Origin: Pseudomonadota bacterium
Lineage (GTDB): Bacteria > Pseudomonadota > Alphaproteobacteria > Sphingomonadales > Sphingomonadaceae
Reading direction: 5' to 3'
DNA length: 45,091 nucleotides
Assembly (NCBI GenBank): GCA_041179365.1
Contig: JBEGTP010000132.1
Location: 1-45,091, forward strand
Made by a program: the position numbers and the translations under genes. This document shows positions 1-45,091 of the stretch, in pieces. Positions within the stretch are counted from its first letter, which is position 1; each line of letters starts with the position of its first letter. Below the pieces are notes generated by a model. That model had not been told where the DNA came from and searched no databases. It saw only the letters and a list, made by a program, of their open reading frames with translations.

Positions 1-195
1 CCTAATCTCAAATTCAAGCCGCCGCTCAAAGCCCCGACGATTGGCGAGCGGCGTCAGCGTATCGGTGACGACGAGCGCTTCGAGCGCCACAATCTGGCCG
101 CGAAGCGTTTCAACCTCAGCGCGCAACGCGCAGTTTTCCTTGGAAACCGCAGAAACGTCTCTTGCGCTGTCTTGCAAATGCCCCTGATAGTCCAC
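1..195 (-). CDS. GGDEF diguanylate cyclase, N-terminal part (runs off the window)
   Basis: Not in the ORF track. Manual translation from GTG at 195 gives VDYQGHLQDS...LRAEVETLRGQIVALEALVVTDTLTPLANRRGFERRLEFEIR: a coiled coil followed by the D-x-LT-x-L-x-NRR motif that opens GGDEF domains. G-rich RBS upstream. Confidence 0.8.
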   Translation of the reverse strand, partial: MDYQGHLQDSARDVSAVSKENCALRAEVETLRGQIVALEALVVTDTLTPLANRRGFERRLEFEIR

Positions 196-426
196 TGTCG
201 GCCCCCAAAACCCTTTGTCGGAACTTAGCCCGGCAGATCTTAATTTCTCACAAAGAGGTTTCCGTTTTTTTTGAAGGACTTCGGGCCCAGAAGAAGAAGC
301 AAAAGCGCAGGTCGCGTCTTTGGCGCGCGCCCTGCCTGTTCGCTATAGGCTTGGTACATGGAAAGCGGCCTGATAGGGTGTGCCCATCATCAAGGGAGAG
401 CAGGAATGGATCAAATGGGAATGAAG

Positions 427-1095
427 ATGGCACGCCGGACGCTTTTGACCAGCGCAGCGGCCTTCACCGCGTCGCTCATCATAGCGCGCCCCTTGCAAGC
501 CGGCCTTCTTGACGGGTCATCGCTAAAATCGATGCTCGGCAACGCGTCGGACAAAGCCCTCGACAAGCTGGCAAAGCCTGGCGCTTTTTATGCCGATACT
601 GCTGTGCGCGTTCTCTTGCCTGGCACGACCGGTAAATTCGCCTCAAAGCTCATGAAAGCAGGGGATAAGCTCGGCCTGACAACAAAGCTCACCAAAAGCC
701 TCAATGATGCGGCAAGTTTGGCCGCGCTTGAGGCTAAGCCTGTGTTTCGCTCAGCCGTCAACGGCATGACGCTCAACGACGTGCCGGGGATCGTCGCAAA
801 GAGTGACGGTGGCACCAAATATCTGCAAAAGAGCGCAGGGAGCGAGCTTTACACCAAGGTGCGGCCGCTGATCATGACAGCCCTCAACAGAGTGGGTGCC
901 TATAGTCAGCTTGCAAAGCTCAACAAGACCGCTGGCAGCCTGATGGGCATGACAAAGCTCAATGATGAAGGCTTGACGAACAGCGTGACCGAACAAGCGC
1001 TCAAAGGGATTTACACCTATATGGGCAAAGAAGAGGGCGGCCTCCGCAGCTCTGTCTTCGGCCTTGGCAAGACCATTGACGGTGTTGTTAAATAG
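427..1095 (+). CDS. DUF4197 family exported protein (Tat-like signal)
   Basis: MARRTLL...PLQA twin-arginine signal; SLNDAA..A..EAKPVF and TEQALKGIYTYMGKEE match the DUF4197 pattern. Start could also be 406 or 421. Confidence 0.75.
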   Translation: MARRTLLTSAAAFTASLIIARPLQAGLLDGSSLKSMLGNASDKALDKLAKPGAFYADTAVRVLLPGTTGKFASKLMKAGDKLGLTTKLTKSLNDAASLAALEAKPVFRSAVNGMTLNDVPGIVAKSDGGTKYLQKSAGSELYTKVRPLIMTALNRVGAYSQLAKLNKTAGSLMGMTKLNDEGLTNSVTEQALKGIYTYMGKEEGGLRSSVFGLGKTIDGVVK

Positions 1096-1130
1096 CCTAG
1101 AAGCGCAAAGGTTCGCACGCCCGAAAGCAG

Positions 1131-1156
1131 GGCTCGGAACAGATTTGTCCCGAGCC
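1131..1156. terminator. Hairpin between convergent genes, possible bidirectional terminator
   Basis: GGCTCGGAACA-GATT-TGTCCCGAGCC imperfect stem-loop; no clear U tract. Confidence 0.35.
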
Positions 1157-1169
1157 AGCGTTTCATTTC

Positions 1170-1577
1170 CTAGCGGAAATAGTGACGAAAAACCTTGATG
1201 ACATCGCCGTCGCGCATGTCGATCAAAAGCGCGTCATCGCGGTCGCGTACCCAGCGCGTATAGCCACGCGTCGCTGGCAAGCGGTACCGCCATGGGTCAG
1301 AGATTACAAAGCGTCTGCCATAGCCTCTTTGATCGCGGTGATCGCCGCGATTGTGCCAGCGGTGCCCTTGCCATCCGCCGCGCTCATCGTCGCGGGCACC
1401 GTATCGATCATCGCGGTCGTCCCGGCGATAGTCTTGGCGGTCCTCATCCCGCTCGCCGCGCCCCGCATCACGGGCATCATAGTCGCGCGAGCCATACCCC
1501 GTATCGCGCGATTGAGCGAAGCTGGCGGTTGGCACCAGCGTCGTTGCCAGAAGGGCGATTATCAAAGATTTACGCAT
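1170..1577 (-). CDS. RcnB-family periplasmic protein
   Basis: Signal peptide (ASFA), R/D/G-rich low-complexity linker, C-terminal YRLP...RWVR...DALLID..DG.V domain; AAGGAG RBS. Confidence 0.8.
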   Translation of the reverse strand: MRKSLIIALLATTLVPTASFAQSRDTGYGSRDYDARDAGRGERDEDRQDYRRDDRDDRYGARDDERGGWQGHRWHNRGDHRDQRGYGRRFVISDPWRYRLPATRGYTRWVRDRDDALLIDMRDGDVIKVFRHYFR

Positions 1578-1594
1578 AGTCTGCTCCTTTCGGT

Positions 1595-1623
1595 GTGCTG
1601 ACCCGAATACGCTGGATCAGCAC
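1595..1623 (-). promoter_or_regulatory. 5'-UTR stem-loop of the RcnB-family gene
   Basis: GTGCTGATCC-AGCGTATTC-GGGTCAGCAC, a 10-bp stem just upstream of the RBS. Confidence 0.4.
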
Positions 1624-1743
1624 AATCCCGTTCTGCCCGAGTCGCTGTGAACGGCGCGAAAATGAACTTGTCAGCAAATAGAAAGGCGTGCGCGGCGAAA
1701 GCGCCTGTTAAATTTCTGAAAAGCTGCTAGGCGCGCGGCCATC

Positions 1744-3621
1744 ATGCTCAACTTATCTGGCATCACCGTGCGCCTTGGCGGACGCACTATCCTTGACCGT
1801 GCAACCGCTGCGCTGCCATCCAAAAGCCGTGTCGGGCTTATTGGCCGTAACGGCGCGGGCAAATCAACACTCATGAAAGTGATGATTGGTGAGCTCGACC
1901 CCGATGAAGGCAGCATCGAGATGCCGCGCAAAACACGGATCGGCTATATTGCGCAGGAGGCCCCTCACGGCAATTCAACACCGTTTGAGACCGTGCTTGC
2001 CGCCGACACCGAGCGCGCGGATTTGTTGCTTGAGAGTGAAACCTGTGTTGACCCTGACCGCGTTGGGGAGATCCATGAGCGTCTGATCGCGATTGACGCC
2101 TATACCGCGCCAGCGCGGGCTGCGCGAATTCTTGTCGGCCTTGGGTTTGATGAAGACATGCAGGGGCAACCGCTCGATAGTTTTTCGGGCGGCTGGAAAA
2201 TGCGCGTCGCGCTTGCCGCGCTGCTCTTTTCAGAGCCCGATTTGCTGCTGCTCGACGAGCCCTCAAACCATCTCGATCTCGAAGCGACGCTTTGGCTTGA
2301 GAATTTTCTCAAAGCCTATCCAGCAATGATCATCGTGATCAGCCATGAGCGCGATCTGCTGAACACGGTTGTCGATCATATCCTCCACCTCGAAAACGGT
2401 GAAACCACGCTTTATACCGGCGGCTATGACAGCTTTGAGCGGCAGCGCGCCGAACGCGCGGCGCAGCTGGCGGCAGCCAAGGCCGCGCAGGACGCACAGC
2501 GCGCCAAGTTGCAAGACTATATCGCCCGCAACAGTGCGCGCGCCTCCACGGCCAAACAGGCGCAGTCGCGCGCCAAAGCGCTCGCGCGAATGCAGCCTGT
2601 TTTGGCGATGGTCGAAGACCCGAGCCTCTCCTTTGACTTTCCAAGTCCCGATGAACTGAAGCCGCCGCTCGTTACGCTTGATCTGGCGAGCGTTGGCTAT
2701 ACCGCCGGTGCGCCGATCCTCGAACGGCTGAACCTGCGGCTTGATCCCGATGACCGGATTGCGCTTCTGGGGCGCAACGGCAATGGCAAAACGACGCTCG
2801 CGCGCCTGCTTGCCGCGCAGCTCGCGCCGATGGAGGGCACAATCGCGACCTCGAACAAGATGCGCGTTGGCTATTTTACCCAATATCAGGTCGAAGAGCT
2901 CGATGGGGGGGACACCCCGCTTGAGCATATGACCCGCATGATGAAGGGTGCGAGCCCGGGGGCCGTGCGCGGCCAATTGGGGCGCTTTGGCTTCTCCGGC
3001 GCGAAGGCCACAACGCAGGTCGGCAAACTCTCAGGCGGAGAACGCGCGCGGCTTGCCCTTGCGCTCATCACGCGCGAGGCCCCGCATATGCTCATCCTCG
3101 ATGAGCCGACAAACCATCTTGATGTCGATGCGCGCGAAGCCCTTGTTCAGGCACTCAATGCCTATGAAGGCGCGGTGGTTCTCGTCAGCCATGATCGCCA
3201 TATGGTCGAGCTGACCGCAGACCGCCTTGTACTCGTCGATGGCGGAACGGCCACCGACTATGCGGGAAGCCTTGAAGATTACACCGATTTCATTCTCGGC
3301 AAAAACCAGCCAAAGGGCAGCGATCAGCCGCGCGGCAACAAGAAAGAAGACCGCAAGGCGGCTGCGCAAGCACGCGAACGCCAGCAGCAATTGGCAAAAG
3401 CTGTGCGCGACGCCGAAGGCGATATGGCGCAGCTCGACGTCGTTCGGAGCGCCATTGACCGGGCGATGTTTGACCCCAGTACCGCCGCGCCAGATTATGC
3501 TGCGCTCACGATGAGTGAACTTTCGCAGCGACGCGGGCGGATCGCAGCGGCGCTTGAGGCTGCAGAAGCAAAATGGGTCGAAGCGAGCGAAGCGCTTGAG
3601 GCGTCAAAAGCCTCGGCTTGA
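1744..3621 (+). CDS. ABC-F family ATPase (ribosome-associated)
   Basis: Two ABC domains (GRNGAGKST, FSGGW, LLLDEPSNHLD; GRNGNGKTT, LSGGE, ILDEPTNHLD), no transmembrane segments, C-terminal coiled coil. Confidence 0.95.
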   Translation: MLNLSGITVRLGGRTILDRATAALPSKSRVGLIGRNGAGKSTLMKVMIGELDPDEGSIEMPRKTRIGYIAQEAPHGNSTPFETVLAADTERADLLLESETCVDPDRVGEIHERLIAIDAYTAPARAARILVGLGFDEDMQGQPLDSFSGGWKMRVALAALLFSEPDLLLLDEPSNHLDLEATLWLENFLKAYPAMIIVISHERDLLNTVVDHILHLENGETTLYTGGYDSFERQRAERAAQLAAAKAAQDAQRAKLQDYIARNSARASTAKQAQSRAKALARMQPVLAMVEDPSLSFDFPSPDELKPPLVTLDLASVGYTAGAPILERLNLRLDPDDRIALLGRNGNGKTTLARLLAAQLAPMEGTIATSNKMRVGYFTQYQVEELDGGDTPLEHMTRMMKGASPGAVRGQLGRFGFSGAKATTQVGKLSGGERARLALALITREAPHMLILDEPTNHLDVDAREALVQALNAYEGAVVLVSHDRHMVELTADRLVLVDGGTATDYAGSLEDYTDFILGKNQPKGSDQPRGNKKEDRKAAAQARERQQQLAKAVRDAEGDMAQLDVVRSAIDRAMFDPSTAAPDYAALTMSELSQRRGRIAAALEAAEAKWVEASEALEASKASA

Positions 3622-3653
3622 TCGGCAAAGTAAATGCGCTATCGCACTTAGCC

Positions 3654-6251
3654 ATGGCCGACGCTCCTTCCGCCCCAACCCCGATGATGGTGCAATATCT
3701 TGCGCTAAAGGCCGAAGCCGAAGACTGTCTGCTCTTCTACCGCATGGGCGATTTTTTCGAGTTGTTCTTTGAGGATGCCCGCATTGCGGCGCATATTCTC
3801 GATATTGCGCTGACCGCGCGCGGTGAACATCAGGGCGCTCCTATTCCGATGTGCGGCGTACCGGTGCACGCCTCAGACGCTTATCTCGCGCGGCTCATCC
3901 GGGCCGGACAACGCGTCGCCATCGCCGAACAGATCGAATCGCCAGCGGACGCCAAAGCGCGCGGCGGCAAAACCCTTGTTGCACGCGGCATTGTTCGCGT
4001 GGTGACAGCGGGAACCTTGACCGAAGAAAGCTTGCTTGAGGCCCGCGCCGCCAATTGGCTGGTAGCGCTCGCACCGCACGGAGACCGCATTGGATATGCC
4101 GCCGCAGACATATCAACCGGCCGCTTTGAAACTGGCGAGGTTGCGCCCGCGAACCTTGACGCAGAGCTGGCACGGCTCGCAGCCTCTGAAATCCTTGTGC
4201 CGGAAGGCAGCGCCCTAGGCGGGCAGAGCCGCCCCCGCATAGACTTTGACGCGGGCGCCGGAGAACAGCGACTCAAAGCCGTTTTTGGCGTCATGACGCT
4301 CGATGGCTTTGGCGGCCTGACCGGCGCAGAACGCGCGGCCATTGGCGGATTACTTGCCTATCTCGACCATGTCGGCAAGGGCGCGCTTCCGTTTCTTGAG
4401 CCGCCACTGCGCCGGGCCAGTTCTGACCATATGGCCATTGATGCGGCAACGCGCGATAGCCTTGAGCTTGTCCGTAATGCAAGCGGCGCGCGCAAAGGCA
4501 GCTTGCTTGAAGCCGTCGACAGAACGGTGACTGGCGCCGGGGCGCGGCTGCTCGCCGGGGATATCAGCGCGCCCTTGCTCAAGGCGGAAGCGATCACCGA
4601 GCGGCTCGATTTGGTCCGCTATTGGGTCGACGATCATGGAGGCCGCGAGGCGTTGCGCCGCACGCTCAAAAGCCTCGCCGATGTGGCGCGCGCATTGGGC
4701 CGGATCGCTGCGGGCCGGGGATCGCCGCGTGACCTGGGGCAGTTGCGTGATGGGCTTGGGCAAGCGCGCACCCTCTGCGAACAACTCGGCAGGCTAGAGC
4801 AGCGCCCGCCCCTGCTCGACACTCTTTTGCCGCGCTTATCAGGGCACGGAGCCTTGGTTGACCATCTCATGCGCGCACTTGTGCCCGCGCCGCCGCTTGA
4901 TGCAGCACAAGGCGGCTATATCGCAGAAGGCTATGATGCCGCACTCGATGACCTCCGCAGCCTTGGCAGCGACGGGCGGCAAGCCATGGCGCGTCTTGAA
5001 GCGCAATACCGCACGCAAACAGGTGTCGCGGGACTGCGCATCAAGCATAACAATGTGCTCGGGTATCACATCGAAGTCGCCGCCAAAAACGCCGATGTTC
5101 TCATGGCGCCCGAGATGGGATTTACCCACCGTCAAACGCTTGCGGGCGTTGTCCGCTTTAATGCAGCGGACCTCCACAGTCTTGCGCTCAGGGTCACGCA
5201 GGCGAGCGCCCATGCCTTGGCCGCAGAAGCATCGCATTTCGAAGAGCTCGTCGGTGAAGCCTGCGCGCGTGCGCGCGAAATCGCGGCGACTGCCGACGCC
5301 TTGGCGCGGCTTGATGTCGCTTCGGCCTTGGCTGAACGTGCGGTTGAGGGGGGCTGGTGCCGCCCCGCTTTTTCTGCCGAGAACCGGTTTATGATTGAAG
5401 GCGGTCGCCATCCGGTGGTCGAGGAAGCGCTCCGACTCACCGGCGACCGCTTTGTGGCCAATGATTGCGCGCTTGAGCCTTCGAAGCGCCTGTGGTTGAT
5501 CACGGGGCCCAACATGGGCGGCAAGTCGACCTTTCTCCGCCAGAACGCGCTGATCGCGGTGCTCGCGCAAGCCGGGTCGTATGTGCCGGCGTCGCGCGCG
5601 ACCTTGGGCCTTGTAGACCGCTTGTTCAGCCGCGTTGGGGCATCAGACAATCTGGCGCGCGGGCGGTCCACCTTCATGGTCGAAATGGTAGAAACAGCCG
5701 CCATCCTCTCGCAAGCCACAGCGCAAAGCCTCATCATTTTGGATGAAGTCGGCCGCGGCACTTCAACCTATGACGGCCTTGCCATTGCGTGGGCGGTGGT
5801 CGAGGCGGTGCATGAGGTCAACCAGAGCCGCTGCCTGTTTGCAACGCATTATCATGAGCTTACGCGGCTGGCGGAAAAACTGCCCGCGCTCGCGCTCCAC
5901 CATGTTCGCGCGCGAGAATATAAGGGTGACCTCGTGCTGCTGCATGAGCTTGCGACAGGGCCGGCAGACCGGAGCTACGGCATCGCGGTGGCGCGGTTGG
6001 CTGGGCTGCCCCCTGCGGTTCTCGCGCGCGCCAAAGCCGTCCTGTCGAAGCTCGAAGCGGGGCGAGACGCCACCGGAGGGCTCGCTGCCGGGCTCGACGA
6101 TCTTCCGCTTTTTGCCGCGTCGCTGCCCGCGGAAAAGCGCGATGCCCTGCGCGAGGCGGTGGCTGCCCTCGATGTCGACGCGCTCAGCCCGCGCGATGCA
6201 CTCGCACAGCTTTACGAAATCAAACGCATGGCGCAGGATGAGCCCCAATGA
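3654..6251 (+). CDS. mutS: DNA mismatch repair protein MutS
   Basis: TPMMVQY, FYRMGDFFELF, TGPNMGGKST, STFMVEM, DEVGRGT, FATHYHELT. ATG at 3654 preferred over TTG at 3618. Confidence 0.98.
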   Translation: MADAPSAPTPMMVQYLALKAEAEDCLLFYRMGDFFELFFEDARIAAHILDIALTARGEHQGAPIPMCGVPVHASDAYLARLIRAGQRVAIAEQIESPADAKARGGKTLVARGIVRVVTAGTLTEESLLEARAANWLVALAPHGDRIGYAAADISTGRFETGEVAPANLDAELARLAASEILVPEGSALGGQSRPRIDFDAGAGEQRLKAVFGVMTLDGFGGLTGAERAAIGGLLAYLDHVGKGALPFLEPPLRRASSDHMAIDAATRDSLELVRNASGARKGSLLEAVDRTVTGAGARLLAGDISAPLLKAEAITERLDLVRYWVDDHGGREALRRTLKSLADVARALGRIAAGRGSPRDLGQLRDGLGQARTLCEQLGRLEQRPPLLDTLLPRLSGHGALVDHLMRALVPAPPLDAAQGGYIAEGYDAALDDLRSLGSDGRQAMARLEAQYRTQTGVAGLRIKHNNVLGYHIEVAAKNADVLMAPEMGFTHRQTLAGVVRFNAADLHSLALRVTQASAHALAAEASHFEELVGEACARAREIAATADALARLDVASALAERAVEGGWCRPAFSAENRFMIEGGRHPVVEEALRLTGDRFVANDCALEPSKRLWLITGPNMGGKSTFLRQNALIAVLAQAGSYVPASRATLGLVDRLFSRVGASDNLARGRSTFMVEMVETAAILSQATAQSLIILDEVGRGTSTYDGLAIAWAVVEAVHEVNQSRCLFATHYHELTRLAEKLPALALHHVRAREYKGDLVLLHELATGPADRSYGIAVARLAGLPPAVLARAKAVLSKLEAGRDATGGLAAGLDDLPLFAASLPAEKRDALREAVAALDVDALSPRDALAQLYEIKRMAQDEPQ

Positions 6252-8998
6252 TCCAGCAAATTCCCAACCGCCGCGCGATCATTGACCGTCGCGCCCTTGC
6301 CGACGCGCTGGCAAATGTTGAAGCGAACGGCGAGACGGCGCTCCGCAAGGCTGCGACGGCGCTTCTAAAGCCTGCAAACGAGGCCGGGCGCGCCGAGATT
6401 GCGCGGCGGATCGAAGCCCACCCCACCGATGGTCGCGCCGCCGCGACGGCGCAGGCCTTCCTGACCGATCAATTGCTGCGCCTTGTTTATGATTTTACGG
6501 TGCAGCGGCTCTATAAGCTGAACAACCCAACCGCCTCTGAGCGGCTCTGCCTCGCTGCCGTGGGCGGCTATGGTCGCGGCGAGATGGCCCCCTATTCTGA
6601 CGTCGATATAGCCTTCATCACCCCCTACAAGCCAACCGGCTGGACCGAGCAAGTGATCGAATCGATCCTCTACACGCTGTGGGATCTCGGCATGAAAGTG
6701 GGCCATTCGAGCCGGTCCATGGACGAGATGATCCGGATGGCAAAGGACGATCTCACAATACGGACAGCTTATCTTGAGGCCCGCTTTATCTGGGGAGACG
6801 AAGCGCTTTATGATGAAACGGCGTTGCGGTTTCAAGCCGAAGTCGTGGCCGGATCAGCCCGCGCCTATGTCACCGAGAAATTGGCCGAACGCGATGCGCG
6901 CCACAAGCGCATGGGCGATAGTCGCTATGTGGTTGAGCCAAACCTCAAGGAAGGCAAGGGCGGTTTGCGCGATCTGCACACCTTGTTCTGGATTGGCAAA
7001 TATGTGCACCGGGCAAGCAGTGTTGCCGAGCTTGTTGATAAGGGTTTGCTAACCGCAGCCGAGCTGAAGCAATTTCAAAAGGCGGAAAATTTCCTCTGGG
7101 CGGTGCGGTGTAATCTCCATCTTCTGGCCGATCGCGCCGAGGAACGACTGACCTTTGATGTCCAGCGCGAGATTGCGGCGCGGATGCATTATAAGGATCG
7201 CCCCGGCCGTTCGGCGGTTGAGCGGTTCATGCAGCATTATTTTTTAATCGCGAAGCAGGTGGGCGATCTAACTGGCGTCTTCCTCGCGCATCTTGACGAT
7301 AGCTTCGCGCCGAAAAGAAAGGGCGTTCTGGCCAGTCTCGCAGGGTTTCGTCGTGCGCCAAAGAAGCTGTCTGGATTTGTCCTTGATAAGGGACGGCTCG
7401 CCTTGCCTAAGGATGATTGGTTCCGCGAAGACCCTGTGCGCCTCATCGAGATTTTTGCGCTCGCCGATGAGCATGGATTGGAGATCCATCCCCAAGCAAT
7501 GCGGGCGGCCAATCGCGATGCCAAGCTGATCGACGCCAAAATCCGCAATAGCCCGCGCGCTAACGCCCTGTTTATGAGCGTTCTAACGTCGAAGCGCGAG
7601 CCCGAATATGTGTTGCGTTGGATGAATGAGGCGACGGTTTTTGGGCGCTTCGTGCCCGATTTTGGGCGTGTGGTCGCCCAGATGCAGTTCGATATGTATC
7701 ATCACTACACCGTTGACGAACATAGCATCCGCGCCATCGGGCTGCTCTCGCGGATCGAGAAGGGCGTTCTTGGCGAGGATCACCCGCTCGCAACCGCCAT
7801 TTTACATCAAATTGTATCCCGGCGCGTCCTGTATGTGGCCGTGCTTTTGCATGACATTGCCAAAGGGCGCGGCGGCGATCATTCTATTTTGGGGGCTGAG
7901 GTCGCCATGAAGCTCTGCCCGCGGCTTGGCCTCAGCCCCGCTGAAACCGAAACCGTCGCGTGGCTGGTGCGCACGCACCTCCTCATGTCAGCCGTCGCCT
8001 TCAAACGCGATTTGGCTGATTTCAAAACGATCCTTGATTTCGCCGAGCAAGTGCAATCGCCCGAGCGGCTCCGGTTGTTGCTCGCGCTCACCGTCGTCGA
8101 TATCCGCGCGGTTGGTCCCGGGATCTGGAATAGCTGGAAACGGCAATTGCTGTCTGATCTTTATGAAGGGGCTGAAGAGGTGCTCCGGCTCGGCCACAAG
8201 CAACGCGGTCGCGGCGAGCGGATTACGGCAAAGCAGCAGGCGCTTAAAGCCGCGCTTGGCTGGAATGACGCGCAGTTCAAAGCGCTCGTAAAGCGCCTTC
8301 CAGACGCCTATATTATCGCCGAGCCCGACGACATTTTGGAAAGTAACGCGCGCCTGATCGGGGCCGCAGGAGATGCTGATCTGACGATTGCGGCAACGGT
8401 CTATCCCTCACGCGGCGCAACACTCGTGACCATTTTTGCGGTCGATCATCCGGGCCTTTTCTACCGCGCGGCGGGGGGTATTCACGCAGTCGGCGGCAGC
8501 ATTATCGATGCCCGCATCCACACCACTAAGGATGGCATGGCGCTCGACAACTTCCTTGTCCAAGATCCGTTTGGTCAGCCTTTTGATGAGCCTGAGCGAC
8601 TCCGCCGTATCGAACAAGCCATCCGCGATGCGCTCACCAATCGCGCCGAAATGGCTGAAAAGCTAAAAGCACGCCCGCTCCCGCGCGTGCGGGCGGAAGC
8701 CTTTGATATTGCGCCCAACGTGCTGATCGATAACCGCGCCTCAAACCGCCAAACGGTGATCGAGGTCAACGCGCGCGATCGTCCCGCTTTGCTCAACGCG
8801 CTGGCGCAAGTACTCTTTGAGGCCAAAGTAACGATCCGCTCTGCGCATATTGCGACGTACGGCGAACGGGCGGTCGATACATTTTACGTGACCGATTTGA
8901 TCGGCGACAAGATTGTCAGTGATGCGCGCTTAAAGGCGATTGAAGCCAGCTTGCTTGAGGCCGCCAGCGCCAGCCGCGCCGCGCGGCAAGCGGCATAA
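6248..8998 (+). CDS. glnD: [Protein-PII] uridylyltransferase/uridylyl-removing enzyme
   Basis: AVGGYGRGEMAPYSDVD nucleotidyltransferase motif, HD domain (YTVDEH, LLHDIAKG), two ACT domains; ATGA overlap with mutS. Confidence 0.98.
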   Translation: MIQQIPNRRAIIDRRALADALANVEANGETALRKAATALLKPANEAGRAEIARRIEAHPTDGRAAATAQAFLTDQLLRLVYDFTVQRLYKLNNPTASERLCLAAVGGYGRGEMAPYSDVDIAFITPYKPTGWTEQVIESILYTLWDLGMKVGHSSRSMDEMIRMAKDDLTIRTAYLEARFIWGDEALYDETALRFQAEVVAGSARAYVTEKLAERDARHKRMGDSRYVVEPNLKEGKGGLRDLHTLFWIGKYVHRASSVAELVDKGLLTAAELKQFQKAENFLWAVRCNLHLLADRAEERLTFDVQREIAARMHYKDRPGRSAVERFMQHYFLIAKQVGDLTGVFLAHLDDSFAPKRKGVLASLAGFRRAPKKLSGFVLDKGRLALPKDDWFREDPVRLIEIFALADEHGLEIHPQAMRAANRDAKLIDAKIRNSPRANALFMSVLTSKREPEYVLRWMNEATVFGRFVPDFGRVVAQMQFDMYHHYTVDEHSIRAIGLLSRIEKGVLGEDHPLATAILHQIVSRRVLYVAVLLHDIAKGRGGDHSILGAEVAMKLCPRLGLSPAETETVAWLVRTHLLMSAVAFKRDLADFKTILDFAEQVQSPERLRLLLALTVVDIRAVGPGIWNSWKRQLLSDLYEGAEEVLRLGHKQRGRGERITAKQQALKAALGWNDAQFKALVKRLPDAYIIAEPDDILESNARLIGAAGDADLTIAATVYPSRGATLVTIFAVDHPGLFYRAAGGIHAVGGSIIDARIHTTKDGMALDNFLVQDPFGQPFDEPERLRRIEQAIRDALTNRAEMAEKLKARPLPRVRAEAFDIAPNVLIDNRASNRQTVIEVNARDRPALLNALAQVLFEAKVTIRSAHIATYGERAVDTFYVTDLIGDKIVSDARLKAIEASLLEAASASRAARQAA

Positions 8999-9166
8999 CC
9001 CATAATTGATGGCGCTGCGGCGCCGGTCGGCGGCGCTCCAATTGGGCGCACGTTCTCCTTGAACTATAGGATTTATTTTGCTTTTCAGAGCGGGCTCTTT
9101 CTCAGTTTTGAATATCGACCAGCCCGCGCGCCGTTAAGGCTTGATGACGTTAGGTTGCCTATACAC

Positions 9167-9247
9167 CGTCATTGCGGGCGAAGCGCGGCAATCCAGATCT
9201 CGAGCGCGGAACCGGATTGCCGCGTCGCTCCGCTCCCCGCAATGGCG
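9167..9247. repeat. CGTC-type REP-like palindromic element
   Basis: CGTCATTGCGGGCGAAGCGCGGCAATCCAG...CCGGATTGCCGCGTCGCTCCGCTCCCCGCAATGGCG. The arms are complementary and resemble the widespread alphaproteobacterial GTCATTGCGAGCGAAGCGAAGCAATCC...GGATTGCTTCG...CTCGCAATGAC repeat. Confidence 0.8.
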
Positions 9248-9374
9248 ATCCAACTGAACGCCATCGAGGGCTAAAGGTTGAGGCTCTGGGCAAAAGAGAC
9301 ATTTTCTTTTTTACCTATAGAGTCGCGTCTCTTTCGTCTCTTTCGACGCGTGTGTGCAGCTTTTGTCGCGCGGT

Positions 9375-10223
9375 CTAATTGAAATAGGCAACACCGCGAA
9401 ACTCCATCGAGCGGCGGATATTCGCATCCAGACGGTCCTTGTCATGAAAGGCGGTATGCGGCGCGCGCCAGGTCCGGCTGTGATCGCTATCATGAAATTT
9501 GATGAAGATGACTTCATCGGCGGTCATATCGGGGAAATACCACCAGCGATGATCCGGCGAGTGGTGAAAGATCGTGGCCGCAACCATCTCTTCTTCACCC
9601 GCTATTGGTGCGAAGAGCGCATCACCCGTTGGCAATTCATCGACATCGACCTTGGTATTATGTGTGCCTTCATCATCGCGCACGCTCCGGCCATCACACA
9701 AGGCGAGCGGCCAGTTTTGCGGGGCAGGTGACAAGGCGCGCCACAGTGAAAAGCAGATGAAGCGGCTGTACCCGGGCCCGCCGGGCGCGCCAATCGCATA
9801 CATGCGGTCCGCCACCATTTTTGCGGATTTCGTCGTGAAATCAACATGCGCTTCGCCCGCTGGCGGTTGCATGGTCTCGCTCGTGATGCCCGATGTGCGG
9901 ATCATCCCGCCCATGGGGATGACGAGATCGCACCCGCACATCGCCTTCACGACCGCTTCCACTTCGGCGGCATAGGCGCTCTGCGGGCCATAATTGGATT
10001 CCCAATCGGTGATCGCGCTGTGGTGGTGCGCCAGCGCGAAGCCCTGCTCATCAAGGGTGAAAGGCGCAGTCGCCAACCGGGCATTGCGAATTGTGACGTC
10101 ATAGGGCGCGTATGTGCCGGTGTTGCATTCAGCGCCGGGAGCCCAAAAGCGGCGATTGACCCGCGAAGTTGGCAGCAAATAGGTGATTTGGGTTGCTATG
10201 GCGGCTGATGGCACGCTTGTCAT
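9375..10223 (-). CDS. CmcJ/NvfI (AsaB-like) family Fe(II)/2-oxoglutarate oxygenase
   Basis: FTLDEQGF, AHVDFT (HxD), SLWRAL, WPLALCDGRSV, HRWWYFPDMTADEV..IKFHDS, APHTAF (distal His), RRSMEFR. Confidence 0.85.
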   Translation of the reverse strand: MTSVPSAAIATQITYLLPTSRVNRRFWAPGAECNTGTYAPYDVTIRNARLATAPFTLDEQGFALAHHHSAITDWESNYGPQSAYAAEVEAVVKAMCGCDLVIPMGGMIRTSGITSETMQPPAGEAHVDFTTKSAKMVADRMYAIGAPGGPGYSRFICFSLWRALSPAPQNWPLALCDGRSVRDDEGTHNTKVDVDELPTGDALFAPIAGEEEMVAATIFHHSPDHRWWYFPDMTADEVIFIKFHDSDHSRTWRAPHTAFHDKDRLDANIRRSMEFRGVAYFN

Positions 10224-11122
10224 GTCAGGTCTCCTATCTCGATCATCGCGCCTGCCGCCGCCGCGCGGTTGGCGTCGCGTCGCAACCGTTCAATTTCGGC
10301 GCGCCCGGCAGGAATGGGTTCAACGGGAAGTGCAGCCATCGTATCGCGGTAAATCGCTTCAATATCGTCAGCATGGTCAGGGTGGGTCAGAATAAGACCG
10401 CTATTCGCTGTCATGCCCGCGAGCGTTTTTTCGCCAACTTCAAGAGGGTCCATGCCGAGGTCAAAGGCCGTGCCAAATTGCTCAAGCGCTGCGCGATCAG
10501 GCGCTGCAAAGCCCGAATCTGCAAACGCATCCGGACGCTTGAGCGCTGAATCCCAAGCGTTGGTTCTTGTGAGGCCAGGGCACATGAGCGAGACGCCAAT
10601 ATGATAGGGCGCTAGGTTGTAGCGCAGGCATTCCGTGAGCCCGCGTACCGCGAATTTGCTCGCGGTATAAATCCCCGCCTGCGGACCTGAACAAAACGCA
10701 GCCATGCTCGCGACGTTGACGATATGCCCGCCTTCGCCGTGCGCCTTCATACCGGGCATAAACGACACGCAGCCATTGACGACGCCGCCGTAATTCACCC
10801 CCATGATCCAATCATGATCATCATAAGAGGCCTCGTCGGTCGGCCCGAAAACACTGACGCCTGCATTGTTGACGAGGACATGGACTTTGCCCACCTCAGC
10901 GGCAACCTCAGCCCAGCGAGCACGGTCTGTGACATCGAGCTTTACAAAGCGGGGCTGCGCCCGGCCTTGCGCGTCAAACCAGTGCGCGGCCTCAGCCCGG
11001 TGCGCCTCATTGCGGTAGGCGAGGATCAGCGCCATCCCCGCATTGCTAAAAGCACGCGCGATCCCAAAGCCGATGCCTGATACGCCGCCGGTGATGAAGG
11101 CGGTTTTGCCGTGCCAGTTCAT
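10220..11122 (-). CDS. Short-chain dehydrogenase, LigD/LigO (C-alpha dehydrogenase)-like
   Basis: TGGVSGIG, NNAG, S...YTASK catalytic motif. AGVSVFGP...YDDHDWIMGVNYGGVVNG, GGHIV and IGVSLMCPG closely recall sphingomonad LigD/LigO. ATGA overlap with the oxygenase. Confidence 0.85.
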   Translation of the reverse strand: MNWHGKTAFITGGVSGIGFGIARAFSNAGMALILAYRNEAHRAEAAHWFDAQGRAQPRFVKLDVTDRARWAEVAAEVGKVHVLVNNAGVSVFGPTDEASYDDHDWIMGVNYGGVVNGCVSFMPGMKAHGEGGHIVNVASMAAFCSGPQAGIYTASKFAVRGLTECLRYNLAPYHIGVSLMCPGLTRTNAWDSALKRPDAFADSGFAAPDRAALEQFGTAFDLGMDPLEVGEKTLAGMTANSGLILTHPDHADDIEAIYRDTMAALPVEPIPAGRAEIERLRRDANRAAAAGAMIEIGDLT

Positions 11123-11132
11123 TTGTGTTTCC

Positions 11133-12719
11133 TCATTCTAAAGGCTTGCCAGCCGTTTCGGGCAAACCGAACAGCGCGATCGTCGCCGCAATCACGACCA
11201 TCGCAACCGGATACCAAAAACCCGCAAAGGGATTGCCCGTGGTGGCGACGATATATTGCACGATGAACGGCATGAACCCTGCGAAATAGCCAACCCCGAA
11301 ATTATAGGAAATGGCGAGCGATGAGTAGCGGGTGCGCGCCGGGAAAAGTTCGACCATCCACGCACCAACCGGACCGTAAGTCAAAGCGCCAAACAGATTC
11401 AGCAAAACGATGCCGAGGCCAATCAGCAGCAATGCGCGAGTGGCGGGCTTGACTGGATCGGTGGAATAGCCTGCTGCCTCGAGCTGCGCCGCAAGCCCTT
11501 CTGCATCCGCAGCATTGGCAGCGTATCCGCCAATCGTCAGCGAGGGCGCAGCCGCAGCCGCGCCATCCACCCTCGCGTAGGGAACACCCTTTTTGGTCAG
11601 CGTATCGAGCAGGCGCGCGCAAGCCGAAGACTGGCCGGATTGCGCGAACGGGTTAAAATGGCAGTCCGCGCCGGTGACGACCACAGGCTTGTCACGCGAC
11701 GCCTTGGCCAATGCTGGGTTGGCCTGTGCCGCCAGCATATGGAATACGGGAAAAACCAGCAACAGAAACAGCCCATAGCCGAGCAGAACCAGCCTTTTGC
11801 GCCCCACCTTATCGGACAGCCAGCCGCACAACATCGACAATGCTGCCCCGATCGTCAGGGCAATGATCATCACAAAGCGGGTTAGATTGGGGTCAAGATG
11901 CTGCGACACTTGCAGGAAATTGAGCACTTGGATGAGGCCGACATAACCACAAATCGCCTGGCCCGCCGCGATTCCGAACATCACGGCCAGCAGGCGTTTG
12001 ACGCGCGGCATCGACGAAAAGGCCTCCTTCAGAGGATTGCGCGCAATCTCACCAGCTTCCTTCATTGCTAGGAAAACAGGGCTTTCTGAAAGCTTGAGCC
12101 GCATCCAGACTGAGATGGCCAGCAGCACAAGGGACAGGAAGAACGGGACGCGCCAACCCCACGCCAGCCACGCCTCTTCGCCCATTATAGTACTGGTCGA
12201 CAGCACCGCGAGCAGACTGAGCATGAAACCAGTCGAGGCGCCGAGCTGGATGAAGCCGGTATAAAAGCCGCGCTTTTCGGGTGGCGCATGTTCGGCAACA
12301 TAAATGGTCGCGCCACCATATTCCCCACCAACTGCCAGTCCCTGCAACACGCGCAACAAAACCAGCAAGATGGGGGCAGCGATGCCGATCTGCTCAAAAG
12401 TGCCAAGAAGACCGATGGCCATCGTCGCAAAGCCCATCAGCAAAATGGTCGCAAGGAAAGTATATTTCCGCCCAAACCGATCGCCGAACGCCCCAAACAG
12501 TGCAGCGCCGAGCGGCCTGACGGCAAAGCCAACGCCAAAAGTTGCGAGCGCCAGTAGAAAGCCCGAAGCCGGGCTCGAGCCGGGAAAGAACAGCTTGCCG
12601 AACAGCGGTGCGAGCGTGGCATAAATATAAAAATCATACCATTCGAACGCCGTGCCCATTGATGACGCCGCAATCAGCGTTCGGATTTCCTTTGGGCTTG
12701 GGTGCTGTCCAGCATTCAT
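11133..12719 (-). CDS. MFS transporter, metabolite:H+ symporter (MHS) family
   Basis: GTAFEWYDF, GDRFGRK, LQGLAVGGEYGGA, WGWRVPF, ELFPARTRYS; periplasmic insert with two Cys. Confidence 0.92.
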   Translation of the reverse strand: MNAGQHPSPKEIRTLIAASSMGTAFEWYDFYIYATLAPLFGKLFFPGSSPASGFLLALATFGVGFAVRPLGAALFGAFGDRFGRKYTFLATILLMGFATMAIGLLGTFEQIGIAAPILLVLLRVLQGLAVGGEYGGATIYVAEHAPPEKRGFYTGFIQLGASTGFMLSLLAVLSTSTIMGEEAWLAWGWRVPFFLSLVLLAISVWMRLKLSESPVFLAMKEAGEIARNPLKEAFSSMPRVKRLLAVMFGIAAGQAICGYVGLIQVLNFLQVSQHLDPNLTRFVMIIALTIGAALSMLCGWLSDKVGRKRLVLLGYGLFLLLVFPVFHMLAAQANPALAKASRDKPVVVTGADCHFNPFAQSGQSSACARLLDTLTKKGVPYARVDGAAAAAPSLTIGGYAANAADAEGLAAQLEAAGYSTDPVKPATRALLLIGLGIVLLNLFGALTYGPVGAWMVELFPARTRYSSLAISYNFGVGYFAGFMPFIVQYIVATTGNPFAGFWYPVAMVVIAATIALFGLPETAGKPLE

Positions 12720-12740
12720 CCGTCATCCCCCTATTGCCGA

Positions 12741-12778
12741 TTGCCATCAACCTTATCGATTGTTAGCTTTACATACAA
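12741..12778 (+). promoter_or_regulatory. Putative sigma70 promoter with overlapping palindromic operator
   Basis: TTGCCA(12741)-N17-TAGCTT(12764). Imperfect inverted repeat TTGTTAG-CTTTA-CATACAA (12760-12778) covers the -10, inside a 76-bp divergent gap. Confidence 0.55.
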
Positions 12779-12795
12779 ATATGGGAGAGTCGATC

Positions 12796-13482
12796 ATGAG
12801 CGATGTTGAAACGCGACTGGCAGCACTGGAGCAGCAGGTTGGAACGCTAGAGGATGTCAACGCCATCCGTCGCCTGCATTGGGCTTACGGCTATTACATC
12901 GATTTCAACCGCGCGCGTGATGTGTCGGAGCTGTTTGCCGAGGACGGGGAGGTGATCTTCCTCTCTGGCATCTACAAGGGCCGAGCGGGCGCATTTCGCC
13001 TCTACGGCACTTGGTTCCAGAATCTGTTCCTCGAACATGGCGGGGAGGGGCCCGTCGACGGCTTCCTGCTCGATCACTTCCAAATGCAGGACATCATCAC
13101 AGTCGCGCCGGATCGTCAGACCGCAAAGGGCAGATTCCGGGGCATGCTGTTCGGCGGCACACATGAGACCAACAAATGGGCACCGGAAGGCGTGCCGCAG
13201 CAGTTCATGGAGGCGGGCATTTATGAGAATGATTATGTCCGTGAGGACGGCGTCTGGAAGATCAAGCGGCTCGACTATATGATGCAGTGGCAGGGGGACT
13301 ATGAAACCGGTTGGTCAAAAACGATCAGCCATCTCCAGCCCGCAATGGAATGCTTTCCCGCCAACCCGATTGGCCCCGATGAAATTCGCAGCGAGGAAAA
13401 TTACCGCCAAACCTGGCCGCACCGGCAGGATGTGCCGATGCATTATGCGCACCCGAAATTCGGGGCGGTTTTGGCGAAATGA
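12796..13482 (+). CDS. NTF2/SnoaL-like protein, LdpA/PcfL (gamma-formaldehyde lyase)-like
   Basis: RL..LE...LED...IRRLHWAYGYYID, LLDHFQMQDII.V.PD..TAKGRF, EAGIYENDYVREDGVWKIKRLDY. ATG at 12796 follows a GGAGAG RBS. The fold call is confident; the specific activity is inferred. Confidence 0.75.
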   Translation: MSDVETRLAALEQQVGTLEDVNAIRRLHWAYGYYIDFNRARDVSELFAEDGEVIFLSGIYKGRAGAFRLYGTWFQNLFLEHGGEGPVDGFLLDHFQMQDIITVAPDRQTAKGRFRGMLFGGTHETNKWAPEGVPQQFMEAGIYENDYVREDGVWKIKRLDYMMQWQGDYETGWSKTISHLQPAMECFPANPIGPDEIRSEENYRQTWPHRQDVPMHYAHPKFGAVLAK

Positions 13483-14603
13483 CCCTTTTTTCAGACGGCA
13501 GCGAAAAAGGCTTGCGCGGCCATGCAGAAGAGCGCGGGGTAAGGGCCCGCATAGGACTGGCTCCGGCGGCGGGCGTTGTGGATCGAGGTGCCCCCTATAA
13601 GCGCATCGCGACCGAGGAAGCCTGGACCTTCCCCGAACTGGTGAAAGCGCAGGTTGACTACATCAATGCCCCCGATGCGCCCGATGACGCCTCGCTAAAG
13701 ATGGCGGGGATGTTTGGATCAATGCCCAAGCTTCAGGGCATGCTTCAGGATATCGGCGCAGGGCGTCTAGCGCATATGGATGAATATGGGATTGACCGAC
13801 AGCTCCTCCTGCTCACCTCGCCCGGTGTCCAAGTCGTCCGCGAATCAGAAGGTACGGCCTTTGCCCGCGAAGCCAATGACCGCGCGGCAGAAAGCTGCCG
13901 TCGCTGGCCCGACCGGTTCTCCGCGCTCGCCGCCTTTGATCCGCGCGATGTCGCCGGGTCCGTCAAGGAAATTGACCGGGCGATGTCGAGCCTCAAGCTC
14001 AACGGTGCCGTCCTCAATTCGCACTTTCAGGGGCGATATATCGACGAGCCAGCCTCTGAACCGATCCTCGAAGCGCTCGAAGCCCATGACGCTGCACTCT
14101 ATATCCACCCCACAGCGCCCTTTATGGCGAAGCGCTATCAGGATCGGGGATTTTACGGCGCGCTTGCGGGCTTTCCGCACGATGTGTGGCTCCATACCAT
14201 GGGGCTCATCTTTTCCGGCGCGTTTGATAAATATCCCAAACTCCGCCTTGTGATCGGGCACATGGGCGAAAATCTGCCGCTCACACTCTACCGCTTTGAT
14301 TGGATGCAATACAATGCAGATGGCATCCCGGGTATGCGCGGCGGCCAGCCAGCGGTGACGCTAAAACATCCGGTCAGTTATTATTTCAAAACCAACATTT
14401 GGATAACGACATCCGGCGTCGGCTGGGAACCTGCGATCAAATTTTGTCAGCAAGTGATGGGACCAGACCGGGTGCTTTACGCAATGGATTATCCCTATCA
14501 GCAGTCTTCCGACGAGTTGGCGGCCTACGACACGATGGATATGCCACCAGAGGTCAAGAAAATGTTGATGCAAACCAACGCAGAGCATGTGTTTAGACTT
14601 TAG
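13479..14603 (+). CDS. Amidohydrolase-fold non-oxidative aromatic acid decarboxylase, LigW-like
   Basis: RIATEEA, LTSPGVQ, NSH.QGRY.DE, LYIHP, GHMGE, SGVGWEPAIKFCQQVMG.DRV.YAMDYPYQ, QTNAE..F.L all match LigW motifs; ATGA overlap with the upstream gene. Confidence 0.88.
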   Translation: MTLFSDGSEKGLRGHAEERGVRARIGLAPAAGVVDRGAPYKRIATEEAWTFPELVKAQVDYINAPDAPDDASLKMAGMFGSMPKLQGMLQDIGAGRLAHMDEYGIDRQLLLLTSPGVQVVRESEGTAFAREANDRAAESCRRWPDRFSALAAFDPRDVAGSVKEIDRAMSSLKLNGAVLNSHFQGRYIDEPASEPILEALEAHDAALYIHPTAPFMAKRYQDRGFYGALAGFPHDVWLHTMGLIFSGAFDKYPKLRLVIGHMGENLPLTLYRFDWMQYNADGIPGMRGGQPAVTLKHPVSYYFKTNIWITTSGVGWEPAIKFCQQVMGPDRVLYAMDYPYQQSSDELAAYDTMDMPPEVKKMLMQTNAEHVFRL

Positions 14604-14626
14604 GGAGGGGCGCTTGCCCTTCCTTA
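14601..14626 (+). terminator. Stem-loop closing the catabolic operon
   Basis: TAGGGAGGGGC-GCTT-GCCCTTCCTTA, starting at the stop codon. Confidence 0.45.
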
Positions 14627-14702
14627 GCCGCCCCGTTTGCCATTTTGCTATCCGCCCGTTAGGGCTGATAGGCCTTGGGGTAGTCACGAAGGCGAGACGC
14701 GA

Positions 14703-15191
14703 ATGACCGGAACAGCGCCGCTTGTCGGCATCATCATGGGCAGCACATCGGATTGGGAAACGATGCAGCATGCTGCTGAGATTTTATCCACGCTTCAGAT
14801 CCCACATGAAACTAAGATTGTTTCTGCCCACCGGACGCCCGAGCGTCTATTTGCCTATGCCCGCGGGGCAACGGCACGGGGGTTGAAAGTCATTATTGCC
14901 GGTGCCGGCGGCGCGGCCCATTTGCCCGGTATGGCGGCCTCTATGACCTCGCTTCCCGTCCTTGGCGTGCCGGTCGAATCAAAGGCGTTAAAGGGCATGG
15001 ATAGCCTCTTATCGATTGTGCAAATGCCCGGCGGGGTTCCGGTTGGAACGTTCGCCATCGGCAAGCCTGGCGCGATCAACGCGGGTCTTTTTGCAGCGTC
15101 CGTTCTGGCCCTTGGTGATGATGCGCTCGACCAACGGCTCGCGGCGTGGCGACAAGCGCAGACCGACGGAGTGGCGATCGACCCGGCATGA
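14703..15191 (+). CDS. purE: N5-CAIR mutase
   Basis: [44 protein letters not shown]. Confidence 0.98.
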
Positions 15192-16291
15192 GTGCACTGA
15201 CTTCCCCTCTCGTTTCCGTTCCTCCCCTTCCACCCGGATCAACCATCGGCATTATCGGCGGTGGGCAGCTCGGCCGTATGCTCTGCATGGCCGCAGCACA
15301 GCTTGGCTATCCGACCCATGTCTATGCGCCCGAGGCGAGCGGCCCGGCTGCAGACGTCTGTGCAAAATGGGTGCAAGGCAGCTATGGTGACGAGGTCGCG
15401 TTGCTCGCCTTTGCCCGCTCGGTTGCGGTTATCACCTTTGAGTTTGAAAATATCGAGCCAGCGGCCCTTAAGCCAGCTGCTGCGCAGACGCCGCTGTTTC
15501 CGCCCCTTCATGCGCTCGAAATTGGCCAAGACCGGGTCTTGGAAAAGCGCTTTGCCGAACAGTGTGGCGCGCGGACGGCACCATGGGCCGAAGTCCATAG
15601 TCACGCTGACTATGTGGCTGCCCTCGCAACCATCGGTGTTCCTGCTATCTTGAAAACAGTGCGCTTTGGCTATGATGGAAAAGGTCAAGCGCGCATCATG
15701 AAGGCGACAGACGCCGATGCCGCATGGGATGATCTCAAGCGAGGATGCCCGCTCATTCTTGAGGGCTTTGTGCCTTTTAAGGCTGAGTTTTCATTGATCG
15801 TTGCGCGGGACCAAGCGGGCAGCATCGCTTTTTGGGATGCCCCACAAAACATCCACAAAGACGGTGTTCTGACAACGTCTTTGCTCCCCGCGCCGGAGTG
15901 TGTTGTGTCGCAGGTGCCTGCCGCGCGCGCCTCTGCACGCAAAATTGCAGAGAAGCTGGATTATATTGGCGTGTTCGCCATTGAATTCTTCGTCGGACTC
16001 GATGGACCGGTTTTTAATGAAATGGCACCGCGCGTTCACAATAGCGGCCATTGGACGATAGAGGGTGCCGTCACGTCGCAATTTGAAAACCATGTGCGGG
16101 CCATTGTCGGCCTTCCGCTAGGTGCCACAAAGTCGACGGTGCGTGCATTGGAAATGCGCAACCTGATCGGCCATGATGCTGATGATTGGCATCAAATCGC
16201 TTCGGACCCAAATGCGAAACTCCATCTTTACGGCAAGCACGATGCGCGCCCGGGGCGTAAAATGGGCCATGTCACACAGGTGAAATACTGA
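15188..16291 (+). CDS. purK: N5-CAIR synthetase
   Basis: [37 protein letters not shown]...RPGRKMGH; ATGA overlap with purE. Confidence 0.97.
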
Positions 16292-16323
16292 GCCAATCGA
16301 TTTTCATTGCTTTGCGTAAATTT

Positions 16324-16342
16324 TGATATAAATATGATATCA
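16324..16342. promoter_or_regulatory. Putative operator upstream of the SPFH-RHH operon
   Basis: TGATATAAATATGATATCA contains a TGATAT direct repeat (11-bp period) and a TGATAT-N7-ATATCA inverted repeat, in an AT-rich patch about 20 bp before the start codon. Confidence 0.55.
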
Positions 16343-16362
16343 TCTTTTAACGGGAGGTTTTG

Positions 16363-17268
16363 ATGACTGATTCGCCGGTTCGTGGAAGTTTAAATTCCAG
16401 CCAAGAGCGTGTGGCGCGCACATTCAGTGGCTATTTAATGTTCGCTATTGCGCTTCTCTTGCTCGGGCTTTTTGTCTGGTCGCTTTTCGCGTCCATTGCC
16501 GTGGAAGGTACGCCAGCATCTGTGGGCATAGCGATTGGCTGGTTCGTTTCGTTCTTGATCGCCTCATCGGGCTTTTACATGCTCCAACCCAATCAGGCGG
16601 CTTCGATCACCATGTTCGGATCCTATCAAGGGACCGACCGAAAGGAAGGCCTGCGTTGGGTTTGGCCTTGGGAAAAGGCGAGCAAAATTTCGGTCCGCTC
16701 CAACAATCTGATTTCGGATAAAATCAAGATCAACGACTTGCGCGGCAACCCGATTGAAATTGCTGCGCAAGTCGTCTGGCGGGTCACCGATACGGCTCAA
16801 GCCCTTTTTGATGTGGATGATTATAAGGCGTTTGTGATGGCGCAGGTTGAAGCTGCCGTCCGCGCCATTGGATCACGATACCCTTATGATGACATTGAGC
16901 ACAAGGAAGTGACGCTACGCGGCGACCATGAGATCGTCGGCGGCGAGCTCCGCACTGCGCTGATGGAACGCCTCGCTGTTGCCGGCATCTCGGTTGATGA
17001 ATGCGGCTTTACACATTTGGCCTATGCGCAAGAAATCGCCGGAGCCATGCTGCGCCGGCAACAGGCCGAAGCTGTGATCGCCGCGCGGACCAAGCTTGTC
17101 GAAGGCGCTGTTACGATGGTTGAAATGGCACTCAAACAGCTGAGCGAAAAGAATGTCGTGCATCTTGATGACGAGCGCAAAGCGGCGATGGTTTCTAATC
17201 TGATGGTCGTTCTCTGCGGGGAACGTGATACCCAGCCTGTCGTGAATACGGGCAGTTTGTATCAGTAA
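16363..17268 (+). CDS. SPFH/Band 7 domain membrane protein
   Basis: Two N-terminal transmembrane segments; [48 protein letters not shown]; GGGAGG RBS. Confidence 0.92.
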
Positions 17269-17276
17269 GCGGCAGC

Positions 17277-17486
17277 ATGAAGGCACCCGCCAAGAAAGCG
17301 TTTCCGCTCCGTCTCGATCCAGCATTGTTTGCGGCGATCGAACGGGCGGCTGCGTCTGATTTCCGCAGTGCCAACGCCCAAATCGAAGTGCTGCTGCGCG
17401 AGGCACTGGGCAAACGCGGCGTTAAAGTGGCTGTGAGTGACGCCCCAAGACGCGGGCGGCCGCCAGGGCTCACTGATGAGCGTTAG
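17277..17486 (+). CDS. Arc-like ribbon-helix-helix DNA-binding protein
   Basis: KKAFPLRLDPAL..AIERAA..DFRSANAQIEVLLREAL; C-terminal PRRGRPP; 8 bp after the SPFH stop. Confidence 0.85.
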   Translation: MKAPAKKAFPLRLDPALFAAIERAAASDFRSANAQIEVLLREALGKRGVKVAVSDAPRRGRPPGLTDER

Positions 17487-17503
17487 GGCTAGGACCTCAT
17501 GGC

Positions 17504-18514
17504 CTATTCATCGCTGTAAATCGCGATCATGGTCCTGCCGGTCGAATCTGCCGCACCCCGGTACATACCCGGCGTATTGAAACTCCAGCCGATCTGCCCA
17601 TCGGGGGTAATGACAATAACGCCGCCCGTACCGCCCAACGCTTTGACCTCATCCATGACCGCGCGTGCAGCAGGTACGATCCGCTCGCCCTTGAGCCGCA
17701 CACGGGCGCAGATTTCGTGCGCCACGCCGAGCCGAATGAAATACTCTCCTGCACCAGTGGCCGAAACAGCGCACGCGCGGTCATCGGCATACGTGCCTGC
17801 CCCAATAATCGGCGAATCTCCGATCCGGCCCCAGCGCTTGCCGGTCAAACCGCCGGTAGACGTCGCCGCAGCGACATGGCCATTTTGATCGACCGCAACA
17901 GCGCCGACCGTCCCATATTTGTGCTCAACATCATAGGCGCTGGTCTCCTGGGCTTTCATGGTCTCAAGCTGTTCGCGCCGCTCGGGCGTTTCAAAATAAT
18001 CCTGCCCTGCGGTCTCTAGCCCTTGTTCAATCGCAAAATCAGTGGCCCCCGTCCCTGAGAGCATCACATTAGGCGACTTATCCATCACGCGCCGCGCCGC
18101 GAAAATAGGGTTCTTAACGCCGACAATCCCGGCGACTGAGCCTGCCATTCGCGTCTGGCCGTCCATGATCGCGGCATCATGCGCAATAGTGCCATCGTAC
18201 GTCAACACGGCACCCCGTCCTGCGTTGAAGTTCGGATCATCCTCAAGCACCGCAACGGCGGCTTGAACGGCATCAATGGCCGAACCACCCTTGGCGAGAA
18301 TGGCGGACCCTGCCTTGAGAGCACGGTCGAGGCCCTCGCGCATCGCCGCCTCCTTCTCAGGCGATAAGGTCCCGCGCTCTATCGCACCGGCACCACCGTG
18401 GACCACGAGACCCCAGGGTGCTTTGGGCCGCAAAGGTTCTTTTTTATGCGGCGCACCTAGCGCGGCTGTCGTAAAGAAGAACAAGCTCAAAACGATGGTA
18501 GCGAGACGAGACAC
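17504..18514 (-). CDS. iaaA: Isoaspartyl peptidase/L-asparaginase (Ntn hydrolase), exported
   Basis: VHGGAG, FNAGRG, GTVGAVA (nucleophile Thr), ATSTGG, GRIGDSPIIGAG, TGAGE; N-terminal signal peptide. Confidence 0.9.
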   Translation of the reverse strand: MSRLATIVLSLFFFTTAALGAPHKKEPLRPKAPWGLVVHGGAGAIERGTLSPEKEAAMREGLDRALKAGSAILAKGGSAIDAVQAAVAVLEDDPNFNAGRGAVLTYDGTIAHDAAIMDGQTRMAGSVAGIVGVKNPIFAARRVMDKSPNVMLSGTGATDFAIEQGLETAGQDYFETPERREQLETMKAQETSAYDVEHKYGTVGAVAVDQNGHVAAATSTGGLTGKRWGRIGDSPIIGAGTYADDRACAVSATGAGEYFIRLGVAHEICARVRLKGERIVPAARAVMDEVKALGGTGGVIVITPDGQIGWSFNTPGMYRGAADSTGRTMIAIYSDE

Positions 18515-18532
18515 GGTGGCTTCCTTCCGAAG

Positions 18533-19084
18533 TCAAAAACGCATGGCAAAGGTGAGGCCCGCACTTTTTGTATCCCCCCAAGGGATAAGAACCGCACGCT
18601 GGTCATTGCCGCGTTTGCGGGTCACGAGAAAACCAGCGCTTGTGCCAATCACCGCCCCAGCCAGGACATCGACCCAGAAATGCTTCTTTCCCTTGACGCG
18701 CGCGACGCCAACCAAACTCGCCATGGCAAACGCGGGCACGCCGTAGGCAGGGCCATAGCGGCGATAGATCGTTGCCGCTGACGTGAAGGCGCGACTGGTA
18801 TGGCCCGATGGAAAGCTCTTTCGGTCGCTGCCATCAGGCCGTGTTTTGGGGAAGGCCTGCTTGAGCCCTTCGGTCACCAACGACGTCAGCGCAAGCGACT
18901 CGGCGGCTTGAATTAGGCCGTTCGTGTCCCTCTTTGCAACGGGCAGGCCAAGCGAGCCAATAACGAGCACGGCTGCGCCAATATCGCTAACGCGTTGCCA
19001 ATCCTTGGGCTTTGCAGCAGCAGATGCGGGCACGAGCGAAAGCCCCGTGGTCGCCAAAAGAACGAGCGAAGCCGATTTACGCAT
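18533..19084 (-). CDS. PAP2 family phosphatase
   Basis: K....RP, SFPSGH, RV...KHF..DV..G motifs; ATG at 19084 overlaps the upstream stop. Confidence 0.9.
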   Translation of the reverse strand: MRKSASLVLLATTGLSLVPASAAAKPKDWQRVSDIGAAVLVIGSLGLPVAKRDTNGLIQAAESLALTSLVTEGLKQAFPKTRPDGSDRKSFPSGHTSRAFTSAATIYRRYGPAYGVPAFAMASLVGVARVKGKKHFWVDVLAGAVIGTSAGFLVTRKRGNDQRAVLIPWGDTKSAGLTFAMRF

Positions 19085-20075
19085 GCCGAGGATCCTTTTC
19101 GCTTTGATCATGCGCGCTCGGGTTTGCGGGCGCAAGACGCACCGCGAGCCAAGCAGAAACAATGAGCTGCAACTGATGATAGAGCATGAGTGGTACAATG
19201 ATTAATCCAGCCGTCGCACCGGGAAAGAGAATGCGCGCCATGGGTGCGCCCGTCGCAAGGCTCTTGTGGGCACCAGAAAAGAGTAAGGTGATCCGGTCTT
19301 GTCGGCTGAACCCCAGCGACCGGCCCAACAGCCAGCAACTTGCGAGCGCAGCCGCGAGGAGCAGAAGGACAAAAGCAACCAGCGCCGCCATATCGCGCGC
19401 GCGAAGCTGACCCCAAATCCCATCATTCGCGGCCGCACTAAAGGCGACATAAAGCGTGAGCATAATCGTCAGCTTATCCAAGCGCCCCAGCCAAGCTTTG
19501 TGGCGCAAGGCCCAGGCGCCAAGCCAACGCTGCGCAATTTGCCCAAGCGCGAACGGCGCGAGCAGCAACGATGCAATCTTCGCGACCCCGCCCAAGCCCA
19601 TTGCGACGCCGCCAAAATGGGCCAGCGCTGAAAACAGGAGCGGTGTCAGAATGACCGCGATGAGGTTCGAAGTCGCCGACCCAATAATCGACGCCGCTAC
19701 ATTGCCCCCAGCAACTGAAGACGACGCAATCGAGGCCTGCACCGTTGACGGCAGAACACACAGGAAAAAGATACCGACCCAGAGCGCGGGGCTGAGCAAT
19801 CCGGGCCAGGCGATCGATGCGCTCAGCCCAAGGAGCGGCACTATGCCGAAGGTACAAAGGAGAATCGCAAGCTGCAACCGCCAGTGGCGTACACCCTCCA
19901 GAACAGCGCCATGCGCGAGCCTCAAACCGTGGAGAAAAAAGAGCAGAAAGATCGCGCTATTCGACACAGTGCCTGCCACTGCAAGGCCTCGGCCTTGCGC
20001 TGGGAAAAGTGAGGCACCGAGCACGACAGACAAAAGGAGAAGGATGAACGGATCAGGCAAAAGGCGCTTAAGCAT
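19077..20075 (-). CDS. Bile acid:sodium symporter family (YfeH-like) transporter
   Basis: DPFILLL, LFFLHGLRL, LPSTVQAS, AGGNVA, KSLATGAPMA, PLMLYHQLQL. Confidence 0.92.
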   Translation of the reverse strand: MLKRLLPDPFILLLLSVVLGASLFPAQGRGLAVAGTVSNSAIFLLFFLHGLRLAHGAVLEGVRHWRLQLAILLCTFGIVPLLGLSASIAWPGLLSPALWVGIFFLCVLPSTVQASIASSSVAGGNVAASIIGSATSNLIAVILTPLLFSALAHFGGVAMGLGGVAKIASLLLAPFALGQIAQRWLGAWALRHKAWLGRLDKLTIMLTLYVAFSAAANDGIWGQLRARDMAALVAFVLLLLAAALASCWLLGRSLGFSRQDRITLLFSGAHKSLATGAPMARILFPGATAGLIIVPLMLYHQLQLIVSAWLAVRLAPANPSAHDQSEKDPRHA

Positions 20076-20228
20076 GGCGCTGTGTGGCCGACTCGGTGAA
20101 AATGAGCAAGGCGGCGCGCACCATTCTACCGGCTCCGCAGCGGTCTCTTGCCCGCTTCACTTGCCGCACGACGCAATTCCCGCTAAGGGCGCGGCGAACA
20201 AACATTTTCAGACAATCGAGTATTTACA

Positions 20229-22064
20229 ATGAGCCTCCGCAATGTGGCCATAATCGCGCACGTCGATCATGGCAAAACAACCCTTGTTGACCAACTGTTT
20301 CGGCAGTCGGGAACGTTTCGCGACAATCAGCGGATTGAAGAGCGGGCGATGGATTCGAACGATCTTGAAAAAGAACGCGGGATCACGATCCTTGCAAAAT
20401 GTACGTCAGTCGAATGGGATGACCATCACGGCACCAAAACGCGCATCAACATTGTTGATACGCCCGGGCACGCCGATTTCGGTGGCGAAGTTGAGCGAAT
20501 CCTGTCGATGGTTGACGGTGTGATTTTGTTGGTCGATGCCTCTGAAGGCGCAATGCCGCAGACCAAATTTGTCACCGGTAAAGCGCTTGCGCTCGGCCTC
20601 AAGCCAATTGTCGTCGTGAATAAGGTCGATCGGCCTGATGAGCGCATTCAAGAAGTGCTTGATGAGGTTTTCGATCTCTTCGTGAGTCTCGAAGCGACCG
20701 ACGAGCAGCTCGACTTTCCAGTTCTCTACGCGTCAGGTCGCAATGGCTATGCGAGCCTTGATCCCAGTGCGCGCGAAGGCACGCTGACGCCCATGTTTGA
20801 GACCATTGTCAGCCATGTGCCAGAACCTTCGGCCGATCCTGACGGACCTTTCAAGTTCCTCGTCACATTGCTCGACCGCGATAATTTTCTGGGCCGCATC
20901 CTAACCGGGCTTGTTTTCAGCGGCTCGGTCAAGACAAACCAAGCGATCCACGCGCTCGACCCCGATGGCAAGATCGTCGAGACGGGCCGTGCATCCAAGA
21001 TCATGGCGTTTCGCGGGCTTGAGCGGATGCCCGTCGATGAGGCGAATGCGGGCGACATTATTTCGATTGCCGGCCTCACTGTTGCGACGGTGGCGAACAC
21101 GATTTGCGATACCAGTGTCAGCGAACCACTCCATGCGCAACCCATTGATCCACCTACACTTTCTATGCGTTTTGCAGTCAATGATTCGCCCATGGCTGGC
21201 CGCGAGGGGAGCAAAGTCACAAGCCGGATGATCCGTGATCGGTTGACCCGCGAGGCTGAATCAAACGTTGCGATCAAGGTTACAGAAAGCGACGACCGCG
21301 ATAGTTTTGAAGTGGCGGGGCGGGGCGAGCTCCAGCTTGGCGTGCTCATCGAAACGATGCGGCGTGAAGGCTTTGAACTCAGCATTTCGCGCCCGCGCGT
21401 GCTTTTCCGCGAAGATGAAGCCGGCGCGAAGACGGAGCCCTATGAAACGGTCGTTATCGATGTTGACGATGAATATACCGGCACTGTGATCGACAAAATG
21501 GCAATCCGTAAGGCCGAGATGACGGATATGCGTCCGTCAGGTGGCGGCAAGACGCGGATCAGCTTTTCAGCGCCTTCGCGGGGGTTGATCGGCTATCACG
21601 GCGAGTTTCTGTCAGACACGCGCGGCACGGGGATTATGAACCGGCTGTTTGAAAAATATGATGGCCACAAGGGTCGGATTGAAGGCCGCAAAAACGGCGT
21701 GCTGATCTCAAACGGGAGCGGTGAATCCAATGCTTATGCCTTGGGCTTTCTTGAAGAGCGCGGCATTCTCATGGTCGCACCGCAAGAGCCGCTTTATGAA
21801 GGCATGATCATCGGCGAAAACGCCAAGACCGATGATCTTGAAGTCAACCCGATGAAGGCCAAACAGCTCACCAACTTCCGCGCGAGCGGCGGCAAGGATG
21901 ACGCCATCCGCCTTACACCGCCGTGGAAAATGACGCTGGAGCAGGCGATTGCCTATATCGACGACGACGAGCTCGTGGAGGTAACGCCAAAGTCAATCCG
22001 GCTGCGCAAGCGCTATCTCGACCCACATGAGCGCAAAAAGGCAAGCCGCGCGAAGGTTGCTTAA
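20229..22064 (+). CDS. typA: Translational GTPase TypA/BipA
   Basis: [50 protein letters not shown]. Confidence 0.99.
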
Positions 22065-22097
22065 CAACCTCAGAGCTGTGCAGAAAGCGCGTGCGCC

Positions 22098-22655
22098 ATG
22101 GCAAAGCTGATCCTCTTCAATAAGCCCTACGGCGTGTTGCCGCAGTTTACGGATACGGATCAGCCTAGCGCGCCACGCGCGACGCTTGCAGATTATATTG
22201 CGTGTCCCGGCGTCTATCCGGCGGGGCGGCTTGACCGCGATAGCGAAGGGCTGATGCTGCTCACCGATGATGGCAGGCTCCAGGCGCGGATTGCAGATCC
22301 TAAATTCAAACTGCCGAAAGCCTATCTCGTTCACGTCGAAGGTGAAGTGACCGAAGCGAACCTCGCGCTCCTTCGCCGCGGCGTCGTATTGAAGGACGGT
22401 CTAACCCTGCCTGCAGAAGTAGAGCGCATCACCGCCCCCGCCCTCTGGCCCCGCGACCCTCCGATCCGGGTCCGCAAGACCGTACCCGATTGCTGGATCA
22501 AACTCACCCTGCGCGAAGGCCGCAACAGGCAGGTGCGCCGTATGACTGCTGCCGTGGGCCATCCAACCCTGCGACTGGTGCGCTGGTCCATCGGCGACTG
22601 GACGGTCATGGGCCTTTCTCCTGGCGATTGGCACGAGGCGCAGGCGCCGGTTTAG
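22098..22655 (+). CDS. rluE: rRNA pseudouridine synthase, RluE-like
   Basis: [52 protein letters not shown]. Confidence 0.88.
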
Positions 22656-22685
22656 GGGCAATTTTGAAGGCCGCTGCTCCGCCCC

Positions 22686-22862
22686 TCATACCAAACCTCT
22701 GACCGTGCGCTTTCCCTTGGTTCGGCTGGTCAGATGGTAGCGCTGGCAGCGGTCACACCGATAGGGTCTGAGCGGGATGCTGGACAATCGGGAGATGACC
22801 AGCGCATCGTCTTGGGTTTGAAAGCGTCTCTTTTTTGCGCAAATGCTCAGCCTTGTACGCAT
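22686..22862 (-). CDS. 58-aa basic Cys/His microprotein, putative zinc-binding
   Basis: Absent from the ORF track, whose shortest entries are 60 aa. MRTRLSICAKKRRFQTQDDALVISRLSSIPLRPYRCDRCQRYHLTSRTKGKRTVRGLV; GAGAGG RBS 5 nt before ATG; fills an otherwise empty intergenic gap. Confidence 0.75.
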   Translation of the reverse strand: MRTRLSICAKKRRFQTQDDALVISRLSSIPLRPYRCDRCQRYHLTSRTKGKRTVRGLV

Positions 22863-22962
22863 GAGCGCCTCTCGCTTCTGTGGTCTGGGCTCTGGCGCGG
22901 CGATTCTCCGCTAGCGCTGAGACAGTTGACGACGCACCCCCTTCTGAGGCAAGCGAACCTAC

Positions 22963-23223
22963 ATGACTGATACACCGCCAGACCGCCTTTCGATTGATCC
23001 TGATAGCCCGCATTTCAATGCTGATGTGCTACAACGCGGGATCGGCATCAAGTTTAAAGGCGTGCAGCGCCGCGATGTCGAGGAATACTCAATAGCCGAA
23101 GGCTGGATTCGCGTTCAGGCCGGCAAGACGCGGGATCGGCGCGGCAAGCCACTGACTCTCAAGCTGAACGGCGCAGTTGAGGCTTGGTTTGAAACCGGGA
23201 CCGAAGAGCCCGCTGAGGCCTGA
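22963..23223 (+). CDS. DUF3297 family protein
   Basis: PPDRLS.DP.SPHF...L.RGIGI.FKG....VEEY...EGWIRV..G...DR.G.PLT.KL.G.VE. Confidence 0.85.
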   Translation: MTDTPPDRLSIDPDSPHFNADVLQRGIGIKFKGVQRRDVEEYSIAEGWIRVQAGKTRDRRGKPLTLKLNGAVEAWFETGTEEPAEA

Positions 23224-23230
23224 GCCTAAG

Positions 23231-23890
23231 GTGGCACCGCTCGCTTTCGGCGGACACCGGTTTTATGTCGCAGGCAACACTGCGCTTGTTTGGCCGCATC
23301 GAGCAGCCATAATCGTGGCGGACCTCCACCTTGAGAAATCCAGCTGGTTTGCAGAGCGCGGCCAGATGCTCCCGCCGCATGATAGCCTTGCGACGCTTGA
23401 GCGGCTTGCCGCGCTCATAAAGGCGACACAGACAAGCGAGATCTGGTGTCTGGGCGACAATTTTCACGATGCGGCGGGGGCAATCCGGCTGGCGGGTACC
23501 GCGCGTGCCTTGCTTGGCCATCTCACCACGACTTGCGATTGGCATTGGATCACCGGTAATCATGACGAGCGCCTCCCCGCCTCAATTGGAGGAGCCATTT
23601 TGCCCGAGGCCGAAGTCGACGGTCTCGTCCTGCGACACCGTGCAGAGCCGCGCGACTCCCGCGCCGAACTATCGGGGCATTTTCATCCAAAGCACCGGGC
23701 CCGAACCAAGGCACGGGCGATAACACGGCCTTGCTTCATTCGCAGCGAGACAAAGCTGATCCTCCCTGCTTTTGGCAGCCTGACCGGTGGCCTTGCGAGC
23801 GATCATCCCGAGATTGGCGCGGCGGTCTCAAGACCCGCTGAAGCGCTGATCGCCGTGAAGGACACATTGCTGTGCTTTAAGTTGGCGTGA
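23231..23890 (+). CDS. pdeM: Ligase-associated DNA damage response metallophosphoesterase PdeM
   Basis: VADLHLEK, GQMLPPHDS, CLGDNFHD, WITGNHD, SGHFHPK, LPAFGSLTGG; GTG start at 23231. Confidence 0.88.
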   Translation: MAPLAFGGHRFYVAGNTALVWPHRAAIIVADLHLEKSSWFAERGQMLPPHDSLATLERLAALIKATQTSEIWCLGDNFHDAAGAIRLAGTARALLGHLTTTCDWHWITGNHDERLPASIGGAILPEAEVDGLVLRHRAEPRDSRAELSGHFHPKHRARTKARAITRPCFIRSETKLILPAFGSLTGGLASDHPEIGAAVSRPAEALIAVKDTLLCFKLA

Positions 23891-23899
23891 CTAAACGCG

Positions 23900-25180
23900 C
23901 TAAGCTGAGGTGAAGCGGATAGGTAAGCGCTTAAGGCCGCCAACAAAAACCGATTCGACGCGCGCGGGTTCGCCCGCGAGTTCGAGAGATTTGAGACGTG
24001 GTAGCAATTCTTCCATCAATATGCGCATTTCCATCCGTGCAAGATGCTGGCCAAGGCAGACATGCCCGCCGTAACCAAAGGCGACCTGGGCGTTGGGGGG
24101 TCGGTCTGGATTAAACACGAAGGGGTCTTCAAACACCGCCTCATCGCGGTTGCCGCTCGCGTAGCAGAGCATCAGCCAGTCGCCCTTGCTGATTCTTTGC
24201 CCGGCAAGCTCGGTATCTTCGGTCGCCGAGCGCATGAAGTGCTGCACTGGAGTCGTCCAGCGGATTGCCTCTTCGATCAACCCGGCCTTATCGGCTTCTG
24301 CCGAGCGGTAGCGTTCGAAAAGCGCGGGGTTTTTCGCAAGTTCCATGATGGCACCCGCCGTAGAGGCTGAGGTGGTATCGTGCCCCGCTGTGGCGATGAT
24401 CATATAATAGCCATTGAGTTCGCGGTCGGCGATGGGCGCACCGTTGACCGTCGCATTGGCTAGGATCGTTGCGATGTCGTCCTTGGGATTTTTTCGGCGA
24501 TCCTCAGTGATGGCTTTAAAATAGGACTCAAAATCCGCGATCACGAATTGGAGCATCTGCAAGCCCGCTTTCACATCGGTGATTTCAGCACGCGCGCGGT
24601 TCAGTTCAGGATCGGTCGGACCAAAGAGCTGCTGCGTGAGCATCAGCATCCGCGGCTCATCCTCGCGTGGCACACCCAGAATATTCATGATCACCCGCAA
24701 CGGATAATCGACCGCAATGTCGCGCGCAAAATCACACTCGCCCTCTTTGGCGAGCATCGCGTCCACCGTTTCGCGCGCAATCTCGCGAATGCGCGCCTCA
24801 ATGCCTCTCAAGTTTTTGGGCATGAACCAGCTCTGCGTCAGCAGGCGGTATTTCATATGATCAGGCGCATCCATTTGAACGAGCGAGCGGATCAGATGCC
24901 CATCATTATTCGGTGTTTGTGTCCGCGCGAGGACATCGATTTCGCGCTGCGTAAGCGTCGCCTGCCGCTCGCCCGACGCATAGAGCTTATTATTGCGGCT
25001 AATTTCGAGAATATCCGCGTGGCGCGTGACAGCCCAAAAGGGGTCAAACTCTTCAGTCTTGGCTAAGCCGAGCGGCATGTTCGCGCGCGCCCAAGAAAAT
25101 TTGTCATGCAAGCCGTCCCATTCGCCATAAGCTTTTGGATTGACGAGCGCGTCTGCAATCTCGGCAGGTAGGGTTTGCAT
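23900..25180 (-). CDS. Cytochrome P450, CYP108-like
   Basis: IATAGHDTT I-helix, EAIR (ExxR), FGYGGHVCLG heme motif; the N-terminus recalls P450terp/CYP108. Confidence 0.92.
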   Translation of the reverse strand: MQTLPAEIADALVNPKAYGEWDGLHDKFSWARANMPLGLAKTEEFDPFWAVTRHADILEISRNNKLYASGERQATLTQREIDVLARTQTPNNDGHLIRSLVQMDAPDHMKYRLLTQSWFMPKNLRGIEARIREIARETVDAMLAKEGECDFARDIAVDYPLRVIMNILGVPREDEPRMLMLTQQLFGPTDPELNRARAEITDVKAGLQMLQFVIADFESYFKAITEDRRKNPKDDIATILANATVNGAPIADRELNGYYMIIATAGHDTTSASTAGAIMELAKNPALFERYRSAEADKAGLIEEAIRWTTPVQHFMRSATEDTELAGQRISKGDWLMLCYASGNRDEAVFEDPFVFNPDRPPNAQVAFGYGGHVCLGQHLARMEMRILMEELLPRLKSLELAGEPARVESVFVGGLKRLPIRFTSA

Positions 25181-25231
25181 ATCACTCTCCAGTTTTTGTT
25201 CGCCGCAGGATTGGGGAGAATGACGGCGAGA

Positions 25232-25573
25232 TCAAGGCTTGATTTGCGGCGCGCGCCAAGAGGACCAGGCGATGCACAACCATGCAGCGATCATCAGAAT
25301 GCCGCCGAACGGCGTAACCGCGCCCAGCCAGCGCGGCCCCCCGAGCGCCATCGCGTAAAGCGATGCGGAAAATATTGTCGCACCGAGCAGCATCAGCCGC
25401 GCCGCGCGGGGGTGTTCACCCGTGAGCAAAAGGCACGCTAAAGCATGCGTAAGCGCGTAGAATGCGCCAGTCTTTGCCCAATCGGCAAAAGGCGCACCTA
25501 ACCCATGTGCGCCAAAGGCCCCTGCTGTGATGGCGAGCGCTGCTGTGAGCGCGGCAAGCGGCTCAAGCTTCAC
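25232..25573 (-). CDS. DUF423 (YgdD/TMEM256) membrane protein
   Basis: GAFGAHG, IFSASLY, LGAVTPFGG..MI..W. Confidence 0.9.
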   Translation of the reverse strand: MKLEPLAALTAALAITAGAFGAHGLGAPFADWAKTGAFYALTHALACLLLTGEHPRAARLMLLGATIFSASLYAMALGGPRWLGAVTPFGGILMIAAWLCIAWSSWRAPQIKP

Positions 25574-25600
25574 AGGAGCGCCTTGCGACCTACGCCCATG

Positions 25601-27160
25601 CTATTTGAACAAACCGCCAAGCAGCCCGCGAATGAGCGACCGACCGAGGCTGCCCGTGAGTTGGCGACCCACTTGCGAGGCGGCAGACCGCGCTGCAGAT
25701 TGCAACATCTTCTCGCCCATGCCTGGCTTGGCATCTTCCTTTGCCTGACGCGCGGCTTCTTTGGCGGCGACAGCGTCGAGCTTAGCCTGTTCCTTGGCGG
25801 CAAGTGCGGCTTGCTTTGCAGCGCCCTCTTCGGCCTCTTCAGCGTCTTTTGCGGCCGCGGCTTGTGCACCCTTGGCTTGCAGAATTTCCTCTGCGGACTC
25901 GCGGTCGATTAGATCATCATATTTCTTGCCAATGGCGTCGGTCGACACCATGATTCCGCGCTCCTGCGGGGTCAGTGGGCCAGTCCGTGAATGCGGCGGC
26001 TTGATAAGGGTGCGTTCGACCGGCGTTGGCGATCCATCGGCCTGCAGAACAGACACAAGCGCCTCGCCTACCTTGAGTTCGATGATGGCCGTAGCGACGT
26101 CAACATCAGGATTGGCACGGAACGTATCTGCCGCAGCTCGGATCGCCTTTTCGTCCTTTGGCGTAAAAGCCCGCAACGCATGCTGCACGCGGTTCGAAAG
26201 TTGCCCCGCCACCGTTTCAGGAATGTCGATTGGGTTTTGTGTGATAAAGTAAATGCCAACGCCTTTTGAGCGGATCAGGCGGACGACCTGTTCCACCTTT
26301 TCGACAAGCGCCTTAGGCGCATCGTTGAAGAGGAGGTGCGCTTCATCAAAGAAGAAAACGAGTTTGGGCTTATCAGGGTCGCCAACTTCGGGGAGGGTTT
26401 CGAATAGCTCTGACATGAGCCAGAGGAGAAAGGTCGAGTAGAGCTTGGGGCTCTGCATCAGCTTGTCAGCGGCAAGGATGTTCAACATCCCGCGGCCCTT
26501 GTCGTCCGTCGTCATGAAATCCGCGAGATCGAGCGCGGGTTCGCCGAAGAAATGCTCGCCGCCCTGGCTGCGGAGTTGAAGCAGCGAGCGCTGGATCGTC
26601 CCAACGCTTTGCGCCGAAACATTGCCGTAAACCGTTGTGAGTTCATCGGCGCGTTCAGCGATGTTGACAAGCATGGCTTGCAGATCGTCGAGATCGAGCA
26701 GCATCAGCCCTTCTTTGTCTGCAACGTGGAAGGCAATGGTGAGCACGCCCTCTTGGACCTCATTAAGATCCATCAGTCGCGAGAGGAGAAGCGGGCCCAT
26801 TTCAGAGATTGTGGTGCGGATCGGATGACCTTGCTCGCCAAACAAATCCCAAAATTGAACTGGATTATCGCCGTAAGCCCAGTCGGTATCGCCAATTTCA
26901 GCAGCGCGCGCGACAAAGATTTCATGGTTCTTCTGCAAGGCGGAGCCAGCCATCGCCATGCCCGAAAGATCGCCCTTCACATCCGAGATAAAGACCGGGA
27001 CACCGTTGCGTGAAAAGCCCTCGGCCATCACTTGGAGCGTGATCGTCTTACCCGTGCCCGTCGCGCCAGCAATCATCCCGTGGCGGTTGGCGCGCTTCCA
27101 ATTGATAACCTGCCGTGCGCCTGCTGCGCTGGTGCCGATAAAGAGACCGTCATCCGCCAT
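25601..27160 (-). CDS. YjgR/DUF853 HerA-like ATPase
   Basis: [59 protein letters not shown] tail. Confidence 0.92.
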
Positions 27161-27243
27161 TTTCTATGCTCCAAAAAAACTCTCCCACGCTGCATAGTCT
27201 GCGGCGCGGGAGAGTCAAAAGGATGTTGCGCGCAGAGAAGCGC

Positions 27244-28761
27244 TTATTCGCTTAGCTGGACTGCGACTTGAATCGAGGGGGTGCCTTGCCGCCGCACTTC
27301 GAGGATCAGTGCGGACCGACCGAGCTTTTTTGCCGCCTGGATTTGTTCAATCAGCGCCGCTGGCGTTGCAACGGGCTTGAAGTTTGCGGCCATGATCACA
27401 TCGCCTCGGCGAAACCCGATCTCTGCGGCGTCTGATGCAGGCAAGACCGCGTCGATCACAACGCCCTTTGTCGCTGGATCAATGCCAATATCAGATGCAA
27501 TTTCAGAGGTGAGCGGGATAACCGAAAAGCCTAGCGTTTCGCGGACATATTTTAGCGTGCCAGCCTTGCCATCATCCTCTTTGTTAAAGGGTTTATTCTC
27601 CTTTGGATCGAAGCCGCGCGCCGCCGCGAGCTTGTCCTCCGTGGGACGGGTACCAACGGTTGCGGAAAGCGTCATCGCCTTGCCATCGCGGATGATGTCG
27701 AGCGGAACTTTCGTTCCCGGATGGATATTGGCAACGATGTAGGAGAGAGTTTGCTGGGGCGAGACATCACGACCATTGACCTTAATGACCACGTCTCCCG
27801 GCTTTAATCCGGCTTGAGCTGCGGCTTGTCCCGGCTCAACTTGCTGAATAATCTCGCCGTGGTTTTTTGGCAGGCCAAAGGCCGCTGCAACGCGGTCATC
27901 AACCGGCGCAATGCCAATCCCGAGATAACCACGGGACACTGTTTTGCCGTTCTTGAGCGACTCAACGATCGAAATCGCTGATTCGGCCGGAATCGCAAAA
28001 TTGATGCCGACATTAGCGCCGACCGGGGAAATCAGACGATTGTTGATCCCAATCACGCGACCGTTGAGATCAAAAAGCGGCCCGCCCGAATTGCCCTGAT
28101 TGATCGCGGTATCAGTCTGGATGAAGCGATCATACGCGCCGCCTTGGCCGGTATTGCGCTGAAGGGCGGAAACAATGCCTGCCGTCACCGTACTGCCAAG
28201 GCTAAAGGGGTTGCCAATGGCGACCACCCAGTCGCCGACACGGACTTTGGTTGAATCACCAAATTCAACGAAGGGGAGGCCCGTCGCGTCAATCTTAAGG
28301 ACAGCCAAATCTGAGGCTTGGTCGCGGCCGATGATCGCCGCCTTATAATCACGTCCGTCGGTGAGGCGAACCGTCACGGTATCGACCAGCTGCGCCCCGT
28401 CTTCGCCACTCGTGATGACGTGATTGTTGGTGACAATATAGCCGTCGGTTGAAATGAGAAAGCCCGAGCCTCCGCCTTCTTGTTTCCGAACAACAGGAGA
28501 CTGCCCTCCGGTCGAGGGATCAAAGCTGGTGCCAACTTGAACCTTTTGCCGCGTTGTGATGTTAACCACCGCTGGCTGGAGCTTTGCGACCAGATCCGCA
28601 AAACTCATCGGCGCGCCGGGGCGCGGTGCCGTTGTTAAGGCCGACACTGAGGCGGCAGCTTCAACACGGTCTGATTGTGAGGCTGCGGGGGATTGGAAAG
28701 CAAGCGTTGCAGCGGTGCCGCCCAGAAGCAAAGCGGCCGTAATTCCATAAGCATAGCGCAC
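27244..28761 (-). CDS. degP: Do/DegP-family serine endoprotease with two PDZ domains
   Basis: GSGF, TNNHV, DLAVLK, QTDTAINQGNSGGPL; AAGGAG RBS; follows hflKC. Confidence 0.92.
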   Translation of the reverse strand: MRYAYGITAALLLGGTAATLAFQSPAASQSDRVEAAASVSALTTAPRPGAPMSFADLVAKLQPAVVNITTRQKVQVGTSFDPSTGGQSPVVRKQEGGGSGFLISTDGYIVTNNHVITSGEDGAQLVDTVTVRLTDGRDYKAAIIGRDQASDLAVLKIDATGLPFVEFGDSTKVRVGDWVVAIGNPFSLGSTVTAGIVSALQRNTGQGGAYDRFIQTDTAINQGNSGGPLFDLNGRVIGINNRLISPVGANVGINFAIPAESAISIVESLKNGKTVSRGYLGIGIAPVDDRVAAAFGLPKNHGEIIQQVEPGQAAAQAGLKPGDVVIKVNGRDVSPQQTLSYIVANIHPGTKVPLDIIRDGKAMTLSATVGTRPTEDKLAAARGFDPKENKPFNKEDDGKAGTLKYVRETLGFSVIPLTSEIASDIGIDPATKGVVIDAVLPASDAAEIGFRRGDVIMAANFKPVATPAALIEQIQAAKKLGRSALILEVRRQGTPSIQVAVQLSE

Positions 28762-28856
28762 CGGAAATTCTCCTTCAGATTATAGGTTCAAAATCATCGA
28801 CTACAAATGTAATCAAAGTTTTCTGAACCTCAATTGAACGCGCCGCCCTTGGCGGT

Positions 28857-29720
28857 TCAATTTCCGCCCCCGCGAAACTCCCGCAGATAATCATTCCCCG
28901 GAGAGAGAATGATGCTCGTCTGCGCCTTGGGGTTTTTGGGATCAGTCGAGATAAAGGTTTGCCGATATGACTGCATTGCCCGGTAGAAATCATAGAAGCT
29001 CGGGTCTTTTCCAAAGCTTGCGGCGTAGACTTTGGCGGCCTCTGCATCGGCATTGGCGCGGATAACCTGCGATTCGCGCCAGCCTTCGGCCCGCAGTGTG
29101 TCGGCTTCAAGCTTGCGCGCCGTACGCATCCGCTCAAAAGCCGAATTGCGCGGGGTGCCCTCAGGGAGCTCAGCGCGCTTGATCCGCACATCGATCACTT
29201 CGACACCGTATTGGCTCGCGGTCAAATTGAGCCCCTTGCGAATATTATTCATCACGGCTCCGCGCTCTGGGCTGAGCAGTGCAGCAAAGGATTGTTTGCC
29301 CAATTCGTTGCGCAAAGCCGAACCAAGGAGCGGACGGAGCTGCTCGTTGAGCCTTTTTTCCGTCCGCGCCGTGCGGTACATCCGCAGCGGATCTACAATG
29401 CGGTAGCGAGCATAAGCATCAACTTGGAGCCGGAGCTGGTCAGTGGAAAGAACCTCCTGCGAATCCATATCGACAGACATCACGCGCTTATCGATCCACG
29501 CAACCTGCTCGGCAAAAGGAATGCGCGCATAAAGGCCGGCACCAGAAGCGCCAATAGCTTCCCCCACCTTATAGCGATTGATGATCCGCACTGGCTCCCC
29601 AAAGCGAACAACGACGCCTTGCCGTGTCTCAGGAACAAACGACAGCGTCGAGCCGATCACCACCAGAACGCCCAGCAGGGCAAAAATGAGCCGCGTCGGG
29701 CTTGACAAAAAGCGGTCCAT
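28857..29720 (-). CDS. hflC: FtsH modulator HflC
   Basis: SPFH domain, VDAYARYRIVDP, DVRIKR, FYDFYRAMQSY. Confidence 0.95.
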   Translation of the reverse strand: MDRFLSSPTRLIFALLGVLVVIGSTLSFVPETRQGVVVRFGEPVRIINRYKVGEAIGASGAGLYARIPFAEQVAWIDKRVMSVDMDSQEVLSTDQLRLQVDAYARYRIVDPLRMYRTARTEKRLNEQLRPLLGSALRNELGKQSFAALLSPERGAVMNNIRKGLNLTASQYGVEVIDVRIKRAELPEGTPRNSAFERMRTARKLEADTLRAEGWRESQVIRANADAEAAKVYAASFGKDPSFYDFYRAMQSYRQTFISTDPKNPKAQTSIILSPGNDYLREFRGGGN

Positions 29721-30829
29721 TAGCGGCCTCCCGTCGTTGCTGGCGGCTCGGGCAGGCGGCGCTTCATTTCGGGCAGCGCAAGATAGGGCGTCACGCCAGG
29801 CGTCTCCACGATCGTTTTATCAACGTTTGAGAGTACCTCTTCCATCGTTTCATAGTACATGCGGCGACGCGTAACGCCGGGCGCCAATCGATATTGTTCA
29901 TAGACCTTGTCGAAGCTCGCAGCCTCGCCCTGCGCGCGCTTGATGACCTGTTGCGCATAGGTTTTGGCATTGTTGATTTGCCCTTGAGCCTCTTGCTGCG
30001 CCGCGTTCACGTCACGAAACGCATCGTTCACTTCCTGCGGCGGCACGGCGTTGATAATCGCAACACCTTCGATGCGGATGCCAGAGTGATAGCCCGCGAG
30101 GACGCGTGTCATTTGCTGGCGCACCTCTTGCTCAATTTGATCACGCTGCGTGCCAACCGCTCCCGCAAAGCTCGCGCGAGAGACCACGGCCCGCATCGCG
30201 CTTTCGGCCACTTCTTGTATCGTGCCTTCCGGATCGGCGAGTTGGAATTTATAAAGCTCAGGGTCGGCAATCGACCAGCGCACGGTGTAGTCAAGGTCGA
30301 GGATATTCTGATCGCCGGTCAGCACAAAATTGGTGCCCGACATCGGCATCTTGAGTTCCCGAATATCCGTCACATTGACCTTTGCCACCGCTTCAAACGG
30401 CCAAGGCAATGTCATGCCAATGCCCGATTCGAGCGTCCGGTGATACGCGCCAAAGCGCGTGACTACGCCGCGCTCATTATAGGCAATCCGCCAAAAACAG
30501 GTAAAGATAAGCCAAAGCGCAAGGATGGCGAAGAGGCCGAGTCGAAGGGCCGGCCCACCCGGAATGCTTGGAAAGCCGCCACCAGACCCGCCGTCTCCAC
30601 CGCTGCCGCCGCCGCCGAGACGTTCGCGCATACGCTGCTGCAACTCGTCAAGCGAGGCTGCCCCGCGCCCGGTTCGCGGCTTGCCACCTTTCGGCGGCAG
30701 ATCCCACGGATTACGGGGACCGCCGCTTGGCTCGTCGGGCGCTCCTTCCGAATCGCGACTCCCCCACGGGCCCCCGTTTTGGTTAAACACTGCGGTTGCC
30801 CGCGACCACCAGCCATTTTTATCACTCAT
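29720..30829 (-). CDS. hflK: FtsH modulator HflK
   Basis: GPWG/NPW N-terminus, LTGDQNI, AESAMR, V.DAF.DV.AA, Y..APGVTRRRMYYETME. ATG at 30829 preferred. Confidence 0.95.
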   Translation of the reverse strand: MSDKNGWWSRATAVFNQNGGPWGSRDSEGAPDEPSGGPRNPWDLPPKGGKPRTGRGAASLDELQQRMRERLGGGGSGGDGGSGGGFPSIPGGPALRLGLFAILALWLIFTCFWRIAYNERGVVTRFGAYHRTLESGIGMTLPWPFEAVAKVNVTDIRELKMPMSGTNFVLTGDQNILDLDYTVRWSIADPELYKFQLADPEGTIQEVAESAMRAVVSRASFAGAVGTQRDQIEQEVRQQMTRVLAGYHSGIRIEGVAIINAVPPQEVNDAFRDVNAAQQEAQGQINNAKTYAQQVIKRAQGEAASFDKVYEQYRLAPGVTRRRMYYETMEEVLSNVDKTIVETPGVTPYLALPEMKRRLPEPPATTGGR

Positions 30830-30900
30830 AGAAGCCCAATATAGGGCGGCATTTTGCGAAAAACAGTGGCGAAGCGAATTTCTCTCACTAGAGACGGCAC

Positions 30901-31896
30901 ATGACCGATGTTGAGACACTGACCCAGACGCTAAACACGCTTGCTGATCCGCTTGGAAAGGGTGGCCTCCTTGATGCAGGCCGCGTCGCGACGCCCAAGC
31001 TTGTCGATGGCAAAGCCAGCCTCATTCTCGATGTATCTGGCCTGTCGCCTGCGCAGCGGGATGCGCTCGATAAGGCGGTGCATCAGGCCCTTGAAGCGCT
31101 TCCGGGCATCAGCGAAATCCGCGTCGCGATGACGAGTGAACGAACGGGACGGCGCATTATTGCTGTCGCAAGCGGCAAGGGCGGCGTCGGCAAATCAACC
31201 GTTTCGGTCAATCTAGCGATTGCGCTCGCACGCGCAGGGATGAAGGTCGGGCTCGTTGACGCCGATATTTACGGGCCTTCGCAACCGCGACTGACGGCGA
31301 CTGACGGCATGCGCCCAGACGCTGCCGACAAAAAACTGATTGCGGTCCCCACCGCCTTTGGCGTGCCTCTGCTGTCTATGGGGCATCTTGTGAAGCCTGG
31401 CCAAGCGATCGCTTGGCGTGGGCCAATGGCAGGCAATGCGCTATCCCAGCTGATCGACGCCGAATGGGGCGACGCCGAAGTCCTGATCGTTGATATGCCG
31501 CCGGGCACTGGCGACGTGCAACTTTCTATGGTGCAAAAGCATAAGCCCGCAGGCGCGCTGATCGTCTCGACCCCGCAAGACCTTGCCCTCATCGACGCCG
31601 AGCGTGCCATCGATCTTTTTAACACCGCAGGTGTGCCGATCATTGGCATTGTTGAAAATATGGCGGGCTATGCCTGCCCCACGTGCGGCGACATTTCTGA
31701 CCCCTTCGGGTCCGGCGGGGCTGAGCGCGCGGCGGCGGATATGGGACATCCTTTTCTTGGGCGCATTCCCCTTACCCCCGCAATCCGCATCGCGTCTGAC
31801 GCGGGGGAGCCGCCAGCGGCAGGTGACGGCCCCGAAGCCGCACCTTTCACCGCGATCGCCCAACGCCTCAAGACTTGGCTATTGAACAGCAAATGA
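30901..31896 (+). CDS. mrp: Mrp/ApbC Fe-S cluster carrier ATPase
   Basis: ASGKGGVGKST, DADIYGPS, DMPPGTGD, ENMAGYACPTC. Confidence 0.95.
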   Translation: MTDVETLTQTLNTLADPLGKGGLLDAGRVATPKLVDGKASLILDVSGLSPAQRDALDKAVHQALEALPGISEIRVAMTSERTGRRIIAVASGKGGVGKSTVSVNLAIALARAGMKVGLVDADIYGPSQPRLTATDGMRPDAADKKLIAVPTAFGVPLLSMGHLVKPGQAIAWRGPMAGNALSQLIDAEWGDAEVLIVDMPPGTGDVQLSMVQKHKPAGALIVSTPQDLALIDAERAIDLFNTAGVPIIGIVENMAGYACPTCGDISDPFGSGGAERAAADMGHPFLGRIPLTPAIRIASDAGEPPAAGDGPEAAPFTAIAQRLKTWLLNSK

Positions 31897-32309
31897 CACC
31901 CCTTTCAGACACCGCGCTTGCCGCGCTTTTTAAGGCAACGAACACAATCGCGCTGGTCGGCGCATCGCCAAAAAAAGAACGCGACTCTTACCGCGTGATG
32001 CGTTTTCTGCTCGACAAAGGGTTTAAAGTTATCCCCGTTAATCCGGGCTTAGAGGGCCAAGAAATTCTTGGGCAAAAAGTCTATTGGTCGCTTGCGGCGA
32101 TTGAGGGGCCCGTTGATCTGGTCGATATTTTCCGCAACTCCGAAGCTGCGGGCACCGTCGTGGATGAAGCCATCGCCATCGGCGCTCAGGCGATTTGGAT
32201 GCAGCTTGGTGTGATTAACGAAGCCGCTGCCAAACGCGCCCATGCGGCAGGGCTGAGTGTCGTGATGGACCGGTGCCCAAAAATTGAGATGCCGCGACTG
32301 GGGCTTTAG
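31893..32309 (+). CDS. CoA-binding protein (YccU-like)
   Basis: IALVGAS, VIPVNP, DLVDIFR, WMQLG, VVMDRCPKIE. Confidence 0.92.
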   Translation: MTPLSDTALAALFKATNTIALVGASPKKERDSYRVMRFLLDKGFKVIPVNPGLEGQEILGQKVYWSLAAIEGPVDLVDIFRNSEAAGTVVDEAIAIGAQAIWMQLGVINEAAAKRAHAAGLSVVMDRCPKIEMPRLGL

Positions 32310-32318
32310 CAAAAAGCG

Positions 32319-33086
32319 CTAGCGGACAGAGGCTGTCGCTGCGCGGTCTTTGAGGCGCGAGACGGCTTGCGCGTGAATGCCCTCGCTTGTCGCAAGAACG
32401 CCGAACGCCTCGGGCCGGGTTGAGTTAAACCGCAGCATCGCGCCGTGTGCATCGGTGACACGCGCGCCGGCTTCCTGCGCAATGAGTGCTGCAGCAGCGA
32501 TATCCCATTCATTCCCCCAACGCAGTGCCGCCACCAGATCCGCCTCATCGGCTGCAACCATCGCAATTCTGAGCGCAATCGAATTCGGCTTGTCGACGAC
32601 AATGAGATCCGCATCAGACTTGGGCAAGACATCCGCAGGCACCCGCGCGCCGCTCAGCGCTGTCCGCTGGCTGGCAGTAAGGGCAACATCGTTTCGCCAT
32701 GCGCCTTGCCCCAAGGCGGCGCGCCAATGCTCTCCGCGTGCGGGCGCATCAAGCACACCGTGCGTCACCCGCCCGCCCTCGACGCGCGCTATCGAAACCG
32801 ACCAACCGGGACGACCGCGAACAAAGTCGCGCGTTCCGTCTATGGGATCAACGACCCAAACCCGCGCGCGCAGCAGCCGCTCGGCACTGTCAGCTGTTTC
32901 CTCAGAGAGCCAACCCGCTTCGGGGTCGAGCTTCTTGAGCTCGGCTTTCAAAAAGGCATCGACCGCGAGATCGACTTCGCTCACCGGGTTTCCGGGTGCT
33001 TTTTCCCATTGTTCAAAATCACCCCGAAAGCGCGCCATAGCGAGCGCGCCAGCGGCGCGCGCAATTTCACTGAGCGACTCAATCAC
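32319..33086 (-). CDS. Inositol monophosphatase family / CysQ-like nucleotidase
   Basis: WLSEE, WVVDPIDGTRDF, EWDIAAA..IA.EAG. Confidence 0.9.
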   Translation of the reverse strand: MIESLSEIARAAGALAMARFRGDFEQWEKAPGNPVSEVDLAVDAFLKAELKKLDPEAGWLSEETADSAERLLRARVWVVDPIDGTRDFVRGRPGWSVSIARVEGGRVTHGVLDAPARGEHWRAALGQGAWRNDVALTASQRTALSGARVPADVLPKSDADLIVVDKPNSIALRIAMVAADEADLVAALRWGNEWDIAAAALIAQEAGARVTDAHGAMLRFNSTRPEAFGVLATSEGIHAQAVSRLKDRAATASVR

Positions 33087-34425
33087 CGGCGAGCGTCATG
33101 CCGTCCACGCGCAAAGTCGGCGCGTTGGTGGCATATTTGAAGATGAGATCATCGGCAGGGATAATCGCGGCAAACATCGCTTTCAAATTGCCCGCAATCG
33201 TCACCTCGTCAACGGGCTCGGCAATGTGGCCATCGCGGATGACGAAGCCTGACGCGCCGCGGCTATAATCGCCGGTGAGGCCATTGACGCCCTGCCCGAT
33301 AAGGCCAGTAACATAGAGGCCAAGCTTGATATCAGCCATGAGCGCGGCGGGAGAGAGGGTGCCTGGCTCCATGTGAAGATTTGAAACGCCAGCGCCCGGT
33401 GCGCCTCCGACCCCGCGCTGGGCGTGCCCCGTAGGCTCTAACCCCAATTGGCGCGCTGAAGCTGATTCGAGGAGCCAGCCGGTCAACACGCCGGCGTCAA
33501 TCAGCGTCCGCCGTGCCGTGGGCAGGCCTTCCCCATCGAAGGGTTTGGACCGCAATCCACGCAGCCGCAACGGATCGTCGATGATTGTAATGCCAGCCGC
33601 GAAGACAGGTTTGCCCAAAGCATCGAGAAGGAAACTCGTTTTGCGCGCGATGCCACTGCCAAGGATTGCACCTGCGAAATGCCCAATAAGGCTCGGGCCG
33701 GTGCGCGGATCAAAGATGATCGGCATGGGGCCGCTTTTGAGGCGGATTGGGTTCAAACGCTTGACCGTTCGTTCCCCCGCCTCGCGGCCAATCGCTTCGG
33801 GCGCTTCAAGATCGGCAAGATACCGCATGCTCGAATAGGCATAGTCTCGCTGCATGGCACTGCCTTCGCCCGCAAGAACGCTTGCCGAGGTGCCGTGCGC
33901 TGTACCCGCATACGCCCCAGAAAAGCCGTGACTCGTCGCGAGCGCAACAACGCCGCGCGAGGCACTGGCACTCCCGCCCTCACTGTTTGTCACGCCAGGA
34001 ACGGCGCGGGCCGCTTCCTCAGCCATAAGGGCCCGCGCGCGCAAATCCTGCGGCGAAACGTCTATTCCGTCATCACTCTCAAGATCAGGCAAGGCGCGCG
34101 TCATCAACCGGTCTTGTGGCGCAAGGCCCGCAAACTCATCCTCGGGGGCCTCTCGCGCCATCGCGACGGCCCGCTCGGCGAGCGCTGCCAAGGCTTGTGT
34201 AGACAGATCGGAGGAAGAAGCGGAGGCCGAGCGCTTGCCGACAAACACCCGCAAGCCAATGTCTTCGCCTTCAGACCGTTGCACATCCTCGAGCATACCA
34301 AGCCGAACTTGGACATCGGTTGAGCCGCTCGCGACATAAATCGTATCGGCGGCATCGGCCCCGGCGCGCACGGCGCGGGTGATAAGATCGGTGGCGCGCT
34401 CTTGCGCTTCGTGAACGGTCAACAT
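33079..34425 (-). CDS. pmbA: TldD/PmbA family protein (PmbA/TldE)
   Basis: MQRDY, PFDGEG, GQGVN.LTGDYSRGASGF, EVTIAGNL. Confidence 0.9.
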   Translation of the reverse strand: MLTVHEAQERATDLITRAVRAGADAADTIYVASGSTDVQVRLGMLEDVQRSEGEDIGLRVFVGKRSASASSSDLSTQALAALAERAVAMAREAPEDEFAGLAPQDRLMTRALPDLESDDGIDVSPQDLRARALMAEEAARAVPGVTNSEGGSASASRGVVALATSHGFSGAYAGTAHGTSASVLAGEGSAMQRDYAYSSMRYLADLEAPEAIGREAGERTVKRLNPIRLKSGPMPIIFDPRTGPSLIGHFAGAILGSGIARKTSFLLDALGKPVFAAGITIIDDPLRLRGLRSKPFDGEGLPTARRTLIDAGVLTGWLLESASARQLGLEPTGHAQRGVGGAPGAGVSNLHMEPGTLSPAALMADIKLGLYVTGLIGQGVNGLTGDYSRGASGFVIRDGHIAEPVDEVTIAGNLKAMFAAIIPADDLIFKYATNAPTLRVDGMTLAGD

Positions 34426-34440
34426 GGGGCGGCGTTAGCG

Positions 34441-35364
34441 CTACGCACTCGATCCGACAACTGCCATCGCTATCGCGACAAGGAACCCGGCAAAGCGGTT
34501 CGCCCGAAATTTGGCAAGCGGGTCCACCGGATCATCGGGCTTGAGCGTGAAGACCTGCCACGCCAGATGCAGCGCCGCCGGTGCCAAGGCCATCAGCGCA
34601 AGCCCTTGCGGACGAACGCTCCAGAGCGCTGAGGCCCATAGCATAAGCGCAAGCGTGTAAAACAGCGCAACACCGCCTCGCACACGCCCACCGAGCGCGC
34701 GCGCCGAAGACCGGACACCCACGAGCGCGTCATCCTCGCGGTCTTGGAGCGCATAGATCGTATCGTAACCGATCACCCACGCGATACTCCCGGCATAAAC
34801 CAACCCCAGCGTGGGCGAGATCTGACCCGTCACGGCGGTCCAGCCCACCGGTGCACCCCAAGAAAAGACAAGCCCGAGCCAAGCCTGCGGCCACCAGGTG
34901 ATCCGTTTCATAAAGGGATAAGCTGCCACAAGAACAAGGCTGGCGAGCGCTGTGACCTGCGCTGCAAGCCTGAGCTGAAACAAGACGATGAGGCCAACAA
35001 GCGCAAGGCCGACCAAAAAGGCCCACGCCGCCTTCAGGCTGACGACGCCCGCGGCGAGAGGGCGGGCCGCCGTACGCGCGACTTGGCGGTCGAGATCACG
35101 GTCAATAATATCATTGTAAACGCACCCCGCGCTGCGCATGACAATCGCGCCAAGCAACATCCAGAGCGCAAGCGGCCAATGGGTGCGAAGGCCACCCGAA
35201 AGGCCGAGGCCGTAAAGACACGGCCAATAAAGCAGCCACCAGCCAATCGGCCGATCAAAGCGAGCGAGAAGCGCGAAGGGCTTCAGCGGAGTTGGAAGAA
35301 GCCCGACCAGCCCGCGATATTGCGTGTCGGGAACAATTGCTGTTTCGGAGGGCTCGGCTGTCAT
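34441..35364 (-). CDS. ubiA: 4-hydroxybenzoate polyprenyltransferase
   Basis: RFDRPIGWWLL, MRSAGCVYNDIIDRDLD, YPFMKR, YDTIYALQDREDD. Confidence 0.96.
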   Translation of the reverse strand: MTAEPSETAIVPDTQYRGLVGLLPTPLKPFALLARFDRPIGWWLLYWPCLYGLGLSGGLRTHWPLALWMLLGAIVMRSAGCVYNDIIDRDLDRQVARTAARPLAAGVVSLKAAWAFLVGLALVGLIVLFQLRLAAQVTALASLVLVAAYPFMKRITWWPQAWLGLVFSWGAPVGWTAVTGQISPTLGLVYAGSIAWVIGYDTIYALQDREDDALVGVRSSARALGGRVRGGVALFYTLALMLWASALWSVRPQGLALMALAPAALHLAWQVFTLKPDDPVDPLAKFRANRFAGFLVAIAMAVVGSSA

Positions 35365-35378
35365 GCTAGGCTGTCTTT

Positions 35379-36125
35379 ATGACTGCTACGCCCTCTTGGC
35401 CACCCGAAAGCTGCCCACGCCTTTTTGTCGAGGACCCACTGAGCGAAGGCGAGGAGCGCCGAATCGATGGCGGGTCAGCGCATTACCTCCTCTCGGTCAT
35501 GCGGCTCAAAACTGGCGCACCGGTCAAGCTTTTCGACGATCAGACCGGCGAATGGCTCGCCGAAGTGGCGCTTGTTGGAAAGCGAGATTTGATTGTGCGC
35601 GTAACCGGCTTGCTCCGCCCGCGCGAGGCCGTGCCCGATCTATGGCTCATCGTCGCCCCCATCAAGAAAGCACGGATTGACTGGGTTGCCGAAAAAGCCT
35701 GTGAGCTTGGCGTTGCCCGCTTGGTTCCGGTCGTGACGCAGCGGACAATCATCGACAAGCTCAAGACCGACCGCTTGCGCGCACACATGATCGAAGCCGC
35801 AGAACAATGCGGGCGCACCACGCTGCCGCGCCTCGGAGATACAGTCAAACTTGCGGCGCTGCTCAAAACCTGGCCCGAAGCGCGAACGCTTTTCTTTGCC
35901 GATGAAACGGGCGGGATCGCGATGCCCGACGCAGTCGCGGAACACGCTGGTCCGGCCGCTATCCTCATTGGGCCCGAAGGCGGGTTTACCGCTGAAGAGC
36001 GCGCCCTCATTTGCGCTGTGCCGCAAGCGATTGGGATTTCACTCGGGCCGCGCATCCTGCGCGCCGAAACCGCGGCGCTTGCCGCTGTCAGCCTTTGGAT
36101 GGCCGCAGCGGGAGACTGGCACTAG
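35379..36125 (+). CDS. rsmE: 16S rRNA m3U1498 methyltransferase
   Basis: HYL..VMRL, EKACELGV, EAAEQC, IGPEGGF, LGPRILRAETA. Confidence 0.97.
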   Translation: MTATPSWPPESCPRLFVEDPLSEGEERRIDGGSAHYLLSVMRLKTGAPVKLFDDQTGEWLAEVALVGKRDLIVRVTGLLRPREAVPDLWLIVAPIKKARIDWVAEKACELGVARLVPVVTQRTIIDKLKTDRLRAHMIEAAEQCGRTTLPRLGDTVKLAALLKTWPEARTLFFADETGGIAMPDAVAEHAGPAAILIGPEGGFTAEERALICAVPQAIGISLGPRILRAETAALAAVSLWMAAAGDWH

Positions 36126-36164
36126 GCCTTTTTCTCTCCAAAGCCGGTCCAGACCACGTTGTTT

Positions 36165-36611
36165 TTATCCGCGCCCTCTGTACGGGGGGACGCCTTGATC
36201 GGGCACCCAGAGATCAGCAGGCGGAGCCGCTGTCTGCCAGAAAACGTCAATTGGAATGCCGCCGCGTGGATACCAATAGCCGCCGATCCGAAGCCAGATG
36301 GGCTTCATTTCAGCCACCAGCCGCTGCGCAATGCCGATGGTGCAATCCTCGTGAAAAGCCGCATGATTACGAAACGCGCCGAGAAAAAGCTTGAGCGCTT
36401 TTGATTCAACAATCGTTTTGCCCGGAACATAGTCGATCACCAGATGCGCAAAATCGGGCTGGCCTGTTACCGGGCAGAGCGACGTAAATTCCGGGCATAC
36501 AAAGCGCACCAGATATTGCGTACCGACGCGTGGGTTTGGCGGAAAGTCGAGCACGGCTTCGGAAGGGCTGGCGGGCAGCGCGCTCGCTTGGCCAAGGTGT
36601 TTCATCGTCAT
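36165..36611 (-). CDS. queF: preQ0 nitrile reductase (short type)
   Basis: [34 protein letters not shown]. Confidence 0.97.
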
Positions 36612-36686
36612 GTCGCTTTGTTAACGCGCCAGCGCGCGCTGTCCAGCCACTTCAGCCGCAGGAAGAACTTGGTTCTGGTTCAGGGT

Positions 36687-37181
36687 TTAGGGTTTAGGCT
36701 TGGGCTCAGCCATACAGGCATCAAACAAGGCTTTGGCCGCCTTAAAATCGGTCAGTGCCATGCTGAAAACGATTTTTCCTTCAACACGGGCTTCAACGAT
36801 GACTTGATCTGGGATCAAGTTCATCTCTCCCGCCACATCATAAGGCACATAAAGCGCAAGCGACTGCGAATCGGGAATGATGAACGCTTGGCGCGATTGG
36901 GGCTTGGTTCCGAGCGTCAAATCAATCTTCGTTTCTTGGCCAACCAGCGCTGCTGAATCGAGGCTGACAATGGCAAAACCGCCGCTATTGCCCCCGTCGG
37001 GTTCAACGATCATGAAGAGCGTTCGCTTTTGCATCACCCGCGCAACCGCGCCGCAAAGCCCGTCGCTCGACCGGCTTACTGTCCAGTCGCCAACTGAACT
37101 CGAGTCGAACGCCCATCCCGGGATACTCGCACCCGCCGTGACCGCAACAAACGTGATCGCATAAGACAAGAACTTGAGCAT
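36687..37181 (-). CDS. Hypothetical exported protein
   Basis: Signal peptide ending GWA, GDWTV...C...C pattern, GAGG RBS before ATG at 37181; family not recognised. Confidence 0.65.
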   Translation of the reverse strand: MLKFLSYAITFVAVTAGASIPGWAFDSSSVGDWTVSRSSDGLCGAVARVMQKRTLFMIVEPDGGNSGGFAIVSLDSAALVGQETKIDLTLGTKPQSRQAFIIPDSQSLALYVPYDVAGEMNLIPDQVIVEARVEGKIVFSMALTDFKAAKALFDACMAEPKPKP

Positions 37182-37302
37182 TTGATTGACCTCAAAAAGA
37201 CGCGTGCGCATCAAAATCTTTATGCATTGGTGCGCCGCCTGTCATCTTGTTTCAGCCTTTCGCCCCTTGGACAGGGCCGAGGCAAAAGGCTAGAGCGCTG
37301 GC

Positions 37303-38484
37303 ATGATGCCTAAAAAAACCAAACCAGCAACGCAAGTCGTAACCGCGGGCCGCCGCCCGGCCTGGACCGGGCCGATTGTAAATCCCGCCGTCTGGCGCGC
37401 GTCCACCATTCTCTATGACGATGTGAAAAGCCTTAAAGCTGGTAATCTTTCAAACAAAGACGGCGATTTTTTTTACGGGCGGCGCGGAACGCCTACGCAG
37501 TGGGCGCTCGCCGAGGCCTTGACCGAACTTGAGCCCGGTGCACACGGAACGATGCTTTATCCCTCTGGCGTCGCCGCAGTTACGGGGGCGCTGCTCTGCT
37601 TGCTTTCGCCCGGCGACTCGCTGCTGATGACAGACAATGCCTATGATCCGACACGCAGCTTTTGCGACGGCTTCCTTTCGCGCTTCGGCGTTGAGACCGT
37701 TTATTACGACCCGCTTATTGGTAGCGGCATCGCGGACCTCGTGACCGACAAGACGCGTGCGATCTTTATGGAATCGCCGGGCAGCCACAGCTTTGAGGTG
37801 CAGGATGTTCCCGCCATTGTCGCGGTGGCGAAGGCAAAGCATATTGCAACCGTGCTCGACAATACTTGGGCGACGCCGCTCTTCTTTTCGGCCATGGCGC
37901 ACGGCGTTGATCTTTCGATTATTGCGGGCACAAAATATATCGTCGGTCATAGCGATGCCATGATCGGGTCTGTGACGGCGAGCGCCGCGCACTACCCTGC
38001 CTTGCGCAAAACAGCGCAGCAGCTCGGTCATCATGTCGGCGCCGACGATTGCTGGCTTGCGCTGCGCGGGCTGCGGACCCTCCATGTCCGGATGCAACAG
38101 CATCAAGCGAGTGCGCTCAAGATCGCACATTGGCTCAAAGCACAGCCGCAAGTCGCCCGCGTGCTCCATCCGGCGCTCCCCGATTGCCCAGGCCATGCGG
38201 TATGGCAGCGAGATTTTAACGGGTCATCGGGCCTGTTTAGCATCATCCTCAACGGCGGGGCCGAGGCCCAGCGCGACGCCGTAATTGATGCGCTCCATCA
38301 CTTTGGTATTGGTTACAGCTGGGGCGGCTTTGAGAGCCTTGCGGTACCTTCGGACCCGGCGCGCTACCGAACGGCAGTCCCTTGGACTGCGGCGGGCCCC
38401 GGTATTAGGCTGCAAATTGGCCTCGAAGACCCCGATGATCTTATTGCTGACCTTTCCCAAGCCCTCTCGCTTTTTGCGCCGTAA
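37303..38484 (+). CDS. metC: Cystathionine beta-lyase
   Basis: YGRRGTPT, DNTWATP, AGTKYIVGHSD (PLP lysine), GYSWGGFESL, IGLEDPDDLIADL. Confidence 0.95.
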   Translation: MMPKKTKPATQVVTAGRRPAWTGPIVNPAVWRASTILYDDVKSLKAGNLSNKDGDFFYGRRGTPTQWALAEALTELEPGAHGTMLYPSGVAAVTGALLCLLSPGDSLLMTDNAYDPTRSFCDGFLSRFGVETVYYDPLIGSGIADLVTDKTRAIFMESPGSHSFEVQDVPAIVAVAKAKHIATVLDNTWATPLFFSAMAHGVDLSIIAGTKYIVGHSDAMIGSVTASAAHYPALRKTAQQLGHHVGADDCWLALRGLRTLHVRMQQHQASALKIAHWLKAQPQVARVLHPALPDCPGHAVWQRDFNGSSGLFSIILNGGAEAQRDAVIDALHHFGIGYSWGGFESLAVPSDPARYRTAVPWTAAGPGIRLQIGLEDPDDLIADLSQALSLFAP

Positions 38485-38489
38485 CAAGT

Positions 38490-38515
38490 GAAACCTTTTG
38501 CCAAGCTAACGCGAA
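38490..38515 (+). promoter_or_regulatory. Putative ECF sigma promoter (ECF16/SigF-like)
   Basis: GAAACC-N16-CGAA, one mismatch from the GTAACC-N16-CGAA consensus I recall for Caulobacter SigF; 32 bp before msrB. Confidence 0.5.
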
Positions 38516-38547
38516 TGCGCTGTTGAACCATCACACGGAGCTGACCG

Positions 38548-39027
38548 ATGAACACGACACGAAGAGCCATGATCTTGGGCGGATCAACACTGATCGTTAG
38601 CCTCGCCGCGTGCAAGAATGTGGCGGCAAAGCCTGAGGTTTTTGCCTATTCACTCAGCGATGCGCAGTGGAAAACGACACTTTCACCTGCGGCTTATCAA
38701 ACGCTGCGCCACGAAGCGACCGAACGCCCGTTTACCAGCCCGCTCAACACCGAGCACCGTCGCGGCACTTTCGCATGCGCCGGATGCGCCCTGCCGCTTT
38801 TCAGTTCAACGACAAAATTCGATAGTGGAACGGGCTGGCCGAGCTTTTGGCAACCGCTCTCAAAGGCGATTGGCAGCAAAACCGATTCGCAGTTTGGCGC
38901 GACACGCACTGAGGTCCATTGCAACCGGTGCGGCGGCCACCAAGGCCATGTTTTTGACGATGGGCCAAAGCCGACCGGCAAGCGCTATTGCATCAACGGC
39001 GTCGCGCTTCGGTTTGTGCCGGCATGA
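38548..39027 (+). CDS. msrB: Methionine-R-sulfoxide reductase, exported (Tat lipoprotein-like)
   Basis: TRR signal plus LAAC lipobox; CAGC and CNRC zinc pairs; KFDSGTGWPSF, GHVFDDGP, RYCING. Confidence 0.95.
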   Translation: MNTTRRAMILGGSTLIVSLAACKNVAAKPEVFAYSLSDAQWKTTLSPAAYQTLRHEATERPFTSPLNTEHRRGTFACAGCALPLFSSTTKFDSGTGWPSFWQPLSKAIGSKTDSQFGATRTEVHCNRCGGHQGHVFDDGPKPTGKRYCINGVALRFVPA

Positions 39028-39680
39028 GCGCGCACCGCATCCTTACCGCGCTCATCGCTGGACTGGTCAGTCTTCCGCTCATCACAAGCTGTGACGCCGC
39101 TCCGCCCGTTGGCGTGCCCGCTGCCGCTGTCAGCCCCGCTGAACCGGGAACAAGCGCCGTCGCCGTGCTCGCCGGAGGGTGTTTCTGGGGCATGGAAGCG
39201 GTCTTTGAGGAGATGAAGGGCGTCAAATCTGTGGTCTCGGGCTTCGCGGGTGGCGCGTCTACGACCGCGACCTATGATCAGGTTTCAACGGAAACCACAG
39301 GCCATGCCGAAGCCGTTCAAATCCACTATGACCCTCGCGTGGTGAGCTATGCAACGCTCTTGCGGGTCTATTTCTCCGTCGCGCATAACCCAACCGAGCG
39401 CAACCGGCAGGGCCCCGACACCGGACCAAGCTACCGCTCAGCGATTTTTCCGCAAAATGCTCTCCAGCGTCAAATTGCGACGGCGTATATTGCCCAGCTC
39501 GACCGCGCGAAAATCTTTCCGCGTGCAATCGTGACGCGCCTTGAAAGTGGGCGCTTCTTTCCTGCTGAAGCCTATCATCAAGATTTTGCACGGCGTAACC
39601 CAAATTACGGCTATATTGTTCGCTGGGATGCACCCAAAATCCGTGCGCTCAAGGTGCTTTTTCCCCAGCTTGTCAAATAG
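39024..39680 (+). CDS. msrA: Methionine-S-sulfoxide reductase, lipoprotein-like
   Basis: GGCFWG, TGHAEAV, RQGPD.G..YRSAIF, AEAYHQ; signal with ITSC lipobox; ATGA overlap with msrB. Confidence 0.95.
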   Translation: MSAHRILTALIAGLVSLPLITSCDAAPPVGVPAAAVSPAEPGTSAVAVLAGGCFWGMEAVFEEMKGVKSVVSGFAGGASTTATYDQVSTETTGHAEAVQIHYDPRVVSYATLLRVYFSVAHNPTERNRQGPDTGPSYRSAIFPQNALQRQIATAYIAQLDRAKIFPRAIVTRLESGRFFPAEAYHQDFARRNPNYGYIVRWDAPKIRALKVLFPQLVK

Positions 39681-39739
39681 CGGATTCCCGGCCCCAGCCC
39701 TCTAGCGATGAACAAGCGAGAGAAAGGCAGAACGATAAA

Positions 39740-39847
39740 GACGCCTTTAGAGCGCTTTGGGAGCCGCCTAAAGGGTGTTGGACCCTGCTCGGCTACATGG
39801 GTAGCCAAATGATTTCCAACAGGGCGTCACGGGCCGCACAAGGGCCC
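39740..39847. other. Highly structured intergenic element (candidate ncRNA or MITE-like repeat)
   Basis: Nested stems GACGC/GCGTC, CTTTAG/CTAAAG, TGTTGGA/TCCAACA, GGCTAC/GTAGCC, followed by GGGCC/GGCCC. Confidence 0.4.
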
Positions 39848-39910
39848 TAGCGCAGCGCGCTTCAAAAGAGTCCCGATGCAGACGGTCTGCTCACGCGCTC
39901 GGCCGAGGCG

Positions 39911-40423
39911 CTAGGGTGTGGGGCGGGTATCCTTTAGGATGGGCAGGTCAATGCCCGCCAGCTTCCAGCCGAAGCCCGCGCGGTGGAAGATCATTTGCCC
40001 TTCCTGCCCCTTAATCTGAACGTGAAACTCCGAAAGGCCGATGCGATCAACCGTATAAGCCTCTTTTTCGGATTGCGGGCTTGTGCTGCCGTCCGCGCGC
40101 TTGGCTTGCAAGGCAAAGAGCGCCGTTAGCCCCGCTGGAGAAACAATCTTGTCGACCAATCCATCGACGATTGCGCCGCCGAGCAACGCGCCAAAGCCGC
40201 CCATGCTTGCCTGTTCCTTGGCGATTTCTGCGCCAAACCGCTTGGTCAAATCTCCCTTCACATCCGCTTTGAGCGCGGGGAAATCGATATAACCCGTCAA
40301 TGCCGCTGCATCCTTGGCCTTTGCAGCATCAGACATCGCCTTCAACGTCCAGAGCGGAGACGCATAAAACCAACCCGCGCCGAGACCAGCGACGAGGAGC
40401 AATGCAGCGATCAGTTTTTTCAT
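39911..40423 (-). CDS. DUF2939 family protein
   Basis: N-terminal TM, SP.WTL..M..AA...D...L...IDFPALK, C-terminal F.R.GFGWKL..I. Confidence 0.85.
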   Translation of the reverse strand: MKKLIAALLLVAGLGAGWFYASPLWTLKAMSDAAKAKDAAALTGYIDFPALKADVKGDLTKRFGAEIAKEQASMGGFGALLGGAIVDGLVDKIVSPAGLTALFALQAKRADGSTSPQSEKEAYTVDRIGLSEFHVQIKGQEGQMIFHRAGFGWKLAGIDLPILKDTRPTP

Positions 40424-40493
40424 ATCAACCCTTAGCGTATCGGACCGTTGCGTTGCTATGGCAAGTTCGCGCGCGCGGCGCTATAGCGCGGCG

Positions 40494-40853
40494 ATGAGCA
40501 AATCCTTTTTTCCGCGTCCCGCTTGGCCTTCGGAAGCCTATTCCGATTTGCGAAGCTTTATACGCAACACCGAGACGCACAAATGGGTTTTTGCCGGACT
40601 CGCGCTCGCCATTCCTGCTTTTTTTGTGATGCTTTTTTTGCTGGGAAGCAAAGAAGTGCCGTATGTTCCGCCTGAAGTCACCTATATCCGCATGGATATG
40701 CCGCGCGGGTTCGATGACAGTAAGATCAGGGCCTTTCATGATGCCCGCGCCAAGGATTTCGCCGCGCGCACCGCCAAAGCCAAGGCCGATCAGGAACGCG
40801 CGCGCAAAAATATCGTGGAAATTGACAAGGCGATGAAGAAATGGGGTCTGTGA
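40494..40853 (+). CDS. Hypothetical single-TM protein upstream of ribD
   Basis: One hydrophobic segment and a charged helical tail; its stop overlaps the ribD GTG (GTGA). Confidence 0.7.
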   Translation: MSKSFFPRPAWPSEAYSDLRSFIRNTETHKWVFAGLALAIPAFFVMLFLLGSKEVPYVPPEVTYIRMDMPRGFDDSKIRAFHDARAKDFAARTAKAKADQERARKNIVEIDKAMKKWGL

Positions 40854-41851
40854 CCCACGCGGGCGCAAACCCATCTGAAGAAGCACGCTGGATGGCCGCC
40901 GCGATTGCACTCTGTGCGCGCGGGCGGGCGCTGACGGGCCCCAACCCCAATGTCGGATGTGTAATCGTGCGCGCAAGGCGCGTTATCGGACGCGGCTGGA
41001 CCCAATTGAGCGGGCGCCCCCATGCTGAAGCGATGGCAATTGCTCAGGCAAGCAGTGGCGGTGGAGACGCAAAGGGCGCAACTGCCTATGTGACGCTTGA
41101 ACCTTGCGCCCACCAGAGCGCGCGCGGCGCGGCCTGCGCAGACAGTCTGATCGCGGCAGGCTTAACGCGCGTCGTCGTGGCGCTCAAGGACCCCGATCCA
41201 CGCACACACGGTGCGGGACTGGCGCGGCTCAAGGCGGCAGGGATCGCCGTTGAGACAGGCGTCTTGGCGTCAGAAGCAAGCGCCGCAATGGCGGGTTGGC
41301 TAAAGCTGCGCGAACGCGGTCGTCCCTTTATTACGCTTAAATTGGCCACCTCTCTCGATGGCTGTATTGCCCGCGCAAACGGCGAGAGCCAGTGGATCAC
41401 CGGCGCACCCGCGCGCGCGCACGCGCATCTTGAACGCGCCCGGTCAAGCATGATCCTTGTCGGGCGCGGCACGCTCGACGCTGACGCACCGACGCTCGAT
41501 GTACGCTTGCCGGGGCTGGAAAGCCGCACGCCAGCCCGATTGGTTTTAACCCGCGGCGCAGCGCCCGGCGGTTGGCAAGCGCTCGCCGCGCCTGAGCAGG
41601 TGTATCAGCTCAACGCGGGCGACTATCTTTTGGTCGAGGGCGGCGCACAGACGGCGGCGTCTTTCCTGAAAGCAGGGCTTGTGGACCGAATTCTTCTCTA
41701 CCGGGCCCCGATCCTCATCGGCGCTGGCCTTGCGGCGCTCGGCGACATTGGGCTCGATACCCTCGCTGCTGCGCATGGTCGCTGGCGTCAAACCGATCGG
41801 CGCACGCTTGGCAGCGACACGCTTGAGGTTTACGACGCCTGCTTAAAGTAG
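40850..41851 (+). CDS. ribD: Riboflavin biosynthesis deaminase/reductase
   Basis: PNPNVGCVIV, PHAE, TLEPC...C, KLATSLDG, WITG, VEGG. Confidence 0.96.
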   Translation: MTHAGANPSEEARWMAAAIALCARGRALTGPNPNVGCVIVRARRVIGRGWTQLSGRPHAEAMAIAQASSGGGDAKGATAYVTLEPCAHQSARGAACADSLIAAGLTRVVVALKDPDPRTHGAGLARLKAAGIAVETGVLASEASAAMAGWLKLRERGRPFITLKLATSLDGCIARANGESQWITGAPARAHAHLERARSSMILVGRGTLDADAPTLDVRLPGLESRTPARLVLTRGAAPGGWQALAAPEQVYQLNAGDYLLVEGGAQTAASFLKAGLVDRILLYRAPILIGAGLAALGDIGLDTLAAAHGRWRQTDRRTLGSDTLEVYDACLK

Positions 41852-41865
41852 AAAAAGGGCCCCGC

Positions 41866-42480
41866 ATGTTTACCGGCATCATCACCGATATTGGAACGAT
41901 CACCAACACCGAACAACGCGGCGACCTGCGTCTGCGCATTGCGTGTCGCTACGACATGGCGTCGGTCACGCTCGGCGCGTCGATCGCCTGTTCGGGCTGC
42001 TGCCTGACGGTTGTCGATAAGGGCGCGGATTGGTTTGCGGTGGATGCGTCTGCCGAAACGCTCTCGAAAACCGCATCGGGCGGCTGGGCCTTGGGCCGCG
42101 CCCTCAATCTCGAACGCGCACTCAAGATTGGCGATGAGCTTGGTGGCCATATCGTGACAGGCCATGTGGACGGCGTCGGCGAAGTCACAGCACTTGCTCC
42201 CGACGGCGATTCGCACCGCGTCGACATTCGCGTGGCAAGCGACCTCGCTCCCTACATTGCGCCAAAGGGGTCGGTCACCGTTGATGGTGTCTCGCTCACG
42301 GTGAATAGCGTCGTCGACAATCCCGATGGCAGCGCGACTTTTGGTCTCAACATCATCCCGCACACTTGGTCGGTCACCGCATTTGGTGCTTTGAGCGTCG
42401 GGCACGCCGTCAACATAGAAATTGATGTCCTCGCGCGCTATTTGGCGCGGATGCGTCAGGTTATTGCAAGCGCGGCTTAG
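41866..42480 (+). CDS. ribE: Riboflavin synthase (alpha chain)
   Basis: MFTGII, GCCLTV, NLERAL, GGHIVTGHVDG, KGSVTVDGVSLTVN, VNIEID (called ribC in E. coli). Confidence 0.97.
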   Translation: MFTGIITDIGTITNTEQRGDLRLRIACRYDMASVTLGASIACSGCCLTVVDKGADWFAVDASAETLSKTASGGWALGRALNLERALKIGDELGGHIVTGHVDGVGEVTALAPDGDSHRVDIRVASDLAPYIAPKGSVTVDGVSLTVNSVVDNPDGSATFGLNIIPHTWSVTAFGALSVGHAVNIEIDVLARYLARMRQVIASAA

Positions 42481-42500
42481 TGCGACGGTGCGTTGGTGCG

Positions 42501-43421
42501 CTAAGCAACATCACGCAGAATGGCGCGCGCGGCTTGGCAGTCTTTGTCCATCTGCGCGGTGAGCACGTCAAGGCTATCAAACTTCGCCTCTCCGCGCAGA
42601 AACGCATGGAACGCAACTTCGATGGTTTGCCCGTAAAGATCTTCGGCAAAATCGAAAAAATAGGGCTCAAGCAACTCTTTAGGGGGGTCAAACTGCGGTC
42701 GGATGCCAAGGTTCGCCGCGCCGTCGAGCACGCGACCATCAGCAAGCCGCCCCCTTACAGCGTAAATACCGTAGCGCGGACGCAGATAGGCCCCCATGTC
42801 GATATTGGCGGTGGGGAAGCCGAGCAACCGTCCCTGCTTATCACCGTGCTGCACCATGCCTTCGACCGCGAAGGGCCGCGTCAACAAAGCAGCCGCCGTC
42901 GCACAATCGCCCGCCTGCAACGCCGCGCGAATGCGGCTCGATGAAATCACCTCGCCGTCGCTCACGGGCGATACGGCCTCGCTTTCAAAGCCATAGCGCG
43001 TGCCGAGTTCGGCAAGGATTTGAACATTGCCGCCGCGTCTTTGGCCAAATGTAAAGTCTTCGCCGGTCACAACTGCCGAGAAAGCCGCGAGATGTGTTTG
43101 CGCAAACGCCTCAGCCGACAGCGCCGCGAGCGCGCCATCAAAACCATAAACAATCATCGCATCGGCCCCCGCTGCGCCAAAAAGGCGCGCGCGTTGATCG
43201 AGCGTCGTCAAACGGAATGGCGGTGTGTCAGGCTTGAAAAAGCGCATCGGGTGCGGGTCGAAGGTCGCTACGAGTGCAGGCACGCCGTGCGCCTTGGCGC
43301 GCGCTACAGCCCGGCCAACAACGGCCTGATGTCCTTTGTGGAAACCATCGAAATTCCCCAGCGCGACAACACTGCCTCGGAACGCATCAGGGAGGGGCGC
43401 ATGGCCGTCAAGTCGCTGCAT
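42501..43421 (-). CDS. ribF: Bifunctional riboflavin kinase/FAD synthetase
   Basis: LGNFDGFHKGHQ, TFDPHP, ISSSRIR, GRLLGFPTAN. Confidence 0.97.
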   Translation of the reverse strand: MQRLDGHAPLPDAFRGSVVALGNFDGFHKGHQAVVGRAVARAKAHGVPALVATFDPHPMRFFKPDTPPFRLTTLDQRARLFGAAGADAMIVYGFDGALAALSAEAFAQTHLAAFSAVVTGEDFTFGQRRGGNVQILAELGTRYGFESEAVSPVSDGEVISSSRIRAALQAGDCATAAALLTRPFAVEGMVQHGDKQGRLLGFPTANIDMGAYLRPRYGIYAVRGRLADGRVLDGAANLGIRPQFDPPKELLEPYFFDFAEDLYGQTIEVAFHAFLRGEAKFDSLDVLTAQMDKDCQAARAILRDVA

Positions 43422-43474
43422 AGGCGTGCTATAGCCAAATACTTAAGGCGTTCAAGGCCGCGCCGTCCAAGGGC

Positions 43475-43957
43475 TCACCGCCGCAATGTGACCCAGTCAA
43501 ACGCCGGAAGGTCGCCTTGCGCCGAAACGCTTTCACGCGCAATCTCGCGCCAGTCGGCCCCAAAATCGGGCGCCATGGTATCGCCGTCAGGCGAGAGGTG
43601 AACCTCGGTCAGCTCGATCCGGTCCGCCTGCGCGAGGAACAGCCCGTAGATTTCTGCCCCCCCAATGATCCAAACATGCGGGGCGTTTGCAATGCGGAGC
43701 GCCTCTTCGCGCGAATGGACAACCTCAGCGCCGTCTTCATCCCATGTCGTGCTGCGGGTGATGACGATGTGCCGCCGCCCCGGAAGCAAGCCGGGCAGAC
43801 TGTCAAAAGTCTTGCGCCCCATGATCATTGGCGCGCCCATCGTGATTTGCTTGAAGCGGCGCAGATCAGCTGGGATGTGCCACGGCAGGGCGCCTGCCTG
43901 ACCGATAATGCCATTGTCTGCGCGCGCGAGGATGAGGGTGATTTCGGGGTGGTTCAT
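43475..43957 (-). CDS. folA: Dihydrofolate reductase
   Basis: [34 protein letters not shown]. Confidence 0.97.
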
Positions 43958-44748
43958 ACCGCCACCGGTGCCGCAATATGCGGCAAAGCGCTATAGCTGT
44001 TTATCTCAAAATCCTCATAACTATAAGTATCGATACTGTCCGCGCGGCGCTTGATCGCGAGCGAAGGCAGCGGCCCGGGTTCGCGGGTGAGCTGGAGCCG
44101 CGCTTGCTCAAGATGATTGGAGTAAAGATGACAATCGCCGCCGGTCCAAATAAAATCACCCACCGCGAGCCCGCATTGATCGGCGAGCAAATGGGTCAAG
44201 AGCGCGTAAGAGGCAATGTTGAACGGCACGCCGAGAAAAACATCGCACGACCTTTGATAAAGCTGAAGCGAAAGCTTGCCGTTCGCGACATAGGCTTGAA
44301 ACAGGCAGTGGCACGGCGCGAGGGCCATTTGCGGCAGCTCCGCCGGGTTCCACGCACTCACAATCAGCCGGCGCGAGGCGGGGTTCGTGTTGATCTGATC
44401 AATTAGGGCCGCAATCTGGTCAACCGATACGCCGTCAGCGCCTTGCCAGTTGCGCCACTGCTTGCCGTATACCGGGCCAAGATCACCATCTTCACCCGCC
44501 CACTCATCCCAGATGCTTACTTTATTCTCGCGCAGCCAAGCTACGTTGGTATCGCCGCGCAAAAACCAAAGAAGCTCGATCAGGATTGATCGGATATGGA
44601 GCTTTTTCGTGGTGAGGAGCGGAAAGCCCTTTGCGAGGTCAAACCGCATTTGATGCCCAAAAACCGAAAGCGTACCAACGCCCGTCCGGTCGGCTTGGGG
44701 GGTCCCTTCTGCAAGGATTTTAGCCAAAAGGTCTAGATAGGCACGCAT
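43954..44748 (-). CDS. thyA: Thymidylate synthase
   Basis: [40 protein letters not shown]; ATG at 44748 after a GGAGAG RBS. Confidence 0.98.
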
Positions 44749-44894
44749 CAAACTCTCTCCTAACCGTGATCCTGTATTTGGCAAGGCTCTGCGCATCAAG
44801 CCGCGCGGCATTCGCTTCAAAATGGATTGGCTTTGGGTTGCGCGGCCCGGCAAGTTGCGGTCAATCTCGCTGCATGTGGCAAGGGAAGACTGGC

Positions 44895-45091
44895 ATGCGG
44901 CCTTCGTTCACGCGCGGCGACCATCTTGGCTGGCACCGCTTCGTCCAATCCTTCGCAGCGCGACGCCTGTCCGCCGCGCATGAACATCTTTTTGCGCTCT
45001 TCCTTGACGGCGATGGCAGCGTTAGAGCCGCTGAGGAGAGCGAGCCGGGAGGCCGTGACTTTCTCGACTTTCCGATCCGCGCGCTTGTCGC
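44895..45091 (+). CDS. Probable RadC-like JAB domain protein, N-terminal part (runs off the window)
   Basis: Not in the ORF track. [65 protein letters not shown] resembles the RadC E-x-(F/L)-xx-L-x-LD...G...(P)-R pattern; AAGGGA RBS. The HxH motif lies outside the window. Confidence 0.55.

What the first reader, a model, noticed from the sequence alone, without database searches (positions are those of the whole stretch)
9375..14603. Compact divergent cluster resembling an undescribed lignin-dimer catabolic module
Seen: five genes in two tightly linked arms around a 76-bp divergent gap, placed between glnD and purE. The left arm is MFS > SDR > CmcJ/NvfI oxygenase; the right arm is NTF2 lyase > amidohydrolase. 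Established: sphingomonads use LigD/L/N/O-type SDRs (C-alpha oxidation), NTF2-fold gamma-formaldehyde lyases (LdpA for beta-1, PcfL for beta-5 dimers) and LigW decarboxylases on lignin-derived aromatics. Three of the enzymes here carry motifs of those families. Inference: the cluster handles uptake and conversion of a lignin- or lignan-type dimer. The combination is unusual because no lignostilbene dioxygenase, the normal partner of LdpA/PcfL, is in the window, while a 2-oxoglutarate oxygenase I cannot place in described lignin pathways is present.
Basis: partly seen in the sequence, partly recalled or inferred. Interest (0 to 1): 0.88.

Follow-up and report, generated by a model that had tools for sequence, protein, structure and literature searches.

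The report
Relocated lignin-dimer module with orphan oxygenase
Two of these five bacterial genes match a known enzyme pair that likely breaks down one type of lignin fragment, their supposedly missing partner enzyme is encoded elsewhere in the genome, and the three extra genes (an iron oxygenase, a decarboxylase and a transporter, all untested) likely widen the range of fragments handled.

Summary
The five genes are real and lie as described. The core is not undescribed. The NTF2 gene is an LdpA ortholog (about 70% identical, all nine active-site residues kept). The divergent SDR has the known ldpB position and an NADPH-type motif, so it is likely a reductase, not a C-alpha oxidase. The full five-gene set was in 0 of 160 related loci; it looks like a relocated, trimmed piece of that island. 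Still open are three accessories: a LigW paralog lacking the Arg58 loop, a generic MHS transporter, and a CmcJ/NvfI Fe/2-oxoglutarate oxygenase. The oxygenase was found only in LdpA-bearing genomes (14 of 15 versus 0 of 36 in the genus; 6 of 28 versus 0 of 273 in the order). It usually follows a third, uncharacterised LdpA/PcfL paralog that is missing from its usual site here. My paper searches found no study of it in lignin catabolism. The scan noted that pairing before on another genome (e1-4089159).

The parts
9375..10223 (-). CmcJ/NvfI-family Fe(II)/2-oxoglutarate oxygenase, here called clade 'b'; substrate unknown
   Evidence: NF041278 250 bits. H126-x-D128, H256 and R276 invariant in 36 aligned rows. 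Model pLDDT 88.9 matches NvfI Z 29.8 and CTB9 Z 28.6, next hit Z 9.6.
10220..11122 (-). LdpB-type short-chain dehydrogenase, likely an NADPH-dependent C-alpha ketoreductase
   Evidence: Best PDB hits include C-alpha dehydrogenases. N86-S139-Y152-K156 tetrad; Y36-R37 instead of D-I. Divergent from ldpA in 65 of 80 loci.
11133..12719 (-). MFS transporter of the metabolite:H+ symporter type, inserted between ldpB and its promoter region
   Evidence: TIGR00883 350 bits, below cut-off 443. Same position in 1 of 80 loci (L120, 68%). In relative G005 the SDR start lies directly beside ldpA.
12762..12776 (+). 15-bp box GTTAG-N5-CATAC in the divergent gap; resembles the DesR (MarR-type) operators of SYK-6
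   Evidence: Exact in 34 and within one mismatch in 44 of 80 ldpA upstream regions. 11 of 15 bases match IR-M and IR-B (compared by hand). A stricter pattern has 6 sites in the genome vs 0-1 in 10 shuffles (pattern chosen after seeing the data).
12796..13482 (+). LdpA ortholog: erythro-diarylpropane gamma-formaldehyde lyase (NTF2 fold)
   Evidence: PDB 8ABT E 6.5e-107, 8ABV E 4.6e-104 (entries deposited by PMC9942872). Y31, D36, Y70, H94, E139, Y143, Y161, Q166, H179 present.
13479..14603 (+). LigW-like metal-dependent aromatic-acid decarboxylase paralog with an altered substrate pocket
   Evidence: 4INF E 9e-82, vs 4e-169 for the C217 gene. E46, H210, D337, Y340, H261, R272, F232 align with LigW Glu19, His188, Asp314, Tyr317, His241, Arg252, Phe212. 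A five-residue gap covers the Arg58 position in all 19 clade rows aligned.

Best explanation
This is a relocated, trimmed piece of the sphingomonad lignin/lignan gene island whose core, an LdpA ortholog and a divergent LdpB-type reductase, likely converts beta-1 (diarylpropane) lignin dimers to a stilbene plus formaldehyde, which the NOV2-type dioxygenase on contig C293 would cleave to vanillin-type aldehydes. Inferred order: a LigN/LigO-type dehydrogenase on C217 oxidises the threo dimer to the C-alpha ketone; the SDR reduces it with NADPH to the erythro form; LdpA removes water and formaldehyde through a quinone methide; NOV2 cleaves the stilbene. The three accessories likely widen the input (each step inferred, about 0.3-0.4). 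The LigW paralog would remove an ortho-carboxyl from a 5-carboxylated guaiacyl unit whose para-substituent is not an acid, as left when a beta-5 or 5-5 bond of an oligomer has already been cut. The MHS symporter would import such an anionic substrate. The Fe/2-oxoglutarate oxygenase would hydroxylate an unactivated C-H of a dimer, most likely the benzylic carbon, to give a substrate for the reductase/lyase pair. A MarR-type repressor likely controls both arms through the box in the gap.
For: Shown: LdpA orthology and residues. The window gene falls in the LdpA clade, apart from a PcfL-position clade and a third clade (quick tree; supports 97, 98, 92). SDR divergent from ldpA in 65 of 80 loci, matching the published ldpB-ldpA pair. 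NADPH-type motif: Arg37 in 70 of 72 clade rows. NOV2 equivalog on C293. Other island genes on C97, C156, C25, C281, C172, C292, C217 at 46-97% identity to relatives' copies. On C97 the PQQ dehydrogenase gene abuts DUF3237, where relatives carry the third NTF2 paralog and the oxygenase between them. Oxygenase found only in LdpA-bearing genomes. Close relatives of the decarboxylase (60% or more) sit directly behind ldpA in all 13 of 80 loci that have one.
Against: No enzyme was assayed. The SDR could not be compared with SYK-6 LdpB itself; in N. aromaticivorans the listed ldpB homolog (Saro_0703) is not beside ldpA. LdpA plus LsdA suffice for erythro-DGPD in a foreign host and 22 of 28 LdpA genomes in the order sample lack the oxygenase, so it is not part of the core route. 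Its usual neighbour is the third NTF2 paralog (27 of 55 loci with enough upstream DNA), not ldpB (0 of 160 adjacent), so it may not act with LdpA at all. Transporters have not been implicated for uncharged dimers, and MFS homologs occur in 47 of 50 other genomes of the genus, most without ldpA. Kin are not independent, and co-occurrence may reflect gain and loss of one island.
Confidence: 0.75

Rival explanations
1. The five genes form one dedicated, undescribed pathway for a single special dimer.
For: Tight coupling within both arms and one shared operator-like box. Four of the five genes occur together in L050 and L220. The arrangement is present in natural populations.
Against: All five together in 0 of 160 loci, and SDR directly before the oxygenase in 0 of 160. 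Each accessory has its own distribution. The core already has a described role.
Confidence: 0.1
2. The cluster is a chance collapse of the island. The oxygenase is a leftover of an operon with the lost third NTF2 lyase, and the transporter is a passenger; only ldpA-ldpB (and perhaps the decarboxylase) act together.
For: The third paralog is absent from its syntenic site on C97 and was not found in the genome (best hit 54%, the PcfL-position gene). The MFS is a generic family member.
Against: The oxygenase is intact, keeps every catalytic residue and overlaps the SDR stop codon by 4 bp. A 97% identical protein exists in other assemblies. 28 of 55 oxygenase loci have another gene or none of the panel directly upstream, so it often stands without that lyase. 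The genome is only 85% complete.
Confidence: 0.35
3. The oxygenase acts on the aryl methyl ether rather than the side chain (O-demethylation or opening of a methylenedioxy ring), or desaturates a bibenzyl to a stilbene for the dioxygenase.
For: One of the two closest structures, CTB9, forms a methylenedioxy bridge. The sister clade 'a' sits directly upstream of the NOV2-type dioxygenase in many loci and on C293. That the family includes a gibberellin desaturase is recalled, not checked.
Against: Identity to CTB9 and NvfI is only 22-26%, so the fold gives no substrate. A LigM/DesA-like demethylase appears to be on C171 (read from the translation, not scanned).
Confidence: 0.25

Closest known systems
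ldpB-ldpA beta-1 dimer module of Sphingobium sp. SYK-6 (SLG_12640/SLG_12650) and LdpA of N. aromaticivorans (PMC9942872; bioRxiv 10.1101/2023.01.24.525472)
   Same: LdpA ortholog with all nine active-site residues; adjacent C-alpha-dehydrogenase-group SDR with an NADPH-type motif; NOV2-type dioxygenase in the genome.
   Different: An MFS gene is inserted between the two; an oxygenase and a LigW paralog are coupled to them; the module sits among housekeeping genes, away from the dioxygenase.
pinUZ-ldpB-ldpA-pinXWV island of N. rhizosphaerae LY (PMC12607616, PMC12997858 Table 1)
   Same: Related loci show the order dioxygenase, NmrA-type reductase, hydrolase, SDR, LdpA, then FAD oxidase and cytochrome c, in line with the locus-tag order of that table. 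The genome holds homologs of these on other contigs.
   Different: Here the island is split over several places. The pin gene names for those homologs are assigned by family and order only.
LigW / LigW2 5-carboxyvanillate decarboxylases (PDB 4INF, 4ICM)
   Same: Metal ligands, general acid and stacking tyrosine kept.
   Different: About 41% identical to the genome's own LigW ortholog; the Arg58 loop is deleted; there is a conserved N-terminal extension; it forms its own clade (at least 120 clusters at 74% or more).
NvfI and CTB9 fungal Fe/2-oxoglutarate oxygenases (PDB 7DE2, 7EUS)
   Same: Fold (TM about 0.7-0.8) and HxD...H...R motif.
   Different: 22-26% identity; fungal biosynthesis versus a predicted bacterial catabolic role; substrate unknown.
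pcfL-ferD-ligW beta-5 module (PMC11323797)
   Same: Same lyase and decarboxylase families.
   Different: That module is on C217 of this genome (44% to the window lyase, as published for PcfL vs LdpA); the window is not it.

Membership tests
LdpA | At least 50% identity to characterised LdpA (criterion of Kato et al.) | tested here: met
   About 70% (155 of 222 columns, counted by hand from the printed alignment to 8ABT).
LdpA | His-Asp dyad, Glu-Tyr-Gln triad, phenol-binding tyrosines, His183 equivalent | tested here: met
   All nine present; Q166 and H179 are kept in 72 of 72 LdpA rows and replaced in all 30 rows of the two paralog clades.
LdpA | Converts erythro-DGPD to lignostilbene and formaldehyde | not testable with these tools
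   Needs an assay.
PcfL | Falls in the clade that lies with ferD and ligW | tested here: not met
   The window gene is in the LdpA clade; the PcfL-position gene is on C217. PcfL itself was not in the tree; the clade is named by position.
LdpB | C-alpha-dehydrogenase-group SDR directly upstream of ldpA | tested here: met
   here one gene lies between.
LdpB | NADPH preference | tested here: inconclusive
   Motif only: Y36-R37 vs D-I, read by the general SDR cofactor rule (established knowledge).
LdpB | At least 50% identity to SYK-6 SLG_12640 | not tested
LigD/L/N/O NAD+-dependent C-alpha dehydrogenases | Acidic residue after beta-2 (NAD type) and orthology | tested here: not met
   Asp replaced by Tyr; about 40% to the LigO/LigN-type genes on C217.
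LigW 5-carboxyvanillate decarboxylase | Glu/His/Asp metal ligands, Asp general acid, stacking Tyr | tested here: met
LigW 5-carboxyvanillate decarboxylase | Active-site Arg58; closest homolog of LigW in the genome | tested here: not met
   Arg58 position falls in a gap; C217 gene scores 565 bits vs 278. SYK-6 LigW2 (SLG_12810) was not available for comparison.
CmcJ/NvfI Fe/2-oxoglutarate oxygenases | Family HMM, HxD...H triad, C-terminal Arg, NvfI fold | tested here: met
Aromatic acid:H+ symporters (PcaK type) | AAHS family model | tested here: not met
   TIGR00895 58.6 bits vs cut-off 418; best model is the MHS one, also below its cut-off.
DesR-type operator | 15-bp inverted repeat like IR-M/IR-B, bound by a MarR repressor | tested here: inconclusive
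   Sequence likeness and enrichment only; binding untested.

The most novel reading that the evidence does not exclude
The CmcJ/NvfI clade tied to LdpA-type lyases is an unrecognised Fe/2-oxoglutarate entry step of bacterial lignin/lignan catabolism. It oxidises dimers that lack a C-alpha hydroxyl so that reductase and lyase can form a cleavable stilbene, and the LigW paralog strips the carboxyl left on oligomer fragments. This would extend the known dimer routes to oligomers and reduced dimers, in sphingomonads and in soil Steroidobacteraceae.
Probability: 0.3. Interest if true: 0.7.

Novelty: new variant of a known kind. Interest (0 to 1): 0.36.

Why it matters
The core adds one more carrier of a known route. 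The value lies in the accessories. Carbon-carbon-linked dimers and oligomers are the fraction of depolymerised lignin that microbes are still being sought to funnel, and the 2026 review (PMC12997858) expects further pathways among unassigned NTF2 and dioxygenase homologs; its gene table lists no 2-oxoglutarate oxygenase. The oxygenase clade, its partner lyase clade and the LigW paralog are three concrete candidates that can be assayed. Named cultured strains carry both the oxygenase and LdpA (Chakrabartia godavariana PRB40; Novosphingobium sp. RL4).

Tried and rejected
Absence of a lignostilbene dioxygenase: rejected. The second RPE65-family gene, on C225, is an apocarotenoid dioxygenase. Conserved five-gene operon: rejected (many loci end at contig ends, so single-gene counts are lower bounds). 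Recent horizontal arrival: no compositional sign, GC3 0.64-0.70 vs 0.57-0.68 in flanking genes. Sigma-70 and terminator scans: at chance level. Expression: no RNA holder listed. Paper searches for CmcJ+NvfI (2 unrelated papers, listing only), 2-oxoglutarate-dependent + lignin-derived + Sphingobium + stilbene (0), CTB9+NvfI+dioxygenase family (0) and ketoglutarate-dependent + lignin + Novosphingobium + formaldehyde lyase (0) found nothing on this oxygenase in lignin catabolism; the library lacks most subscription papers. 'CmcJ' was absent from the main text and supplements searched of PMC11323797 and PMC12607616. Saro_2810, which I guessed by locus order to be the sister oxygenase, is induced about 4-fold by DC-A with no fitness effect; the guess is unverified and not used as evidence. 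The strain table in Kato's supplement could not be seen and may bear on the LdpB assignment. The ESM Atlas gave only the family name. The careful NTF2 tree did not finish; the quick one is used. No complex prediction was run.
Full report
Observation. Contigs from four public freshwater or aquatic runs bridge each internal gene junction and the junction to purE, so the order is not an assembly artefact. No single piece spans all of it, and one run may be the source. The window is contig C132 of an 85%-complete genome in 351 contigs.

The lyase is LdpA. Its best solved relatives are 8ABT/8ABU/8ABV (E 1e-104 to 1e-107), the LdpA structures of PMC9942872. Identity is about 70% by hand count. The residues that paper lists for the active site are all present. 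Two of them, Q166 and H179, separate 72 LdpA rows from 27 rows of a third clade and 3 rows of a clade in the pcfL position. A quick maximum-likelihood tree of 117 rows gives these three clades, with the window gene among the LdpA rows. The genome's PcfL-position gene is on C217, between two C-alpha dehydrogenases, an aldehyde dehydrogenase and a gene far closer to LigW (4INF, 565 bits) than the window's amidohydrolase is (278 bits).

The SDR is most likely LdpB. In the best 80 of 312 LdpA-like loci from genome contigs, 66 hold this SDR at 55% or more and 65 have it head-to-head with ldpA. Kato et al. report ldpB directly upstream of ldpA, the same arrangement in 97 of 113 strains, and strict NADPH use for reducing DGPD-keto II. 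The window clade has Tyr-Arg after the second strand, where LigO/LigN-type rows have Asp-Ile; by the general SDR rule this means NADP(H). I could not compare it with SLG_12640 directly.

The missing dioxygenase is not missing. Two RPE65-family genes are in the genome. The one on C293 passes the NOV2 equivalog cut-off, and NOV2/LsdA is the described partner of LdpA. It is preceded by a fragment of a second CmcJ-family gene at the contig start. The C225 gene is an apocarotenoid dioxygenase. Homologs of nearly all genes that flank ldpA in relatives are spread over C97, C156, C25, C281, C172, C292 and C326.

How the cluster arose (inferred). In relatives the order is amidohydrolase, ldpA, SDR, aldehyde dehydrogenase, several genes, PQQ dehydrogenase, third NTF2 paralog, oxygenase, DUF3237, NmrA-type reductase, dioxygenase (L220, L050, L031). 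On C97 the PQQ gene abuts DUF3237, and the third paralog has no ortholog-level hit in the genome. In relative G005 the SDR start lies directly beside ldpA. So the window holds genes taken out of that island in their ancestral orientation, with an MFS inserted. The whole set was in 0 of 80 LdpA-centred and 0 of 80 oxygenase-centred loci; four of five were in 1 of those 160 and in L220.

The oxygenase. It is a sound family member, only 22-26% identical to NvfI and CTB9. It is common: 1898 clusters at E 0.001, the best 120 at 70% or more. It occurred in 14 of 51 genomes of the genus (12 at 64% or more), all among the 15 with LdpA, and in 6 of 301 genomes sampled from the order, all among the 28 with LdpA. 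These genomes are kin and several are incomplete. Its usual upstream gene is the third NTF2 paralog: 29 of 30 rows of that clade have it within 1 kb, and 27 of 55 oxygenase loci with at least 900 bp upstream show it (25 of 80 loci were dropped for short flanks or a partial hit). A sister clade at about 33% precedes the NOV2-type dioxygenase. Both clades thus sit beside stilbene-forming or stilbene-cleaving enzymes. I commit to C-H hydroxylation of a dimer side chain as the likeliest job, at about 0.3-0.4; it is inferred from context only.

The decarboxylase and the transporter. The amidohydrolase keeps the LigW metal ligands and catalytic residues named in PMC8187880 and PMC6031855 (numbering transferred by hand through). 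It lacks the loop that carries Arg58 in all 19 clade rows aligned (19 of 121 available). That Arg58 binds the para-carboxylate is recalled, not read. Close copies are in 6 of 51 genomes of the genus and directly behind ldpA in 13 of 80 loci. The MFS is of the metabolite:H+ type, with homologs at 44-59% in 47 of 50 other genomes of the genus, so it says little by itself; one Novosphingobium locus has a 68% copy at the same place.

Regulation. A box GTTAG-N5-CATAC lies in the gap and upstream of ldpA in 34 of 80 loci. It shares 11 of 15 bases with the DesR operators. A stricter version has 6 sites in the genome, 4 of the other 5 upstream of island genes, against 0-1 in shuffles. The pattern was chosen after looking at the data.

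Papers seen. PMC9942872: parts 1-3 of 6 and one passage. bioRxiv 2023.01.24.525472: parts 1-4 of 5; supplement not seen. PMC12997858: parts 1-3 of 7. PMC12607616: one section, passages, supplement searched. PMC11323797: passages, supplements searched, first part of file 1. PMC8187880, PMC6031855, PMC6888825, PMC12447483, PMC12223119, PMC9808054: passages only. The gene names LigO, LigL and LigD for PDB 4YA6, 4YAE, 4Y98 and Saro_0793 for 3IOY are recalled.

Verdict. A known beta-1 module in a new, lineage-limited arrangement with three untested accessories. Interest 0.36. The oxygenase and its partner lyase clade are the part worth bench work.

Noticed in passing
L057:2115-2822, L097:6918-7637 and 28 other rows: A third LdpA/PcfL-like lyase clade keeps the catalytic dyad, Glu and tyrosines but has His and Asp at positions 166 and 179; 29 of 30 rows lie within 1 kb of the oxygenase. 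Not found in this genome.
   Followed up: partly
L074-L119 (Steroidobacteraceae and other Gammaproteobacteria records): LdpA orthologs at 70-75% with SDR, dioxygenase and both oxygenase clades are common outside Alphaproteobacteria; Kato et al. reported orthologs in 119 alphaproteobacterial strains.
   Followed up: partly
G000:C293:4-207 and 281-1756: A sister CmcJ-family gene (clade 'a', cut by the contig end) lies directly upstream of the NOV2-type dioxygenase, as in many relatives.
   Followed up: partly
window 9105-9322: A palindromic repeat of about 216 bp between glnD and the oxygenase (fold z -3.4); part of it has copies on 11 other contigs, and contigs of three runs skip it, so it is likely a polymorphic insertion.
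   Followed up: partly
G000:C25:3042, C97:14591 and 14781, C156:6347, C64:274; looser matches at C171:7990, C172:1814, C326:4778: DesR-like boxes upstream of TonB receptor, aldehyde dehydrogenase, GST and demethylase-like genes suggest one MarR regulon; a MarR gene lies on C25.
   Followed up: partly
G000:C217:2700-9267: A ligO-ligN-MFS-pcfL-ferD-ligW-like beta-5 module; the contig ends after ligW, and no LsdD-type dioxygenase was found in the assembly.
   Followed up: partly
window 23900-25180 (-): A cytochrome P450 gene among housekeeping genes.
   Followed up: no
L242 (NZ_CP141945.1:1226873-1255550): A cultured Novosphingobium from rhubarb rhizosphere carries oxygenase, SDR-ldpA, dioxygenase and the pcfL module within 29 kb on a large plasmid record.
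   Followed up: partly
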